Shown piece after piece: positions 1-64,000 of a stretch of DNA of 64,000 bases. The number at the start of each line of letters is the position of its first letter. Positions within the stretch are counted from its first letter, which is position 1. Below the pieces are notes generated by a model, which saw nothing but the letters and a program-made list of their open reading frames with translations, had not been told where the DNA came from and searched no databases. Source of the stretch: a virus; the IMG/VR virus record IMGVR_UViG_3300043449_000492, positions 64,001 through 128,000 of that record, one strand, 5' to 3'. Position numbers and translations under genes: made by a program.

Positions 1-485
1 ACTATGACTCGGTAAGATATGTCTACTGGACATTAAACTTTACAATGAAAATGGACTACTATGGTCCAATCACTAATACTAAGATCATTCGTACCGTCTA
101 TGCGAATATCTATAATGATCCAAGTCTTAAATCAGGATATATCACTAAGCTAAATCTAGCTAATGCAAATGGCACTTTTAAAGCCGAAGATATGGTATAT
201 CAGGGTAACACTTATAAAACCGCAACGGCTTATGCTTTTATCTTGCATCATGACACAAATAACAATCTATTGACTCTTGGAGCTACTCAGGGTCAGTTTA
301 AGGTAAATAACAAGATACATGCTGTATCAACAAATGCTAATGCAACTATAGCTTCTTTCTATGCTAATCCATTGCATCTAGTAGAAATCAAGATAACGCC
401 AGATCCGATTACAGCAAATCCTGGCGACGATTACGGTTATAATATTGATATAACTGAATGGCCTCGAACTGAGGCAAACACATAA
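1..485 (+). CDS. gp15: Tail sheath stabilizer/terminator gp15, C-terminal part (5' end lies outside the window)
   Basis: Frame is open from position 3: YDSVRYVYWTLNFTMKMDYYGP matches the gp15 'wtLxFtxKxxxYGP' motif; lies upstream of gp16/17. Confidence 0.8.
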   Translation, partial: YDSVRYVYWTLNFTMKMDYYGPITNTKIIRTVYANIYNDPSLKSGYITKLNLANANGTFKAEDMVYQGNTYKTATAYAFILHHDTNNNLLTLGATQGQFKVNNKIHAVSTNANATIASFYANPLHLVEIKITPDPITANPGDDYGYNIDITEWPRTEANT

Positions 486-488
486 ATA
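481..488 (+). promoter_or_regulatory. T4-type late promoter variant (CATAAATA)
   Basis: One mismatch to TATAAATA, intergenic, 25 nt before the fibre gene. Confidence 0.55.
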
Positions 489-513
489 CTATAAACACAA
501 ATAGAGTGGAAGA

Positions 514-1839
514 ATGCCTCAGAAACTTATAAACATCGGTACAGAACCAAATGACGGCAATGGCGACACGCTTAGAGGAGCGTTTGCTAATACGAACAAT
601 AACTTCGTAGAGTTGTATGGTCTTCTTAGCGGAACTTTTTCTCAAGCAGAATATGCCGCAACACTAGCAAATGCGGCATATAGTTATTCTAATGCCGTAT
701 ATAGCAACTTTACCGACGTTTTCAATAGTGCTAATCTAGCACTAGATCAGTCAAACACGGCAATCCTACGACTAGGAACTGCCAATCTTGCTTATGATAC
801 TGCCAATCTTGCATACATGATGGCAAATAATTCTATATCAGCATTCATTGCAGCTAACAACGCTTCAAATACAGCTATTAGCTCTTTTAGATCAGCCAAT
901 CTGTCTCTTACTAACTCAATTACTGCATCTAGGCTTTCAAATACTGCATCAATAACTGCCAATGCTGCTTTTGAAGCTGCAAATTCTGCTTTACTTTCAT
1001 CACCTGTTCCAGCTTTTGATCAAGCTAATGCGTCTTATACTTTAGCTTCATTTGCACTTAACAACTCTGTGCAAGCAACAAATGATGCCATGGTTGCACA
1101 TGATAAAGCAAATGCAGCTTATACCGCAGCAAACGATGCTTTTGGATTGGCAACGTCTTCATACAATTATGCTAATGACACATACATCGTTGCTGATGCT
1201 GCAGGATATGTTGCAGATTTATCATTTGATAAAGCCAATCTAGCATTTGAATATGCAAATATTTCTCTTGCTCAAATCAATTCAGCTTTTGAGTTTGCTA
1301 ATAGTTCTTATAACACTGCTAATCTTTCCGGAGTCATAGCGGGTCTCGCTTTTGATAAAGCAAATTCCGCATTTGAGTCATCTTCTGTTCCTGCATATAA
1401 TACAGCCAATGCGGCATACTCTCAGGCTAACTTAGCATTTTCTGCTGCTAATGATGGCACTAATATTGCTATCTCAGCATTCAATAAAGCTAATGTTGCA
1501 GCTTATGATGTTGGAGGTTTTGTTACTGGTGTCACCTTAGCAAGCGAAAGAATCTTTCAATTTAATGTTGTTAGAGACTTTATGATTGCTGCAAATTGTT
1601 CAGGTTCTAGAGGTAATACCACAAATACTGCAACAGCAACGTCAATTTTTACAATTAGCAAGAACACCTCAAATGTTGGAATTATGATTTTTGATACTGG
1701 AGCGATTTCTGCAACATTCAATACATCAGGAAACATTCTCTACATGAATGTAGGAGACTACTTGTCTGTTACTGCTCCAGAGTCACCAGATGCCACATTG
1801 TCCGACTTCTCGTTCACATTCAAGGGAGTTCTAGTCTAA
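514..1839 (+). CDS. Virion fibre/stalk protein: gp9/gp10-like N-terminal anchor, Ala/Asn heptad coiled coil, C-terminal beta adaptor domain
   Basis: N-terminus MPQKLINIGTEPNDGNGDTLRGAFANTNNNFVELY is the gp9/gp10 'INIG..NDGxGDxLRxAF.KxNxNF.ELY' motif; repeated AFDxANxAY heptads. Confidence 0.7.
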   Translation: MPQKLINIGTEPNDGNGDTLRGAFANTNNNFVELYGLLSGTFSQAEYAATLANAAYSYSNAVYSNFTDVFNSANLALDQSNTAILRLGTANLAYDTANLAYMMANNSISAFIAANNASNTAISSFRSANLSLTNSITASRLSNTASITANAAFEAANSALLSSPVPAFDQANASYTLASFALNNSVQATNDAMVAHDKANAAYTAANDAFGLATSSYNYANDTYIVADAAGYVADLSFDKANLAFEYANISLAQINSAFEFANSSYNTANLSGVIAGLAFDKANSAFESSSVPAYNTANAAYSQANLAFSAANDGTNIAISAFNKANVAAYDVGGFVTGVTLASERIFQFNVVRDFMIAANCSGSRGNTTNTATATSIFTISKNTSNVGIMIFDTGAISATFNTSGNILYMNVGDYLSVTAPESPDATLSDFSFTFKGVLV

Positions 1840-2924
1840 TGGCTCTTTTATTTTGGGACGGATTTGACTCATATAGTAATATGGCACAATTAGCCGCGGC
1901 ACGACCCTTTGTGAATCCTTATCTTTCACAACTAGGTTTCGTATTGAATCTCTATACAACTGGCGGCCGCTGGAATGGTGGTTATGTAGGATCTACTGGA
2001 AGTTCCTTTCAAGGAACGGGTATAATTGATATTAGTTCTTTTGCTACACCTACAGAAATGTATCAGGGAAGAGCAGTATATATCACACAAAATACAGCAA
2101 GTTTAACACAGATTTATGAAAATGCTGTTTTTGGATATATTTCTCCTGCAGTGTGTATTTCTGTTAATAACGGCGTAGTTAGTGCATGGAGAGGATATTC
2201 TACCGCTAACTATCTGATAGGAGCATCCGCCGCAGTATTTAATCTTAACACTTGGAACTTTATTGAGACAAGAACCAAAATATCATCTTCTGCTTCTACT
2301 GCTGATGGCATAGTTGAAGTTTGGCTAAACAATAGAAAAATTATTAGTAATACTTCTTGCGTGACTAAAACATCAAATTCTTCCACATATTACAATGGCG
2401 TTAACATCAGTCAAGTAGAAGGAAACCTGGGTGGTAGAACAGATGATATCTATGTTCTAGACACAACTGGTCCTGCTCCATGGAACGAGAGACTGGGTGA
2501 TTGTCGCATTGCATCTATAACTGTAACCTCTGATGCTGGTCCTAATGAAGGCACAACATCAACAGGCAATAATTCACATTATACTGTTGTTGATGAGATA
2601 ATAGCTAACAATTCCGATTATATACTTTTTAGTGCTGAACAATCTGGTTTAGGCGAAATGTTTACACATTCAAGTCTACCTAATACAAATGCATTTTCCA
2701 TTCTAGCAACTTCTATAATAGTTTCAGCCGCTAAGACAGATGCAGGAAATGCTACATTTAAAATTGCAATGAAGTCTGGAGCATCCACGTATAATTCAAC
2801 TACACAATATATGTCTACTTCTAATACTAAATATAGACAGGATTGGACAACAAATCCTGCCACAAGTATTCAATGGACGCTAGAGGAATGGGCCAATGCC
2901 AATGTTGGTTTTTACGTAGTTTAA
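1839..2924 (+). CDS. Putative virion lectin/ConA-like fibre-tip protein, paralog 1
   Basis: MALLFWDGFD start, GIVEVWLN, DDIYV...APWNxRLGDxR, NPxT..WT shared with the next two ORFs; Ser/Thr/Asn-rich, beta-strand-like. Confidence 0.55.
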   Translation: MALLFWDGFDSYSNMAQLAAARPFVNPYLSQLGFVLNLYTTGGRWNGGYVGSTGSSFQGTGIIDISSFATPTEMYQGRAVYITQNTASLTQIYENAVFGYISPAVCISVNNGVVSAWRGYSTANYLIGASAAVFNLNTWNFIETRTKISSSASTADGIVEVWLNNRKIISNTSCVTKTSNSSTYYNGVNISQVEGNLGGRTDDIYVLDTTGPAPWNERLGDCRIASITVTSDAGPNEGTTSTGNNSHYTVVDEIIANNSDYILFSAEQSGLGEMFTHSSLPNTNAFSILATSIIVSAAKTDAGNATFKIAMKSGASTYNSTTQYMSTSNTKYRQDWTTNPATSIQWTLEEWANANVGFYVV

Positions 2925-2933
2925 GGAAACAAG

Positions 2934-3983
2934 ATGGCACTTATTATATGGGACGGTCTAGATCCATACGCCTCATTAGCAGAGTTTAGAAACTGTCAGC
3001 CAAGAGTATTGACTGGAACGTCAGAGGTTTTTCAGACTACGAGCGGCCGCTTCAATGGCTGTCGTTTATATGTTGATGGCAATACTAATGATGCTTTTAA
3101 GGTAGATATTTCTGATATAAACGCTAGTCAGATATGGACAGGACGAGCAAGTTATCATCAATCAGCATATTCAGCAACAAATGTTCTTCTCTTTGTAGCT
3201 AGAAGCAATACAGGTATCGAAGCTAGTGTTACAGCAGATTCCGATGGAACCGTTAAAGTTTACAAAGGTGATAGAGGAACTTTAATTGCTAACTCTGCTT
3301 CTGGTGTATTTTTAAGAGACCAATGGACATGGCTTGATATTTTTTATAACATGGACGCCACCACAGGAGGTGTGGAAGTCTGGATCAATAACAGTCGTGT
3401 CGTCAATCTAACAAATGCTAATACAAAAAATTTTGGCAACATTTCAAACAATGTTATTAACTCTGTCACAATTGCGACCAATCAATACGGATCTAGCGAC
3501 GACTTTTATATTCTAAATACAACTGGTTCTGCTCCATGGAATACAAGACTTGGTGATTCCCGAGTTGTTAATTTAATTCCAATTACAGATTTTGGAGCTA
3601 ATTCTGGTACGCCATCAACAGGCACAGCACACTATGCAGTTATAGATGATTCTAGAGGTACAACAGATTATCTTAGTATACCAGTCACTAATGGAACAAG
3701 CATCGAAAGATTTGTCAAAAATACATCACCATTGGGAGCAAATGCTACTATTTTAGCAGTAGGACCCTATAATTATAGTAGAAAATCTGATGCTGGTATA
3801 GCTAATTTAAGATCATTGATTATTAACAATAGTTCAGGATATTTTATAAATGGCAATTTACAAATAACGTCTACCTCTTGGCAACCTTATGTCGATTTCT
3901 ACACAACAAATCCTGAGACTGGTACTCAATGGACATACGATACACTATCTACTAATCACATTGCATTAGTCGTTACTAAATAA
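2934..3983 (+). CDS. Putative virion lectin/ConA-like fibre-tip protein, paralog 2
   Basis: MALIIWDGLD, GVEVWIN, DDFYI...APWNTRLGDSR, NPETGTQWT. Confidence 0.55.
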   Translation: MALIIWDGLDPYASLAEFRNCQPRVLTGTSEVFQTTSGRFNGCRLYVDGNTNDAFKVDISDINASQIWTGRASYHQSAYSATNVLLFVARSNTGIEASVTADSDGTVKVYKGDRGTLIANSASGVFLRDQWTWLDIFYNMDATTGGVEVWINNSRVVNLTNANTKNFGNISNNVINSVTIATNQYGSSDDFYILNTTGSAPWNTRLGDSRVVNLIPITDFGANSGTPSTGTAHYAVIDDSRGTTDYLSIPVTNGTSIERFVKNTSPLGANATILAVGPYNYSRKSDAGIANLRSLIINNSSGYFINGNLQITSTSWQPYVDFYTTNPETGTQWTYDTLSTNHIALVVTK

Positions 3984-3993
3984 GGAAATAAAA

Positions 3994-5139
3994 ATGGCAC
4001 TTCTATTCTGGGAAGGTTTCGATTCAATCACTACGTGGCAAGAAATGTTTAGTATGATTCCAAACTTTGTAACCACCTGGGATCTCAGTCAGGGAGGCGC
4101 CACCATTGCAACTAACTGGTCCAGCACTTCAGGACGATATGGCGGTGGTTCAACATATCCCGGGGTCGCCGACGGATGGGGAAGAATTTATCTTTCTTCC
4201 ATTCCATCGGAGGTATATACAGGCCGTGCAATCTATTTGGGAATAACAGCCGCAGGTCCAGTCTGCGGCATCGTGTGTTTCTGGGGCAACGATAAAAATA
4301 ATGCTGGTTATAGTCAAGACGGACCTGCTCCAGACATTTGGCTTGAACATGCTGGAGCAGGTGTCCTCAGAGTATATAACTCTACGAATGGTGCCAGCTG
4401 GAGTTCCTCACGTTATGGAGCCGGCAGCGGTGTATTAATCGGCACGACGCCCGCTGGTACATTCAGACCTTATAGTTGGCAATGGATCGAAGTAAGATGT
4501 AAAATGTCTTCAAGCAATACTACAAATGATGGTATTGTGGAAGTATGGCTTAACGGTACTAAAATCATTAGTAATACTTCTTGTATCACTAAATCAAACA
4601 ATGCTGCGACAGGCTATTTTGGTGTTAATACTAACTCATCTTATGGAGGAGCGACTGATGACATTTATGTTACCGATACTACGGGAGCAGCTCCATGGAA
4701 TGGTAGACTTGGTGATGTAAGAATCACTACGGCTGTTCCTAATTGGGACGTTGGAGCAAACTCTGGTACTCCTTCGACAGGAACATCACATTGGGCTGTC
4801 GTTGATGAAACTTCCTATAATACAACTGACTATCTTATTATTCCAAATGTTGTTACAAATACAGAGCGTTTTTATCATACTAGATTGCCTACACCAGCAG
4901 CTAACATATTTGCAATCAATCCCAATATATATGCTCTTAAGTCTGACGCAGGTGTAGCAAACATTCAGCCGATCATTGTTGCCAATGCTTCTGGTTACTA
5001 TACAAATGCTAATACGATTGTATTGACTACATCTTATCTCAGATATAAGGATTCTATCACAGTCAATCCTGAAACTGGACTTCCATGGACCGATACAGAG
5101 TTTACTAATACTCAAATCGGAGTTGTTGTAGTAGCATGA
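3994..5139 (+). CDS. Putative virion lectin/ConA-like fibre-tip protein, paralog 3
   Basis: MALLFWEGFD, GIVEVWLN, DDIYV...APWNGRLGDVR, NPETGLPWT. Confidence 0.55.
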   Translation: MALLFWEGFDSITTWQEMFSMIPNFVTTWDLSQGGATIATNWSSTSGRYGGGSTYPGVADGWGRIYLSSIPSEVYTGRAIYLGITAAGPVCGIVCFWGNDKNNAGYSQDGPAPDIWLEHAGAGVLRVYNSTNGASWSSSRYGAGSGVLIGTTPAGTFRPYSWQWIEVRCKMSSSNTTNDGIVEVWLNGTKIISNTSCITKSNNAATGYFGVNTNSSYGGATDDIYVTDTTGAAPWNGRLGDVRITTAVPNWDVGANSGTPSTGTSHWAVVDETSYNTTDYLIIPNVVTNTERFYHTRLPTPAANIFAINPNIYALKSDAGVANIQPIIVANASGYYTNANTIVLTTSYLRYKDSITVNPETGLPWTDTEFTNTQIGVVVVA

Positions 5140-5435
5140 CCACTGCTAATGTTACGGTTGTTCAAACAGAAGTTCTTTATGAACCAACTCCTGCTGATAT
5201 TAGAGTAACTTCTACAACTAATGAGGTTCTATATGAACCTTCTAATGTAACTGTTAACGTCGCTTCTTTTGGCGTTCAGGTACTAATGAAGAATCCGTAT
5301 GAACAATTTCAGGCTATTAGCTCAGAAGTATTATATACTCCTACTAGTAATATTCAAGTTCAAACGGTTACTGTTGAAGTCCTTCTGAAGTTTGTTACTA
5401 ATAACCGTAGAAGACCAGTTTATGTTGCAGGATGA
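5136..5435 (+). CDS. Small Val/Thr-rich repeat protein (structural accessory)
   Basis: About five repeats ending in (E/Q)VL: TEVLYEP, NEVLYEP, VQVLM, SEVLYTP, VEVLL; ATGA-coupled to the previous gene. Confidence 0.6.
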   Translation: MTTANVTVVQTEVLYEPTPADIRVTSTTNEVLYEPSNVTVNVASFGVQVLMKNPYEQFQAISSEVLYTPTSNIQVQTVTVEVLLKFVTNNRRRPVYVAG

Positions 5436-5441
5436 TAAAAC

Positions 5442-5894
5442 ATGGGACTTGAAAAGAATCTATCAGATGCATTAGGCATCGAACATGCTCCAGTTGAGGT
5501 GAAAGAAGTGAAACAGGAAGTAATACCATATGAAGCTCCACAAGAGCTAACCGATGAAGATGAAGATTACATTCTAGTGAGAAAGACCCTTCGCAATCTA
5601 ATAGTAAAGGGAAACGACGCTATTGAAGAAATCGCCCAAATTGCTAGACAAAACGAAAGTGCAAGAGGTTTTGAGGTTGTTTCTAATCTCATCAAAACTG
5701 TTGGAGAAACGTCGAAAGACTTATACGCCTTACAGAAAACAAAGAAAGACCTAAAAGACCCTGATCCTGATTCTGATCCTCGTAGGAAGAATCCTGAAAG
5801 CATCAACGTGGAACAGGCTGTGTTTGTGGGTTCTGCTGCTGAGCTTTTGTCTGCGATAAAGAAGAACAAAGAAAATGGCTCGACTTCCTCATAG
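5442..5894 (+). CDS. gp16: Terminase small subunit
   Basis: DYxxxRxxL...GxxAxE...RxFEV...VFVGSxxELL motifs; directly upstream of the large terminase. Confidence 0.9.
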   Translation: MGLEKNLSDALGIEHAPVEVKEVKQEVIPYEAPQELTDEDEDYILVRKTLRNLIVKGNDAIEEIAQIARQNESARGFEVVSNLIKTVGETSKDLYALQKTKKDLKDPDPDSDPRRKNPESINVEQAVFVGSAAELLSAIKKNKENGSTSS

Positions 5895-7551
5895 CTATCA
5901 AAGCAATCCAAACTTACCTAACGAGCAGTATCGTCACTCATTCACACAACATGAGTTGGATGAGTATATCAAATGTGCAGAAGATCCTGTTTATTTTGCT
6001 CGCAAATATATTCGTATCATCAACGTCGACCGCGGCTTGATTCCTTTTGATATGTGGGACTTCCAAGAGAAGATGCTTTCTACATTTCATGAGAATCGTT
6101 TCTCTATTTGTAAACTTCCCCGACAGGTCGGCAAGTCAACAACAAGCGTTGCATACATTCTTCATCAGGTATTATTTAACGAAAACTTTGTATGTGCTAT
6201 TCTGGCTAACCGTGCACCAACTGCTAGAGAACTACTAGGTAAACTTAAGCTCGCATTCGAGTATCTACCGATGTTTCTTAAACAAGGCATCAAAGAATGG
6301 AACAAGGGTTCAATCTATCTTGCTAATGGTTCAAGAGTTCTTGCAGACTCTACATCAGGTTCATCAGTTCGTGGTTTCTCGTTCAACTTAATCTTTCTAG
6401 ACGAGTTTGCGTTCGTACCAAACAACATTGCCGAAGAGTTTTTCAATTCAACTTATCCTACCATTTCATCTGGTAAGACTTCTAAAGTTGTTATCGTCTC
6501 GACACCAAACGGCATGAACTTGTTCTATAAGATGTGGACAAAAGCAGTTGATAAGACGAGCGATTATAGGCCCATCGAGATTCATTGGTCTATGGTACCT
6601 GGAAGAGACTCGGCATGGGCAGAAGAAACGATCAGAAACACTTCGCAAAGACAGTTCGATCAGGAGTTTGGTTGCGAGTTCTTAGGATCATCCAATACAC
6701 TAATCAATGGTTCTAAGCTTGCTGCACTACATTGGAAAGAGCCTGTTCGTCGTATGGAATGTATGGACGTATTTGAGGAACCTATTCATAAGCATACATA
6801 CGTTCTCACAGTAGACGTTTCAGAAGGTCAAAGTCTTGACTATTCAGCATTCTCTGTGTTTGACGTTACGGAAATCCCATATCGACAGGTAGCTAAATAT
6901 AAAAACAACGAGATAAGTCCTATGCTTCTACCAGCAGTTGTTTATTCTGCGGCAAGAAAGTATAACGACGCTTTTGTTCTAGTGGAAATCAATTCTATCG
7001 GTTTGCAAGTCGCTGACATTCTACATCATGAATTAGCATATGAGAATCTTTTAAAGTTTCAGCAAAAAGGTAAACAAGGAACACAAGTATCTGGAGGCTT
7101 TGCTGCTGGTAAGAACAAGCTAGCCTTCGGTCTTAAAATCACGCCTCAGTCGAAGATGATTGGGTGTTCTAATCTTAAGACTCTAATTGAGAACGATAAG
7201 CTTATTCTCAATGACGAAGATACAATTACTGAGTTATTTTCTTTTGCTGCCGATAAAAAGTCATTTAGAGCAGAAGAAGGAGCTAACGACGATCTAGCAA
7301 TGACACTAGTTCACTTTGGTTGGCTCACCGCACAAAAATTATTTAAAGAAACCGTTTCTAACGATATTCGTTATGCATTGCAAAAAGAACAAGCATATCT
7401 ACAAGATGTTGACAATGTTCCTTTTGGATTTATAGACAACGGCCTGAATGATGACGTGGAACAAGATGCTGATGGTGATTTATGGACGAGAGATAGAGAA
7501 AAACACTATCCTTTTGATGACCTTGGATATGACTGGCTAGCCAGACTTTGA
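5875..7551 (+). CDS. gp17: Terminase large subunit
   Basis: KCAEDPVYF, PRQVGKS (Walker A), IFLDEFAF (Walker B), STPNGMN, DVSEG and DDLAM nuclease motifs. Confidence 0.97.
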   Translation: MARLPHSYQSNPNLPNEQYRHSFTQHELDEYIKCAEDPVYFARKYIRIINVDRGLIPFDMWDFQEKMLSTFHENRFSICKLPRQVGKSTTSVAYILHQVLFNENFVCAILANRAPTARELLGKLKLAFEYLPMFLKQGIKEWNKGSIYLANGSRVLADSTSGSSVRGFSFNLIFLDEFAFVPNNIAEEFFNSTYPTISSGKTSKVVIVSTPNGMNLFYKMWTKAVDKTSDYRPIEIHWSMVPGRDSAWAEETIRNTSQRQFDQEFGCEFLGSSNTLINGSKLAALHWKEPVRRMECMDVFEEPIHKHTYVLTVDVSEGQSLDYSAFSVFDVTEIPYRQVAKYKNNEISPMLLPAVVYSAARKYNDAFVLVEINSIGLQVADILHHELAYENLLKFQQKGKQGTQVSGGFAAGKNKLAFGLKITPQSKMIGCSNLKTLIENDKLILNDEDTITELFSFAADKKSFRAEEGANDDLAMTLVHFGWLTAQKLFKETVSNDIRYALQKEQAYLQDVDNVPFGFIDNGLNDDVEQDADGDLWTRDREKHYPFDDLGYDWLARL

Positions 7552-7570
7552 GTTCTAAAAGTCGCAAAAC

Positions 7571-7578
7571 AATAAATA
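7571..7578 (+). promoter_or_regulatory. T4-type late promoter variant (AATAAATA)
   Basis: Intergenic before gp18, one mismatch to TATAAATA. Confidence 0.55.
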
Positions 7579-7624
7579 AGGTGTAATGGAAGAAATCCCA
7601 TTTCAACCTACAAAGGAGTAAAAG

Positions 7625-9355
7625 ATGGCCTATCAATTATCCCCAGGAGTAAGATGGTCTGAAATCGATCTAACAACAATCATTCCATCAGTATCGACTA
7701 CTGAAGGGGCGTTTGTTGGTGATTTTGCATGGGGACCAATCAACGAAGTGTTTGCCGTAGGTAGTGAACTTGAGCTAGTTCGTTATTTTCATAGACCAAC
7801 AGCAGATACATTCAAGTCATGGTTCACAGCTGCTAACTACCTATCTTATGCCGAATCACTTAAGCTGGTTCGTGTCGCTAACACCAATGTTTCACGCAAT
7901 GCAACATCTGGCGCACAAGCAATTCTAATCACAAATGATGATGACTACACAACAAACTATGCTGATCTTTCTGCAGGTCTTAATTATGGTATGTTTGCTG
8001 CCAAGTATGCAGGAGCACTAGGCAATAGCATTAAAGTTTCGATGTTCGCCGATTCAAGTAACTTAGCTTCTTATGGAACATGGGAATATTATCTAGAGTT
8101 CGATGCTATTCCTGGAACATCAAACTGGGTTGGTTCACGTGGCGGTGCCAATGACGAAATGCATGTCATTGTTATCGACTCACTAGGTTCAATCACAGGC
8201 ATTGCAAATACTGTTCTAGAAAAGTTCTCATTCGTCTCTAAGGCATCTGATGCAAAGACAGACGACGGTTCTTCAAACTACTATCTCAATGTTCTAAATG
8301 ATCGTTCAGAATTTATTCGTGTTCTTAATCATGGTCTTAGCGGAAGCAATACAGATACATCTACATGGGGTTCTGTATCACCTGGTGTAAGCTTTACTCA
8401 AAATACAGCATCATATACATCAACGCTTTCTGGTGGTGTTCTATCACTTGCTACTGATGCAGATATTGCACTTGGTTACGATCTATTTAAAGATCCTGAA
8501 GAGTGGGATATTTCTTTAATCATGACTGGTGCTCATTCACAGACAGTTGCCGAACACGTTATTGAAAATGTTGCCGGCGGCACATCTGCTAATCCTGATA
8601 CTGGGCGTCGTGACTGCGTAGTCTTCGTATCACCTGATATGAGCGACGTTGTTGATAATGCAGGATCAGAAGCAAATGATATTGTCACTAAGAGAAATCT
8701 ATTCAACTCATCTTCTTACGTTGTCTTTGACTCAGGTTGGAAGAAGCAGTTTGACAAGTATAACAATGTCTATCGTTGGATTCCTCTCAATGCTGACATT
8801 GCAGGTCTTTGTGCCCGCACAGACTTTGAGCGTGATCCGTGGTTCTCACCAGCAGGTCTAAATCGTGGTCACATCAAGAATGTCGTCAAGCTTTCTTGGA
8901 ATCCAGGTAAAGATGATCGGGATACACTCTATAAGAACGGAATTAACCCAGTTGTTAACTTCCGTGGCGAAGGCGTAGTTCTATATGGCGATAAGACCAT
9001 GTTGACAAAGCCTTCAGCATTTGATCGTATCAATGTTCGTCGTCTATTCATTGTTCTCGAAAAGGCAATCTCTAAGGCTGCTAAGTATTCACTATTCGAG
9101 TTCAACGATGAATTTACAAGAGCCCAGTTCGTTGCTCTAGTTGAACCATATCTTCGTGACGTTAAGGGTCGTCGTGGTATCTACGACTTCCGTGTTGTTT
9201 GTGACGAAACAAACAATACACCTGAGGTCATTGATAGAAATGAGTTTGTCGGAGACATTTATATTAAGCCTGCTAGAAGCATCAACTTCATTCAGCTTAA
9301 CTTCGTCGCAGTTAGAACCGGCGTAGCGTTCTCAGAAGTAGTTGGACGTTTCTAA
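7625..9355 (+). CDS. gp18: Tail sheath protein
   Basis: LSPGV...EIDLT N-terminus, PWFSPAGLNRG, FDRINVRRLF, KPARSINFIQLNF. Confidence 0.97.
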   Translation: MAYQLSPGVRWSEIDLTTIIPSVSTTEGAFVGDFAWGPINEVFAVGSELELVRYFHRPTADTFKSWFTAANYLSYAESLKLVRVANTNVSRNATSGAQAILITNDDDYTTNYADLSAGLNYGMFAAKYAGALGNSIKVSMFADSSNLASYGTWEYYLEFDAIPGTSNWVGSRGGANDEMHVIVIDSLGSITGIANTVLEKFSFVSKASDAKTDDGSSNYYLNVLNDRSEFIRVLNHGLSGSNTDTSTWGSVSPGVSFTQNTASYTSTLSGGVLSLATDADIALGYDLFKDPEEWDISLIMTGAHSQTVAEHVIENVAGGTSANPDTGRRDCVVFVSPDMSDVVDNAGSEANDIVTKRNLFNSSSYVVFDSGWKKQFDKYNNVYRWIPLNADIAGLCARTDFERDPWFSPAGLNRGHIKNVVKLSWNPGKDDRDTLYKNGINPVVNFRGEGVVLYGDKTMLTKPSAFDRINVRRLFIVLEKAISKAAKYSLFEFNDEFTRAQFVALVEPYLRDVKGRRGIYDFRVVCDETNNTPEVIDRNEFVGDIYIKPARSINFIQLNFVAVRTGVAFSEVVGRF

Positions 9356-9366
9356 TCTAATCAGTG

Positions 9367-9404
9367 TGTGGAGGGAAAATCTTGATCCCTCCACATTATA
9401 AATA
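9367..9404 (+). promoter_or_regulatory. 10-bp hairpin (TGTGGAGGGA/TCCCTCCACA) followed by consensus late promoter TATAAATA (9397-9404)
   Basis: Perfect inverted repeat 9367-9376/9386-9395; exact T4 late promoter before gp19. Confidence 0.8.
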
Positions 9405-9428
9405 GTTCCATATAGGAGAAAACTTAAA

Positions 9429-10028
9429 ATGGCTTTTAATGTTCAAGATTTTAGAGCAAGCTTAGTAAGAGATGGAGCTAGAGCAAGCCTTTTCGATGTT
9501 CAGTTGACATTTCCTCTAGCAGTGGGTACAGGCGGATCAGCACCTGGTTCTTTCGGTACCGCTCAACAACAGGTTACTTTCAGAGCAAAGTCTACCTCAC
9601 TACCAGGTGATAGTGTTTCATCAATCGGAGTTAACTACTTTGGTCGTGAAATTAAAGTTGCTGGAACAAGATCATTCACAGATTGGTCTATTACAGTAAT
9701 TCAAGACGAAGACTTTACGCTACGCAATGCTTTTGAAAGATGGATGAGCGGTATCAACTCACACGTTGGTAACCTTCGTCTTCCTTCAATGCTTTCTGGT
9801 AGCGGCGGATATCAGCAGGATGCATTTGTAACCCAGTATGGTAAGACAGGTGATATCCTTAAGGTATATAAGCTTGTTGGTTGTTTCCCAACCGATGTGT
9901 CAGCTATCGACGTTGATTGGGGTGCAGATAATATTGAAGAATTTGCAGTAACATTCGCCTACCAGTGGTGGGAAGCAAGAGCTACTACAGATTCTACATC
10001 TTCTGCAAGCTCAATTCAGAACTTCTAA
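9429..10028 (+). CDS. gp19: Tail tube protein
   Basis: GARxxLF, GRxIKVAGxRxFxDWxITV, DEDFxLRxAFExW, IEEFxVTFxYxWW. Confidence 0.95.
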   Translation: MAFNVQDFRASLVRDGARASLFDVQLTFPLAVGTGGSAPGSFGTAQQQVTFRAKSTSLPGDSVSSIGVNYFGREIKVAGTRSFTDWSITVIQDEDFTLRNAFERWMSGINSHVGNLRLPSMLSGSGGYQQDAFVTQYGKTGDILKVYKLVGCFPTDVSAIDVDWGADNIEEFAVTFAYQWWEARATTDSTSSASSIQNF

Positions 10029-10038
10029 ATAATGTTAT

Positions 10039-10067
10039 AATCCACGGGATGCATAGTCCCGTGGATT
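10039..10067 (+). other. 11-bp stem-loop between gp19 and gp20
   Basis: AATCCACGGGA / TCCCGTGGATT perfect inverted repeat; no U-tract; CTAAATA just upstream. Confidence 0.6.
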
Positions 10068-10086
10068 CTCATAAAGGGAAAATATA

Positions 10087-11976
10087 GTGAAGTTATTTGG
10101 CTTTCAGATCGGTCGTGACGATACTCTAAATCGTGACGCTAACCAACAACCACAGAACAAAACATTCACGCTACCTCAAAACGAGGACGGCGCTGTTACT
10201 ATTGCTGGTGCTGGTTATTACGGAACATATGTTGATCTTGACGGAACCTTTCGTAATGAAACACAGCTTATTACAAAGTATCGTGAACTTGCTATTCAGC
10301 CAGAAATGGAATCAGCAATCGATGAGATTGTTAACGAAGCAATTGTTCATGAAGACTCAGGTCATTCAGTAGAAATCAATTTAGACGAAGTTAAGCTTCC
10401 TGCAAACGCCAAGAAGCGTATCGAGCAAGAGTTTGAACTAGTCCTCAAGTTACTTAACTTTGGTAACATGGGTCATGAGATTTTCCGTCGTTGGTATATC
10501 GACGGTAGACTTTTCTATCACTTAGTCATTGATGAAACAGCTCCTCAGTATGGAGTTCAAGAACTAAGATACATCGATCCTAGACGCATTCGTAAGATTC
10601 GTGAAATCAAGAAAATGCGTGATCCCCAAACTGGCATTGAGATTATCCAAAAACAGCTAGAATACTATCTCTATAATGAAAGAGGTATGATGGGTGCAGG
10701 ATCTAATATGGGTGCAAAGATTGCAGTTGATTCTGTTGTCAATATCAATTCTGGCATCATGGATCCTAAGCAGACAATTGTTCTTTCTTATCTTCACAAA
10801 GCAATTAAGCCATTCAACAATCTAAGAATGGTGGAAGACGCTACGGTAATCTATCGCCTTTCTAGAGCACCTGAGCGTCGAGTTTTTTATATCGACGTTG
10901 GCAACATGCCTACAGTTAAGGCAGAGCAGTATGTTCGTGATATCATGGTCAAGTATCGTAATAAGCTAGTTTACGATTCTAATACTGGTGAACTAAAAGA
11001 TGATCGTAAGCATCTATCAATGCTTGAAGACTTTTGGCTTCCTCGTCGTGAAGGCTCTAAAGGTACAGAGATTAGCACACTAGAAGGTGCTAGAAACCTT
11101 GGTGAGCTAGAAGACGTTAAGTATTTCCAAACCAAGCTATACAAGGCGCTTGGTGTTCCTGTTTCTCGTCTAGAACAGAATCAAGGTTTTTCTCTTGGTC
11201 GAACTACCGAAATCACAAGAGACGAAATCAAGTTTAATAAATTCGTTGTTCGTCTTCGTGGCAAGTTTTCCACACTCTTTGATGAAATCCTTCGTGTTCA
11301 GTTAGTTCTTAAGAACGTCTGTACAGAAGCCGAATGGAAAGAGATTAAGGAAGACATTTGGTATGATTACAAGAAAGACAATAACTTTGACGAACTTAAG
11401 GATGCCGAGCTTCTTAATGCTCGTCTCGATACACTAATCAAGGTTGATCCTTTCGTTGGTAAGTATTATTCTGCAATGTGGGTTCGTAAAAATATTCTTC
11501 AGCAGACAGACGATGATATTGAAGAAATCAATACACAGATGCAGGAAGAGAATGCTATTCTTGCTCAACAGCAGCAACAAGCTATGGTCGACCAACAGGC
11601 TCAGCAACAGCAAGATCAACAGAATCAGATTGACTTTAATGCACAACAACAGATTGCTCAAGCACATGTTAGCAATGAAGTAGAAAAGATTACAGGCAAT
11701 GATGAAAAGGATAATCAATCTCGTCAGCATGAAAAAGAAATGACTGACAAGAAAATTGAAATTGAAAAGTTAAAGACTAAGACCGATCTTGCTAAGGCTA
11801 AGATTGCAGCTAAAGATGTTAATAAGAAGCCTGAAGCTAAAAAGAAAAAGAAGACCGTTTCCGAAGAAGCAAGAGAGTTAAGATTGTCATATATTGGAAA
11901 TGGTAAATACATTAATGAAAGTGGTGTCATAACCCACATTAATGAAAATGGTATACTAACTCCGTCTAAGGGATAA
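10087..11976 (+). CDS. gp20: Portal protein with long C-terminal extension
   Basis: KLFGF start, FRRWYIDGRL, YLHKAIKP.NxLRMVED...YRLSRAPERRVFYIDVGN, EDFWLPRREG, ITRDEIKF; GTG start. Confidence 0.97.
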   Translation: MKLFGFQIGRDDTLNRDANQQPQNKTFTLPQNEDGAVTIAGAGYYGTYVDLDGTFRNETQLITKYRELAIQPEMESAIDEIVNEAIVHEDSGHSVEINLDEVKLPANAKKRIEQEFELVLKLLNFGNMGHEIFRRWYIDGRLFYHLVIDETAPQYGVQELRYIDPRRIRKIREIKKMRDPQTGIEIIQKQLEYYLYNERGMMGAGSNMGAKIAVDSVVNINSGIMDPKQTIVLSYLHKAIKPFNNLRMVEDATVIYRLSRAPERRVFYIDVGNMPTVKAEQYVRDIMVKYRNKLVYDSNTGELKDDRKHLSMLEDFWLPRREGSKGTEISTLEGARNLGELEDVKYFQTKLYKALGVPVSRLEQNQGFSLGRTTEITRDEIKFNKFVVRLRGKFSTLFDEILRVQLVLKNVCTEAEWKEIKEDIWYDYKKDNNFDELKDAELLNARLDTLIKVDPFVGKYYSAMWVRKNILQQTDDDIEEINTQMQEENAILAQQQQQAMVDQQAQQQQDQQNQIDFNAQQQIAQAHVSNEVEKITGNDEKDNQSRQHEKEMTDKKIEIEKLKTKTDLAKAKIAAKDVNKKPEAKKKKKTVSEEARELRLSYIGNGKYINESGVITHINENGILTPSKG

Positions 11977-11977
11977 G

Positions 11978-13936
11978 ATGAAAAGTTTTAAAGTCTTCAT
12001 TAACGAAACTAATGCCGGAGTAACTGGCGTTGATGGTGTTAGAGGACTAGGATTTACATCTGGCAATCCGTCTGTAGTTAATTACGTTGATAAGTATGTC
12101 AATACTAACACAATGTCTTATAACGACGAAAACGGAAACAAGTTAGCACTAATTAAAAAGATGCATCATAATCTTCATAATAATAAGTTAGGATATAAAG
12201 CTTTTGATCCTACTAAGATTGGTGCATCAAAAAACTTTGGTAATATTGAAGAAGCTAAACTTAATGAACTTGGCGGCGACTATGATCGTTCTGCACAGGG
12301 CGTTGATGTTATTGGAGACTTAACTGGAGCATCAAGAAAAGTTGCTAAGGTTAATGAAGTTAAAAAGATTGTTCCTAAAGCAAAGAAAGCAGCTGCAGCA
12401 GGTATGGTTCTTGCAAACGTAGCTACTCTTGGAAATGTTGCTGGTGGAGCTGCAGAGGGTAAGGGTCATCCAGTTAAAGACATTGCACAAGCTGTCTCTG
12501 GACTACCTGGTAAATCGGGATGGGCTGCAATGTCAGGCAACTATACTCTTAAGGGTGTAGAAGGTATTAGAGATTACGTTAAAGGAAAGCTAATGAAAGA
12601 AGATAAAGATCCTTGTTGGAAGGGCTACGAAATGGTCGGCATGAAGACCAAGAAGGGACGTAAGGTTCCTAACTGCGTACCTACAGAAGAACAAAAGAAT
12701 CTAGTACCTGCTAATAGCACCGAACGAGGGATCTATGAAGTGAAGTCTTCTCGTAATCCTGCAAAAGCATATGGAATTAGAAAATCTGCAAATGCATCTT
12801 CAGAAGATGCCATTAGTAAGTCGCATCCAAACTGGACAGGACTTAATATGACTTCTGCAAAAGCAGCAGAAGAAAAAGCTAGAAGAATTGCTGCTGATAA
12901 GGCATCTGCGGAGCGTCGTGCTAAAGAAGGTACAGTTGAAGAAGCAACATATAAGGGAAAGACAGTTACTCTTAACAAGCCAATGAAGGGTGATGTTAAG
13001 AAGTCAAAAGTATTCGTTGATCCTGATGGCGATGGTAAGGCACAGAAGGTAAACTTTGGTGACAAGAGTTTATCAATCAAAAAGAATCAACCAGGTCGTA
13101 AGAAGTCATATTGCTCTCGCTCAGGCGGTATCAAAGGAACTAACGACAAGACAAGTGCTAACTATTGGTCACGCAGAGCTTGGGACTGTGAAGAAGAAAC
13201 ACAGATTGATGAAATCTCAGCAGAGCTAGTCGGCAAGGTTTCTAATGCTCGCTGGAGACAGGGTAAAGCACCATCTAAGACTCTATCCCGTGCAATCAAT
13301 AAGAAGTTTATTGAATCTGGTAAGAAGAAGGAAGATGATACTCCTTTTGAAGGTTCACATAAGAGAAGCCATGAAAAGTCTTCTACACACGTTCGCAGGC
13401 TTGCAGTTAAGGCAATGAAAGCTCATATGAAAGAAATGGATACTTCAAGTTTTCCTACATCAAGAAACATTGATGATAGAAGACCTAGATTAGATTCTTT
13501 GAAAGGCGTGGCAAATGCAACATCTGATGCAATTTCCGGTGTTATAAATGGAAAATCCATGCAACAATCTATCAATGATGTTAAATCACATATAGATCGT
13601 CAAGATAAAAATGATTCCAGTGCTTTGGATAAAGATTCAGGAAATAAACGAAAAGTATCCAATGATGAGCTTACACAAAAAACATCAGATATGCTCAAAC
13701 CAAAAATGAATAGTATATCATCAGCACCAAAATATACATCTAGTCTGTCATCAAAACCAGTAAAAGAGGAAACAACAATGGACACCAAAGAACTTGTCAA
13801 TGAAGCTCTTGATAATATCCTTGAAGATAATCTAGTCGGTATGAAGGAAAACCTTCAGGCTGCTCTTCAGGAGAAGATGATGGAGAAGCTTGAAGAACGC
13901 AAGAAGAATATTGCCGCAGATTATTTTGCACAGTAA
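11978..13936 (+). CDS. Modular prohead core/internal head protein ending in a gp67-like domain
   Basis: Directly after gp20; MKSFKVFINE capsid-targeting-like start; C-terminal ~52 aa (MDTKELVNEALDNI...KLEERKKNIAADYF) is gp67-like; PCWKGY and KVNFG..YWS modules. Confidence 0.65.
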   Translation: MKSFKVFINETNAGVTGVDGVRGLGFTSGNPSVVNYVDKYVNTNTMSYNDENGNKLALIKKMHHNLHNNKLGYKAFDPTKIGASKNFGNIEEAKLNELGGDYDRSAQGVDVIGDLTGASRKVAKVNEVKKIVPKAKKAAAAGMVLANVATLGNVAGGAAEGKGHPVKDIAQAVSGLPGKSGWAAMSGNYTLKGVEGIRDYVKGKLMKEDKDPCWKGYEMVGMKTKKGRKVPNCVPTEEQKNLVPANSTERGIYEVKSSRNPAKAYGIRKSANASSEDAISKSHPNWTGLNMTSAKAAEEKARRIAADKASAERRAKEGTVEEATYKGKTVTLNKPMKGDVKKSKVFVDPDGDGKAQKVNFGDKSLSIKKNQPGRKKSYCSRSGGIKGTNDKTSANYWSRRAWDCEEETQIDEISAELVGKVSNARWRQGKAPSKTLSRAINKKFIESGKKKEDDTPFEGSHKRSHEKSSTHVRRLAVKAMKAHMKEMDTSSFPTSRNIDDRRPRLDSLKGVANATSDAISGVINGKSMQQSINDVKSHIDRQDKNDSSALDKDSGNKRKVSNDELTQKTSDMLKPKMNSISSAPKYTSSLSSKPVKEETTMDTKELVNEALDNILEDNLVGMKENLQAALQEKMMEKLEERKKNIAADYFAQ

Positions 13937-13946
13937 GGGATAGATT

Positions 13947-15161
13947 ATGAAGACCATCAAGCAAATCAGAGAAGAATATGATAGTAAATTTCTCAATCAG
14001 GTTTTTCCTGAAGAGATTATGCTTGAGGGTGCTGACAAAGGTGATACACCATTTTCTAATAGAGTACCTTCTTCTAAAGAAATGCCTATCATGCTTATCT
14101 TTAAGAGGGTACAGTTTCGTAACTATCCTAACAAACTAACTGTAGCTCTTTACTACTCAAAGGCACTAGACAAATATCTTACGATTCCTTTTGGCCCCAA
14201 GGGCAATGTCAATCTAAGTGAAGCAGTTCTACTTGAACCTGAAATGCTTGATGAAGATTGGAAAGAAGTTAATCGTAAAGATAATACATCAGGCATGTCA
14301 CAAAAGGCTGTCAATGCTTATCGTCGGGAGCATCCTGGATCTAAGTTACAAACTGCTGTAACTGAAAAGAATCCTTCAGGTAAGAGAGCATCCAGAAGAA
14401 AGTCATTCTGTTCACGCATGGGTGGAATGAAAAAGAGACTAACATCTGCAAAGACTGCAAATGATCCTGATTCACGCATTAATAAGGCGCTTCGTCGTTG
14501 GAGATGTGAGGAATCGTTTAGAGCAAAGCTAGAAGAAAAACGTCAAGAGAGACTTGACGAGATTGCTCCTTTGATTGCTGCAGCAGGCGAAGCATTACTA
14601 GGATTAGGAGCAAGAGCTGCAGCATCTGGAGCTGTTAGATCAGCAGCAGGTGCAGTTGCTCGTGGTGCAACTAGACTAGCTGGCTCGGCAATTCGTAAGG
14701 GAGCTAGAGTTGGCAAGTGGGCACTTAAGAAAGCACTTGCACCTGGAAAACCAGAAGCAAAAGCTAAGCCTGAAGATCAACCATCAGGATCAGGACCTAT
14801 AGAAAAGCCAAGACCTGAAGCAAAGGTTCATTCGTTTAGTGCATCTTCACTTGCACACAATAGAGCAGGTGACACAACCAAGTCAATTGAAAGTCAAGCT
14901 GCAAAAAGATACGCAAAAGGTACACTTGCTGGACAAGTGCAAGAGAATAAAGTTTCCGATCTTCGTAAGTTAGTTAATGAAAATTCTACAATGAATTTAC
15001 AAATTAACGGAAGAACTGTTACACTAAATAGTAATATGGCAAAAAGAATAGTTGAAGTTTATGACTCGGTCAATGCCAAAAACAAGAAGGTAGTTGAATC
15101 AATGCTCAACGAAGACCTTGAGTCCTTCAAGAAATTACTAAACTTTTCAATAAAGGTATAA
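13947..15161 (+). CDS. Modular prohead core/internal head protein (gp68-like position)
   Basis: MKTIKQIREE start; basic module 'AYRREHPGSKLQTAVT...RRKSFCSRM...DPDSRINKALRRWRC'; located between gp20 and gp21. Confidence 0.6.
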   Translation: MKTIKQIREEYDSKFLNQVFPEEIMLEGADKGDTPFSNRVPSSKEMPIMLIFKRVQFRNYPNKLTVALYYSKALDKYLTIPFGPKGNVNLSEAVLLEPEMLDEDWKEVNRKDNTSGMSQKAVNAYRREHPGSKLQTAVTEKNPSGKRASRRKSFCSRMGGMKKRLTSAKTANDPDSRINKALRRWRCEESFRAKLEEKRQERLDEIAPLIAAAGEALLGLGARAAASGAVRSAAGAVARGATRLAGSAIRKGARVGKWALKKALAPGKPEAKAKPEDQPSGSGPIEKPRPEAKVHSFSASSLAHNRAGDTTKSIESQAAKRYAKGTLAGQVQENKVSDLRKLVNENSTMNLQINGRTVTLNSNMAKRIVEVYDSVNAKNKKVVESMLNEDLESFKKLLNFSIKV

Positions 15162-15164
15162 TAG

Positions 15165-15653
15165 ATGGCAACGGTCTTAACAACTCAGACATTAGTAGAT
15201 ACAAACCGACACGCAGTTATTAAGATTGTTGGTGTTGGTGGTGGAGACACTAATGCTCCTCTTATTGTAGCAGCTAATTTAGCGTTTGCTATCAATGCTA
15301 CAGGAATAATTAGTAGAACAAATCCTAAACGCCTTAATAGAATTGCTATCAAGCGTATTTGGGGTCAGGGTCAAATGGCAGCTGCAAAGAATGTCATGCT
15401 ACAGTGGGGTGGCAATACTAACACAGCCATCGTAACTTTCGGAACAGGTCAGTTTGATTATAACTTTGATGCAGGAAGCACAGGAGGAACTATCGAGATT
15501 CCTGATTCTGCTAACTGTACAGGAGACATTGTGTTTACTAGCACAGGTGGCGCTGGTGATGCATGGACACTATTCATTGACATTAAGAAAGACGGCAGAG
15601 ACTTCGATCAGGGTCAAACTGCTGACGCAACCGCATTTAATAGGATCGTCTAA
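15165..15653 (+). CDS. Hypothetical virion structural protein
   Basis: 162 aa, beta-rich, inside the head module; ACTAAATA late-promoter-like site at 15023-15030. Confidence 0.55.
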   Translation: MATVLTTQTLVDTNRHAVIKIVGVGGGDTNAPLIVAANLAFAINATGIISRTNPKRLNRIAIKRIWGQGQMAAAKNVMLQWGGNTNTAIVTFGTGQFDYNFDAGSTGGTIEIPDSANCTGDIVFTSTGGAGDAWTLFIDIKKDGRDFDQGQTADATAFNRIV

Positions 15654-16555
15654 TGAGTATAGAACTAGTTGAAGCAATCATTAATGGTGATCTTGTGAAT
15701 GCTCAAGATATCTTTGAGCAGAGACTTAATGATATCCAAGAAAATAAGCTTTACGAAGAAAAGCGTCGTTTTGCTGCTATCAATGAAATTGTTAAGCCTG
15801 TTAAGGGAAAACCTGGCGAATTTAAAGGTTCTAATACTAAAAAAGATTGGGCAAAGTATCGTAAGCAAAATCCAACTCTATCAGTTCATGGAACACCAGA
15901 CAATCCTAGAGCAAGAACTCCTGCTGAGAAAAAAGAAAAAACATCAACAGGTGCAATGACTAAACATGGATTAGCTGTTCGTAGAAAGCGTGGATATCTT
16001 AAAGCAGGAGAAGCAATTCCAGCTAAAAAGTTTATTGATGCTGTTAGTAGTTATCTTGAAAAGAAAAAGGGTCTATCAGAAGAAGATTTCATGGGATCAT
16101 CAATTGAAAGACTTAAGAGAGCGCAAAAAGCTCCCGAACCACCAAGAGATACTACTACAATTGGTGGCAAAGAAACTACATCATCCACTTTAGATACAAA
16201 AAAGCTTTCCGATGCAGGCAAAAGAAAATCATATGGTCCTAAAAAATCATACATGGACGTAAAAAAGCTAACATCTTATGGTCAAAGAGGTGCGTCAGAT
16301 GATTCAATTTCATCAGGAATGAGACGAACTCTTAGACAAAAACATAGAGAAACAACAGGTGTTACTTTAGGTAGTTTAGCTAAAAAAAGTTTTGGTAAAG
16401 CATTTCAGCCCGGAAAGTCTTTAAGTGGTCGTTACAGATCACTGTCAAGAGCAGCTAAACTTGCTAGTAAGACAACTGCGGGTAGAGTAGTAGTTGGTAC
16501 TGCTAAGAGAGTCGGCGGTGGACTCGCTGATATCGGCTCGCAATTAGAAGAATAA
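15653..16555 (+). CDS. Second gp67-like prohead core protein with basic cargo extension
   Basis: N-terminal ~42 aa (ELVEAIINGDLVNAQDIFEQRL...KLYEEKRRFA) resembles gp67; remainder Lys/Arg-rich. Confidence 0.55.
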   Translation: MSIELVEAIINGDLVNAQDIFEQRLNDIQENKLYEEKRRFAAINEIVKPVKGKPGEFKGSNTKKDWAKYRKQNPTLSVHGTPDNPRARTPAEKKEKTSTGAMTKHGLAVRRKRGYLKAGEAIPAKKFIDAVSSYLEKKKGLSEEDFMGSSIERLKRAQKAPEPPRDTTTIGGKETTSSTLDTKKLSDAGKRKSYGPKKSYMDVKKLTSYGQRGASDDSISSGMRRTLRQKHRETTGVTLGSLAKKSFGKAFQPGKSLSGRYRSLSRAAKLASKTTAGRVVVGTAKRVGGGLADIGSQLEE

Positions 16556-16573
16556 AAAAGGATAAATACTACT

Positions 16574-17221
16574 ATGAAACTTATTAGAGAAGAAGTTCAA
16601 GACATTCAGTATCTTGTCGAAGCGGACGGTAAAGGTGGCAAGAACCACTTTATTACTGGCGTGTTCATGCAAGCTGAAAAGCAGAACCGTAATGGTCGTG
16701 TATATCCTATGAGCATTCTATCTAAGGAAGCAGATCGTTACAATAGAGAATATGTTCAGAAGAACAGAGCGTTTGGTGAGCTAGGTCATCCTGAGAATCC
16801 TCAAATTAACCTAGACCGTGTCTCGCATATGATTACTAAACTTCATGCAGACGGAACTAATTTTATTGGTAAAGCAAAAATATTGGATACTCCTAACGGT
16901 AAGATTGTTAAGAGTCTACTAGACGGCGGTGCAAGTCTTGGTGTGTCAACAAGAGGCGTAGGGTCTCTTCGTCCACACAATGGATATCAACAAGTCCAAG
17001 ACGATTTCAAGTTGGCTACAGCGGCAGACATTGTAGCAGATCCATCAGCACCCGACGCATTCGTGAGAGGCATTATGGAAGGTAAAGAGTGGGTATTTGA
17101 AAATGGTAAGTGGAAAGAGCAGGATTATTATCGTGCTAAGAAACTTATCACTGAAGCCTCTAAGAACGAAATAGAGTCAGTGGCTCTAAGAATTTTTGAA
17201 AACTATCTTTCAAAACTTTGA
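16574..17221 (+). CDS. gp21: Prohead maturation protease
   Basis: MKLIRE, GVFMQAE..NRNGRVYP, GELGHP, GVSTRGVGSL, DIVADPSAPDAFV; GATAAATA at 16561. Confidence 0.97.
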   Translation: MKLIREEVQDIQYLVEADGKGGKNHFITGVFMQAEKQNRNGRVYPMSILSKEADRYNREYVQKNRAFGELGHPENPQINLDRVSHMITKLHADGTNFIGKAKILDTPNGKIVKSLLDGGASLGVSTRGVGSLRPHNGYQQVQDDFKLATAADIVADPSAPDAFVRGIMEGKEWVFENGKWKEQDYYRAKKLITEASKNEIESVALRIFENYLSKL

Positions 17222-17255
17222 AATACTAAATAAAAGGAAAAGGAGTATATATCCA

Positions 17256-18635
17256 ATGGCATCACTAACAGAATCAGCTAGAGCTGTTCTCGAAGGCAAG
17301 CAGGTTAATGAAGGTCTTTATCCTGAGGTTTCCCCAGGTAAGATTTCTAACCCAAATCCTGTCGATCCTTCAACAGCATCTACAGCAAACGCTAAGACAC
17401 TACGTCCAAAGTCAAAGGCATCAGAAGATCGTTTTGCTAATCCAAACGCACAGCCAGCTACACTAGGTTTTGACGATCTTGGTGGAGCAACACCAACATC
17501 AACAGCTAAAGACAATTTAGGTTCTAAGGCGGCTGGTGGCAATAAGCGTGACACATCAGTCAAGGGTTCAGGCTCACACGCAGAACCAACAAAGAAGCTC
17601 GCTGCCGAAGAAATGGAGCAGGACGGAGATATGGTCGAGGAAGAAACATATTCTCTAGCAGAGCGTCTTAAGGCTCTTAAGGAAGCTCGTAAGGCAAAAG
17701 CTTGTGACATGGAAGAGGAAGCTCTTGAAGAGGATTCAGAGGAGCTAGAACTTTCCGAAGAGCTAGAAGACTTCATCAACGAAGCTATCGAAGCTGGTCT
17801 TTCAGAAGAAGAAATCATGGAAGCTATTGACGAGAACTTTGACTTCATTTCCGAAGAGGACGAATCTCTTGAGGAAGACGTTGAAGAGGCTCTAGAGTCA
17901 TACGAAGTTGACATGACTGAGCATGTCAACGCCCTTCTAGAAGGCGAGAACCTTTCAGAAGAGTTTCATGCTAAGGCTACAACAATCTTTGAAGCTGCTG
18001 TTAAGGCAAAGCTAGAAGAAGAAGTTGCTCTACTTGAGCAGGCTTATGCAGAGACACTAGAAGAAAGAGTCAACGAAATCATGGAAGAACTTGCTTCCAA
18101 TGTTGACGACTATCTTAACTACGTTGTTGAGCAGTGGGTCGAAGAAAACGAAGTTGCAGTTGAGTCTGCTCTCCGTTCAGAGCTAACAGAAGACTTCATT
18201 TCAGGTCTCCGTCAGCTATTCTCAGAACACTATATCGATATCCCAGAAGAAGAAGTTCCAGTTGTTGAAGAACTATCAGCAACAGTCGAGGAACTAGAGG
18301 CAAAGCTAAACGAAGAAATTCAGCGTAATGTTGAACTTACTTCAATGCTTTCAGAATCCCGTAAGTCAGAGCTAACAGCAATTGTTTGTGAAGGCCTAAC
18401 AACCACACAGGCATCAAAGCTTCAGGCTCTAGCTGAAGGTGTTGATTATACATCTGACGAGGAGTTCATTGAAAGAGTTTCCACTCTTAGGGAGAACTAC
18501 TTCCCAGTGTCAGTCAAGGCTGATGATGTTCTTGACCGTGTTGAACATGGTGACCCACAGGCTCTAACAGAAGCCACACTAGAGGGTCCAATGGGCAAAT
18601 ACGTTCAGGCACTTGGTCGTTCACTTCCTAGATAA
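17256..18635 (+). CDS. gp22: Major prohead scaffolding protein
   Basis: Highly acidic; LSEEFxxKAxTIFEAA, VDxYLxYVVExW, FISGLRQLF; start reassigned to ATG 17256 behind AAGGAG; ACTAAATA upstream. Confidence 0.93.
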   Translation: MASLTESARAVLEGKQVNEGLYPEVSPGKISNPNPVDPSTASTANAKTLRPKSKASEDRFANPNAQPATLGFDDLGGATPTSTAKDNLGSKAAGGNKRDTSVKGSGSHAEPTKKLAAEEMEQDGDMVEEETYSLAERLKALKEARKAKACDMEEEALEEDSEELELSEELEDFINEAIEAGLSEEEIMEAIDENFDFISEEDESLEEDVEEALESYEVDMTEHVNALLEGENLSEEFHAKATTIFEAAVKAKLEEEVALLEQAYAETLEERVNEIMEELASNVDDYLNYVVEQWVEENEVAVESALRSELTEDFISGLRQLFSEHYIDIPEEEVPVVEELSATVEELEAKLNEEIQRNVELTSMLSESRKSELTAIVCEGLTTTQASKLQALAEGVDYTSDEEFIERVSTLRENYFPVSVKADDVLDRVEHGDPQALTEATLEGPMGKYVQALGRSLPR

Positions 18636-18643
18636 TATAAATA
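18636..18643 (+). promoter_or_regulatory. Consensus T4 late promoter TATAAATA
   Basis: Exact match between gp22 and gp23. Confidence 0.85.
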
Positions 18644-18685
18644 TAATATAGTAATTTTTACTAACATAGAAAGAAGGGTAAAAAA

Positions 18686-20077
18686 ATGTATCTTACAGAA
18701 AACCTAGAGCAGAAGTGGTCCCCAGTTCTCGACCATTCTGGTCTCAATCCAATCAAGGACTCATATCGTCGTGCAGTTACTGCCGTCGTTCTTGAGAACC
18801 AGGAAAAGGCTATGGCCGAAGAGTCACGCACTCTTAACGAAGCCGCTCCAACAAACGCTGGTGGTGGACTCGGTGCAGGTACAGCAATTGGTTCATACGA
18901 TCCAATTCTTATCTCTCTAGTTCGTCGTGCGCTTCCTAACCTAATCGCTTATGACGTTTGCGGCGTTCAGCCAATGACAGGTCCAACAGGACTTATCTTT
19001 GCTATGCGTTCACGCTATAAGCAGCAGCAGGCACAGGGCGTTTCGCCATCAACTACAGGTGAAGCTCTATTCTTCGAGGCTAACACAGGATTCTCAGGAA
19101 AGAATGCTGGTGCTAATACTGGTGGAGCTCCTGGCACAGAATGGTCAAACACATCATTCGGTGACATGTCTTCAACAAACCCAGTTGCTGACCTAGGCGG
19201 CGACGGCACATCATTCGGTGTTGGTCGTGGTATGACCACATCACAGGCAGAAGCACTTGGTGACGCTGCTAACAACGCATTTGCTGAAATGGCATTCAAC
19301 ATTGACAAGGTCACTGTTACTGCTCGTAGCCGTGCGCTAAAGGCAGAGTATACCACAGAACTCGCTCAGGATCTTAAGGCCATTCACGGTCTCGATGCTG
19401 AGACAGAGCTAGCCAACATTCTCTCAACAGAGATTCTAGCTGAAATCAATCGTGAGGTTATCCGCACAATTTATCGTTCAGCTACAGTTGGCGCCCAGTA
19501 TGGTGTAACAACTGCTGGTACCTTCGATCTTGACACCGACTCAAATGGTCGTTGGTCAGTTGAGAAGTTCAAGGGTCTTATCTTCCACATCGAGCGTGAA
19601 TGTAACGCTATTGCGAAGGCAACTCGTAGAGGCAAGGGCAACGTCCTTATCGTTTCTTCAGACGTTGCTTCAGCTATGGCTATGGCTGGTGTTCTTTCTT
19701 ACACACCTGCTCTTTCAGCCGATCTACAGGTAGACGACACAGGCAATACCTTCGCTGGTATGCTCCACGGCCGTATTAAGGTTTATATCGATCCTTACTT
19801 CGGTGGTTCAGCAAACGGCGACGAGCTAGTTACTGTCGGCTATAAGGGAACTTCACCATTCGACGCTGGTATGTTCTACTGCCCATACGTTCCACTACAG
19901 ATGGTTCGTGCAATCGGTCAGGACACCTTCCAGCCAAAGATTGGCTTCAAGACACGTTACGGCATGGTAGCAAATCCATTTGCTACTGCAGCTGGTGACG
20001 GTGTTGTTGCTGGTAGAGAGAATGCTAACAACGCAAACATCTACTATCGCATCTTCCGTGTTCGTAACCTAACCTAA
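18686..20077 (+). CDS. gp23: Major capsid protein
   Basis: KWSPVL, LENQE, LVRRALPNLIAYDVCGVQPMTGPTGLIFAMR, SRALKAEY..ELAQDLKAIHGLDAE, FQPKIGFKTRYG. Confidence 0.99.
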   Translation: MYLTENLEQKWSPVLDHSGLNPIKDSYRRAVTAVVLENQEKAMAEESRTLNEAAPTNAGGGLGAGTAIGSYDPILISLVRRALPNLIAYDVCGVQPMTGPTGLIFAMRSRYKQQQAQGVSPSTTGEALFFEANTGFSGKNAGANTGGAPGTEWSNTSFGDMSSTNPVADLGGDGTSFGVGRGMTTSQAEALGDAANNAFAEMAFNIDKVTVTARSRALKAEYTTELAQDLKAIHGLDAETELANILSTEILAEINREVIRTIYRSATVGAQYGVTTAGTFDLDTDSNGRWSVEKFKGLIFHIERECNAIAKATRRGKGNVLIVSSDVASAMAMAGVLSYTPALSADLQVDDTGNTFAGMLHGRIKVYIDPYFGGSANGDELVTVGYKGTSPFDAGMFYCPYVPLQMVRAIGQDTFQPKIGFKTRYGMVANPFATAAGDGVVAGRENANNANIYYRIFRVRNLT

Positions 20078-20102
20078 GATTAGGACAAAAACATAACTAA
20101 AG

Positions 20103-20129
20103 GCGGGGCTTTCGGGCCCCGCTTTTTTT
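20103..20129 (+). terminator. Rho-independent terminator after gp23
   Basis: GCGGGGCT-TTCG-GGCCCCGC followed by T7. Confidence 0.9.
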
Positions 20130-20159
20130 GTGTCTGATAAATAGATAGCGGAGGATGCA

Positions 20160-20687
20160 ATGACAACAGAATCATTCACTACTAACACACCAGAGAATAC
20201 GTCAATTTTACAATCTACAAAATTTACGTTTCTAATACCTGACAAGCCATTTCTAAAATACTTTTGTCAGACTGTAAGCATACCTTCCGTATCAACATCA
20301 GAGATTCAAGTTAATACTCCTTTTAGTGCTACATTTCGTCATGGTGAAAAATTGAATTATGACGCACTAGTAATTACTGCAATGATGGATGAGGATCTTC
20401 GTGTTTGGGAAGAAACATATAACTGGCTTAAGTCACTAACTCGTCCTACATCATTTGGCGAATATCCAAGAAAAACTTTTAATGATACCCAGACACCACT
20501 TTACTTTGATGGCTTTCTTACGACCAATACAAATGCCAATAGAACAAATATGAGATTTAAGTTTCGTAATTGTCATCCTACTTCAATAGGTATGATTAAC
20601 TTTGACACTAAGGTTGATGCTGATACCATTCCTACATGTGACTTTACCTTTAGATACGATTACTATGAGGTTGAAAGGCTTGCTTGA
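20160..20687 (+). CDS. gp3: Tail completion/tube terminator protein
   Basis: FxF.I...YFCQ.V.IP, G.KL.Y..L.IT..MDEDL..W.E.YNW, F.NCHPTS; usual position after gp23; GATAAATA at 20136. Confidence 0.85.
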   Translation: MTTESFTTNTPENTSILQSTKFTFLIPDKPFLKYFCQTVSIPSVSTSEIQVNTPFSATFRHGEKLNYDALVITAMMDEDLRVWEETYNWLKSLTRPTSFGEYPRKTFNDTQTPLYFDGFLTTNTNANRTNMRFKFRNCHPTSIGMINFDTKVDADTIPTCDFTFRYDYYEVERLA

Positions 20688-20712
20688 CTTTTCCATTTAG
20701 CTATGTTATAAT
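20684..20712 (+). promoter_or_regulatory. Sigma70-type promoter for uvsY
   Basis: TTGACT-N17-TATAAT. Confidence 0.75.
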
Positions 20713-20733
20713 GTGATTTTGAAAGGATAAAGA

Positions 20734-21180
20734 ATGAAGCCGCCAGTTGATATTGAAGCCTTAATGAAAGAGTGGTCAAAAGATTCAGTCATTGATTCCA
20801 CATCAATGGAATTAGAACTATTGAAGACTTCCTTTCTTCATGGTAAGTATCTTAATATCATGTCCTATCATAGGCATCTTGTTCGCAAGATGGAAGCTGA
20901 CTATAAGCTCCTTAAAGGACTTCGTGAGGATTACTACCAAGGTCATCTTACACAGGAAGACTTAGAAGAACGTGGCTGGGAACCTATGCAGCATGTTCTA
21001 TCTAATCCACAGATTGCTCGTAAGCTTGATGCTGACGCTGAACTAAATAGACTACTACTTAAGAAAGTTGCCCACGAAGAAATAGTATCTTATTGCGAAT
21101 CAGTATTAAAGTATATTTCATCTAGAACCTGGGACCTCGGGAACTACGTTAAGTATCTACAACTCACTTCTGGTAAATAA
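20734..21180 (+). CDS. uvsY: Recombination mediator UvsY
   Basis: W.KDS.ID, LHGKYL, YYxG, LDAD motifs; synteny gp3-uvsY-uvsW. Confidence 0.85.
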   Translation: MKPPVDIEALMKEWSKDSVIDSTSMELELLKTSFLHGKYLNIMSYHRHLVRKMEADYKLLKGLREDYYQGHLTQEDLEERGWEPMQHVLSNPQIARKLDADAELNRLLLKKVAHEEIVSYCESVLKYISSRTWDLGNYVKYLQLTSGK

Positions 21181-22649
21181 TGAATCATTTGGTCTTATAT
21201 AATCACGACGAAAGCTATATCAAAGTTCAATGCGAGGAGTCTATCGCATGGGAACTTCGTGACGCTTTTTCTTTCCGTCCACCAGGTTTTCAGTTTGTTC
21301 CTTCTTACAAGCAAAAACTCTGGGACGGTTTTTTGAGGTTGTTCAATCCTGCAACTAGAACAATCTATAGAGGTCTTGGTCCACAAGTCATCGAGTGGAT
21401 TAAAGAAAGAGGTTATACCTATGAATACGCAGATGAAGACCTTGATACATCGTTTTCAATCGAGGAAGCGAAAGAGTTTGTGGAAAAGCTTAACCCTAAG
21501 CACCTTCCTAGAGACTACCAGATGGATGCTTTTGTTCACTCTATCCGTAGCAAGCGTCGTATTGTTCTTTCACCTACTGGCAGCGGCAAGTCTTTACTAC
21601 TATATTTGGTTTGTAATTATCTTCTTAAGCAAGGTAAACGGGGACTTCTAATCGTTCCACGTTCAGCACTTGTTGAGCAGATGTTTTCCGACTTTCAAGA
21701 TTACTCTGCTAAGAACGGCAAGGATATGTTCAAGTATTGCTGGAGAGTGTATTCTGGTAAAGACAAACATGCACAGCATCCTATTATCATATCAACATGG
21801 CAATCACTTTATAAGATGCCTAAAGAATACTTTCAACAGTTTGACTATGTTATCTGCGACGAGGTTCATCAAGCACAAGCAAAAGCATTGTCCGATATCG
21901 TTACCAAATGTACCAAAGCAGAGTATCGTCTTGGTGTAACAGGAACACTATCTGGAGCTAAGGCACATGAGTGGGTGCTTACTGGACTCTTTGGTCAAGT
22001 GTATAAAGCTACTACATCTGCAGAACTAATGAAGAATAAGCAACTGGCAGAGCTAACAATCAAATGTCTATTGCTTAAATACTCTGACGAAGAATGTCAG
22101 TATATGAAGTCTGCATCATATCAGGATGAGATTAAGTATCTCGTAAGCAATCCTGCAAGAAACAAGTTTATAGTGAATTTGGCTTTGTCATTAGAAGGTA
22201 ATACACTATTGCTATTCAACTTTGTTGAATCCCATGGTCGTGTTCTATATGACATGCTAAATAAAAAGGCGAACGGCCGAAAGGTCTTTTTTATTCATGG
22301 AGGTACAAATGTTGATGATAGAGAAGAAATACGTCGAATCATTGAATCGGAAACTAACGCTATTATTGTGGGCTCTATTGGTGTCCTTAGCACTGGTACT
22401 AACATTGTCAATCTTTCCAATGTCATCTTTGCGTCACCAAGTAAGTCTAAGATCAGAAATCTACAATCCATCGGGCGTGTCCTTAGAGTTAACGAATCTA
22501 AACAATCCGCTACACTCTTTGACATTGCCGACGACTTTAGCTGGAGAAAGAAAGAAAACTTTACTCTTAAACACTTTTTCGAACGACTCAAGACTTACAG
22601 TGATGAACAGTTTAAATTCAAACTCTACAAGATAAGCATGAAGGAATAA
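21180..22649 (+). CDS. uvsW: UvsW DNA/RNA helicase
   Basis: WDG.LRLF, PRDYQ, SPTGSGKS, DEVH, LQSIGRVLR, LFDIADD. Confidence 0.95.
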   Translation: MNHLVLYNHDESYIKVQCEESIAWELRDAFSFRPPGFQFVPSYKQKLWDGFLRLFNPATRTIYRGLGPQVIEWIKERGYTYEYADEDLDTSFSIEEAKEFVEKLNPKHLPRDYQMDAFVHSIRSKRRIVLSPTGSGKSLLLYLVCNYLLKQGKRGLLIVPRSALVEQMFSDFQDYSAKNGKDMFKYCWRVYSGKDKHAQHPIIISTWQSLYKMPKEYFQQFDYVICDEVHQAQAKALSDIVTKCTKAEYRLGVTGTLSGAKAHEWVLTGLFGQVYKATTSAELMKNKQLAELTIKCLLLKYSDEECQYMKSASYQDEIKYLVSNPARNKFIVNLALSLEGNTLLLFNFVESHGRVLYDMLNKKANGRKVFFIHGGTNVDDREEIRRIIESETNAIIVGSIGVLSTGTNIVNLSNVIFASPSKSKIRNLQSIGRVLRVNESKQSATLFDIADDFSWRKKENFTLKHFFERLKTYSDEQFKFKLYKISMKE

Positions 22650-22653
22650 CCTT

Positions 22654-23088
22654 ATGTCTGATAATGAAAAACCATTAGCAAAGTTTTTACGTTTGCAAAA
22701 TGGTGATGATGTGATTGCAGAAGTTGTTGAGACAGAGGATGAGCAGGGTATTCTTTATACCTTGTTTCATCCTCTTAAGCTTGTATATGTTCCCGCTGAA
22801 GATACCGGATATGTTTCCATAGCATTTATGCCATGGGTATTTCCTCGTGTATGTGAAGAACAGATATTTTCATTACATGCAGAAGATGTAATGCTACTAA
22901 ATGATATCACTCAGAAGATGAATATATACTATTGGGAGAGCGTCGAATCTTACTTGAATATGAGTAAGAAGATCGAGGAGGAGTCTGAGCCAGAAAGGCA
23001 TCCTGATACGGATATGACTCCTGACGAAGAATTAGAATTATACAATAAGATAGTAGAACACTTAGGAACTAAAAGGACTTATCATTAA
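22654..23088 (+). CDS. Conserved T4-like hypothetical protein (Sm-like N-terminus)
   Basis: RLxNGDDVIA...FMPW pattern typical of the gene after uvsW. Confidence 0.6.
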   Translation: MSDNEKPLAKFLRLQNGDDVIAEVVETEDEQGILYTLFHPLKLVYVPAEDTGYVSIAFMPWVFPRVCEEQIFSLHAEDVMLLNDITQKMNIYYWESVESYLNMSKKIEEESEPERHPDTDMTPDEELELYNKIVEHLGTKRTYH

Positions 23089-23384
23089 TGGCAACAACCA
23101 CAACTAACCCATATCTTTCTTTAGATGATGCCGATTTAGTTGACGATTTTGGCTTTACATTTGGCAACGAAGATGATATAGTAGCAGAAGCTATAGCACC
23201 AGCATCAGATGAAATCCAGGATCTTAAGAACCGCTTGGCAGCTATTCGTAAGATTTATATGCCTCTACTGCAGAATCTAGCCAAGAACGCAGACCAGCCC
23301 ATTATCAAGTGGCCTGATCGTGGCCCGATTCTACAAAAGCAAATAACGAAACTTACTACCCTTACCGAACCTGGATTTAAGTAA
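23088..23384 (+). CDS. Hypothetical protein
   Basis: 98 aa, translationally coupled, DDFGF and PLLxNL.K...I.WP motifs. Confidence 0.6.
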   Translation: MATTTTNPYLSLDDADLVDDFGFTFGNEDDIVAEAIAPASDEIQDLKNRLAAIRKIYMPLLQNLAKNADQPIIKWPDRGPILQKQITKLTTLTEPGFK

Positions 23385-23463
23385 TTGCTTCGCAATGTCT
23401 CGCTTCGCTCGACGGGAGCAATCTGGTTGCAGTTTTGTTAAATCTGTTGTTGTCTTAAAGTCC

Positions 23464-23492
23464 ATTATACCGCAATGCCGAAAACATGTCAA
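23464..23492 (-). promoter_or_regulatory. Perfect-consensus sigma70 promoter on the minus strand
   Basis: Plus strand ATTATA(23464-69)-17 nt-TGTCAA(23487-92) is TTGACA-N17-TATAAT reading leftwards. Confidence 0.8.
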
Positions 23493-23500
23493 GGGCATAA

Positions 23501-24109
23501 ATGAAAGAAAGTGAAAAAATGTTAGCAAAACCAAAGAAAAAGCCGAATCACTATGTTGATAACGCCAAGTTTCTCGCAGATATCGTTGAGTATAAGAAGA
23601 AAGTTGCTTATGCTGCTGAGAACGGACTAGAGAAGCCACGTGTTTCGGAATACATTGGCAAGTGTATTTGGCTTATTACGGAAAACTTAGCTCGTAAGCC
23701 TCGCTTCATGAATTACTCATTCATTGATGAAATGAAGTCTGACGCTATCGAGAACTGCTTTCTATACTTTGACAATTTCAATCCAGCGATTAGTCAAAAT
23801 CCTTTTGCTTACTTTACCCAAATCATCTACTACGCCTTTCATCGTAGAATTTCCAAAGAAGAAAAGAATAGATATATAATCTATAAAAAGTTTCAGGAAA
23901 GCGTTCTGGACACACCAGATGCATCTTTAATGGTTGATGGTGACGATAACCACTTGATTTCTTCGACAATGTATGATAATCTTAATGTCTTCATAAGAAA
24001 CTTTGAGACAAGAGAACAGGCAAAGAAGTTAAAGAGGAAACTTAAGAAAGAAGGCTTAGAGAAGTTTGTAGGAGAAGATGATGAGCAACAGCAACAGCAA
24101 GAGGGATGA
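23501..24109 (+). CDS. gp55: Late-transcription sigma factor (start may be ATG 23519)
   Basis: HYVDNxxF, YIGxC..I..NLA.KP.FxNY, EM.SDAIENC, NPFAYFTQIIYYAF.RRI.KE. Confidence 0.95.
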   Translation: MKESEKMLAKPKKKPNHYVDNAKFLADIVEYKKKVAYAAENGLEKPRVSEYIGKCIWLITENLARKPRFMNYSFIDEMKSDAIENCFLYFDNFNPAISQNPFAYFTQIIYYAFHRRISKEEKNRYIIYKKFQESVLDTPDASLMVDGDDNHLISSTMYDNLNVFIRNFETREQAKKLKRKLKKEGLEKFVGEDDEQQQQQEG

Positions 24110-24305
24110 AAACGTCTATGAAGTTCCTTTCCAAGTGCAATCATTGATAGATTCACTTAAGAATAAACAAGAGAGAGTTCATGTTAGAGGTAATTATCGA
24201 ATGAGGCTTGAAGGTATCAAGCGAGCAATCGATCGGGCTATCTATGACTATGATGTAGAAATGGGTGATAGTAAGTCTATGTTTTTTCCTAAAGGAAAAC
24301 GCTAA
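24078..24305 (+). CDS. Hypothetical protein
   Basis: 75 aa ORF in operon, HVRGNYRMRL motif. Confidence 0.55.
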   Translation: MMSNSNSKRDENVYEVPFQVQSLIDSLKNKQERVHVRGNYRMRLEGIKRAIDRAIYDYDVEMGDSKSMFFPKGKR

Positions 24306-24985
24306 TGCCTTTGTCATCAGCATTATTTAAGCGAGAAACAAAAGAATGTATTAAGTCTAATATTAATACTAATGTCAGAATACTTGATATTGGAGTAGGT
24401 GTAGGAACATATGCAGATCTACTGGCTAATGAAAGATATATTATTGACGGTATAGAAATCTATACTCCATACGTTGATATATTTAAGCTTGAAGATAAGT
24501 ATGATACATTGTTTGTAGGCGACGTTCGCAAGCAGACAAAAAAGTTTTTTGATAAGTATGGTTTAATCATTCTTGGTGATGTTTTAGAACATCTATCCGT
24601 GTTGGAAGCACAAGAACTTCTCTCTAAGTTAAAAGGCAAATCAATCATCATTGCTGTTCCGTTTAAAGGAGAACAGCATGTTGCTCACGGAAATGAGCAT
24701 GAGATTCATTATCAAGATGACTTGACTCCACAAATTTTCACTGAAAGATATCCAGATTTTTATCCGTTAGGAATCTGTTCATGGTATGGGGTTTTCACCA
24801 ACATTAGACGTAATTACTTTTATGCCACTATAGATGCATTAGAAGAAGACATTAAGTTTATCACCACAAAATTTGGTATGATTAAAGTAGATGCAAGTCC
24901 TGAATTTTTTATATATCAACATGAAGGAAGGTCACATAATGTTCCTAAAGAGTATTATGATCTTTTAAAGGAATATCCGCTATGA
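24305..24985 (+). CDS. Class I SAM-dependent methyltransferase
   Basis: ILDIGVGVG motif I, GIEI, GDVLEHL; AT-rich. Confidence 0.8.
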   Translation: MPLSSALFKRETKECIKSNINTNVRILDIGVGVGTYADLLANERYIIDGIEIYTPYVDIFKLEDKYDTLFVGDVRKQTKKFFDKYGLIILGDVLEHLSVLEAQELLSKLKGKSIIIAVPFKGEQHVAHGNEHEIHYQDDLTPQIFTERYPDFYPLGICSWYGVFTNIRRNYFYATIDALEEDIKFITTKFGMIKVDASPEFFIYQHEGRSHNVPKEYYDLLKEYPL

Positions 24986-25173
24986 GTAACTATGATGATT
25001 TTGTTGAAAGAGTTGAACAGGACTTACATTGGTTTTGTGATAAGATAGTTGAGCCTTTTCCTATTCATCCAAAAGATCGAGAGAAGATATTTCAAAGAAT
25101 GATAAATCTCGGTTGGCTAAGACAATCTGAGTATGATACTTATATGGAGCTAACGAAAAAAGATGATGATTAA
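24982..25173 (+). CDS. Hypothetical protein
   Basis: 63 aa, ATGA-coupled, AAGGA upstream. Confidence 0.5.
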   Translation: MSNYDDFVERVEQDLHWFCDKIVEPFPIHPKDREKIFQRMINLGWLRQSEYDTYMELTKKDDD

Positions 25174-25768
25174 TCGAACTGAAGACATTGAGTTGTTTCC
25201 TACATTACTAATGAGAGTTCCTAACTTTCTCACCAAAGAGAAGTGTGAATGGATTTTGAATACTTATCGTAATAGTGAGATTCTTGCTCCTCATAAATAT
25301 TTTGTTGGACCAGGTTCTAGGTCTTCTCATGCTTATGACAAGCACGTTGATGTTTTAGCGGATATAAACGAAAGTGATATGTGCTTTGGTATAACTGATA
25401 TGGTCAAGGGAGCCATAACAGAGTATATAAGAAAAACAGGAATTGCTAATGTTGCAATCACTAATAGCTGGTTGAATATTCAGAATGAGGGTGGCAAGAT
25501 TTTTCGTCATGCTCATCCAGGTAGTATTATCACTGGCATAATCTATATCAATGCGGATGAAGGAAGTTCTTTATACTTTTATGATAACAATATAGCCACA
25601 TGTTGGACTCCTAATCAGGCAGATTCAAAATACAAATCAGAAAAGTATCGTTTTGTTCCTACATCAGGAGATTTGATTATCTTTCCGTCTTGGCTTCAAC
25701 ATGGAACAGAGGAAGACTTTACCACACATGAAAGAACTGTTCTGGCATTTAATACTCACGCATGTTAA
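25163..25768 (+). CDS. 2OG-Fe(II) oxygenase-family protein
   Basis: LFPT start, SW.N, HxH (HAHPGS), GDLIIFPSWLQH, R..LAFN. Confidence 0.85.
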   Translation: MMINRTEDIELFPTLLMRVPNFLTKEKCEWILNTYRNSEILAPHKYFVGPGSRSSHAYDKHVDVLADINESDMCFGITDMVKGAITEYIRKTGIANVAITNSWLNIQNEGGKIFRHAHPGSIITGIIYINADEGSSLYFYDNNIATCWTPNQADSKYKSEKYRFVPTSGDLIIFPSWLQHGTEEDFTTHERTVLAFNTHAC

Positions 25769-25774
25769 AAAAGC

Positions 25775-25803
25775 TTGACGAAATCGTTTTTATGCTTTAT
25801 ACT
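25775..25803 (+). promoter_or_regulatory. Sigma70-type promoter for gp47
   Basis: TTGACG-N17-TATACT. Confidence 0.65.
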
Positions 25804-25841
25804 GTATCTTTGAATTTGATCAAAGATTTGAAGGAACAACT

Positions 25842-26918
25842 ATGGCCTTAATTGCTATGCCTACCGATACCCACGCTGGTGTCAGAAATGACAATCCGGC
25901 TTTTCAACTATATCAGAAGCGATGCTGGCAATGGTTCTTTGACTATATTGATAAGTATAACATTAAGCATGTAATCCATCTTGGTGACATTTATGATCGT
26001 CGCAAGTATATTAATTTCATGTCTGCGAAGCGACTTCGTGAGGACTTTTTAGAACCTCTAGAGGAGCGGGGAATTGAAACCCATATTATTCAAGGTAATC
26101 ACGATTCTTATTACAAAGATACGCATGAAGTTAATGCACTTGAGGAAGTTATCTCTGGAAGATATCGTTACATTAGGACTCATAGTGTCCCTACTGTTAT
26201 CAGTATTGATGGGCTTGATATTCAATTAATGCCATGGATCACTGACTCTAATCGTCAGGAAGCCTATGAAGCAATCAAAAATCCTAAAGCTTCGATACTC
26301 ATGGGTCATCTTGAGTTAAACGGCTTTACAATGCATAGAGGACTCATATCAGATCATGGACTGGATCGTAAGCTTTTTGAGAAATTCGACGCTGTTTATT
26401 CTGGCCACTATCATCATCGTTCTAGCGTTGGCAACATTACTTATATTGGAGCCTTGGCAGAATATACTTGGCATGATTATGGGGACCCACGAGGATTCAG
26501 CATCCTAGATACTAATACTAGAACTATGGAGTTTGAACAGAATCCACATAAGATGTTTAGACTTGCAAAGTATGATGACATTGCTAATCCTGAGATAATT
26601 GACAAGATTCAAAAGACAGATTTCTCCAAGTATAAGGATTGTTTCGTCAAGCTAGTTGTGGTGAACAAGTCTAATCCATATGCATTCGACCTGTTGTTTG
26701 ATTCGCTTTATAAAGCAGGTCCTCTTGATATTCAGATTGTTGAAGATCCTACTATTCTACTCGACGGTGAAGTCTCTGACGAGATTGACGAAGCGGAAGA
26801 TACAGTAACGATTCTTCGCAAATATATCGATGGTTTGACACTCTCGGTTAATAACGAGAGAATGAAAAAATTCATGATTGATGTTTACAACGAAGCCTTA
26901 CAGGTTGAAACGATATAG
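25842..26918 (+). CDS. gp47: Recombination endonuclease subunit (Mre11/SbcD-like)
   Basis: DTH, HLGD..DRRK, GNHD, GHLEL.GF, SGHYH phosphoesterase motifs. Confidence 0.95.
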
Positions 26919-26928
26919 GAATCGTATT

Positions 26929-28719
26929 ATGAAAAAGTTTGTACCCTTTATTATTTTCTTTTTGGTAGGTGTAGTCCTTTATTGGATGTCACTACCTGCT
27001 GAACACAAGCTAACGAATGAGATTAGCTATTCTGACTTCATCGGTCAGGTAGATCGCAATAACATTCATGATGTTTATATCTCAGGTAATCAGCTTACAG
27101 GACACTTTACTTCTGACAATAGAGAGTTTAAGACTGCTATTGCAGGTATATCTTCACTTCTACCAAAGTTAGAAGAACACAAAGTAAGTATCAAGATTAG
27201 AACAGACGATCCAGAATCTACTTTCTGGACTTCAATGTTTATCAATCTTCTTCCTGTTCTTCTATTCTTCGGTCTTTGGATTTGGTTATCTCGTCGTTCT
27301 GGTACAGGTGGTCCAGGCGGCATCATGGGAATGGGCAAGTCAAAAGCAAAGTTACTGACCGAGTCTGCAACAACAAAGACATTTGAAGATGTTGCTGGTG
27401 TTGATCAAGCTAAAGAAGACTTGCAAGAGATTGTAGAGTTTCTAAGAAATCCTGCTAAGTTTGAAAGACTTGGTGGTAAGATTCCAAAGGGAATTCTACT
27501 CGTTGGTCCTCCAGGCACTGGTAAGACACTATTAGCAAGAGCAGTTGCTGGACAAGCGGGTGTTCCTTTCTTTAGCATTTCAGGATCTGACTTCGTTGAA
27601 ATGTTTGTTGGTGTTGGCGCTTCCCGTGTTAGAGACATGTTCGATCAAGCAAAGAAGAATGCACCATGCATTGTCTTCATTGACGAAATCGATGCTGTTG
27701 GCAGATCACGTGGTTCTGGTATGGGTGGTAATGATGAGCGTGACCAGACACTAAATGCAATGCTTGTTGAAATGGACGGATTCAATGATAATGCGGGTGT
27801 TATTGTTATTGCTGCTACTAACCGTGTGGACGTTCTGGATAAGGCTCTAACAAGACCTGGTCGTTTCGATAGACAGATTCAAGTTCCTAATCCAGACTTT
27901 GTTGGTCGTCAACATATTCTCAAGGTTCACACTCGCAAGGTTCCTGTTGGACCCGATGTTGATCTAAAAGTTATTGCAAAGGGAACATCAGGCTTCTCTG
28001 GTGCTGATCTTGCAAATCTAGTTAACGAAGCTGCTCTCCTTGCTGCTCGACGTTCAAAGCGTATTGTAACAGCACAAGAGTTTGAAGATTCCCGTGATAA
28101 GATTCTAATGGGATCTGAGCATAGAACACTAGCAATGACTGATGAAGAAAAAAGAATGACAGCATATCATGAAGGTGGTCATGCTCTCGTATCACTTAAC
28201 ATGTCAGGCTCTATTCCAATCCACAAAGCAACGATTATCCCCAGGGGCCGTGCATTAGGTATGGTACAGTCTCTACCTGAGCGTGATCAAATCTCACAGT
28301 CATATGAAGAAATGATTGCACACCTTGCTATGGCAATGGGTGGTCGTGCCGCAGAAGAAATCGTCTTCGGTAAAGATAGTGTAACATCTGGTGCTGCATC
28401 TGATATTCAAGCAGCTACTAAGATGGCTAGAGCAATGGTAACTCAGCTAGGATTCTCTCCACTTCTTGGTCGTATGGCTTATGAAGATCCTAATGCTGAT
28501 GCCTTTCGTGGACCTAAGGTTGCAGAAGAAACACAGAAGATTGTGGATATTGAAATCAAGCGCCTCGTTGAGGAAGGTTATTCTACTGCTAGAAGAATCC
28601 TCACTCTTAAGAGAAAAGACCTTGACACACTAGCCGAAGGCCTGTTAGAATATGAGACTCTAACGGGTAAAGAGATTAAGGACTTGTTAGAAGGAAAGAA
28701 ACCTAAGCGAGACTTTTGA
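26929..28719 (+). CDS. ftsH: ATP-dependent membrane zinc metalloprotease FtsH
   Basis: Two TM segments, [64 protein letters not shown]; start reassigned to ATG 26929 behind AGGA. Confidence 0.97.
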
Positions 28720-28904
28720 TGAGACGTTTTTATCCTCCACGGTATTATTCTAAACAATATCGTGATAGTATGAAAGAAGCATTATCATGGGATTACACTA
28801 AAGCTAAAGTTCGCCGTAACATGCCAGGTTGGGGTAGAATAAAAGTGATTGGTTCCTATGCAGATTATATTAAACATGTTAATGATAGGGTGAAGAAAAA
28901 GTGA
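28716..28904 (+). CDS. Small basic hypothetical protein
   Basis: 62 aa ORF filling the gap between ftsH and gp46, overlapping both. Confidence 0.45.
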
Positions 28905-30622
28905 TAACTTTTAATGCGATTAGATGGAAGAACTTTCTATCTTCTGGTAATGTGTTTACTGAAATTAGTTTAGATTCAGCTAAGAATACTCTTATTATAG
29001 GTCACAACGGTGCGGGCAAATCTACCTTTCTAGACGCCCTCACCTTCTCTCTCTTTGGTAAACCTTTTCGTAAGGTGAACAAAGGTAATGTGGTCAACTC
29101 TATCAATAATAAGAACTGTGTGGTCGAGATTGAGTTTACTATCAATACACACAAGTATAAGGTCATCAGAGGTGTTAAGCCAAACATCTTTGAGATTTAC
29201 TGTGATGATATCAAAATCAATCAAGACGCAGCAACTAAGGACTATCAAGAGCATCTGGAGAAGATCATTCTCCGTATGAACTATAAGTCCTTTACACAGG
29301 TTGTCATTCTAGGTTCTGCATCGTTCGTTCCGTTCATGCAGCTATCTGCAAATGATCGACGTTCTGTGATCGAAGACTTGTTGGACATTCAAATCTTTAC
29401 AGCTATGTCAACTGTGGTAAAGAACAAGCTACAGTTGAATCGTGAAACGATTGATAAGAACAAGGTGCTTCTATCTAGCAAAGAAGATAACAAGTCTTAC
29501 ATTGAACGAACACTAGCCTCACTTAAGATTAACAACGAAGAAAAACTAAAAGAGCTAGATGCTAAAAGGCATGAAATAGCAGCTAAACTTCAATTCGAAA
29601 AGATTGATGTTGCTAATCGTCAGGCTGCATTAGATAAAGCCTTAGAGAATGACCTTGATCTATCTCCATTCAAGTCCAAGCATTCTAAGCTTGTTAGCTT
29701 TAGAGCTAAGATGGAAGCAAATCGTGATAAGTATATCAAAGATACTGACTTCTTTGCTGAATCAGGCACATGCCCAACTTGTCGTCAAGACATTGCGCCT
29801 GAGTTTTCTAAGAAAATGATTGATGATAACGAGAAGAAGGTTCATGAACTTTCAGATGGACTAAATAAGGTTGAGCAGCAAATCGACTCTGTTCTAGTAG
29901 AGATAGACGAGATTGAAAAGATACTCACAAATATTAACAACCTTAAGTTGGAACTTTCATCTGCTAAGGCTTCCTATAACAATCTTGTTGATAGGCTTAA
30001 TCAAATTGTGGCTCAGATTGACAGCTTTGCTAAGGCTGACAAAACAACCCAAGATAGCGAACGACAACTCACCGAAGTCGAACATGATATTTCCACCCTC
30101 GAAAAAGAGAAGAAGACCCTTCTAGATGAAAGACAATACATCGACATGGCAACTACCCTTCTCAAAGACGGTGGTATCAAGACACGGATCATCAAGCAGT
30201 ATCTACCTATCATCAACAAGCACATTAACAAGTATCTGGCAAAACTTGGTTTCTTCGTCAATTTCAATATCAACGAATCATTCGAGGAGACCATCAAGTC
30301 TCGTTATAGAGACGAGTTCAGCTATCACAATTTCAGTGAAGGCGAGAAACTACGAATCGATCTTGCTATCCTTCTGACATGGCGCCAAATTGCCAAGATG
30401 AAAAATTCGGTCAACGTCAACATTCTTGTGTTTGACGAAATCCTTGATCGAGCAATGGACACTACAGGAATCGATGAGTTTATTAGGATCATGTGGGATA
30501 TGGGAAATGAAGGGGCCAATATCTTCGTCATTTCCCACAAAGACATTATGGTCGATCGATTCCAGAGAACATTACGATTTGAGAAGATAAAGAACTTTTC
30601 TGTATTGACAAGTGACGGATGA
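28901..30622 (+). CDS. gp46: Recombination ATPase subunit (Rad50/SbcC-like)
   Basis: WKNFLSSGN, GHNGAGKS, CPTC zinc hook, FSEGEK signature, VFDEI Walker B, ISH. Confidence 0.96.
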   Translation: MITFNAIRWKNFLSSGNVFTEISLDSAKNTLIIGHNGAGKSTFLDALTFSLFGKPFRKVNKGNVVNSINNKNCVVEIEFTINTHKYKVIRGVKPNIFEIYCDDIKINQDAATKDYQEHLEKIILRMNYKSFTQVVILGSASFVPFMQLSANDRRSVIEDLLDIQIFTAMSTVVKNKLQLNRETIDKNKVLLSSKEDNKSYIERTLASLKINNEEKLKELDAKRHEIAAKLQFEKIDVANRQAALDKALENDLDLSPFKSKHSKLVSFRAKMEANRDKYIKDTDFFAESGTCPTCRQDIAPEFSKKMIDDNEKKVHELSDGLNKVEQQIDSVLVEIDEIEKILTNINNLKLELSSAKASYNNLVDRLNQIVAQIDSFAKADKTTQDSERQLTEVEHDISTLEKEKKTLLDERQYIDMATTLLKDGGIKTRIIKQYLPIINKHINKYLAKLGFFVNFNINESFEETIKSRYRDEFSYHNFSEGEKLRIDLAILLTWRQIAKMKNSVNVNILVFDEILDRAMDTTGIDEFIRIMWDMGNEGANIFVISHKDIMVDRFQRTLRFEKIKNFSVLTSDG

Positions 30623-30633
30623 TAGTCTATAAT
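30605..30633 (+). promoter_or_regulatory. Consensus sigma70 promoter heading the operon that contains the DNA-modification triad
   Basis: TTGACA-N17-TATAAT exact. Confidence 0.8.
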
Positions 30634-30658
30634 AGTCGTTTGATCAGGAGTATAAGAA

Positions 30659-30967
30659 ATGGATAAGGATCTCATCCGAGCTATGGCCAAGGCGGAAAGA
30701 ATGATGGACAAAGGAGAGATTCCTTTTGTCTGGGCTCCAAGTGCTAGAGGTATTATGGAGAGACTTGCTTGCACAAATGCTATTATGGAAGAGTTTGGTC
30801 TAGAGAACGCACAGACTGTCAATTCCATGATTCGTGAAGCAATCTTAAATTATAATCTAGAACAGCTTAGACAACGCATCGAAGAAATCACTGACAACCT
30901 TGGACTCGATTCTGAGTTTGACTTTCGCAAACAACTAGATGAGGACGAAGATGATAACAGTAATTAA
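30659..30967 (+). CDS. Hypothetical protein
   Basis: 102 aa with AGGAG RBS. Confidence 0.6.
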   Translation: MDKDLIRAMAKAERMMDKGEIPFVWAPSARGIMERLACTNAIMEEFGLENAQTVNSMIREAILNYNLEQLRQRIEEITDNLGLDSEFDFRKQLDEDEDDNSN

Positions 30968-31061
30968 TACGCCGTTTGGTTACTTCGTCTATAACATAGA
31001 CAATCTTTGGAATGGTCTTAGTCAAATGGGTTGGATGAATGTCGATGAAATGGAATCTTGA
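30951..31061 (+). CDS. Small hypothetical protein (36 aa)
   Basis: Hand-translated MITVINTPFGYFVYNIDNLWNGLSQMGWMNVDEMES; GAGGA RBS; fills the gap. Confidence 0.4.
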   Translation: MITVINTPFGYFVYNIDNLWNGLSQMGWMNVDEMES

Positions 31062-31278
31062 ATTTATTATTGAATGGGTTTCTACCATTCTTGTCATTGT
31101 AGGAGCGATGCTTACCGCTTGGAACATCTATCCTATGAATCTGGCATTTCAGTTTGTTGGAAATGTTGGCTGGTTTGCTGTTGGATATATGTGGAAGAAA
31201 TGGTCACTCATGACCATTCAAGCAGTCATTAGTGTAATCTATATCGCAGGACTTATCTCGAAAGGATATCTTATATGA
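31039..31278 (+). CDS. Small 3-TM membrane protein
   Basis: Three hydrophobic segments; W..T...I.GA.LTA.NIYP.N pattern. Confidence 0.6.
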   Translation: MSMKWNLEFIIEWVSTILVIVGAMLTAWNIYPMNLAFQFVGNVGWFAVGYMWKKWSLMTIQAVISVIYIAGLISKGYLI

Positions 31279-31382
31279 GATATAATCATTGGTTTTGGAA
31301 TAGTAGATTCATGAATCGTGTGGCTGGTTTTCTCGTCTTCCTAAATAGCTATATCTGGAGCAAGCAGTATGGAAAAAACTGA
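31275..31382 (+). CDS. Small hypothetical protein (35 aa)
   Basis: Hand-translated MRYNHWFWNSRFMNRVAGFLVFLNSYIWSKQYGKN; AAGGA RBS; ATGA overlap. Confidence 0.45.
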   Translation: MRYNHWFWNSRFMNRVAGFLVFLNSYIWSKQYGKN

Positions 31383-31548
31383 TTCTACTAAATCTCACTC
31401 ATACTCTCACGATCAGCTACTCATATCTGCTTTTGGACATGAGATTAGAAACACTATTCGTTTAGTAGAAGATACCACTAACGAACTAGCAGTTGTTGAA
31501 GCCTACTTGCAAAAGAGAATTGATGAGATTAAAGAACGCTGGAAGTAA
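31369..31548 (+). CDS. Small hypothetical protein (59 aa)
   Basis: Hand-translated MEKTDSTKSH...YLQKRIDEIKERWK; GGAG RBS. Confidence 0.5.
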   Translation: MEKTDSTKSHSYSHDQLLISAFGHEIRNTIRLVEDTTNELAVVEAYLQKRIDEIKERWK

Positions 31549-31561
31549 CATATGGTGAGCT

Positions 31562-32374
31562 ATGACCTTTGACAAAATTTTAGAAAATGTTTTAGAAGAT
31601 AACTTAAGAGAACAAGATGTAGCTATATTATTCTCAGGTGGTATTGATTCAATATCTTTAGCTTTCGCAGCACATCGATTAGGCAAGAAACTACACTGTT
31701 ACACAATGTATGTGAATGGTGTAGTTTCTAAAGACGCACAGAACGCTATAGATGTTGCAGACAAGTTCGGTTGGGAAATGACTCTCATTGATGTTCCAAT
31801 CGACAATCTAGTAAATGACTTCAAGCATCTAATCAATCATTACGGTTGTAAGAAGAAGACCCAGGTCGAATGTGCCTGGCCTTTTCTGTATGTATATCCT
31901 CATATCAAAGAGAGAGAAATTATCTCTGGTCTAGGAGCAGACGGCTTGCAAGGCTCATCTAAGAAAGTCTGTCTGCATTTTAAAGAACCTAAAGAGTTAT
32001 TCGATTCATATAGAAAAGAGTATTTTGATCTTAACATAACACCAAATCCTGGTGGCATGTTACAGCATGAGCAACTCTGTGAGGAGTTTGAAAAAAAGTT
32101 TGTTGTTCCCTATCATGATGATCGAGTGATAGACTACTTTATGCAGTTCGATTGGTATGACCTAAATAAACCATATCCGAAGAACAAAGTGATTGACGCT
32201 TTTCCAGAGTTTCAACAAATCAAGGTAAGACGACATGAGAACCTGCAACTTGCAGCAGGTATACCGTCTCACTTTGAGAAACTGCTTGACAATCCTGAAG
32301 TAAACGTATATAATAGAAAAAGAGTAATGGATCTCATTCGAGATTGGAATGACATGGGAGATACGCTGTTTTGA
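31562..32374 (+). CDS. Asparagine-synthetase-like ATP-dependent amide ligase (synthetase domain only)
   Basis: PP-loop LFSGGIDS, SGLGADGL, PY.D..V; no N-terminal Cys-glutaminase domain. Confidence 0.8.
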   Translation: MTFDKILENVLEDNLREQDVAILFSGGIDSISLAFAAHRLGKKLHCYTMYVNGVVSKDAQNAIDVADKFGWEMTLIDVPIDNLVNDFKHLINHYGCKKKTQVECAWPFLYVYPHIKEREIISGLGADGLQGSSKKVCLHFKEPKELFDSYRKEYFDLNITPNPGGMLQHEQLCEEFEKKFVVPYHDDRVIDYFMQFDWYDLNKPYPKNKVIDAFPEFQQIKVRRHENLQLAAGIPSHFEKLLDNPEVNVYNRKRVMDLIRDWNDMGDTLF

Positions 32375-33600
32375 AATATGCACCTTATACCGTTGAAGAC
32401 GTAAAGAAGGCATCTGCCCAGAATAAGTTTACAGTTATTAGCTGTTTCGCTGGTGGAGGTGGTAGTTCGACTGGCTATCGTCTAGCTGGCGGAAAGATTC
32501 TTTTAATCAATGAATTTGTTGAATCTGCAATCGAATCCTACAAAGCGAACTATCCTGACACTCCTGTTCTTGTTGATGATATCAAGAAATACACTGGTCA
32601 AGACTTTCTCGACATGGCAAAGATTAAAGCTGGAGAGCTAGACATTCTAGATGGTTCTCCACCATGTTCTGCATTTTCTATCGCAGGTAAGCGTGAGAAA
32701 GGTTGGGCTGGTGCCGAACTAGATACTCGCCGTGCCTATTTTGATGATGATGGTGAGATTGTTCAAGAAGGTGAGCTAGTCGTCAAGGAAGGCATTAAGC
32801 TTTATTCTGATGGCAAGCAAGTAGAAGCAATTGAAGACCTGTTCCATGAGTTCATTCGTGTAGCTGCTGATATCAAGCCTAAGGTTATTGTTGCTGAGAA
32901 CGTGAAAGGTATTACGTTCGGCGAAGCAAAGGGTAAGCTACATGAGTTTATTAAAGCGTTTGAAGATATTGGATATCAGGTAACGTATCGAGTGCTTAAT
33001 GCTGCTGACTATGGCACACCACAAGCAAGAGAGCGAACAATCTTTATTTGTGTTAGAGACGATATAGCTGATGCTGTTGGCTTGAACTTCCTGACACTTG
33101 AAAACATCTTTCCTGATAAGACATATAATGAGCATGTTTCTCTTAAGGAAGCTATTCATGATGTGGTATCTGATCCAGCACAAGAGAAAGAGTTATATGA
33201 TTATGTGCAGAATGGCTTTCAGAAGAAGTGGATTGAAATGCTTCCATTCAATCCTTCTAGGCATATGAAGCCATCTGACAAAGAGTTTATCGCTATCAAT
33301 CCCAAGCGTTCACTTTTCAATATGATTAGACCTGCTCCACATTTGCCTTCTCCAACGATTACACAACGAGGCAATCAGAAGTCAGTGTCTGGTGTATTTC
33401 ACTATGAGAAGAATCGTAAGTTTACTGTACCAGAGCTAAGACGCATCATGTCATTACCTGATGACTATGAGTTAAAAGGTAACTTCGATCAGCAAGCGGA
33501 ACGTATTGGTCGAATGGTCGCACCGAAGATGATGGCAGAAGTTGCAAACGCTATCTATGAAAAAGTATTGAAACCATATAATGAGGCAAACCATGAGTGA
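32371..33600 (+). CDS. C5-cytosine DNA methyltransferase-fold enzyme, predicted carboxymethyltransferase
   Basis: FAGGGG (I), DGSPPCSAFS (IV), ENV (VI), QARER (VIII), motif X reads IGRMV instead of GNxV; TTG start. Confidence 0.85.
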   Translation: MKYAPYTVEDVKKASAQNKFTVISCFAGGGGSSTGYRLAGGKILLINEFVESAIESYKANYPDTPVLVDDIKKYTGQDFLDMAKIKAGELDILDGSPPCSAFSIAGKREKGWAGAELDTRRAYFDDDGEIVQEGELVVKEGIKLYSDGKQVEAIEDLFHEFIRVAADIKPKVIVAENVKGITFGEAKGKLHEFIKAFEDIGYQVTYRVLNAADYGTPQARERTIFICVRDDIADAVGLNFLTLENIFPDKTYNEHVSLKEAIHDVVSDPAQEKELYDYVQNGFQKKWIEMLPFNPSRHMKPSDKEFIAINPKRSLFNMIRPAPHLPSPTITQRGNQKSVSGVFHYEKNRKFTVPELRRIMSLPDDYELKGNFDQQAERIGRMVAPKMMAEVANAIYEKVLKPYNEANHE

Positions 33601-34294
33601 TTATGATTTTACATTTGCACACCGTGACGAAGGCTTTGACAATCACATTGAAAAGTCTATTCGAGGTTATAATTATCTGCATGATGACATTATCAATCTA
33701 TCTCGATACTATGTTGAAGATTGGACAAACGTAGTTGACATTGGTTCTTCTACAGGTAAGACAATCGAGGCAATGGCTATTCAGAACGAACACTTTGCTC
33801 CTTCTGCAACATATGTTGGTGTAGAACTTGCAGAAGGCTTTAGAGTCGAAATGGAAGCCCGCTTTACTCTATTGCGTGAAAGTCTACCAGAGACATTTTT
33901 TGAGTTTGAGTTCGGCGACATTCGTGAATATCTTTTTGATAACTGTTCACTTGTCACTTCTCTATTCACTCTACAGTTTATGCCTCCGAAAGATCGTGAG
34001 AATGTTATTCGTAACATCTATAATGGACTCAATGAAGGCGGTGCATTCATCTTCGCTGAAAAGACTGTAGCTGAAACAGGTCGATTCCAAGACATGTTCA
34101 CATTTACCTACTATGACTATAAGCGTAAGAATTTCACTGAGAAAGATATCATGCAAAAGGAAGTCACGCTTCGTAACATGCTCAAGCCAAACACATGGGC
34201 AGAGATTGAAGACATGCTACGTTCCGCAGGTTTCAAGAAAGTCCAGCCTTTCTGGCAGAACTTTCTTTTTGTTGGTGCAATCGCCATTAAGTAA
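33593..34294 (+). CDS. cmoA: CmoA-like carboxy-S-adenosylmethionine synthase
   Basis: DFTF...FDNHIEKSIRGY, DIGSSTG, FTLQFM, GAFIFAEK, AGF...FWQNFLFVGAIAIK parallel CmoA (WTF..FPDMIQRSVPGY, DLGCSLG, FTLQFL, GALVLSEK, WFQCFNFGSLVALK). Confidence 0.85.
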   Translation: MSDYDFTFAHRDEGFDNHIEKSIRGYNYLHDDIINLSRYYVEDWTNVVDIGSSTGKTIEAMAIQNEHFAPSATYVGVELAEGFRVEMEARFTLLRESLPETFFEFEFGDIREYLFDNCSLVTSLFTLQFMPPKDRENVIRNIYNGLNEGGAFIFAEKTVAETGRFQDMFTFTYYDYKRKNFTEKDIMQKEVTLRNMLKPNTWAEIEDMLRSAGFKKVQPFWQNFLFVGAIAIK

Positions 34295-34307
34295 AGGACA
34301 AGTATTC

Positions 34308-34475
34308 GTGCAGTATTTCAACTTTAATAAACTTGAGAATTACTTTGATATGCTTACATCGTTCTGGATATTCTTCTGCGTTGTAAGTATTGTCTGGATT
34401 CTAGCTTCACTATACTACCATACTACTAAAGACCTTCGCCTGCGACATTCTGACGCACCCAAAAAGCGGGATTGA
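34308..34475 (+). CDS. Possible small membrane protein
   Basis: GTG start behind AAGGA; one hydrophobic segment. Confidence 0.3.
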   Translation: MQYFNFNKLENYFDMLTSFWIFFCVVSIVWILASLYYHTTKDLRLRHSDAPKKRD

Positions 34476-34507
34476 CCCTTGTATTCCTTAGCGACAGGTG
34501 CTATACT
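34441..34507 (+). promoter_or_regulatory. Early promoter with upstream near-palindrome TGCGACA-N3-TGACGCA
   Basis: Near-palindrome 34441-34457; TTGTAT-N17-TATACT at 34479-34507. Confidence 0.55.
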
Positions 34508-34541
34508 GCATCTATCGTTGAACAAGTGAAAGGAACTTTAT

Positions 34542-34781
34542 ATGTCGAATTCCAATGCCGCTCTCCTCGCCCGTATTGCGGAACTTGAAGCTCAGGTTGC
34601 TAAGACTCCTAAGAAGGCTCTTTCCCTGAAGGTTTCCCAGAAGGGTGCGGTTTCTCTCTATGGCATGGGTCGCTTCCCCGTCACTCTTTACGCTTCCCAG
34701 TGGGAGCAGCTTCTGGGTGAAGCGGAAAAGATCAAGGAATTCCTTGACAAGAACAAGGAAACGCTCGCTGTCAAGGCGTAA
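34542..34781 (+). CDS. Conserved small hypothetical protein (early gene)
   Basis: KVSQKGAVSLYGMGRFPVTLY..QW..LL; AAGGA RBS; strongly biased codons. Confidence 0.7.
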   Translation: MSNSNAALLARIAELEAQVAKTPKKALSLKVSQKGAVSLYGMGRFPVTLYASQWEQLLGEAEKIKEFLDKNKETLAVKA

Positions 34782-34794
34782 GCTGTTGAAAGAT

Positions 34795-34820
34795 AGGGGC
34801 TTTCGAGCCCCTTTTCTTTT
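34795..34820 (+). terminator. Rho-independent terminator
   Basis: AGGGGC-TTTCGA-GCCCCT then TTTCTTTT. Confidence 0.8.
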
Positions 34821-34823
34821 GCC

Positions 34824-34851
34824 TTGCAATTCCTATCGAATGCTCTATAAT
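34824..34851 (+). promoter_or_regulatory. Sigma70-type promoter
   Basis: TTGCAA-N16-TATAAT. Confidence 0.55.
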
Positions 34852-34878
34852 AAGTGAACAATCGTGAAAGGGCACTTT

Positions 34879-37146
34879 ATGCATTCCACTAATTCTTCCA
34901 ATTCTATTCTCGCCAAGCTTCTAGCTACCGAGAATATTACGGTTCAGCATCAGCCTGGTATTAAGACCGCTATGTTTGACCTTAAGAACCGTGTTCTTAT
35001 GCTTCCCGTCTGGCAAGAGATTACCGAGAACCTTAAGCATCTGCTTATTGGTCATGAAACTGGTCACGCTATTGACACCCCGACTGCCGAAGAATATAAG
35101 GCAGCTTATGAGGGTATTGCCAAACGTGTCTTTGGTGATGAAACCACTTCCCGTCTTACTCGCACGGTTGCTGGCTTTCTTAATGTTATCGAGGACGCTC
35201 GTATCGATAAGCGTCAGAAGCGTCGTTACCCCGGGCTTCGCAAGGACTATCTTCTTGGCTATCAGGAGCTTATCGACCGTGACTTCTTCGGTACGAAGGG
35301 TCGTGACATTAATTCCATGAATTTTATCGACCGCATGAATATCTATTTTAAGGGTGGTAACATTCATGATAATATCGAGTTTACCCCTGCCGAAAAGGCT
35401 TTTCTCAAGCGGGTAGAAAATCTTGAACTGTTTGATGAGACGATTATCCTCACCGAAGAGGTTTATCGTTTCTGTAAAGACCAAATCGAGAATGATATGC
35501 ATATCGATATTGGTATTGGTGAGCCTGAGGAGGGCGAAAGTGATGATGACGGTTTTGATTGGGACGGTGACAGCGATGGCGCTGGTGACTTTGATTCGGA
35601 TGAAGGCTCCGAGTCCGATTCCGATGAAGGTGAGGGTGAAGGCGAGAACGAATCCGACGACGAAGGCGGACTAACTCGTGGTTCGGGTGACCTCGGCGCT
35701 AATAGCAGCGGCAAGTCCAATGCCTCTTCTCATGGTTCTGATGGCGCTGGTGATACCAGTGTTACTGCTCCCGAGTCCGAGACCGATCGTGTCTGGGAAC
35801 AGAAGCGTGAGGAACTGGTTCGTGACTCCAATGCAGACTATATCTATCTGAATATGCCTGAGTTTAACTATGCTCAGAATGTTCACGATTATAAGAAAGT
35901 CCTGAACGATTGGCGTTCCGAACTTGCTATCGGCAAGGCTTCTTATTCTCGTTCCCTCAAGCAGGAAGCTTATGACTTTGCCCGTCGTGAAATGATGGAG
36001 TGGAAGGCTAAAGAAAAGGACACCATCTCGTTCCTTGTCAAGGAGTTCGAGCAGCGTAAGAGTGCTGAGATTTATTCTCGCATTTCGATTGCCAAGACTG
36101 GTGTTATCAATACCAATAAGCTTCATTCATATCGTTACAATGACGATATCTTCCGTCGCTTGACCGTTATCCCTGAGGGTAAGAACCATGGCTTTGTTAT
36201 GTTTCTTGACTGGTCAGGCTCGATGGATTATAACTTGAAGCATACCCTTAAGCAGCTCTTTACGCTTGTTCTCTTTTGCAAGCAGATCCAAGTGCCGTTC
36301 GAGGTGTATGCATTCAAGGACTCGGATGATAGTGGCAAGCCGTCTCCGTGGAATCACGGGAGTGCCGAGAACAGCGTTAACTTCGGTTACCTGACGATCC
36401 GCCAGTTCCTGTCGTCCAAGATGAATATTGCCGAGCTTAATGACGCCATGTCGTTTCTCTGGGCTATGGGTCATGGCTATCGTCTCAACAGCGATCCGCT
36501 CTCTGGCACTCCGCTCAACGAGGCAATCTTTGTTGCTCCGAAGATTGTTAATGACTTCCGTGCTAAGTATAAGCTTGAGGTTGTTAACACGATCATCCTG
36601 ACCGATGGCGAGTCCAATGGTTCTATGGGTCTGGTGAATGACACCGTTCCTCATCAGAGCTATTCGCTCACTGGCGGTATGCGTAAGCGGTATTTCTTCT
36701 ATAATGACAAGGAGACTGGTAAGACCGTTGAGTATGATCCGCATGGTTGGGGTCAGGCTGGTCAGTCTAACACCAACGTCCTGCTTCGTTTGCTCAAAGA
36801 AAAGACTGGTTGTAATCTAATCGGTTTCTTCCTGTTCGGTGAGTCCTGGCGTACCTTCACTTATCGCTTTAATCTTACTGGCAACTATGAGTATCTGCAG
36901 AAAGTTACCAAGTTCTGGAAAGAGAACAAGTTCTATCCTGTCAAGAGTGAAGGTTATGATGATTATTTCGTCATTGATACCCGTGCCCTTGCTGTGACCG
37001 ATAACAACCTGGAGATTGATACGTCCAAGTCGACCAAACAGATGGCGAAAGCCTTCTCCAAGTTTGCGTCGAAGAAAGCCGTAAATCGTGTTCTCCTGCG
37101 TAATTTCATCGATCACGTTACAGGAAAAGCAAAGAAGGTAGCGTAA
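34879..37146 (+). CDS. CobT-like metallopeptidase-motif/vWA protein
   Basis: LAKLLATENI, HETGH (HExxH), NVIEDARI, acidic linker, MIDAS DWSGSM, GTPL, LTDGE. Confidence 0.85.
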   Translation: MHSTNSSNSILAKLLATENITVQHQPGIKTAMFDLKNRVLMLPVWQEITENLKHLLIGHETGHAIDTPTAEEYKAAYEGIAKRVFGDETTSRLTRTVAGFLNVIEDARIDKRQKRRYPGLRKDYLLGYQELIDRDFFGTKGRDINSMNFIDRMNIYFKGGNIHDNIEFTPAEKAFLKRVENLELFDETIILTEEVYRFCKDQIENDMHIDIGIGEPEEGESDDDGFDWDGDSDGAGDFDSDEGSESDSDEGEGEGENESDDEGGLTRGSGDLGANSSGKSNASSHGSDGAGDTSVTAPESETDRVWEQKREELVRDSNADYIYLNMPEFNYAQNVHDYKKVLNDWRSELAIGKASYSRSLKQEAYDFARREMMEWKAKEKDTISFLVKEFEQRKSAEIYSRISIAKTGVINTNKLHSYRYNDDIFRRLTVIPEGKNHGFVMFLDWSGSMDYNLKHTLKQLFTLVLFCKQIQVPFEVYAFKDSDDSGKPSPWNHGSAENSVNFGYLTIRQFLSSKMNIAELNDAMSFLWAMGHGYRLNSDPLSGTPLNEAIFVAPKIVNDFRAKYKLEVVNTIILTDGESNGSMGLVNDTVPHQSYSLTGGMRKRYFFYNDKETGKTVEYDPHGWGQAGQSNTNVLLRLLKEKTGCNLIGFFLFGESWRTFTYRFNLTGNYEYLQKVTKFWKENKFYPVKSEGYDDYFVIDTRALAVTDNNLEIDTSKSTKQMAKAFSKFASKKAVNRVLLRNFIDHVTGKAKKVA

Positions 37147-37167
37147 AAACAACGGTTTAGAGGGGGC

Positions 37168-37196
37168 TTGACATTCCTCTCTAAACCAGCTATAAT
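37168..37196 (+). promoter_or_regulatory. Consensus sigma70 promoter with -35 inside an inverted repeat
   Basis: TTGACA-N17-TATAAT exact. Confidence 0.8.
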
Positions 37197-37231
37197 GTGT
37201 CATAATCGAAATCGTGAAAGGAATAGATTGT

Positions 37232-38500
37232 ATGGCTAAGTCTAATATGTCCACCCGTGACCAGTTCCTCGATAAGGTTCGTTTCGAGTTCGGAGCTATC
37301 ACTACCATCACCCGTACCCAGGTCAAGCAGGTTTGCGACAAGTATGACCTGTCGTTCCCCACGTGGCTTCGCAAAGATGCCACTCGTCAGGTTGCCCGCG
37401 GTGTGTATGCTCTTACCGAGCATGGCGCTACTCCCGCTGCGCCTGTGACTGCTACCGCTATCAAGGCTGCAAAGTCTAAGGCTCCGAGAGTGTCAAAAAA
37501 GGTCGCTCCGACCAAGACCGCTAACATTCAGTCGAATGTCCCCGTGGTCGATAGCATCGTGGCTATGGCTTCGACGGTTGCCATGTCGGCTCCGTCCACT
37601 TCAGCTTCGGCCGATGTTTCGCTCGTTCCTGAAAAGTCTTCGGGATACGTTCCGTTCGGTAACTTTGCCGACGTTCGTTCCATTATCAAATCTCGTAAGT
37701 TTTACCCGGCTTACATCACTGGTCTTTCTGGTAACGGTAAGACGATGATGGTCGAGCAGGTTTGTGCTGCTGAAAAGCGTGAATGTGTCCGAGTTAACGT
37801 GACCATTGAGACCGACGAAGATGATCTTATCGGCGGCTTCCGTCTTGTTGACGGACACACCGTGTGGCAGGACGGTCCTGTTATCATCGCCATGCAGCGT
37901 GGTGCGATCCTGCTTCTCGACGAGGTTGATCTTGGCTCTAACAAGCTTATGTGTCTCCAGCCTGTCCTCGAAGGCAAGTCGGTCTTCCTTAAGAAGATTA
38001 ATCGTTTGGTTCATCCTGAGGCAGGGTTCAACGTCATTGCGACTGCGAACACCAAGGGTAAGGGTTCCGACGATGGTCGCTTCATTGGCACCAACGTAAT
38101 GAATGAGGCGTTCCTTGAGCGTTTCAGCATCACGATGGAGCAGGAGTACCCTGCGGCTAAGACCGAGACGAAGATCCTTAACAATGTTCTAGGTGCTTCT
38201 AACATTGAAGCTAAGGAGTTTGTTGAGAAGCTTGTCACCTGGGCTGATGTTATCCGTAAGTCATTCTACGAGGGTGCTCTTTCGGAAATCATTTCGACCC
38301 GTCGTCTCGTCCATATCTGCGAGGCTTATGCTATCTTTAACCAGAACCGTGTGAAGGCAATTGAGCTGTGCCTTAACCGCTTCGACGTGGACACCAAGAA
38401 TGCTTTCATGGAACTCTATAAGAAGGTCGATGAGACCGTTGATCCGACTGCTGTTTCGGAATCGGAAGCAGCCCCTGTGGGTGAAGAGGTTGCTTTCTGA
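37232..38500 (+). CDS. CobS/MoxR-like AAA+ ATPase
   Basis: GLSGNGKT, ETDEDDLIGG, LLLDEVD, ANTKGKGSDDGRFIGTN, EAFLERF, STRRL; partner of the upstream vWA protein. Confidence 0.9.
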   Translation: MAKSNMSTRDQFLDKVRFEFGAITTITRTQVKQVCDKYDLSFPTWLRKDATRQVARGVYALTEHGATPAAPVTATAIKAAKSKAPRVSKKVAPTKTANIQSNVPVVDSIVAMASTVAMSAPSTSASADVSLVPEKSSGYVPFGNFADVRSIIKSRKFYPAYITGLSGNGKTMMVEQVCAAEKRECVRVNVTIETDEDDLIGGFRLVDGHTVWQDGPVIIAMQRGAILLLDEVDLGSNKLMCLQPVLEGKSVFLKKINRLVHPEAGFNVIATANTKGKGSDDGRFIGTNVMNEAFLERFSITMEQEYPAAKTETKILNNVLGASNIEAKEFVEKLVTWADVIRKSFYEGALSEIISTRRLVHICEAYAIFNQNRVKAIELCLNRFDVDTKNAFMELYKKVDETVDPTAVSESEAAPVGEEVAF

Positions 38501-38568
38501 ATGACTAAGTTCGGCCTCACCCAACAAGAGGCCGAAGTCCTCGACAGAGAATTTCTAAATGTTTTCTG

Positions 38569-38597
38569 TTGACATTCCCAGAATACCCGTGTATAAT
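38569..38597 (+). promoter_or_regulatory. Consensus sigma70 promoter
   Basis: TTGACA-N17-TATAAT exact. Confidence 0.8.
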
Positions 38598-38679
38598 GAA
38601 CTTTGATGCTGCTGATTTATACACGGGTCTTTCCTTTCACGACCAGCAGCATCACAACTTTGAAATGGAGAACTATATA

Positions 38680-38904
38680 ATGGCTACTGCAAAGAAGACT
38701 CAGATTGAGAAGATTGAGACCGCCCTTCGTCGTTACAACACTGGCGCTGGTGTGACCGCTGATAAGGTTGCTTCAATGGCTCGTGTTCCTCGTGAAGCTG
38801 TTGCAAAGCGAGTTTCGGATCTTCGTGATTGGGGTTACACCATCTATACGAACTACCGTAATGTCAATGGTAAGCGCACTGCTTTCTATCGCATTGCCGA
38901 CTAA
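38680..38904 (+). CDS. Small winged-HTH DNA-binding protein
   Basis: VTADKVASMARVPREAVAKRVSDLR..GY.I pattern; GGAG RBS before ATG 38680. Confidence 0.7.
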   Translation: MATAKKTQIEKIETALRRYNTGAGVTADKVASMARVPREAVAKRVSDLRDWGYTIYTNYRNVNGKRTAFYRIAD

Positions 38905-38926
38905 TACTAAAATAATTTAGCTATAT

Positions 38927-38961
38927 AATAGCGTGGAGGCTTATAGCGTCTCCACGCTATT
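38927..38961 (+). other. 14-bp stem-loop before the GT-like gene
   Basis: AATAGCGTGGAGGC / GTCTCCACGCTATT (one G-U pair). Confidence 0.6.
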
Positions 38962-38979
38962 CGCTTATGGAGATACTAA

Positions 38980-39810
38980 ATGGAAATCAAAATTTCTACT
39001 GATGATTTGAGAAAGAAAAAGCTATTTGTAGCAACGCCATGTTACGGTGGACAGTGTCTCGGTCTCTACGCTAAAGCTTGCTTGGATCTTCAAGCGATCT
39101 GCATGCAGTATGGTATTGAATGCCGCTTCTCTTTTATCTTTAATGAATCACTAATTACCCGTGCCAGAAACTATCTCGTTGATGAGTTTCTTCGTTCTGG
39201 GTGCACTCATCTTCTATTCATCGACGCTGATATCAATTTCAATCCTCAGGACGTTCTAGCTCTCCTAGCTCTTGATCGTGATATTATCGGCGGACCGTAT
39301 CCAAAGAAGTCAATCAACTGGGGTAATGTTGTTAACGCTGTCAAGGGAAACTGTCGAGTTGACGGCGAGAAGGTTGTTCTCAAAGACGGCTTTGATCCCG
39401 GAGTTCTCAATAGCATCGTTGGTGACTTTGTGTTCAACCCTGTTCCGGGAACAACATCATTCAAGGTCACTGAGCCAGTCGAAGTTATGGAGATTGGCAC
39501 AGGCTATATGATGGTCAAGCGTGAAGTGTTTGACAAGTTCAAGGAAGCATATCCTGAGTTTAACTACAAGCCAGATCATGTTGGTCAAGCTAACTTTGAT
39601 GGTTCACGTTACATTCACGCATACTTTGATACAATTATTGATCCTGTCTCACATCGTTATCTATCAGAAGATTACATGTTCTGTCAGTGGTCACGCAAGA
39701 TCGGTATTAAGATTTGGCTATGCCCATGGATGAAGACAACTCACGTTGGTACCTTCGGCTTCGAAGGCGATCTTCCCTCAGTTGCAGCATTGGTAGGTTC
39801 TCTACGATGA
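38980..39810 (+). CDS. GT-A-fold glycosyltransferase-like protein
   Basis: FVATPCYGG, ESLITRARN, LFIDADI (DxD), GTGYMM, LSEDY.FC. Confidence 0.7.
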   Translation: MEIKISTDDLRKKKLFVATPCYGGQCLGLYAKACLDLQAICMQYGIECRFSFIFNESLITRARNYLVDEFLRSGCTHLLFIDADINFNPQDVLALLALDRDIIGGPYPKKSINWGNVVNAVKGNCRVDGEKVVLKDGFDPGVLNSIVGDFVFNPVPGTTSFKVTEPVEVMEIGTGYMMVKREVFDKFKEAYPEFNYKPDHVGQANFDGSRYIHAYFDTIIDPVSHRYLSEDYMFCQWSRKIGIKIWLCPWMKTTHVGTFGFEGDLPSVAALVGSLR

Positions 39811-40400
39811 TTATAGGTCTTGTTGGTTACATCGGAGCCGGCAAGGGAACAGTCCGTGATATTCTTGTGCGAGAGCATGGGTATCACGGATTCGCCTTTG
39901 CCGATGCATTGAAAGATGCTGTTGCACAAATCTTCGTTTGGCCTCGTCAGCTTCTCGAAGGTGACTCTAATGCCTCTCGCTCGTTTAGAGAGAAGGTAGA
40001 CCCTTGGTGGTCACATAAGCTAGGTTATGAAGTCACGCCTCGTCTCATTCTACAAAAGATGGGAACCGAAGCTTGTCGCCATAACATTGCAGATAATATC
40101 TGGATTGCAGCTTTAGAAAAACGCATTCACGGATATGAAGATATCGTTATATCAGATTGTCGTTTTCCGAATGAAATCGATTTTGTTCGGAGTGTCGGCG
40201 GTGTTGTGTTTCAGGTGTGTAGAGGTCCTGCACCAACAGAAGCAGAGCTGGCTAAGATGCATGTATCAGAAACTGCTTGGAGAGAGTATCCTGTCGATAT
40301 GGTTATTGACAACAACGGAACTCTTGCTGACCTTAAAAGGAATGTCGATATAGCATTGACACACTGTAAAAAATCGTCTATAATGCATCATCCTGTTTAA
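39807..40400 (+). CDS. gp1: Deoxynucleoside monophosphate kinase
   Basis: IIGLVGYIGAGKGT, FADALKD, TPR..LQ..GTE, ISDCRFPNE, H.SE; start ATG 39807. Confidence 0.9.
   Translation: MIIGLVGYIGAGKGTVRDILVREHGYHGFAFADALKDAVAQIFVWPRQLLEGDSNASRSFREKVDPWWSHKLGYEVTPRLILQKMGTEACRHNIADNIWIAALEKRIHGYEDIVISDCRFPNEIDFVRSVGGVVFQVCRGPAPTEAELAKMHVSETAWREYPVDMVIDNNGTLADLKRNVDIALTHCKKSSIMHHPV
40356..40384 (+). promoter_or_regulatory. Consensus sigma70 promoter for gp45
   Basis: TTGACA-N17-TATAAT exact. Confidence 0.75.
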
Positions 40401-40419
40401 TGAGAAAAGGAAATATATT

Positions 40420-41073
40420 ATGAAGCTATCTGAAAAGACCCTAAGTGTTCTACAAAACTTTGCCAAGATTAACAGTGGCGTCGTTCTTAATGAAGGAACG
40501 AAACAGCGAACAATCTCACCAGCTAAGTCTATCCTTGTCGAGGCTACAATCGAAGATGACATTCCTTCTAAGTTTGGCATCTATGACCTCAATCAGTTCC
40601 TAGGTAACGTAACAACTCTTAAGAATCCTGAGCTAACATTCAAGGACGAGTCTGTTGTTATTGACGATGGTGAACTTGCTCTAACCTATAATGCTTGCTC
40701 GCCCAATCTCATTATCACTCCTCCAGAGAAGGAGCTAGTGCTTAAGACTGTTGATGTTACATTCAATCTCACCAATGCTTCGCTCCAGAAGCTTCTTAAG
40801 ATTGCATTGATGAATAGTCTACCTAATCTATCTGTCCAAGGTAAGGACGGTTCACTCAATCTTCTCATTCACGAAAAGATGAATGATACATCTAATCAAG
40901 GCTCAATCAAGATCGGTGACTATGCTGGCAAAGACTTCATGTCATCATTCAAGACCGAGAACCTCAAGCTTCTTCCAGATGATTATAACGTAGAGATTCA
41001 GAACGGGGCGTTTGCCAAGTTTGAGAATACAAACGGCAATCTAAAGTATTGGATCGCTCTGGAGTCTAAGTGA
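40420..41073 (+). CDS. gp45: Sliding clamp
   Basis: MKLSEKTL.VL.NF..IN, FGIYDLNQFL, ENLK, YWIALE. Confidence 0.95.
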   Translation: MKLSEKTLSVLQNFAKINSGVVLNEGTKQRTISPAKSILVEATIEDDIPSKFGIYDLNQFLGNVTTLKNPELTFKDESVVIDDGELALTYNACSPNLIITPPEKELVLKTVDVTFNLTNASLQKLLKIALMNSLPNLSVQGKDGSLNLLIHEKMNDTSNQGSIKIGDYAGKDFMSSFKTENLKLLPDDYNVEIQNGAFAKFENTNGNLKYWIALESK

Positions 41074-41348
41074 TGATGGGTGACCGCAACTTTGCAGCTG
41101 CAGCTGTATCTGAATGGCTTGATCCAGTTGGTGTTATTCTCTTTAGCACAGTAACTCTTATTGTGCTTGGAGCAATTGCTTTATTTTATATTGCACATCA
41201 AGAGGACCTGGCTAGACAGACGTTCAAAGAACAATGTATAGATGCTGGAGGTGTGCCCACATATACATTCGACTATGTTAAAGGTAGCCGAGATGGTTAT
41301 CTATGTATCAATCCCTCCGCAATCATTAAGCTAAAGGACGAAAAGTAA
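41070..41348 (+). CDS. Membrane-anchored hypothetical protein
   Basis: One TM segment then C...GG....C. Confidence 0.5.
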   Translation: MMMGDRNFAAAAVSEWLDPVGVILFSTVTLIVLGAIALFYIAHQEDLARQTFKEQCIDAGGVPTYTFDYVKGSRDGYLCINPSAIIKLKDEK

Positions 41349-41737
41349 TGAACTTAGCAAATACACTTGACATTGAAGCAGAGTATAAGATTTCATATCT
41401 TTTAACCGTGCTTACTAAAAATCGTCTCAATCATATTAATGAATATGCTGAGGCTAAGAAGGGATACGATGAGGAAAAAGCTGCCAAGTTGAAGGCTCTC
41501 ATGATTGCCATTCGTAAAGGTGCTGATGCAAAGATTCAGGCTGCTTACAATAGCTATTTTTCAATGAAGACGCCTATCGACGCAAAGGATATGTATGATG
41601 AATATATATCCATTCTTTCCAACTCTGCATCAGATACAGTGAAACTAAGCATTTCAGATGCCAATGCCATTATCAATGATAAGTGGTCATGGGCAACTGC
41701 TGCTAAGACAATCAATTCAACTTATTTTAAGGGTTAA
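41348..41737 (+). CDS. Hypothetical protein
   Basis: 129 aa, L..NR..H..EY.EA..GY pattern, coupled in operon. Confidence 0.6.
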   Translation: MNLANTLDIEAEYKISYLLTVLTKNRLNHINEYAEAKKGYDEEKAAKLKALMIAIRKGADAKIQAAYNSYFSMKTPIDAKDMYDEYISILSNSASDTVKLSISDANAIINDKWSWATAAKTINSTYFKG

Positions 41738-41741
41738 TCAA

Positions 41742-42038
41742 ATGGGTATGATTGGACATAACAGCACGACTACCTCGATTGAAGCACTCTCTCCAGAAGA
41801 CAAGAAGGTTCTACGTAAGGCAATCATGGAGCTAAATGATTCCATGACACGCACAGGAGCAGAACGTGACTTGCAAAAAGAGATTATCAACGAGACATAT
41901 GATAAGCTAGGTGTCGATAAGAAGATGATTCGACGCATGGCAAAGGCTTACTTCAAGGCTAACTTCAACGATGAAGTGGAAGAGAATAATCAGTTTGAAA
42001 CCTTCTATGATGAGATTCTTCGGAAGACAATGCCGTGA
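41742..42038 (+). CDS. dsDNA-binding protein (T4 DsbA/GapR-like)
   Basis: GHNS start, AI.E..DSM.R..AERD..KEI...KK.IRRMAK.Y.K.NF pattern. Confidence 0.7.
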   Translation: MGMIGHNSTTTSIEALSPEDKKVLRKAIMELNDSMTRTGAERDLQKEIINETYDKLGVDKKMIRRMAKAYFKANFNDEVEENNQFETFYDEILRKTMP

Positions 42039-42271
42039 CGTATATCATTCATATCAATAGGAACATCATTCAAAAGAATGCGAGAAGAGGTGAAACCAAT
42101 CCTGTCTGTCGTGTTCAGAATGGCAATGATGTTCGCTATTGTATGGAGGTAGAAATCAAAGGACCTTCTCGAATGGTCTATCGTCCAGACAATCCACGGC
42201 CTTGCGGAGCAAAGTTGTGGATTGAAACAGATAGTGAAGTGGAACTGATAGGTGAAGAATGGCAGAATTAA
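42035..42271 (+). CDS. Conserved phage hypothetical protein
   Basis: IHINRN.I..N, EV.I.GPS.MVY.PD.P..CGAK.WIET. Confidence 0.65.
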   Translation: MTYIIHINRNIIQKNARRGETNPVCRVQNGNDVRYCMEVEIKGPSRMVYRPDNPRPCGAKLWIETDSEVELIGEEWQN

Positions 42272-42420
42272 TATTTGAGATACTGGCATCAATCAATGGT
42301 GTAATGGGTATTGGGTACTGGATAGCAGATCATGACGATATCATGCACTGGTTGTTTTTCCTAATCTTGTGTGTTATAATGTATATCAATGCGGCACGTT
42401 ATGGAAAAGGTGAAGAATGA
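42259..42420 (+). CDS. Small 2-TM membrane protein (53 aa)
   Basis: Hand-translated MAELIFEILASINGVMGIGYW...WLFFLILCVIMYINAARYGKGEE; stop overlaps the gp44 ATG. Confidence 0.45.
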   Translation: MAELIFEILASINGVMGIGYWIADHDDIMHWLFFLILCVIMYINAARYGKGEE

Positions 42421-43355
42421 GTGAAGAATTTTTGTGGGTAGAGAAGTATCGTCCTCATACAATCGAGGACTGTATTCTCCCCGACCGTATCAAGAAAGCT
42501 TTTCAAGAATACGTTAATGGCGGAGATATTCCAAATCTTCTCCTGTCGGGACCAGCTGGCTGTGGTAAGACTACAGCAGCTATGGCTATGTGTGACGAAA
42601 TTGGTTGTAACTATCTTTTCATTAACTCCTCAGAAGAGAGAGGCATTGACGTTCTAAGAACTAAGGTTGTTGGATATGCGTCAACTGTTTCTCTCACTGG
42701 TGGACGTAAGGTCATCATTCTAGATGAGGCCGACGGTCTCACTCCAGACACGCAAGATGCCCTTCGTGGTGTTATTGAAAAGTTCTCCTCTAACTGTTCA
42801 TTTATCTTTACTTGCAACTTCAAGGCTAAGATCAAGGACGCTATTCATTCACGCTGTTCCGTCGTTGACTTTACATTGAAATCAGGAGAGAAGCCTACTA
42901 TGGCTTCTAAGATGTATAAGAGACTGGAACAAATTCTAACTAAAGAAAGTGTGACATATGATAAGCAAGTATTGGCAAAAGTTGTCGAGAAATATTTTCC
43001 AGATTATCGTAGGACTCTTAACGAGCTACAACGGTATTCTGTTTCTGGAAGCATTGATGCTACTATTGCTCCTCAACTTGATAGCGTTCGCAGCCTCAGC
43101 GAGCTAATCAAAGCACTTAAGGACAAAGACTTTTCTGCTATGCGTAAGTGGGTTGTTCTTAACTCTGACATTGATGCAAGCCGCATCTATCGTTCAGTGT
43201 ATGATAATCTGTATGAATATCTTAAGCCAGAGACGATTCCAGTTGCTGTCGTCACTCTAGCAAAGTATCAGTATCAAGCAGCATTCGTAGCAGATCAAGA
43301 GCTTAATCTTGTCGCTGCACTAACTGAAATCATGATTGAGTGTGAGGTTAAGTAA
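42417..43355 (+). CDS. gp44: Clamp loader large subunit
   Basis: LWVEKYRP, GPAGCGKT, ILDEAD, HSRC, FPD.RR.LNELQRY. Confidence 0.96.
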   Translation: MSEEFLWVEKYRPHTIEDCILPDRIKKAFQEYVNGGDIPNLLLSGPAGCGKTTAAMAMCDEIGCNYLFINSSEERGIDVLRTKVVGYASTVSLTGGRKVIILDEADGLTPDTQDALRGVIEKFSSNCSFIFTCNFKAKIKDAIHSRCSVVDFTLKSGEKPTMASKMYKRLEQILTKESVTYDKQVLAKVVEKYFPDYRRTLNELQRYSVSGSIDATIAPQLDSVRSLSELIKALKDKDFSAMRKWVVLNSDIDASRIYRSVYDNLYEYLKPETIPVAVVTLAKYQYQAAFVADQELNLVAALTEIMIECEVK

Positions 43356-43356
43356 T

Positions 43357-43815
43357 ATGAGCCTATTTCCTGAACTTGATGAAGATGATATTGTATATGC
43401 TATGGGAAAGTTTGCAAACATGACTAGCACAGGTAAAACTTTTGAAAAGAAGATTGCTGAACATCTAAGAAACAAGTATCCTAACAATGCTATTAGGGAA
43501 CAAGTTAAAGCTGGAAAGCATATTGGTAGTAACAAGAAAAATTATGTTGTTGACATTTTGTTCAATCATGATACACTAGTATCCGCTAAGTTTCAGGGAA
43601 CTGGCGGAACTGCAGAACAGAAGATTATGTTTGAAATGAATACACTTCAGAAGTTGTGTGATAAGGATGGATATAAGAAAGCCTATCTTGTCTATGATGG
43701 AGCAGGTCTAACTATGACTGAACAGTATAAGTCGGATGAAATGAAAGAGTATGTTCGTGCGCCGTCTGTGATATTTGTATCGTTCGATGAATTTAAGGAA
43801 ATGAATATTGCTTAA
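43357..43815 (+). CDS. PD-(D/E)XK-like nuclease
   Basis: G..FE..I, VDIL...VSAKFQ.T.GTAEQKI pattern; adjacent to a Dam methylase. Confidence 0.65.
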   Translation: MSLFPELDEDDIVYAMGKFANMTSTGKTFEKKIAEHLRNKYPNNAIREQVKAGKHIGSNKKNYVVDILFNHDTLVSAKFQGTGGTAEQKIMFEMNTLQKLCDKDGYKKAYLVYDGAGLTMTEQYKSDEMKEYVRAPSVIFVSFDEFKEMNIA

Positions 43816-44659
43816 CTCTCCTCTAAAGTGGGTCGGTGGTAAACAGTCTATTCTATCTGCCATACTACCTTACATAGAAAGTCCAAACACCTTTGTGGAA
43901 CCTTTTATAGGTTCTGCAACTGTGTCTCTTAATGTCAATGCCAATAGATATCTAATCAATGACATGAACTACGATTTGATTAATCTATATCAACATGTAA
44001 TCAATAACTGTAATCAAATCGTGGAGTTATCTAAGCCATACTTTGAAAATATGACAAGTGAAAGATACTATGATATTAGAGATAGATTCAATTCTTTACA
44101 ATCAAACTGTATTGAAAGAGCTGCTTTGTTTTTGGTTCTGAATAAATTTGCATTCAATGGAGTATGTCGTTACAACTCTAAAGGTTTGTTCAATGTACCT
44201 TACTGCAAACGAAGCACGGCAGGTTTTCCTTTAAATGAACTAATATCCTTTAGTAAACATTTTGGTAGCAAAGAACATCAACTTTTTCATGGAGACTTTT
44301 CTAATGCTATGTTATATGCTAACTTGATAGAAGGTGATGTTGTCTATTTTGATCCGCCTTATCTCCCTTCGGACGACTTTGAAAGCAACTTTACAAAATA
44401 TACCAAAGAAAATTTCGAAACACAGCAACATCAACAAATAGTCGATTTGTGTCTAGAGCTAAACACTAGAGGTGTTGTTTGTTTGGTTTCTAATCATATG
44501 ACTGCTCAAACAGAACAGCTTTATAGCGAATGTGATAAAATAGTTGTTATACCCAAAAAGAGATTACTGGCTGCTAACAAGAAAAATAGAAAAGAGATTA
44601 ACGAGATTCTGGCTATATACGGTAACGTCAAAGTGAGTGGAACCCTATTCGATGACTGA
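43808..44659 (+). CDS. dam: Dam-family (D12 class) DNA adenine methyltransferase
   Basis: PLKWVGGK, EPFIGS, ND, FNGVCRYN.KG.FNVPY, DPPY; TTG start. Confidence 0.92.
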   Translation: MLNSPLKWVGGKQSILSAILPYIESPNTFVEPFIGSATVSLNVNANRYLINDMNYDLINLYQHVINNCNQIVELSKPYFENMTSERYYDIRDRFNSLQSNCIERAALFLVLNKFAFNGVCRYNSKGLFNVPYCKRSTAGFPLNELISFSKHFGSKEHQLFHGDFSNAMLYANLIEGDVVYFDPPYLPSDDFESNFTKYTKENFETQQHQQIVDLCLELNTRGVVCLVSNHMTAQTEQLYSECDKIVVIPKKRLLAANKKNRKEINEILAIYGNVKVSGTLFDD

Positions 44660-45077
44660 CTTATTCAAGGACATTATTCCATCTATTCTTCAAAACAAGA
44701 AGGACTTCTCGAAGGATGAAAACTTTGAGAAGTCTTTTCCTGCGTTTGTGGTCAATCGTGCTTTGTCGTTTCATTATGACTGCATTCTGCAGGTAAATGA
44801 AATGAATCGTTTTCCAAATCTGCCTGGTACTATGCAATATCACTTCCTACTAAATAGTATTCGTGGATATAAGCGTCCATTTAGAAAATGGGAAAAGCGG
44901 GAAACCATTGAAGACTTAGAAGCCGTCAAAGAGTATTACAACTATTCTAACGAGAAGGCTAAAGAAGCATTGGTTCTGTTAAACGCTACCCAGCTAGAAG
45001 TAATAAGAAAAGAACTTAGTAAAGGTGGCATAAATGACAGCAAACCTAGAAGACTTCGTGGAAGTAAAGCTTCCTGA
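44652..45077 (+). CDS. gp62: Clamp loader small subunit
   Basis: F.VNR.LS...D.I...NEMN, QY.FLLNS, VKEYY.YS.EKA..AL..L. Confidence 0.9.
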   Translation: MTDLFKDIIPSILQNKKDFSKDENFEKSFPAFVVNRALSFHYDCILQVNEMNRFPNLPGTMQYHFLLNSIRGYKRPFRKWEKRETIEDLEAVKEYYNYSNEKAKEALVLLNATQLEVIRKELSKGGINDSKPRRLRGSKAS

Positions 45078-45447
45078 TCCTCAAGCCTTCTTGAAAGTGA
45101 AGGAGACATTGACTCGTATCGGTGTTGCATCTAAGAAAGATAAAACACTCTATCAGTCATGTCATATATTACATAAGCAAGGACATTATTATCTTGTGCA
45201 TTTTAAAGAAATGTTCATGCTCGATGGAAAGTCTACAGACTTTTCGGAAGAAGATCGTGGTAGACGTAACACCATTGCTAATCTATTAGCTGAATGGGAA
45301 CTTGTTACTCTCGTTGATGCTGACAAGAGCAAAGAACCTCTAACTCCTCTAAACAGAATCAAGATCATTTCATATACAGAAAAGCCAGAGTGGAACTTGG
45401 TAGCCAAGTATTCACTAGGCAAAAAGAGATACAACGAAGACGAATAA
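45034..45447 (+). CDS. regA: Translational repressor RegA
   Basis: FLKVKETLTRIGVAS, LYQSCHILHKQG.YY.VHFKE, RRNTIA.LL..W, KY.LG. Confidence 0.96.
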   Translation: MTANLEDFVEVKLPDPQAFLKVKETLTRIGVASKKDKTLYQSCHILHKQGHYYLVHFKEMFMLDGKSTDFSEEDRGRRNTIANLLAEWELVTLVDADKSKEPLTPLNRIKIISYTEKPEWNLVAKYSLGKKRYNEDE

Positions 45448-45463
45448 CATTGGAGAATATATT

Positions 45464-46084
45464 ATGCCTACATTGAAATTTTGGAGAGTGCATACCGACG
45501 TTCAACTTCCAAAGCATCAGACAGATGGTTCTGCTTGCTTCGATCTTGCATTTCAAGGACACGGTAAGGGAAACGTAAAGGGCTTCACTCGTATGAATAA
45601 GCCTATTGAACGGGTCATGCGTGGATCGATTACAGTCTCCCCAGGGGATCGTATGCTTATTCCAACCGGTCTAGTTATGGATATTCCTCATGGTTATTCA
45701 GTTAGACTCCATGCTCGTTCTGGAACATCACTTAAGCAAGGTCTAGTGCTTGCTAATGCTGAAGGCGTAATCGATTCAGATTACGTTGAAGAGGTTTTTA
45801 TTCTTCTTTACAATATGTCAGAGAATGCTCATACAATTAACTTTGGTGATCGGATCGCTCAGGCAGAACTTGTTAAGAATGAAGAATATGATATCGAAGA
45901 AACAGCTACAAGACCTAGCGTCAAGTCAAGTCGTGCTGGTGGAATGGGTTCGACAGGAGTGTCAGAATCTGGTAATCTTCTAACGATTACTGTGCCAGAC
46001 GAAGACATTATGGTTGAAAGCTTTCAACCTGTAGAAAAACGTGGTAGAGGGAGACCGAAGAAGAATGCCGGGAGTATTTCGTAA
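45464..46084 (+). CDS. dut: Trimeric dUTPase with C-terminal extension
   Basis: SACFDL, IPTGL, RSG, GVIDSDY, GDRIAQ, RAGGMGSTG. Confidence 0.92.
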   Translation: MPTLKFWRVHTDVQLPKHQTDGSACFDLAFQGHGKGNVKGFTRMNKPIERVMRGSITVSPGDRMLIPTGLVMDIPHGYSVRLHARSGTSLKQGLVLANAEGVIDSDYVEEVFILLYNMSENAHTINFGDRIAQAELVKNEEYDIEETATRPSVKSSRAGGMGSTGVSESGNLLTITVPDEDIMVESFQPVEKRGRGRPKKNAGSIS

Positions 46085-46610
46085 TCTAGATCCTAGATTC
46101 TGTGGGGCTATAACTCAAGTCATAGGACAGCAAAAGCTTTTCATTAATAATGTCCTTGCTGCTGTAGAAGGAGATATAAACTCACATAATGGTCTAGGAG
46201 CTTTAATCTCGCAATCACCAGGAACAATTATCGTTCAGGGTAAGAAGATGATTGTATCTATGATGGACGGATCTGCTCCAGATCAGCTTGGAATCATAAC
46301 ACATGTTACTAATCTACCAACTCCAGCACAAGGTTCACAAAATTGCTTTGCATATGGTGGAGCGGGATCATTTGGTGGTGGTCTAGGCATACCAGGATTG
46401 TCTGGGTTTCCTGGTATAGGTGAGATTATGCAACTAGGTTCGCAAGCTGTAGGACAAGTATCTAAGTCCGTCAATCAAGGTGGAGGAAGCGGCTTGCTTA
46501 CCATGAATAATATGACTCCACAAACCCAATCATTGTTGACAGCCGGCTCAACTGTTGTAAGTGCTAATACAGGAAAAACATTTACATTTTCCTCATTTAT
46601 TTCTGGTTGA
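46065..46610 (+). CDS. PAAR-like (gp5.4-like) spike-tip protein with Gly-rich extension
   Basis: MPGVFR..D.R.CGA......LFINN.LAAVEGD..SH, T.PAQGS.N.F. Confidence 0.6.
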   Translation: MPGVFRNLDPRFCGAITQVIGQQKLFINNVLAAVEGDINSHNGLGALISQSPGTIIVQGKKMIVSMMDGSAPDQLGIITHVTNLPTPAQGSQNCFAYGGAGSFGGGLGIPGLSGFPGIGEIMQLGSQAVGQVSKSVNQGGGSGLLTMNNMTPQTQSLLTAGSTVVSANTGKTFTFSSFISG

Positions 46611-46635
46611 CATATGTGAAAGTTTACTATATAAT
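46607..46635 (+). promoter_or_regulatory. Consensus sigma70 promoter for hsp20
   Basis: TTGACA-N17-TATAAT exact. Confidence 0.75.
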
Positions 46636-46640
46636 AACAG

Positions 46641-46688
46641 ACGATACCAAGAGGTGTCGTTCCTTATTTCTCGCTAACTATAGGAGAA
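46641..46688 (+). promoter_or_regulatory. ROSE-like RNA thermometer in the hsp20 5' UTR
   Basis: Hairpin ACGATACC-AAGA-GGTGTCGT then TTCTC-(G)-CTA-acta-TAG-GAGAA occluding the SD with a bulged G. Confidence 0.6.
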
Positions 46689-46692
46689 CAAC

Positions 46693-47238
46693 ATGGGTAA
46701 TAATAAGTCTACAGATAAGTTCTGGTTTGATCCTTTCTCTTTTTCCAATGACATTTCAAAGGGCGCTATCGGCTTTGAACATGTGCTACAAAGATTGGCA
46801 GAAGCGAATGAGTATCTTCCAAAGATTCCAGCATATCCTCCTTACAATGTAAAGAAAGTGGATGACGAGCATTTCGTCATTGAAATGGCTGTCGCTGGTT
46901 TTGGCAAGCATAATCTTGATATCGAACTAAAGAACGATGTGTTAACTATCTCTGGCAATACCGAAACCGAAGAAGGCGATTACCTTCATAAGGGTATTGC
47001 AAACAGAGCATTCACTCGGAAGTTTACCATCGCTGATACAGTGGAGGTTAAGAATGCAGAACTTGTTAACGGTATGCTCAAAATCTTTCTTGAACGCTTT
47101 GTCCCCGAGGAGAAGAAAGCGAAGAAGATCGATATCCTGGATCCATTCGGCTTTCAGGAAACGACGAAGCAACTGTTAACAGAGAGTGCTAAAGTATGGT
47201 CCGATCTTGTCGGCGTGAAAAAAGAAGAAACTAAATAA
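46693..47238 (+). CDS. hsp20: Small heat-shock protein (IbpA/Hsp20)
   Basis: IGF, YPPYNV, EMAVAGF, YLHKGIA.R.F.R.F, A.L.NGML.I.LER.VPEEKK. Confidence 0.95.
   Translation: MGNNKSTDKFWFDPFSFSNDISKGAIGFEHVLQRLAEANEYLPKIPAYPPYNVKKVDDEHFVIEMAVAGFGKHNLDIELKNDVLTISGNTETEEGDYLHKGIANRAFTRKFTIADTVEVKNAELVNGMLKIFLERFVPEEKKAKKIDILDPFGFQETTKQLLTESAKVWSDLVGVKKEETK
47230..47237 (+). promoter_or_regulatory. Possible late promoter (ACTAAATA) ahead of the glycan cluster
   Basis: Same variant as before gp22 and the holin; overlaps the hsp20 stop; followed by a CTGGGGC/GCCCCAG hairpin. Confidence 0.4.
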
Positions 47239-47304
47239 GATTGACATGGCTGGGGCCTCTGTTGAAAGACACGCCCCAGTCTTCATTTCATAATGGAGTA
47301 TAAA

Positions 47305-47886
47305 ATGCAATACACTTTTGTTGATGGTCCCCTCGGTGAAGATTACGAATCCCCTCCAGTTCATGTCTCAGAAGAAAATCTAAGAAAGTATGGAACAGGT
47401 AATGTGTTTGTTGAAACAGGCACGTATCTTGGCGAAACTGTAGATTTGGTTCTTAAGACAAAGCTATTCAAGACCATTCATACAATCGAACTAAATGATA
47501 CGCTTTATAATGACGCAGTTGCAAAGTATAAGAATGAAAAGATCGTCAAGCTATGGCATGGTGACTCTATTGATTCTCTCAAGGATATTGTATCAAAGCT
47601 AAAAGAGCCTGCAACATTCTGGCTAGATGCTCATGCGTCTGGAGAACTTGTTGGTGGTAAGTCTGGCGGTTCTCCTGTTCTCGATGAGCTAGACATTATT
47701 GCTTCTTCTCCAATCAAGACACATACAATCATTATTGACGATTGCCGCCTGTTTGGTTCTGCTGAATGGTCCTTTGTCAAGAAGGAAGATGCAATTGAAC
47801 GCATCATGAAGATCAATCCAGATTACAAGCTTCATTATCTTGATGGTCATATTCGCAATGACGTTCTGTGGGCAACAGTAAAGTGA
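47305..47886 (+). CDS. SAM-dependent methyltransferase-like protein
   Basis: FVETGTY.G, TIEL, GDS, FWLDAH, IIIDD.R. Confidence 0.7.
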   Translation: MQYTFVDGPLGEDYESPPVHVSEENLRKYGTGNVFVETGTYLGETVDLVLKTKLFKTIHTIELNDTLYNDAVAKYKNEKIVKLWHGDSIDSLKDIVSKLKEPATFWLDAHASGELVGGKSGGSPVLDELDIIASSPIKTHTIIIDDCRLFGSAEWSFVKKEDAIERIMKINPDYKLHYLDGHIRNDVLWATVK

Positions 47887-48614
47887 AGCTAACAATCGAA
47901 AGACCTGTTACGGTTATTACTCCTACGATTGGTAAGCCTGAACTAAAAAAGGCTATCGAATCAGTTAAGAATCAGACATACAAATGTAAACATCTTGTGA
48001 TTATTGATGGACTAGAACATGCTAGAAATGTTCCTGGTTCAGATGGTGATTATTTACAAGTTTGTTATACTCCCGAGAACACAGGAGCTAATGGTTACTA
48101 CGGTCATAGAATCTATGCGGCATATCCTCATCTTGTCAATTCGGACTATGTCCTTTTTCTTGATGAAGATAATTGGTATGAACCAAATCACGTTGAAACC
48201 CTAATCGAGACAATTGAACAGAAGAACCTAGACTTCTCATATTCGCTTCGTAAGATTTTTGATAAGAATGAAAACTATCTTATTGACGATAACTGTGAAA
48301 GTCTAGGCAAGTGGGAAATCTTTATGTCTCGTTCTTCACCTCATGGTAAGCAGTATCTAGTTGATACATCATCTTACTGCTTCAAGCGAGAGTTTATCCA
48401 ACAGGCTTGTCATCTATGGCATTCTGGCTGGGGTGGTGACCGTCGCTTCTTTCATATTGTGAAAGATCAAGCAAAGTATGATACAAATGGACTCTACTCT
48501 CTTTGCTATCGTCTCGACGGTAATCAAGGATCTGTCACTAAAGAGTTTTTTGAATCAGGTAATAAGACACAAGAGCAATACTTTGGAGGGAACTATCCGT
48601 GGAAAAAGACGTAA
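47883..48614 (+). CDS. GT2-family glycosyltransferase
   Basis: VTVITPT, AIESV.NQTY, DYVLFLDEDN. Confidence 0.85.
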   Translation: MKLTIERPVTVITPTIGKPELKKAIESVKNQTYKCKHLVIIDGLEHARNVPGSDGDYLQVCYTPENTGANGYYGHRIYAAYPHLVNSDYVLFLDEDNWYEPNHVETLIETIEQKNLDFSYSLRKIFDKNENYLIDDNCESLGKWEIFMSRSSPHGKQYLVDTSSYCFKREFIQQACHLWHSGWGGDRRFFHIVKDQAKYDTNGLYSLCYRLDGNQGSVTKEFFESGNKTQEQYFGGNYPWKKT

Positions 48615-49492
48615 TCATAGGTGGAGCATCAGGCTATACATGGGATCAACTCAAGTATTGGGTTAACTCGATTAAGAAGACAGACTTCAAAGGTGACATT
48701 GTTCTAGTCGTTACCAATATGAATAAAGAAACGATTGATAAGCTTACTGACGAAGGTGTAATGCTTTATGCATATGGTAAGCAAGACGAAAAGGGTAACA
48801 TCACTAATCAGTCTCAGAATGCCCCACATGTCGAGCGTTTCATTTTCATTTGGGACTTTCTAAGAAAGCATAAAGACACATATCGTTATGCAATCGTAAC
48901 AGATACCAGAGACGTTATCTTTCAGAAGAATCCAAGTGACTTCCTAAAGAAGAATCTTTCCGCTAATTCAATCGTTGCTTCCTCAGAAGGATTGGAATAT
49001 AAGGACGAGCCTTGGGGTAATAAGAATTTGTTTGACACATTCGGTCCATTAGTATATAATGAAATGTCTGGTGAGTTGATACACAATGTAGGAACGATTG
49101 CAGGATATAGTGAAGAGGTTCGTGATCTGCTTCTACAGCTATTCTATCAGTCAGTGAATCGTCCTATTCCAATTGTTGATCAGGCAGTATATAACTTTCT
49201 AATCAATCTTTATCCTCTAAGAGGCGAAGTTCTTAGAACTACTAATAAAGAAGATTGGGCAGTTCAGCTAGGAACAACCGAAGCTGCAATCAAAGCTGGA
49301 GCTGGTGATATTGGTCAGATTATTAAAACCAATCCAGAAATGATCGAAGGATATCGTAAAGCATATCAAGACATTCAGCCAGTGATTGAAAATAATCATC
49401 TTGTAACAAACGGCAAGAATACATATCACATTGTCCATCAGTGGGATCGTGTTCCTGAGATTAAGAAAATTGTGGAGCGTCTATATGGCTGA
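48599..49492 (+). CDS. Putative GT-A glycosyltransferase
   Basis: TDTRDVIFQ.NP, NVGTIAG, DQAVYN, IVHQWDR. Confidence 0.65.
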   Translation: MEKDVIIGGASGYTWDQLKYWVNSIKKTDFKGDIVLVVTNMNKETIDKLTDEGVMLYAYGKQDEKGNITNQSQNAPHVERFIFIWDFLRKHKDTYRYAIVTDTRDVIFQKNPSDFLKKNLSANSIVASSEGLEYKDEPWGNKNLFDTFGPLVYNEMSGELIHNVGTIAGYSEEVRDLLLQLFYQSVNRPIPIVDQAVYNFLINLYPLRGEVLRTTNKEDWAVQLGTTEAAIKAGAGDIGQIIKTNPEMIEGYRKAYQDIQPVIENNHLVTNGKNTYHIVHQWDRVPEIKKIVERLYG

Positions 49493-50183
49493 TGGTATCT
49501 TTTTCATTAACAATGCTCTAAGAGCTAATAAACGCTTATCAGTCTTTAATGATGAAGAACGATATGAGCAGACTTTAGAAACATTAAAGTCTATTGATAA
49601 ATATTGCCCTGATAATGTTAAGATTATCTTTGACATGTCACCTGAGCCTGTTAATGAAGAATACCTAAAGGTTATTGGAAATTGGAACAACACCTGGTTT
49701 CTTGATATGGGTCAGCATGAATATGTTAAGATGTATTCCTTGCATGGTCTTCGTTCACTAGCAGAGACATATGCATTCATGGGTGTGCTTGATTGGTTTA
49801 CTAACTCATCTATCGGTGTCAAGGCTAAGCGTATCTACAAGCTATCAGGTCGTTATCAATTGACTGATAACTTTGTTCTAGATGCGCCTGAATATAAAGA
49901 TGCTTTTGTGTTTGCAGAAGCATTAGAGTCTTGGATGGATGATAATGTTAAGAAGACCTTAGAACTTGATCGACTTTATCGTCTTCGGCTTTGGCACATG
50001 GACTATAACTTGCTTGATACATTTCGTGAGGAACTACCCTATATATTTGCAGAATGTTCAAACAATAACATTGATATTGAACATGCTTATTACAAGTATC
50101 TTCATGACTATAAGGTTGTAGAAGTTCCTAAGATAGGCGTGACTGGACATATTGCACCAAGTGGAGAATTTATTGATGAGTGA
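49485..50183 (+). CDS. Glycan-cluster hypothetical protein
   Basis: R..QT..TL.SI, RIYKLSGRY.L motif; operon context. Confidence 0.55.
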   Translation: MADGIFFINNALRANKRLSVFNDEERYEQTLETLKSIDKYCPDNVKIIFDMSPEPVNEEYLKVIGNWNNTWFLDMGQHEYVKMYSLHGLRSLAETYAFMGVLDWFTNSSIGVKAKRIYKLSGRYQLTDNFVLDAPEYKDAFVFAEALESWMDDNVKKTLELDRLYRLRLWHMDYNLLDTFREELPYIFAECSNNNIDIEHAYYKYLHDYKVVEVPKIGVTGHIAPSGEFIDE

Positions 50184-51378
50184 TTGCCAACCAATTAAGA
50201 ATTGTATTGCATGTGGTAGTGATATGTTATCTGAGGTACTTGATCTTGATACCCAGCCGCTCGCAAATGATTACAAGAACACAAAGGATGAAGTGCAGCA
50301 GGAGTTTCCCCTTGCTATTAATCGCTGCACAGTATGTGATCATGTCCAACTAACACATCAAGTCAATCCAGAATTGATGTTCAAGAATTATGCTTATGTG
50401 TCTGGAGTTTCGCAAACTCTTAAAGATTGGTTCACGTGGCTTATATCTTATACTAATCAGACCTTTGATGGAACAATCAATAACACACTAGACATTGGTT
50501 GCAACGACGGATCCATGCTTGATGCATGGAGTAACAATGTTGAAACATACGGTGTCGATCCTGCAGAGAATCTTCATTCTATTTCAACTGGTAAAGGTCA
50601 CAAGGTTCATTGTGGATTCTTTTCAGGTAAAGAGTTTGAAGGAAAGACCTTTGATGTTATCACTTGTCTAAATGCATTTGCACATAATGCCAATCAGTTA
50701 GAGCTACTTAAGAACGTCAAGGAAGTTATGCATGATAACTCAGTTTTAATTTGCTCAACATCACAAGCAGACATGATTCGTAATGGAGAGTTTGATACAA
50801 TCTACCATGAGCATGTTTCTTTCTATAACATTCTATCTGCGAAGAGAATTAGTGAAAGAGCTGGTCTAAATCTAATTGATGTTGTTAAGCATCCTATTCA
50901 TGGTAATAGTTTTATCTTTTTCATGTCCAAGAATAAAAAGAATCAACATTATATTGACGCTATGTTAGAGATTGAACAGCTAACAGGTTTGCATGATGAT
51001 AAAGTCTATAAGGAGTTTGCTGAGAAAGCTTATAACACAGCTAACACGTTTGGCATCACCATTCGTTCTTTTCGAGGACAATATCCAATCATAGGTTATT
51101 CTGCACCCGCAAAGGGTATGACCCTTATGAACTTTGCTAAAGAAGGTCCAGATGTTATCTTTGAAGATACTATTCAGAAGCAGGGCAAGTTTACTCCTGG
51201 TCTAGGTATTCCAATCATTGCTCCAGACTACAAAGCTTATGAAAATGAAGAAAGAGTTGTTTGGGTTGTTCTAGCTTGGAATGTGTATGATGAGATTGTG
51301 GCTAAGATCAAATCTAATCGACCTGGCAAAAATGATATCTTTGTAAGATACTATCCAACATTTGAGGTGATTACATGA
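50176..51378 (+). CDS. NDP-sugar C-methyltransferase
   Basis: Zn site CIAC...C..C.HVQL, QPLAN, DIGCNDG, FDTIYHEH, HG.S, APAKG, LAWN. Confidence 0.88.
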   Translation: MSDCQPIKNCIACGSDMLSEVLDLDTQPLANDYKNTKDEVQQEFPLAINRCTVCDHVQLTHQVNPELMFKNYAYVSGVSQTLKDWFTWLISYTNQTFDGTINNTLDIGCNDGSMLDAWSNNVETYGVDPAENLHSISTGKGHKVHCGFFSGKEFEGKTFDVITCLNAFAHNANQLELLKNVKEVMHDNSVLICSTSQADMIRNGEFDTIYHEHVSFYNILSAKRISERAGLNLIDVVKHPIHGNSFIFFMSKNKKNQHYIDAMLEIEQLTGLHDDKVYKEFAEKAYNTANTFGITIRSFRGQYPIIGYSAPAKGMTLMNFAKEGPDVIFEDTIQKQGKFTPGLGIPIIAPDYKAYENEERVVWVVLAWNVYDEIVAKIKSNRPGKNDIFVRYYPTFEVIT

Positions 51379-52244
51379 AGCCAGTTTTGAAAGTAGGATT
51401 TGTTGATTACTTCAATCCAGTCGATGAGTTTTTCACAGACATTCTTTCAGAAGATTTTGAGGTAGTTAGGGATGATAATAATCCCGACTATCTTTTTTTC
51501 TGTGACGAGACGTTTGGTGAGCGTAATAAGTTGTATGATCCTAATAAGGTGAAAAAGATTTTCTACACCGGAGAGAATCGTCGTCCCTGGGGATATTCAG
51601 CACATCATGCCGTTTCATTTGATCACTTAGATAGTCCACAGTTTTATCGGCTTCCATTATATGCACTAGAGAACTGGGTCAATCAAAAGAAGCTTGGTTG
51701 GAAGAACGTCAAAGACTTTAAGAGAACTATGAAAGCTGACGACAAGGAAGGCTTCTGTTCTTTTGTTGTTCGTAATGGAGGTTGTAATGAGCGTAATGAA
51801 ATTTTTAACATACTCAATTCTTACAAGACGGTTGACTCTGGTGGACCTCTATTCAATAACGTCGGCGGTCCGATCGATCAAGATGGCTTCAACTCTCATG
51901 TAACGAAGACCGACTTTATTAAGAAGCGCAAGTTCCACATTGCATATGAGAATAGCATGTGGCCGGGATATGTAACGGAAAAGATTCTTCATGGCTTTCT
52001 AGGTGAGTCTATTCCAATCTACTGGGGTTCTCCTTGCGTAGAAATGGATTTTAATCCTGACGCTTTCATTAGTCGTCATAAGTTTAAATCAACTGCAGAG
52101 ATGGTCGAATTTATTCAGCTTGTGGACACACACGATTCGTTGTATAATGAAATCATGGCTCAACCTCTATTTAACAAGAACAATCGATTCCTAGACTTTA
52201 GGAACTTTAGATATTGGTTCAAGGAGAATGTATATAAGCCATGA
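51375..52244 (+). CDS. GT10 alpha-1,3-fucosyltransferase-like protein
   Basis: KIFYTGEN, RLPLY, FCSFVV.N, F.IAYENS..PGYVTEKI, IPIYWG. Confidence 0.88.
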   Translation: MKPVLKVGFVDYFNPVDEFFTDILSEDFEVVRDDNNPDYLFFCDETFGERNKLYDPNKVKKIFYTGENRRPWGYSAHHAVSFDHLDSPQFYRLPLYALENWVNQKKLGWKNVKDFKRTMKADDKEGFCSFVVRNGGCNERNEIFNILNSYKTVDSGGPLFNNVGGPIDQDGFNSHVTKTDFIKKRKFHIAYENSMWPGYVTEKILHGFLGESIPIYWGSPCVEMDFNPDAFISRHKFKSTAEMVEFIQLVDTHDSLYNEIMAQPLFNKNNRFLDFRNFRYWFKENVYKP

Positions 52245-53038
52245 AGAAGATCGGTTATTATCATGTGTTTCTAACAGAAAACGAATCCACTTGGCTTAGT
52301 ATGCTCATGGAGCAATACAAGGTCATGGAAGATTCTGGCTTGTTTGAAGCATTAGATGAGTTTCATCTTGTCTGTGTAGGAAGAACAGATGAGCAGTTTG
52401 ATAAGGCATTATACTTTACAGGTCTTTACTATCCATCTGTAATGCAGATTCGTGTAATAAATCCTGTTGAAGATAGTAACCTTATTGAATCAATTAAAAC
52501 TCAGCCAAATGTTCTTATGACCGAAAATATTACCATGCGCCTAATATACGATAGAGTAAAGTCTACTAATGAAGAAGAATACATTCTTTATTTTCATACT
52601 AAAGGCATTACATCTACTCTAAGACATTTTCAAAATAGCTACGAGGAGATTAATCTTTTCAGGACTTATCAATACTGGAGACATTATCTCAACTATGGTG
52701 TTTTAGAGAAGTGGGAAGAATGTGTTAGAGCATTAACATTCGGTTATGATATTGCAGGTATCAATCATCAGTTATATCCTCATTCACATTATAGTGGAAA
52801 CTTCTGGTGGGCAAAGTCAAGTCATCTTGCATCGTTGCCTGATCCGGGAACATATGATTGGTGGGAAGAAGTCAAGGCTAATGCACATGATCCTTGGTTG
52901 AAGCAAGCTGACAATCGTTATGCTGATGAGCAATGGCCATGCTCTAAGAAAGATGGAAGATACTATAACGTAGAAAAGGGTATTCCAAATCCTGCTAATG
53001 TTTACACACCAAGAAAGGTATATGTAACATGCGATTAG
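52241..53038 (+). CDS. Putative glycosyltransferase-like protein
   Basis: ILYFHTKG, HYSGNFWWAK; cluster context. Confidence 0.5.
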   Translation: MKKIGYYHVFLTENESTWLSMLMEQYKVMEDSGLFEALDEFHLVCVGRTDEQFDKALYFTGLYYPSVMQIRVINPVEDSNLIESIKTQPNVLMTENITMRLIYDRVKSTNEEEYILYFHTKGITSTLRHFQNSYEEINLFRTYQYWRHYLNYGVLEKWEECVRALTFGYDIAGINHQLYPHSHYSGNFWWAKSSHLASLPDPGTYDWWEEVKANAHDPWLKQADNRYADEQWPCSKKDGRYYNVEKGIPNPANVYTPRKVYVTCD

Positions 53039-53730
53039 CAATTGCTTTCTTTGGAATTCTCTATGGTAAGGGTGGTAAGACTGGTTGCGATAGAGACTTT
53101 AGACATTGTTGGCCTAACATTGAGCGTATGGTTGTGCAACCGTATCGAGACGCTGGTCATGATGTAAAGTTATTCTTCTCTAGCTATCCTTTTGAAGACA
53201 AAGCTATCGAACAAGAGTTTTACGATATGGTAAAGCCTGACAAGATTGTATTTTCGCAGCTTGCAGGTTCCGATGCATTCACTTCTAAGACTGCATTATT
53301 TCAGACATTCATGAATGACTCCAGTGTAGATACCATCATATATACTAGAGCGGATATGCACTGGAACAAAAAGTTCATAGACACTAATATTAATTATGAT
53401 AGGTTTAACTTTCTATTCAAAGAAAGAGACTGGTGGCAATCACACATGTATGCCTGTGATAACCTCTACATCTTTCCACAACATATGTCAGAAGCAACTC
53501 TTAGAGCAATGTTGGACGATCACGCTTCTCCTGCTAAGTCGATCCATAAGCATGAGTTACCTAGATTTCTTATGAGATATATCAATCCTGATCAGATAAA
53601 CTTTATGTCTAAAGAACATCAATATAGTGATATGAATAACTTTTACACACTTTGTCGAAACGAACTAAGACCAGAGTGTAGAGGTGAGTTTATGCATCCT
53701 GACGTAGCAGAAAGGTTTGGTTACGAATGA
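53029..53730 (+). CDS. Putative glycosyltransferase-like protein
   Basis: MRLAIAFFG, D.IIYTRAD, CD.LY; similar layout to 54362..55048. Confidence 0.5.
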   Translation: MRLAIAFFGILYGKGGKTGCDRDFRHCWPNIERMVVQPYRDAGHDVKLFFSSYPFEDKAIEQEFYDMVKPDKIVFSQLAGSDAFTSKTALFQTFMNDSSVDTIIYTRADMHWNKKFIDTNINYDRFNFLFKERDWWQSHMYACDNLYIFPQHMSEATLRAMLDDHASPAKSIHKHELPRFLMRYINPDQINFMSKEHQYSDMNNFYTLCRNELRPECRGEFMHPDVAERFGYE

Positions 53731-54359
53731 ATATTATATTTGAAGTAGGTGCAAATCAAGGACAAGATACAGAACAGTTTCTAGCTGATCCTAATAATGA
53801 AGTTTATAGTTTTGAACCTGTACCGGATTTGGCACATTTTCTTTGGCAGAGATTTGGTGACAATCCTAGATTTCATCTTTCGACATGTGCTATTGATATG
53901 GATAATGGATGGAAGCCATTTAACATTTCAAAGAATGGTGATTGGGGCTGTTCAAGTCTTCATAGCTTTGCCAAGAACATTAACGAGACATGGCCAGGCC
54001 GTGATGACTTTGCCTTTCAGCAGACTATTCAGAATGTAATGTGTATGCGTCTTGACACATTCATGGACATTTATAATATTGACCATATTGACTATATTCA
54101 CATTGATGCACAGGGTAATGACTTTAGAGTTATTCAGTCTCTTGGTACCAAGATTGATTCAGTTAAAGCTGGTGTTGTTGAGGTTGCTAATAAGGTTGAG
54201 CTATATGATGTTCCTGATAATCATATTACAACTGTGCTTCCTTGGCTGGAACATCGTGGCTTCTCTGTTAGAGCGGAGTTTGATGGTGTAGGAAAGCCTT
54301 ATGTTGGTGCATGTGCTATCAATGGAAATGAGGTCAATCTATTCTTTCATAGGCCATAA
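53727..54359 (+). CDS. FkbM-family methyltransferase
   Basis: EVGAN.G, FEP, SSL, RLD.F...IDYIHIDAQG.D. Confidence 0.85.
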   Translation: MNIIFEVGANQGQDTEQFLADPNNEVYSFEPVPDLAHFLWQRFGDNPRFHLSTCAIDMDNGWKPFNISKNGDWGCSSLHSFAKNINETWPGRDDFAFQQTIQNVMCMRLDTFMDIYNIDHIDYIHIDAQGNDFRVIQSLGTKIDSVKAGVVEVANKVELYDVPDNHITTVLPWLEHRGFSVRAEFDGVGKPYVGACAINGNEVNLFFHRP

Positions 54360-54361
54360 TA

Positions 54362-55048
54362 ATGAAGATTGCATTATGTTTAAGTGGTCGTCCAAGATCA
54401 TATCGAAAAGGTTTTGAATATCATAAGCGTAATCTATTAGATAAACATGATGTGGAAGTTTTTGTTCACACATGGCAAGATATAGAAGATGATGCTTTTC
54501 AGTTTCTTGATTATGAATATGATCCTGTTTCAATAACAACGTCCCCCACATTTTCAGATGATGCTTTTATAAACTATCCTGTCGAGCATCCTGACTGGCC
54601 GCCGAAGAATGCCATTCATATGATGTATGGGGTATTCAAGGCAAATGAACTAAAGAGAGAACGTGAATTAGTAAATGGCTTCCGTTATGATATTGTCATC
54701 CGTTCTCGTTTTGATTTCGCATTGAATCGAGAAATTGATTTTGAGGTAGAGCCTGGGAAAGTATATGTTCCAAATGATTATATCAAAGGTCGTATTGCTC
54801 CTAACGGAATCATTTGTAATGACCAGTTTGCTGTTGGTGATAGTCCGACAATGGATCTATACTCTAACACATTCTGGAACATTGATAGAGCAGTAGCTTT
54901 AGGTGCACCTGTGATTGGTGAAGACTTGCTTTCTGTCAATCTACAAATCGCTGGCATCATCAATGAGAAGATGGTCTATATAGATATGAACCACCCATTC
55001 CCACCGGGTAAGTATAACAATACTCCACATTCGTTATTGAGAGATTAA
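54362..55048 (+). CDS. Putative glycosyltransferase-like protein
   Basis: MKIALCLSG.PR, VFVHTW, YDIVIRSRFD, NDQFA.G. Confidence 0.6.
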   Translation: MKIALCLSGRPRSYRKGFEYHKRNLLDKHDVEVFVHTWQDIEDDAFQFLDYEYDPVSITTSPTFSDDAFINYPVEHPDWPPKNAIHMMYGVFKANELKRERELVNGFRYDIVIRSRFDFALNREIDFEVEPGKVYVPNDYIKGRIAPNGIICNDQFAVGDSPTMDLYSNTFWNIDRAVALGAPVIGEDLLSVNLQIAGIINEKMVYIDMNHPFPPGKYNNTPHSLLRD

Positions 55049-55050
55049 TC

Positions 55051-56433
55051 ATGAGCTACAACAAACTTGTAATCTTTGACCTTGATGGTGTTCTCCTAGA
55101 TTCCCGTGATCTACATTTCCATGCATTAAATGCCGCTCTAATGGAGCAGGACACGCATTATGTGATTACAAGAGAAGAACACTTATCGACCTATGATGGT
55201 CTTCCTACCAAAGTGAAGATGAAGTTCCTAACCGAGAAGAAAGGTCTTCCTCCTACTCTTTATGATCAAGTATGGAAAGATAAGCAGGATGCTACAATTA
55301 AACTCTTGACACAATTGCAAGTTGATGATAAACTGGTACATATATTCAAGAGTCTTAAGGAACATGGCTTCCAGATTGCAGTTGCATCTAACTCTATTCG
55401 TAATACGGTAAAGATTACTTTGCTTCGCCTAGGCATTATGGATTACGTTGACTATTACCAAACCAACGAAGATGTGAAACGCTCTAAGCCATATCCTGAA
55501 ATGTATTGGAATTGTATGATGGCTTGTAATGCCATTCCTGATACAACAGTGATCGTTGAAGATAGTCATATTGGTAGACAAGGCGCAATTGACTCTGGAG
55601 CTAAGTTGCTTCCTGTAGAAGATGCACATGATCTAACGTGGGAAAAGGTTGAAAAAGTGGTTCATGAATTAAAAGATACAAATGTAAAGAAGATTCCGTG
55701 GCGTGATAGTAAACTCAACGTCCTGATTCCTATGGCGGGAGCAGGCTCTCGCTTTGCTACGATGGGTTATACATTTCCCAAGCCTCTTATTGAAGTTCGT
55801 GGTAAGCCAATGATTCAGGTCGTTGTTGAGAACTTGAACATTGAAGCCAACTATCATTTCATTGTTCAGAAAGAACATTACGAGAAATATAATCTAAAGT
55901 ATTTACTTAACCTTATTGCACCTGGCTGCAATATCATTCAAGTTGATGGAATGACAGAAGGTGCTGCTTGCACAACGCTCCTTGCTAAGGAGTTTATCAA
56001 TAACGGTTGCTCGTTATTGATTGCTAATTCAGATCAATTTATTGAGTGGAATTCTAATGAGATTATGTATGCTTTTAATAATGATGAGATTGATGCAGGT
56101 ATGCTCACATTTAAGGCTACGCACCCTAAATGGTCATATGCGAAAATTGGTAAGAATGGTTTTGTTGAAGAAGTTGCGGAGAAGAAAGTCATATCAGATA
56201 GCGCAACTGTTGGTGTTTATTTCTGGAAACATGGATCTGATTATGTCAAGTATGCGGAGCAGATGATCGCCAAGGACGTTCGTGTCAATAACGAGTTTTA
56301 TGTCTGTCCGGTATTCAATGAAGCAATTGCGGACAAGAAAAAGATTCGTGTAAAACAGATTCCAAGAATGTGGGGTATTGGCACACCAGAAGATTTGAAC
56401 TCTTTTCTAGATACATACAAAGGTGAACTATGA
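55051..56433 (+). CDS. HAD phosphatase / sugar-nucleotidyltransferase-like fusion
   Basis: N-terminal FDLDGVL, KP.PE, EDS..G; C-terminal IPMAGAGSRF...PKPLI, GAACT, EKK, GTPEDL. Confidence 0.88.
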   Translation: MSYNKLVIFDLDGVLLDSRDLHFHALNAALMEQDTHYVITREEHLSTYDGLPTKVKMKFLTEKKGLPPTLYDQVWKDKQDATIKLLTQLQVDDKLVHIFKSLKEHGFQIAVASNSIRNTVKITLLRLGIMDYVDYYQTNEDVKRSKPYPEMYWNCMMACNAIPDTTVIVEDSHIGRQGAIDSGAKLLPVEDAHDLTWEKVEKVVHELKDTNVKKIPWRDSKLNVLIPMAGAGSRFATMGYTFPKPLIEVRGKPMIQVVVENLNIEANYHFIVQKEHYEKYNLKYLLNLIAPGCNIIQVDGMTEGAACTTLLAKEFINNGCSLLIANSDQFIEWNSNEIMYAFNNDEIDAGMLTFKATHPKWSYAKIGKNGFVEEVAEKKVISDSATVGVYFWKHGSDYVKYAEQMIAKDVRVNNEFYVCPVFNEAIADKKKIRVKQIPRMWGIGTPEDLNSFLDTYKGEL

Positions 56434-56891
56434 GATTAATCTCCCATCGTGGAAATCTAACCGGTCCAAACTTTACTGATGAGAATAAGCCTTGGTATAT
56501 TGAAGAAGCTGTTAAAGCAGGATTTAATGTAGAGGTTGACATTTGGTATGTTAAAGGTAAGTGGTTCACTGGTCATGACGAGCCACTTCATGAAGTAACG
56601 ATTGAATGGTTATCTAATAAGAACTTTTGGCTACATTGTAAGAATGTAGAAGCATTTGAACAGATGACTTACATTTCACCACAGCTTCATTACTTTTGGC
56701 ATGGCATTGATTGTTATACTCTAACAAGTGCTAATATACCTTGGGTCTATCCAGGGAAGCAGACATTCAAGACTGCGATATGTGTATTGCCCGAGCATGG
56801 TGAAGGACTTGATAAGATTAGGAATCTAGATGTGTATGGTTTCTGTTCCGATTATATTGAAAAGATTGCGGAGATTGTGAAATGCAAGTAA
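56430..56891 (+). CDS. PLC-like/GDPD-fold phosphodiesterase
   Basis: ISHRGN, EN, VEVD.W, GHD, W.HCKN, G.CSDY. Confidence 0.75.
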   Translation: MRLISHRGNLTGPNFTDENKPWYIEEAVKAGFNVEVDIWYVKGKWFTGHDEPLHEVTIEWLSNKNFWLHCKNVEAFEQMTYISPQLHYFWHGIDCYTLTSANIPWVYPGKQTFKTAICVLPEHGEGLDKIRNLDVYGFCSDYIEKIAEIVKCK

Positions 56892-58117
56892 CTGTAATTG
56901 GCGCCGGCGGCCACGTTGGACTACCTTTTTCTCTTGTCGTTGCTGCAGCTGGGCATAATGTCTATGGTGTTGATATCAATGAAAAGGTTGTAGAAACACT
57001 AAATAAAGGTATCGTACCTTATATCGAACACGGTGCGGAAGAACTGTTGGCTAAGCATCTTAAGCAAGGCAACATTGCTTTTACTACACAATTTTTTTCT
57101 ATTAAGGTCTCAGATGTTATCGCTGTGATGCTAGGGACACCAGTAGATGCAGAGAATAATCCTCGTCTTGATGACTTATTTAATTTCATTGATAATGCTC
57201 TTTTGCCTCGTATTCAGCGAGGGCAGCTTATCATCCTTCGTTCAACTATTTCGCCAGGTACTACAGAAGTAGTCAAAGAACGAATTGAAGAAGCTACGGG
57301 TTGGATTGAAGGCAAAGACTTTTATCTAGTCTTTTGTCCAGAACGAGTGCTGCAAACAAAGGGTATTGAAGAAACCTCAAAGTTGCCTGCACTCGTTGGA
57401 GCGTTCTCTGATGAGAGTTATAAGAAGGCTGCAGAGTTTCTAGCTACGTTTATTGATAATAGTTTGTTTCAGCTTACACCAAGAGAAGCCGAAATTGCAA
57501 AGTTAATGACAAACATGTGGCGTTATGTCTCGTTTGCTTTTGCTAATGAAATGTATATGATCGGAGACAAGCATGGCGTTGATATTCATGAAGTCATTAA
57601 AGCCTCAAACTACGGCTATGAGAGAATGGCTGTTCCAATGCCGGGACCAAATGTCGGTGGTCCTTGTCTCTTTAAAGATGGTAGGTTTCTTCTTGATAGT
57701 GTACCTTTTGCTGACCTTATTCAGGTTAGCTTTCTTGTTAATGAGGGGATGCCTGACTATATCTACCACTCTATCACGAAACTTACTCCGAAACTAAAGA
57801 ACGTATTGATTCTTGGTGCTACGTTTAAGGCAAACTGTGATGACACAAGAAACAGTCTATCATTCAAGATGAAGAAAGTTTTGAAGAAGCATGGTGTAGA
57901 GGTAGACATGCTTGATCCTTTTATCAAGAATCTACAACCATCCGATAGCACTTTTGAGACTTATGATGCAGTAATTGTTATGACTCCTCATGACATGTTT
58001 AAAGATTATTATGGTCCACACATGTTTAGAAAAGATTGCATCGTTGCAGATGTTTGGAAGATGTGGGACAAGAGTAAAGAAACAAAGAATGGAATTTATA
58101 GAGCAGGAGGCTTTTGA
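56882..58117 (+). CDS. UDP-glucose/GDP-mannose dehydrogenase-family nucleotide-sugar dehydrogenase
   Basis: GAGGHVGLP, LRST..PGTT, CPER, AE.AKL..N..R, FANE, GGPCL.KD, FK.N.DD.RNS. Confidence 0.92.
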   Translation: MQVTVIGAGGHVGLPFSLVVAAAGHNVYGVDINEKVVETLNKGIVPYIEHGAEELLAKHLKQGNIAFTTQFFSIKVSDVIAVMLGTPVDAENNPRLDDLFNFIDNALLPRIQRGQLIILRSTISPGTTEVVKERIEEATGWIEGKDFYLVFCPERVLQTKGIEETSKLPALVGAFSDESYKKAAEFLATFIDNSLFQLTPREAEIAKLMTNMWRYVSFAFANEMYMIGDKHGVDIHEVIKASNYGYERMAVPMPGPNVGGPCLFKDGRFLLDSVPFADLIQVSFLVNEGMPDYIYHSITKLTPKLKNVLILGATFKANCDDTRNSLSFKMKKVLKKHGVEVDMLDPFIKNLQPSDSTFETYDAVIVMTPHDMFKDYYGPHMFRKDCIVADVWKMWDKSKETKNGIYRAGGF

Positions 58118-59112
58118 TGAGTAAGATTTTGGTGACGGGATCAGAAGGATCCTTGATGCAAGCAGTCATTCCTAGATTGATTGCAAATGGTCATGTTGTT
58201 TATGGTGTTGATAATCTTGCTCGATATGGTGAGCGCCTAGGACATGCTGGAACAGATTACACATTCATCAAGGCTGATCTAACAGATAAAGAATCGGTCA
58301 ATAGACTAGTTGAGCAAGTAAAGCCTGACTTTATTATTCAGGCCGCAGCTACAATCTATGGTGTGGGAGGCTTCAATAAGTATTGTGGTGAAATGTATAA
58401 GGACATTGCACTACATGACAATGTGCTTCGTGCTGCTGTCGCTGCTGGTGTTAAGAAGGTTGTTTATATCTCTTCGTCAATGGTCTATGAGAATTGTCCA
58501 CAAGTTATTGGTGAGCCAGTTACAGAAGACATGCCCGATCGATATCCTGCTCCATATACAGACTATGGTCTATCTAAGTTTGTTGGTGAGCGTGTATCAA
58601 GAGCCTACTTTAAGCAGCATGGTCTTAAGTATACCATTTGGCGCCCGTTCAATATCATTACACCATATGAAAAGAGTGAGAATGAAGAAGTCGGTATCTC
58701 ACATGTCTTTGCCGACTACATCAAGAACATCGTTGTAGAGAGAAAGCATCCACTTCCAATCATTGGTGATGGTATGCAAGTTCGTTGCTTCACTTGGATT
58801 GATGAAGTTGCACAGGCTATTGCAGACTATTCGTTTCTTGATAAGACAGACAATGAGACTTACAATCTAGGTAACGCAGAGCCAATCTCTATGCGTGTTC
58901 TCGCTGAGAAAATCATTGATATGGCAGCAACCGAGTTTCTACTATTTCCATCATACTATCCTCTATATACTACGATTGGTGAATATGAAAACGATGTTAA
59001 GGTTCGTATTCCAGATGTTGATAAGGCAGATAGAGAACTTGATTGGAAAGCTAAACTAAAGGTAGACGATTCAGTTCGTATGTGCCTTAAATATGTTGTG
59101 GAGAATAAGTAA
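58117..59112 (+). CDS. NAD-dependent epimerase/dehydratase (extended SDR)
   Basis: ILVTGSEG, ISSSMVYE, YGLSK, RPFN, GDG.Q.R.FT. Confidence 0.9.
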   Translation: MSKILVTGSEGSLMQAVIPRLIANGHVVYGVDNLARYGERLGHAGTDYTFIKADLTDKESVNRLVEQVKPDFIIQAAATIYGVGGFNKYCGEMYKDIALHDNVLRAAVAAGVKKVVYISSSMVYENCPQVIGEPVTEDMPDRYPAPYTDYGLSKFVGERVSRAYFKQHGLKYTIWRPFNIITPYEKSENEEVGISHVFADYIKNIVVERKHPLPIIGDGMQVRCFTWIDEVAQAIADYSFLDKTDNETYNLGNAEPISMRVLAEKIIDMAATEFLLFPSYYPLYTTIGEYENDVKVRIPDVDKADRELDWKAKLKVDDSVRMCLKYVVENK

Positions 59113-59402
59113 TGAATAGTAATTGGAAATGGGAACAGCTTCGTCTTTTGATTGAAGGCACACTAGCACACAATGTTCAGTATTCACATGATAAGGCATT
59201 CGACCGATATTCTTATCAGCGTGTTCTTGAATGGATGGATTCACTAGATAAGAGAGCGGAAGAAAAAAAGACTGCTGAACCAGATAGACGAATTCCAGAA
59301 CCTCCATCAGAAGGAGGATTCATCTTCACTGGTATTCCTACGTTCGATCAAAAAGCGTGGGAAGAAATTTTAGAACGAAAGGGCTTACAGGGACTATCAT
59401 GA
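59112..59402 (+). CDS. Hypothetical protein
   Basis: 96 aa, coupled ORF. Confidence 0.45.
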   Translation: MNSNWKWEQLRLLIEGTLAHNVQYSHDKAFDRYSYQRVLEWMDSLDKRAEEKKTAEPDRRIPEPPSEGGFIFTGIPTFDQKAWEEILERKGLQGLS

Positions 59403-59899
59403 GTCATACAAATCCAACAAACCCAAATGCAGATTTGCATATCTCGCCTGATGGACAAGACATTATCAAAGAATTTGAGTCTCTTGTTCTAGAGGCATAC
59501 GTTGATACAAAAGACAAGCATGGAGATCCTATCTATGCTGTCGGCTGGGGTCATACTGGTCTAGTTGATGGTAAGAAGATTGAAAAGGGTCTTAAGATTA
59601 CCGAAGCAAAGGCACAAGAGTTATTCATGGAAGACATTGCTGAGTTTGAGCGCAAAGTCAAGCATTATGTAACTGTGCCACTAAATCAGCATCAGTTTGA
59701 TGCTCTTGTCTCTATGGCATATAATGTTCGCACTTCTAACTTTGTGCAGATGGTTGAGCAGTCAGAACTTAATAAGGGTGTCTATGATAAGGTTCCCGAC
59801 GCTATGATGCATTATAATGTATCGGGTGGAAGAGTTTTGAAGGGTCTTACTCGTCGTCGCAAGATGGAAGCTAACTTGTGGAAGAAGGAGGGGAAGTAA
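59399..59899 (+). CDS. GH24 lysozyme (endolysin)
   Basis: IK.FE.L.LEAY.D...VGWGHT, LNQ.QFDALVS.AYN, GGRVL.GL.RRR..E. Confidence 0.92.
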   Translation: MSHTNPTNPNADLHISPDGQDIIKEFESLVLEAYVDTKDKHGDPIYAVGWGHTGLVDGKKIEKGLKITEAKAQELFMEDIAEFERKVKHYVTVPLNQHQFDALVSMAYNVRTSNFVQMVEQSELNKGVYDKVPDAMMHYNVSGGRVLKGLTRRRKMEANLWKKEGK

Positions 59900-59917
59900 T
59901 CCCCTCCTATAAAACTC

Positions 59918-60220
59918 TTAGGATTCTAGGTCAACGTGGGAAGATGGAGGATATACTGCACCATGTAGTCTTTCGGCAGTTGCCTTTAGAGTATCTGCAA
60001 GTGCTTCGATATCGTCTGCATCTGGGTGTGGCTTAGTTGCACAAACACGAAGCTGCTCAGCAAGATCGTGAATTTCGTTGACAGCCTCATCAACTGCTTT
60101 ATTAACAAGCGCAACGGCTTCTTTTAGTTCTTCTAGTTCTAGACTCATTTGTGCTACCTTTCCTTCTAAGTTGATGATTCTAAGATCATCCAATAATAGA
60201 TAACGGATCCATTGAAACAT
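59918..60220 (-). CDS. Late-expressed coiled-coil hypothetical protein
   Basis: GGAG RBS and exact TATAAATA upstream on the minus strand. Confidence 0.6.
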   Translation of the reverse strand: MFQWIRYLLLDDLRIINLEGKVAQMSLELEELKEAVALVNKAVDEAVNEIHDLAEQLRVCATKPHPDADDIEALADTLKATAERLHGAVYPPSSHVDLES

Positions 60221-60249
60221 CTTTTAACTCCCGGAGTTTGCCTCCTTTC

Positions 60250-60257
60250 TATTTATA
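60250..60257 (-). promoter_or_regulatory. Consensus late promoter TATAAATA on the minus strand
   Basis: TATTTATA on the plus strand, intergenic. Confidence 0.7.
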
Positions 60258-60268
60258 GGAATCAATAA

Positions 60269-61927
60269 ATGAAATACACTGCACCTGTCGATTCTACTCT
60301 CTTTCTTCTCAAAGACGTTCTCAAGTTTGATAATGAACTAACAGAGCCAATTCTTAGAGAAGCAGCAAAACTATGTGAAGAAGTGATTGCTCCTACAAAT
60401 CAAGAGGGTGATGAAGAGGGTTGTAAGTATGTCGAAAAAGAAGTCAAAACACCACAAGCATTCAAAGAAGCATGGCAAAAGTTTAGAGACGGAGGTTGGC
60501 TCGGACTCTCCGTTCCTGAAGCGTATGGTGGACAAGGCTTACCATATACACTTGCGTCTGCTATCAACGAATTTATATCCTCTTCTAACATGGGGTTTTC
60601 TCTTTATCCTGGCCTTACACGTGGAAATATCCAGGCTCTCCTCGAAGTAGGTAGCGAACCACAGAAGAATATCTGGATCCCTTATCTAGCATCAGGTAAG
60701 TGGACTGGCACGATGAATCTTACTGAGCCTCATTGTGGAACTGATCTTGGTTTGTTGAAGACTAAGGCAGTTCCTGTTGGTGATGAAGGATATCATATCA
60801 CAGGTCAAAAGATTTTCATTTCATGCGGTGAACACGATCTTGCGGAAAATATTCTACATCTTGTGCTTGCTCGAATTGAAGGTGATCCAGAAGGAGTCAA
60901 GGGCATTAGTATGTTTGCTGTGCCAAAGTTTATAGGTCCAGAGAGAAACAATGTCTCTTGTGGATCAATCGAACATAAGATGGGTATTCACGGTTCATCA
61001 ACTTGTGTTATGAACTATGATGGAGCATACGGTTATCTTGTTGGTGAACGCTGCAAAGGTCTCAATGCAATGTTCATTATGATGAATGAAGCAAGACTTG
61101 GTGTTGCCGTTCAAGGTCTATCACAATCGGAGTTGGCTTATCAAAATGCTGTCTCATATGCTCAAGAACGTATTCAGAGCGTTGCGCTTACGGATCCAAA
61201 AGGTGGATCAGTTGCCATTATCAATCATCCCGATGTTCGTCGTATGCTTATGGATATTCGTTGCATTAACGAAGCTGCTAGACTTCTATGCTTGGAAGCG
61301 TCGATGCTTTGTGAAGATAAAAGCGATGCTGCTCAAGATAGATTAGGTTTGATGACACCAGTTCTCAAGGGTGTGTTAACAGACTATGGATTTGAGAATG
61401 CAGTAAAGGCTCAACAAGTTTGGGGAGGTCATGGTTACATTCGTGAGAACGGAATGGAGCAGATTGTTCGTGACGCTCGTATTGCTCAAATCTATGAAGG
61501 TGCTAATGGTATTCAGGCGCTTGACCTTGTTGCTCGTAAGTTGCCAAAGAACATGGGTCGTGCTATTCGTACCTTCTTTAAGGATAGTGAAGACTTGATT
61601 AACAAAGCATATGGTGCTGATCTGCATACAGTCGTGCAGCCTCTCACATCAGCAAGAGACGAACTAAGACAAGCAACAGAGTGGCTTGTTGGTAATGCAT
61701 TGACACTTCAAAATAATGCTGGTTCTGCATCGTATGATTATATGAAAATGTTCGGACTCGTATTGCTAGGTCTTGCTCATGTTCGTATCTGTATGGCTTC
61801 GGATGATAAGGAAAGACACCTAAATGCCAAATACTTTATGGAAAGGATTCTTCCTGAAACTCGATTCCTTTTGGAAAGAATTAAATCGGGAAGTGAAACA
61901 ATGATGGAAGTTTCGTTTTTTAATTAA
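60269..61927 (+). CDS. Acyl-CoA dehydrogenase
   Basis: GGQGLP, GTMNLTEPHCGTDLG, ITGQKIFIS.GEHD, EHKMGIHGS.TC, MMNEARL, GGHGYI.E.GMEQ.VRDARI..IYEGANGIQALDL. Confidence 0.95.
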   Translation: MKYTAPVDSTLFLLKDVLKFDNELTEPILREAAKLCEEVIAPTNQEGDEEGCKYVEKEVKTPQAFKEAWQKFRDGGWLGLSVPEAYGGQGLPYTLASAINEFISSSNMGFSLYPGLTRGNIQALLEVGSEPQKNIWIPYLASGKWTGTMNLTEPHCGTDLGLLKTKAVPVGDEGYHITGQKIFISCGEHDLAENILHLVLARIEGDPEGVKGISMFAVPKFIGPERNNVSCGSIEHKMGIHGSSTCVMNYDGAYGYLVGERCKGLNAMFIMMNEARLGVAVQGLSQSELAYQNAVSYAQERIQSVALTDPKGGSVAIINHPDVRRMLMDIRCINEAARLLCLEASMLCEDKSDAAQDRLGLMTPVLKGVLTDYGFENAVKAQQVWGGHGYIRENGMEQIVRDARIAQIYEGANGIQALDLVARKLPKNMGRAIRTFFKDSEDLINKAYGADLHTVVQPLTSARDELRQATEWLVGNALTLQNNAGSASYDYMKMFGLVLLGLAHVRICMASDDKERHLNAKYFMERILPETRFLLERIKSGSETMMEVSFFN

Positions 61928-61934
61928 AACAAAT

Positions 61935-61992
61935 GGTGCGACAATGTGTCGCACCTCCACCTCTTGACAATAGACCCTCGATTTGATATACT
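61935..61992 (+). promoter_or_regulatory. Early promoter with upstream palindrome GGTGCGACA-ATG-TGTCGCACC
   Basis: Perfect 9-bp inverted repeat 61935-61955; TTGACA-N17-TATACT at 61964-61992. Confidence 0.75.
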
Positions 61993-62014
61993 GTAAGTCA
62001 CTTATGGAGGTTCT

Positions 62015-62413
62015 ATGCCACTTCTTCCCGTTTACTATACTACCACTAATCTTCGCAAGCGTAAGTCTAAAAAGACGAATACTTCCGAGCATGAGAAGTG
62101 GCTAAGAACAATGGGTCTAGCTCCAAAGCAAATCAAAGCAAAGAAGACAGCGAATACTTCGTGGAAAGCAGAGTATTCTGATTCCTTAAAAGTTGATAGG
62201 TCTTCCGCTCAATACGATTCCGCAGGCATGTCAGGTGATGCGTCTTCCTGCGCTAATCGTTCGATTATGGCAAACCTTCATAAGGAGTCCGAAGAGACAC
62301 GGGCAGCAATTCTAGCAAAGGCTGCCCGTGTCATGCCTCTATATAATAAAGGTGGACTTCAAGTTCTAACGGACTCTGATGACCTTAAATGCTTAAACAA
62401 GGTAGCACGATGA
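62015..62413 (+). CDS. Conserved phage hypothetical protein
   Basis: HEKWL..MG and P.YNKGG.Q motifs; GGAGG RBS. Confidence 0.65.
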   Translation: MPLLPVYYTTTNLRKRKSKKTNTSEHEKWLRTMGLAPKQIKAKKTANTSWKAEYSDSLKVDRSSAQYDSAGMSGDASSCANRSIMANLHKESEETRAAILAKAARVMPLYNKGGLQVLTDSDDLKCLNKVAR

Positions 62414-62646
62414 TGTTAAATCTAATAGTTCCAGTCGTATTCTTTTGTGCAACCTTGCCTAATAAAAATACATGTGATGGATTTACTTCATTGATACATG
62501 AAGAACTTCCACCCGTTCCTACTCCAATGAAATGTCTGCTTGATGGTACAGCATTTGCAACTCAATACATTGTTGAGTTTGAGAAAGATCATCCTAAATT
62601 AAAACTGGAATATAGAATAGTCTGCAAGTCAACCGAGAAAACTTGA
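62410..62646 (+). CDS. Hypothetical Cys-containing protein
   Basis: ATGA overlap; four Cys. Confidence 0.45.
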   Translation: MMLNLIVPVVFFCATLPNKNTCDGFTSLIHEELPPVPTPMKCLLDGTAFATQYIVEFEKDHPKLKLEYRIVCKSTEKT

Positions 62647-62684
62647 CAGCATAAATACACTATGGTCTTTTTAAGGAGATATAA

Positions 62685-62882
62685 ATGCTTGTAGGAGATA
62701 AGGTAAGTTACGATTCTGTGAATGAAGCATACTGCTTGCTTACATCATACATTCGGGAAGATGGTAAGCTTGGCACAAAGTATAATCAGGAAAATCTACA
62801 GAACTTTGTTGTCTTCCTCGCAGAAATCTTGAAGCATCCAGATAATTTTACAGACGCAGATAAAAAAGAAGAATCTGCATAA
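62685..62882 (+). CDS. Hypothetical protein
   Basis: AAGGAG RBS; CATAAATA at 62650. Confidence 0.55.
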   Translation: MLVGDKVSYDSVNEAYCLLTSYIREDGKLGTKYNQENLQNFVVFLAEILKHPDNFTDADKKEESA

Positions 62883-62902
62883 CATAGAAAGGTGAAAATA
62901 TA

Positions 62903-63163
62903 ATGAATAAGTTTATCCTAGCAACTGCACTTGTGTTTGCTCTAACTGGTTCCGCACTAGCACATAAGAAGGCTGTTGTTACTGATGTGCCTCTAGTTCC
63001 TGGTGCTGTCATTACCCCACAGGGTGTAAAGGTTCAGGCTCCCGTCGGCTCTGATGTTCAGGTTGACGTTGATGGTAAGGACGTTGATATTACGATTACC
63101 GGTCCAGAGTCAAAGACTGGTTTCAATTCGCTTCTACCCTGGAACTGGCGTTTCTGGCGGTAA
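62903..63163 (+). CDS. Small secreted/periplasmic protein
   Basis: Sec signal peptide MNKFILATALVFALTGSALA. Confidence 0.6.
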   Translation: MNKFILATALVFALTGSALAHKKAVVTDVPLVPGAVITPQGVKVQAPVGSDVQVDVDGKDVDITITGPESKTGFNSLLPWNWRFWR

Positions 63164-63213
63164 AATATACTAAATAGTATTGTCCAATCCAGGACATGCT
63201 ATGGAGTGTAAAA

Positions 63214-63438
63214 ATGAACTTAACTGCACTAAGAGCAAACTGGAGAACAACAGTTCTTGGTTTGATTCCGTTGGTAGCATATGCTTTAAATTATTTTGGA
63301 TTATGGCCTGCGTCAATGCCGCTTCCTCCACTGGATCAAGTGTGGCCATTCGTGTTTGCCCTATTTGGTATGGGCGTCGTTGCCAAGGATGGTAACGTCA
63401 CAAACGCACACGATCCATCTCCACCAACGACTCTCTAA
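63214..63438 (+). CDS. Putative holin (2 TM)
   Basis: NWRTTVLG...G..AKD.NVT pattern; ACTAAATA at 63169; next to the spanins. Confidence 0.55.
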   Translation: MNLTALRANWRTTVLGLIPLVAYALNYFGLWPASMPLPPLDQVWPFVFALFGMGVVAKDGNVTNAHDPSPPTTL

Positions 63439-63452
63439 AGATAAGGGCGGGT

Positions 63453-63728
63453 TTATCTCGCCCTTATTCTTACATCTGCATCATTCAAAAACTTACGAAT
63501 AGATTCAATAGAACTTTTACAGGTTAGATTATTCTTGTGTAGCTGTACAATTACTTTAGCTACTTGTGCATCTGTAAGCGTCTTCCAGTTTGGAAACTCT
63601 TTCAATACAGGACAGGCATACATAGCTTCGTCGGGGCGAACGACTAGATACTTGTATGTGGTGATGACTTGCTGAGTATCATTACAACCAACAAGTAACA
63701 AAGCAAACAATAGAACAACAAACTTCAT
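63453..63728 (-). CDS. o-spanin (outer-membrane lipoprotein)
   Basis: Lipobox LLVGC after a hydrophobic signal; P......CP; overlaps a coiled-coil gene. Confidence 0.7.
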   Translation of the reverse strand: MKFVVLLFALLLVGCNDTQQVITTYKYLVVRPDEAMYACPVLKEFPNWKTLTDAQVAKVIVQLHKNNLTCKSSIESIRKFLNDADVRIRAR

Positions 63729-64000
63729 TTAATTTCTCCAAGCATTTTGATTGTATCTTTTAGTATCTGTGAGGATTGTTTATCATGACCAGCGCCGACA
63801 TGTTGATTGATTGATGCGTCAATCTTCTGTAGTTGTTCTTCTAGTCTATCTCTTTCGATGTATAGCTTAGCCAAAATCTCACTCTTATTTGTGCTAATCT
63901 CTTCCATCTGTTGGATATAGATATTCTTATCCTTGACATTCTGTTGTAGTTGATCGATGGTAAACTTTTGTAAAGCTGAGTCTTTTTCCATATCGACAAT
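63725..64000 (-). CDS. i-spanin, C-terminal part (5' end outside the window)
   Basis: Coiled coil, D..SS.ILK.TI end, 4-nt overlap with the o-spanin. Confidence 0.6.
   Translation of the reverse strand: MVDMEKDSALQKFTIDQLQQNVKDKNIYIQQMEEISTNKSEILAKLYIERDRLEEQLQKIDASINQHVGAGHDKQSSQILKDTIKMLGEIK

Follow-up and report, generated by a model that had tools for sequence, protein, structure and literature searches.

Described routes to carboxymethylated cytosine

The closest described system was published in December 2025 and comes from Synechococcus phage S-B43 (MN018232; Yang et al., Nat Commun 2025, PMC12783734). In that phage, CmoA makes carboxy-SAM (Cx-SAM), CmoX writes 5-carboxymethylcytosine (5cxmC) at GC sites, and CmoY joins glycine to it, which yields 5gcxmC; the final nucleoside, 5gcxmdC, is a glycine amide with m/z 343.1 (PMC12783734). 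SpCmoA is biochemically active, with a kcat of 2.33 per s, and is itself just 27.9% identical to E. coli CmoA (EcCmoA) (PMC12783734). Wild-type SpCmoX accepts Cx-SAM and not SAM, and its R350 contacts the Cx-SAM carboxylate; the SPPC motif and an Arg equivalent to R350 were used as marks to define 5,615 candidate CmoX proteins (PMC12783734). The paper also describes ligase clusters with distinct pocket residues, whose amines were not identified there (PMC12783734), and cites the engineered methyltransferase M.MpeI N374K (Wang and Kohli 2021), which uses Cx-SAM and forms 5cxmC.

Layout and genome context of the locus

We analyzed a 64,000-nucleotide window (positions 64,001 to 128,000 of IMG/VR record IMGVR_UViG_3300043449_000492) from an uncultured, T4-like phage whose record is complete at 169,069 bp. 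An ORF check of the window placed cmoY, cmoX, and cmoA on the plus strand at 31562-32374, 32371-33600, and 33581-34294. Together with the domain matches, these coordinates confirmed the original prediction of three overlapping, co-oriented genes for an AsnB-like ligase, an enzyme of the C5-methyltransferase (C5-MTase) fold, and a CmoA-like protein. The features of the locus are as follows.

30605..30633, plus strand: promoter-like site, TTGACA-17-TATAAT, 12/12 match to the sigma-70 consensus, directly after the gp46/SbcC-like gene
31562..32374, plus strand: cmoY, ATP-dependent amide ligase homologue, 270 aa (PF00733, SpCmoY orthology, fold match)
32286..32314, plus strand: second, putative sigma-70 promoter-like site, 12/12 consensus match
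32371..33600, plus strand: cmoX, DNA cytosine C5-carboxymethyltransferase homologue, 409 aa, TTG start (PF00145, SpCmoX orthology)
32656..32667, plus strand: SPPC codons, S96-P97-P98-C99, with the catalytic Cys; aligned with SpCmoX S95-C98
32707..32796, plus strand: insertion of 30 residues (aa 113-142) within the loop that links the catalytic Cys motif to the ENV motif; 11 residues in SpCmoX
33511..33513, plus strand: Arg381 codon in motif X (GRMV), aligned with SpCmoX R350; HhaI has Asn304 here
33581..34294, plus strand: cmoA, homologue of carboxy-SAM synthase, 237 aa with the start at 33581, 233 aa with the ATG at 33593
34795..34822, plus strand: terminator-like hairpin found by pattern match, with a 7-bp stem (5 G-C pairs), TTCG loop, and T-rich tail

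The TTG start of cmoX and the TGA stop of cmoY share four bases (TTGA). The start of cmoA and the end of cmoX share 20 nt when cmoA is counted from 33581 and 8 nt when it is counted from 33593, the second in-frame ATG, which suits the N-terminus of S-B43 CmoA better. The site at 30605..30633 is a candidate early promoter of a unit that would comprise three small ORFs and the triad, and the hairpin at 34795..34822 may mark the end of this transcription unit. The second promoter-like site lies within the 3' end of cmoY, 57 nt 5' of the cmoX start.

Several neighboring frames were considered and rejected as parts of the system. Of 80 related loci, only 2 contain the three upstream ORFs at 30659-30967, 31039-31278, and 31369-31548, and none contains the 79-aa ORF at 34542-34781. 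The ORF at 34113-34475 overlaps cmoA in another frame and was read as a shadow frame, since its apparent homologues fall on the CmoA coding region of relatives.

When the 2.7-kb stretch was compared by megablast with 50,697 phage records, no match was returned, so that a search at the protein level was required. All three genes were found on one strand in 66 of 80 related IMG/VR loci, several of the others ending at contig edges, and CmoA adjoined CmoX in 77 of the 80. The gene-neighborhood conservation that had been proposed as a check on the triad was thus found. Tandem CmoX paralogues and loci lacking CmoY also occur among the relatives. The locus is flanked by the gp46/SbcC-like gene on one side and a phrog_459/CobS-like pair on the other, a position conserved across many relatives, whereas the S-B43 locus lies near the primase-helicase. 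The gene order also differs, being Y-X-A here and A-Y-X in S-B43.

In both phages, the genes are contiguous and co-oriented in a T4-like myovirus without CmoB. The CmoB model TIGR00452 matched nothing in the complete 169,069-bp genome; the absence of CmoB first noted for the window therefore extends to the whole phage. No ParB_N domain protein was found in the genome, whereas such proteins are present on many contigs in PMC12783734. At 60-65% identity, the capsid protein is equally close to its counterparts in Pelagibacter, Methylophilales, and cyanophage T4-like phages, indicating that this phage and S-B43 are not closely related. S-B43 is a 214-kb member of the Kyanoviridae, whereas the present phage is uncultured, with a genome of 169 kb.

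The three gene products

The cmoA product is 57% identical to SpCmoA (E 3e-93). It aligns over its full length with the E. coli CmoA structure 4GEK (E 1e-23, residues 9-237), which identifies it as a CmoA homologue, and, as in the bacterial CmoA/CmoB pathway to cmo5U34, the cofactor would be expected to form from SAM and prephenate. In contrast to that pathway, the expected acceptor is C5 of cytosine in DNA, not ho5U in tRNA, and the phage protein scored below the curated cut-offs of both the TIGR00740 equivalog (110.7 bits, E 8.9e-32; cut-off 193.3) and NF011995 (86.7 against 285). TIGR00740 and NF011995 model the bacterial, tRNA-pathway CmoA. Activity of CmoA in this phage is suggested by its likeness to SpCmoA. 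The genome search found no chorismate mutase encoded by the phage, so prephenate must be supplied by the host.

The low equivalog score could be taken as a sign that the cluster has decayed or lost activity, at least one of its enzymes no longer being functional. We regard this as very improbable, because the three frames are intact and full length against the active S-B43 proteins, the catalytic motifs are conserved, the predicted models are confident (pLDDT 93.3 and 88.7), and the genome is complete, with the locus conserved in position among many relatives.

The cmoX product matched PF00145, C-5 DNA methylase (E 8.9e-54), and is 50% identical to SpCmoX (E 6e-128). Its top match in the PDB was SpCmoX itself (8YF3, E 2.3e-108), followed by HaeIII methylase (8e-20). 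The motifs of the C5-MTase fold are conserved (F26-A-G-G-G-G, P98-C99, E176-N-V, and Q218-x-R220-x-R222), and cmoX is the sole gene of this fold in the complete genome. SPPC and the Arg that binds the carboxylate are both present, as in SpCmoX: R381 in ERIGRMVAP aligns with R350 in ERVGRMVPP. SPPC, Arg381, ENV, and QxRxR were each kept in at least 97% of 82 CmoX homologues. Replacement of the motif X Asn by a basic residue is likewise a feature of M.MpeI N374K, which shares the C5-MTase fold; as described in the citing paper, that enzyme differs in being engineered, in carrying Lys rather than Arg, in targeting CG, and in having no partner Cx-SAM synthase or ligase.

Pfam and NCBIfam name CmoX merely as a C5 DNA methylase. 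CmoA is canonically an enzyme of tRNA modification. A conventional arrangement could be imagined on these grounds, in which CmoX makes ordinary 5-methylcytosine, CmoA feeds cmo5U34 formation on tRNAs of the host or the phage through the host CmoB, and the ligase is unrelated. This appears highly unlikely: motif X has Arg381 in place of the Asn that fits SAM, a feature shared with SpCmoX, which uses Cx-SAM only, and this Arg is near-invariant in the 82 homologues. Moreover, the three genes are coupled in translation and have been inherited together in 66 of the 80 loci, and the phage itself has no CmoB.

CmoX differs from SpCmoX in two regions. The first is the 30-residue insertion past the catalytic Cys loop. 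A loop of 30-32 residues with conserved sequence is present in 63 of the 82 homologues, and a 3-residue loop in 18; in our protein, the insertion was modelled as beta strands with low to moderate confidence (pLDDT 55-78). The second is the variable, target-recognition region (aa 233-345), which is just 36% identical to that of SpCmoX and in which 12 residues of the window protein face gaps. This divergence, together with an insertion beside the catalytic loop, implies that GC specificity may differ; with the target-recognition region so diverged, GC as the motif and glycine as the amine cannot be taken for granted. If the motif were the GC of SpCmoX, the genome would offer 7,487 GpC sites, which hold 21.8% of all its cytosines. 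GpC observed/expected was 1.07, a value that carries no information on target choice.

The cmoY product matched PF00733, Asn_synthase (E 4.5e-14, residues 17-131), and is 50% identical to SpCmoY (E 1e-82, 237 bits). The domain search found no GATase domain in CmoY, and no GATase_7 glutaminase was found in the complete genome; CmoY thus consists of the asparagine-synthetase-type synthetase domain alone, as does SpCmoY. The PP-loop is present as S25-G-G-I-D29-S30 (SGGxDS), with S25, G27, D29, and S30 invariant in 31 sequences. A sequence search against the PDB returned a weak match to NAD synthetase alone (E 0.0014), so a fold search was required to place the protein. The AlphaFold model (pLDDT 93.3) matched beta-lactam synthetase 1MC1, AsnB 1CT9, and human ASNS best, with query-normalised TM scores of 0.73-0.75 over the whole CmoY protein, and carbapenam synthetase was also matched; the aligned parts were the C-terminal domains of 1MC1, 1CT9, and 8SUE. 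CmoY therefore shares the synthetase fold and PP-loop with class B asparagine synthetases (1CT9, 1MC1, 1Q19), and acyl-adenylate chemistry is proposed for it as well. Unlike these enzymes, to which its sequence is 14-20% identical, it has no N-terminal glutaminase domain, and the carboxylate on which it is proposed to act belongs to a modified base in duplex DNA.

Glycine is the most likely amine joined by CmoY, judged solely by overall similarity to SpCmoY. The route to 5cxmC could be the same and CmoY could still join another amine, such as a different alpha-amino acid, a polyamine, or ammonia, so that the final base would not be 5gcxmC. This is possible but doubtful. The modest identity of CmoY to SpCmoY, the existence of ligase clusters with distinct pockets (PMC12783734), and the distance of this phage from S-B43, with a capsid equally near to several groups, leave some room for it. 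In contrast, the 237-bit alignment corresponds to an EFI-style score of about 66 (66.5) against SpCmoY, and CmoX scored 104 against SpCmoX; these scores are our own approximation and not the published network. Since both exceed the sequence similarity network thresholds of PMC12783734 (56, or 1e-56, for CmoY and 70 for CmoX), the two proteins should join the SpCmoY and SpCmoX clusters, CmoY by a good margin. In addition, 41 CmoY positions were kept in at least 97% of 65 sequences, SpCmoY among them; many are charged, including K98, K99, E103, D127, K134, R151, K207, H225, R252, and R254, and we saw no sign of a remodelled pocket. Ammonia derived from glutamine is unlikely because both the glutaminase domain and a glutaminase gene are absent.

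Proposed pathway and its significance

Taken together, the triad is likely (probability roughly 0.8) to be a CmoA-CmoX-CmoY DNA hypermodification operon of the S-B43 kind. The basis of this reading is homology, the diagnostic residues, conserved gene linkage, and the absence of CmoB. All of the enzymatic activities, as well as the choice of amine, the motif targeted, and the protection against restriction, are inferred from the biochemistry of S-B43. In the first step, CmoA would convert SAM and host prephenate to Cx-SAM. In the second, Cys99 of CmoX would attack C6 of a flipped-out cytosine, as in ordinary C5-methyltransferase chemistry, and the carboxymethyl group would be placed on C5 in double-stranded phage DNA to give 5cxmC; Arg381 is proposed to hold the Cx-SAM carboxylate, so that carboxymethyl rather than methyl is transferred. 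In the third, CmoY would adenylate the 5cxmC carboxylate with ATP and join an amine, most likely glycine, to form 5-glycylcarboxymethylcytosine. The bulky base would be expected to protect phage DNA against cleavage by the restriction enzymes of the host.

The idea that Cx-SAM serves to write 5-carboxymethylcytosine after replication, put forward in the original prediction, is supported by orthology to the S-B43 enzymes and by the SPPC motif and Arg. Amidation of the new carboxylate by the ligase is likewise supported, the protein being a clear orthologue of SpCmoY, but the primary amide that had been expected does not agree with the known product, a glycine amide. The suspicion that a similar triad had already been reported was right (PMC12783734), and the system is a further example of the published pathway, not a new one. 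A tentative extension is that it writes a non-GC motif or attaches another amine, which would make it an undescribed cytosine hypermodification in T4-like phages of non-cyanobacterial hosts. We give this reading limited weight; it is prompted by the conserved beta-rich insertion, the diverged target-recognition region, and the 50% identity of CmoY to SpCmoY.

The locus alone raises no new question. Its practical use lies in natural enzyme variants for DNA labelling, namely CmoX with the loop insertion, the tandem CmoX paralogues, and the loci without CmoY. As a caution, the DNA of such phages may resist restriction enzymes and sequence abnormally. A broad set of uncultured T4-like phages, and not just the one cyanophage studied so far, has intact genes for the pathway at a conserved position in the genome, a distribution that fits the wide occurrence already claimed for it (PMC12783734).

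Organization of the triad and its genome

The source record is a complete IMG/VR virus genome of 169,069 bp with terminal repeats, of which the window represents bases 64001-128000. The three overlapping, co-oriented genes of the original prediction coincided exactly with open reading frames on the plus strand, as listed below together with nearby transcription signals.

Features of the triad region
30605-30633, perfect sigma-70 consensus site (12/12), pattern match only
31562-32374, plus strand, ORF1 (CmoY), 270 aa
32286-32314, perfect sigma-70 consensus site (12/12) inside cmoY, just upstream of cmoX, pattern match only
32371-33600, plus strand, ORF2 (CmoX), 409 aa, TTG start
33581-34294, plus strand, ORF3 (CmoA), 237 aa
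34795-34822, strong hairpin with T-tract, pattern match only

The three genes show translational coupling: cmoX begins at a TTG that overlaps the TGA stop of cmoY within the four bases TTGA, and both candidate cmoA starts (ATG at 33581 or 33593) lie within the 3' end of cmoX. The start at 33593 is the more likely of the two because it matches the N-terminus of CmoA from Synechococcus phage S-B43. Both sigma-70 matches fall within 1.7 kb, and the signals would be compatible with an early transcription unit covering the triad.

The phage is a T4-like myovirus, as judged from its terminase, sheath, portal, scaffold, and gp23-type capsid proteins; the capsid protein is about equally close, at 60-65% identity, to its counterparts in Pelagibacter phage Mosig, Methylophilales phage Melnitz, and a number of cyanomyoviruses. 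CmoB, not visible in the window according to the original prediction, was absent from the complete genome, as were a ParB_N protein and any C5-MTase-fold gene other than cmoX; therefore, any Cx-SAM made here would lack a phage-encoded RNA enzyme as its user. The complete genome also lacked a chorismate mutase and a GATase_7 glutaminase, indicating that prephenate must be supplied by the host and that the ligase cannot take ammonia from a phage-encoded glutaminase.

Relationship to the S-B43 enzymes

The predicted families were recovered by database searches. ORF1 matched Asn_synthase in Pfam (E 4.5e-14) and, more weakly, two PP-loop families (QueC and NAD synthase), and ORF2 matched C-5 DNA methylase (E 8.9e-54). 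For ORF3, Pfam returned class I methyltransferase domains of a generic kind and NCBIfam the CmoA equivalog (E 8.9e-32, yet under the curated cut-off); the protein aligned over its full length with the E. coli CmoA structure 4GEK (E 1e-23). A sequence search found no close solved relative of CmoY. By fold, its AlphaFold model (pLDDT 93.3) matched along its full length the synthetase domains that form the C-terminal part of beta-lactam synthetase, AsnB, human ASNS, and carbapenam synthetase, with query-normalised TM scores of 0.73-0.75, and its PP-loop, S25-G-G-I-D29-S30, was invariant.

The suspicion that such a triad had already been reported proved correct, as Yang et al. described the S-B43 system in December 2025 (Nat Commun 2025, PMC12783734); a literature search found no further paper on the natural system. 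In S-B43, CmoA synthesises Cx-SAM rapidly, CmoX (a homologue of C5-MTases) forms 5-carboxymethylcytosine at GC sites with Cx-SAM as its only donor, and the asparagine-synthetase homologue CmoY joins glycine using ATP to give 5gcxmC, which was found in virion DNA (PMC12783734). SpCmoX Arg350 touches the cofactor carboxylate (PDB 8YF3), and mining of IMG/VR v4, UniProt, and MGnify, with SPPC plus R350 as the CmoX criteria, gave 5,615 CmoX, 4,257 CmoA, and 2,251 ligase candidates (PMC12783734).

The window proteins were 50% (CmoY, E 1e-82), 50% (CmoX, E 6e-128), and 57% (CmoA, E 3e-93) identical to their S-B43 counterparts. The top solved structure for CmoX was 8YF3 (E 2.3e-108), whereas the HaeIII and HhaI methylases reached only about 1e-19. 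In the 8YF3 alignment, S96-P97-P98-C99 corresponded to SpCmoX S95-C98 and R381 (codon 33511-33513) to R350; SPPC, ENV, QxRxR, and R381 were kept in at least 97% of 82 aligned CmoX homologues. This orthology upholds the predicted route from Cx-SAM through carboxymethylcytosine to amidation in outline; the published amine is glycine.

Conservation and variation among related phages

An IMG/VR scan with CmoX as query yielded 80 loci (61-88% identity), in which the triad was scored by tblastn of the three proteins. As anticipated, the genes co-occurred: 66 of the 80 loci carried all three on one strand, ordered Y-X-A (47), X-Y-A (15), or X-A...Y (4), and several of the remainder end at contig edges. 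The site is syntenic among relatives, with a gp46/SbcC-like gene upstream in 53 loci and, downstream, a 760-aa phrog_459 protein in 41 and a CobS-like ATPase in 32. Small flanking ORFs were rejected as parts of the system, being unconserved among loci.

Window 34864-38500 encodes the phrog_459 'peptidase', with a long acidic stretch rich in Asp/Glu/Gly/Ser, and the CobS-like AAA ATPase (phrog_249), at 46-49% GC versus about 40% elsewhere. Just upstream of the gp46/SbcC-like gene lies a full-length FtsH homologue (26878-28719, 613 aa; FtsH_ext, AAA, and Peptidase_M41 domains), 86% identical to a copy in the related locus L038.

About ten related loci (L066, L069, L074, L077-L083) contain a second CmoX paralogue inserted between CmoX and CmoA, as in L066 (6140-7303, 387 aa); it shares 51% identity with the window CmoX and retains both SPPC and the Arg of motif X, which suggests two carboxymethyltransferases with differing target motifs in one phage. 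Some relatives (L040, L072) have no CmoY within 5 kb and instead carry an ORF of roughly 180 aa between CmoX and CmoA (L040:6205-6747, L072:6241-6801) with no Pfam match; this ORF may encode another enzyme that uses 5cxmC as its substrate, or it may have no link to the pathway. CmoY homologues (36-39% identity) also occur in Alexandravirus jumbo phages, namely Dickeya phage AD1 (L003, MH460463 12233-14932) together with 48 records of Erwinia jumbo phages. There they adjoin a DUF1611 protein and a 'putative methyltransferase', and no C5-MTase is annotated within roughly 5 kb on either side; these loci may represent a related pathway of DNA modification that relies on another writer.

The window locus itself differs from S-B43 in gene order (Y-X-A versus A-Y-X) and in a 30-residue CmoX insertion (aa 113-142) between the catalytic Cys motif and ENV, where SpCmoX has 11 residues. 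The insertion, modelled as short beta strands with low to moderate confidence, was conserved in sequence in 63 of the 82 homologues, and 18 others have 3 residues there. In the variable, target-recognition region, identity to SpCmoX falls to 36%, in contrast to 66-67% for the catalytic motifs. Because of these differences, we infer a GC target and glycine as the amine and do not regard either as established; a GC motif would give 7,487 target sites, which hold 21.8% of all cytosines. That the diverged CmoX and CmoY produce a different motif or adduct seems unlikely. The locus is an uncharacterised member of a known, published system with modest variant features.

Follow-up and report, generated by a model that had tools for sequence, protein, structure and literature searches.

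A motif-X arginine and a cmoY-cmoX-cmoA cassette point to a CmoX-type DNA cytosine carboxymethyltransferase in an uncultivated T4-like phage

An uncultivated T4-like phage encodes an orthologue-level member of the CmoX family, predicted to be a Cx-SAM-dependent DNA cytosine C5-carboxymethyltransferase that forms a DNA hypermodification pathway with the neighboring CmoA and CmoY homologues; we give this reading a probability of about 0.9. The enzyme has an arginine in motif X, at the position where canonical C5-cytosine methyltransferases (C5-MTases) have an asparagine. The motif-X Arg, the CmoX family and the CmoA/CmoY pathway were already published in December 2025 (Yang et al., Nat Commun; PMC12783734); the gene described here is a further example and not a discovery. 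In particular, that paper has as its main structural finding that an Asn-to-Arg substitution in motif X marks a natural carboxymethyltransferase.

The window, i.e. the whole stretch of 64,000 nt that was analysed, comprises bases 64001-128000 of a complete 169,069-bp IMG/VR virus genome with direct terminal repeats, and has a GC content of 40%. It contains three ORFs (31562-32374, 32371-33600 and 33581-34294) that overlap one another, all on the + strand. The features of this cassette are listed below, each with its basis in parentheses.

31562-32374, + strand: cmoY homologue, a 270-aa PP-loop, asparagine-synthase-like ATP-dependent amide ligase (PF00733, identity to SpCmoY)
32286-32314, + strand: perfect sigma-70 consensus TTGACA-17-TATAAT in the 3' end of cmoY, 57 nt upstream of cmoX (consensus scan only)
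32371-33600, + strand: cmoX homologue, a 409-aa protein with a C5-cytosine methyltransferase fold (PF00145, match to 8YF3_A, AlphaFold2 model)
32656-32667, + strand: motif IV, SPPC (Ser96-Pro97-Pro98-Cys99), with the catalytic Cys nucleophile, equivalent to SpCmoX S95-C98 (invariant in 83/83 sequences)
32707-32796, + strand: β-rich insertion of ~27 aa (residues ~113-142) in the loop after motif IV (pairwise gap against SpCmoX, clade alignment)
33499-33534, + strand: motif X segment ERIGRMVAPKMM, with Arg381 in place of the canonical Asn (translation, alignments)
33581-34294, + strand: cmoA homologue, Cx-SAM synthase by homology, 237 aa from the ATG at 33581 (identity to SpCmoA, TIGR00740)

The published counterpart is SpCmoX of Synechococcus phage S-B43, described by Yang et al. 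and deposited as PDB 8YF3 under the title 'DNA cytosine C5-carboxymethyltransferase in complex with Cx-SAM'. SpCmoX acts on dsDNA and plasmids and generates 5-carboxymethylcytosine (5cxmC) at GC sites of dsDNA, with Cx-SAM provided by the phage CmoA (PMC12783734). In the 1.9 Å structure with Cx-SAM, Arg350 replaces Asn304 of HhaI and directly contacts the carboxymethyl group (PMC12783734). The third protein, CmoY, is an asparagine-synthetase homologue that ligates glycine to 5cxmC, and the resulting glycine amide is present in native S-B43 DNA (PMC12783734). Defining CmoX by SPPC together with R350, the same study retrieved 5,615 homologues from IMG/VR, UniProt and MGnify, on whose contigs 4,257 CmoA and 2,251 ligase genes were found; according to its authors, different amines may be used by other ligase clusters, with specificities still to be determined (PMC12783734).

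The S-B43 and window phages share the cmoA/cmoX/cmoY gene set and a T4-like (Kyanoviridae-type) background, and their CmoX proteins are alike in full-length sequence (50% identity), SPPC motif, cofactor contacts and motif-X Arg (R350 = R381). They differ in gene order, which is Y-X-A in the window and A-Y-X in S-B43, and in the catalytic loop, where the window enzyme carries the ~27-aa insertion that SpCmoX lacks; moreover, the target-recognition regions (TRDs) are only 37% identical. The window phage is uncultivated and AT-richer than S-B43. We infer the activity of its CmoX, the target motif and the amine used by its CmoY from the S-B43 enzymes.

The translation of 32371-33600 (+) contains ...DQQAERIGRMVAPKMMAEVANAIY..., in which motif X spans residues 377-388, encoded by 33499-33534 (+). 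The initial annotation had located the substituting Arg at a CGA codon at 33511-33513, and translation returns Arg381 at exactly these coordinates; the canonical motif-X Asn (GN[A/S]V) is absent and GRMV stands there instead. It had also claimed that this Arg occupies the position of the motif-X Asn of canonical C5-MTases, which is borne out by several alignments. In ungapped HMMER alignments, the R of ...ERIGRMVAP... lies over the N of ...KMIGNAVPV... in M.HaeIII and over the N of ...RQIGNAVPP... in Arabidopsis MET1/DNMT1 chains, the latter match (E 1.3e-4) being obtained with the C-terminal 90 residues of the cmoX homologue as sole query. In a MAFFT alignment including E. coli Dcm (MG1655 genome), the Arg shares a column with the N of QFGNSV. 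In a BLASTP comparison with the S-B43 gene, R381 lies opposite SpCmoX R350, the position equivalent to HhaI N304 (PMC12783734). In PDB searches with the full-length protein and the C-terminal fragment, the motif X region was aligned only to 8YF3, HaeIII and MET1/DNMT1. This Arg is shared by every one of the 83 aligned clade sequences, which comprise the window, 80 IMG/VR relatives (61-89% identity), S-B43 and S-CRM01. At 33499-33534 there is no overlap with a credible ORF on the minus strand or with any other feature.

The proposed pairing of this Arg with the Cx-SAM carboxylate agrees with 8YF3, in which the aligned Arg350 of a 50%-identical homologue contacts the carboxymethyl group. That the residue marks a natural carboxymethyltransferase is likewise supported, namely by SpCmoX homology, structure and gene associations. 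The engineered M.MpeI N374K had been put forward as precedent, a likeness that PMC12783734 draws as well, stating that Arg350 'strikingly mirrors' this mutant; N-to-K engineering is also described in PMC12015181, and methylation with SAM persists in some of the engineered N-to-K enzymes. In M.MpeI N374K and M.MedI N377K, the motif-X Asn has been exchanged for a basic residue that pairs with the carboxylate of Cx-SAM, as the window Arg is predicted to do (PMC12015181, PMC12783734). Those enzymes were made in the laboratory by introducing Lys into CpG-specific Mycoplasma methyltransferases, and they retain some SAM activity, whereas the window enzyme is natural, uses Arg and belongs to another subfamily, its likeness to M.MpeI being taken from PMC12783734. 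For the cofactor assay of wild type and R-to-N revertant suggested in the initial annotation, results are known on SpCmoX: the wild type accepts Cx-SAM only, as expected, but R350N is inactive and methyl transfer is not restored (PMC12783734). Because R350N accepts neither cofactor, the Arg is necessary in SpCmoX, while its reversal is insufficient for methyl transfer.

The cmoX homologue, which starts with TTG and overlaps the cmoY stop, matches PF00145 (C5-cytosine DNA methylase; Pfam, E 8.9e-54) and the NCBIfam dcm superfamily (157.6 bits). Its best solved-structure match is 8YF3_A (E 2.5e-108), with HaeIII and HhaI far behind (~1e-20 to 1e-17), and the 50% identity to SpCmoX extends over 397 columns (BLASTP). 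When an AlphaFold2 (AF2) model based on 14 clade sequences (mean pLDDT 85.8) was compared with the PDB by Foldseek, 8YF3 ranked first (E 3.2e-39, target-normalised TM 0.93, rmsd 2.5 Å), followed by M.HhaI and HaeIII-DNA complexes. F25, E47, F48 and D69, named as the Cx-SAM adenine/ribose contacts of SpCmoX (PMC12783734), correspond to F26, E48, F49 and D70 in the window enzyme and are invariant in 83/83 sequences. M.HhaI, M.HaeIII, Dcm and DNMT1/MET1 share with the window enzyme the fold, the catalytic Cys, the ENV motif and the order of motifs I-X; these canonical C5-MTases have the motif-X Asn, use SAM as cofactor and are ~20% identical to it.

On the upstream side, the cmoY homologue matches PF00733 (Asn_synthase; E 4.5e-14), has the PP-loop SGGIDS at residues 25-30, is devoid of a glutaminase domain and shares 50% identity with SpCmoY (E 1e-82). 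Within the clade, CmoY diverges more than the other two proteins (40-68% identity versus 61-89% for CmoX), and 37 near-invariant residues, many of them Lys and Arg, are common to the clade CmoY, SpCmoY and PaBG. The cmoY homologue is predicted to amidate 5cxmC, probably with glycine as the amine. On the downstream side, the cmoA homologue is 57% identical to the assayed SpCmoA (E 3e-93). Its best NCBIfam match is CmoA TIGR00740, at 110.7 bits and covering 14-239 of 239 positions; the equivalog cut-off of 193.3 bits exceeds both this score and that of the enzymatically validated SpCmoA (115.6 bits). The second ATG, at 33593, appears the likelier cmoA start, with GAGG before it and an overlap with the cmoX stop. 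The consensus at 32286-32314 is a possible internal promoter for cmoX-cmoA. Because the three-gene cassette gave no megablast match among 50,697 phage records, it seems to be carried by no cultured phage at the nucleotide level.

Co-occurrence of the Arg with cmoA had been suggested as a check on the role of the residue, and the outcome is positive. All 80 IMG/VR relatives of the window CmoX (61-89% identity) carry the Arg, and their loci also encode CmoA (77/80) and CmoY (69/80) but no TET (0/80). The nearest non-CmoX relatives are typified by the MTase of Methylophilales phage Melnitz-3 (L003:4001-6185), which is 37% identical to the window CmoX and lies beside a Tet_JBP dioxygenase (PF12851). 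This arrangement fits the published phage pathway to 5hmC, which relies on a GpC methyltransferase and TET (Burke et al., PNAS 2021, PMC8256090). In this sister clade, 80 of the 80 relatives of the Melnitz MTase (loci L099-L178) have Leu at the Arg position, 65/80 are located directly upstream of a homologue of the Melnitz TET, and CmoA and CmoY are both absent from the loci (0/80 each); as each 80-locus set represents one clade, the counts are not independent events. Both types have the GGGGS and SPPC motifs and a T4-like phage background, and both would serve post-replicative cytosine hypermodification. They differ in that the Melnitz type combines Leu with a Tet_JBP neighbor and would use 5mC as the handle towards 5hmC, whereas the window type combines Arg with CmoA/CmoY and would use 5cxmC. 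The Arg/Leu difference has the appearance of a naturally occurring residue switch between the 5cxmC/CmoY and 5mC/TET pathways, and the split between the sister clades, Arg with CmoA versus Leu with TET, is a clean natural experiment in which the residue tracks the chemistry.

The association extends beyond these clades. In a small cross-lineage sample of GenBank phages (7 + 8), all seven Arg-type MTases share their record with a CmoA-like gene, compared to one of the eight non-Arg types. The Arg types originate from unrelated phage lineages (window, S-B43, S-CRM01, Moraxella Mcat8, Pseudomonas PaBG, Erwinia Y3 and Streptomyces TurkishDelight). The seven non-Arg types without CmoA are Melnitz (Leu), Flavobacterium Fpv11 and Bacteroides LoVEphage (Met), Nostoc YongM, RB43 and Burkholderia E555 (Asn), and Vibrio 1.161.O. 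The exception is a Staphylococcus SPbeta-like phage (L086:7947-9646), in which cmoA is directly upstream of a C5-MTase without the Arg. The overall pattern is consistent with the larger survey of PMC12783734. Chance substitution of Asn by Arg was considered and ruled out, as the Arg is present in 83/83 sequences and partitions with CmoA.

Taken together, the following mechanism is proposed; sequence, alignments, fold and gene associations were obtained here, and the chemistry and the Arg-carboxylate contact are taken from the 50-57% identical S-B43 enzymes. CmoA would convert SAM and prephenate into Cx-SAM. CmoX would flip out the target cytosine, after which Cys99 would attack C6, Arg381 of motif X would hold the Cx-SAM carboxylate and the C5 carbanion would take up the carboxymethyl group, with β-elimination releasing 5cxmC. 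Subsequently, CmoY would adenylate the 5cxmC carboxylate and ligate an amine, most likely glycine, yielding 5-glycylcarboxymethylcytosine. The outcome would be a post-replicative hypermodification that protects the 169-kb genome of this T4-like phage against restriction by its host.

An ordinary SAM-dependent 5mC methyltransferase, with an incidental Arg and a CmoA devoted to tRNA modification or SAM depletion, would explain why all C5-MTase catalytic motifs are intact in the cmoX homologue, and the residual methylation with SAM by some engineered N-to-K enzymes (PMC12015181) is in line with it. We nevertheless regard it as very improbable, given that wild-type SpCmoX accepts only Cx-SAM (PMC12783734), that the Arg is invariant and tied to CmoA while the sister clade feeding a 5mC-dependent TET has Leu, and that a carboxylate-activating ligase is translationally coupled upstream. 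In addition, CmoB (PF08003), which would use Cx-SAM on tRNA, was not found in the complete 169-kb phage genome. Use of Cx-SAM on tRNA was rejected on this ground. The same absence can be turned around: CmoA is otherwise a tRNA-modification enzyme, and in a phage without CmoB the CmoX homologue might act on RNA or free nucleotides instead of dsDNA, for instance as a CmoB replacement. This is the least probable reading of all, at odds with the DNA C5-MTase fold and motifs, with the structural matches to 8YF3 and then to M.HhaI/HaeIII-DNA complexes, and with the SpCmoX precedent, where dsDNA and plasmids are modified and native phage DNA carries the product (PMC12783734).

Assuming a Cx-SAM-dependent DNA carboxymethyltransferase, the site and the final base still have to be considered. 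GC is a plausible target motif of the window CmoX, and the 64,000-nt window contains 2,770 GpC sites (O/E 1.08). GC specificity is not assured, because the TRD is only 37% identical to SpCmoX, compared to 67% in the catalytic core, and the catalytic loop has ~27 extra aa. This insertion occurs in 63/83 aligned sequences, with the conserved pattern DTRxxYFDxxGxxxxEGEL, and is absent from 20/83; SpCmoX lacks it, and AF2 predicts short strands in it with moderate pLDDT (56-77). It is conceivable, albeit unlikely, that insertion-bearing CmoX enzymes write at a motif other than GC and/or that their CmoY attaches an amine other than glycine, which would amount to a cytosine hypermodification or specificity not yet described. 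Besides the divergent TRD and the clade-specific insertion, this alternative can draw on the divergence of CmoY, which is missing from some relatives, and on the suggestion that other ligase clusters may use other amines (PMC12783734). Glycine is favored by the placement of the window CmoY: with 50% identity to SpCmoY at E 1e-82, it falls well inside the largest ligase cluster of PMC12783734 (edge threshold 1e-56), which is reported to keep the glycine-carboxylate-binding residues, and the 37 near-invariant residues are common to the window-clade CmoY and SpCmoY. GC is favored by the related TET-linked phage C5-MTs, which also prefer GpC (PMC8256090). Specificity studies or DNA-labelling tools could reasonably draw CmoX variants from the insertion-bearing clade of heterotroph-type T4-like phages.

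The cmoX homologue is the only C5-MTase in the complete phage genome. The genes around the cassette are T4-like and include a gp46/SbcC-like protein that is ~45% identical to gp46 of cyanophages and of Methylophilales phage Melnitz, which points to a Kyanoviridae-like myovirus. Just upstream of this gp46-like gene, a 613-aa AAA+ FtsH-like protein (phrog_30773, E 2e-215) is encoded at 26878-28719. A second perfect TTGACA-17-TATAAT sequence, at 30605-30633 (+), spans the 3' end of the gp46-like gene (30622) and is located upstream of a small ORF that starts at 30659.

Further observations were made on the MTases of the cross-lineage sample. Motif X of the Staphylococcus SPbeta-like MTase reads VVGGVI, with Gly at the Arg/Asn position, although the alignment is less certain there. 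The C5-MTase of Vibrio phage 1.161.O (L098:598-1620) has QYERCS-GIPP as motif X, without an equivalent of the Asn/Arg; neither the window CmoA as query nor TIGR00740 detected a CmoA in its partial 140-kb record. Flavobacterium phage Fpv11 (L092:544-1611) and Bacteroides LoVEphage (L094:535-1641) encode CmoX-like MTases with SPPC and GGGS and with Met at the Arg position, presumably using SAM as cofactor. The Arg-type MTase of Erwinia phage vB_EamM_Y3 (L085:2980-5109) measures 709 aa and is interrupted by an intein-like insertion of ~370 aa exactly at the SPPC catalytic Cys, and the jumbo genome encodes a CmoA and a CmoY homologue ~14-18 kb away from it. Lastly, Streptomyces phage TurkishDelight (L093:4296-9324) encodes, in this order, two ParB-like proteins, an Arg-type MTase, an AsnB-like ligase (466 aa) and CmoA. 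This ligase is full-length and includes a glutaminase domain, thereby matching the second ligase cluster of PMC12783734, which is predicted to make a simple amide from glutamine-derived ammonia.
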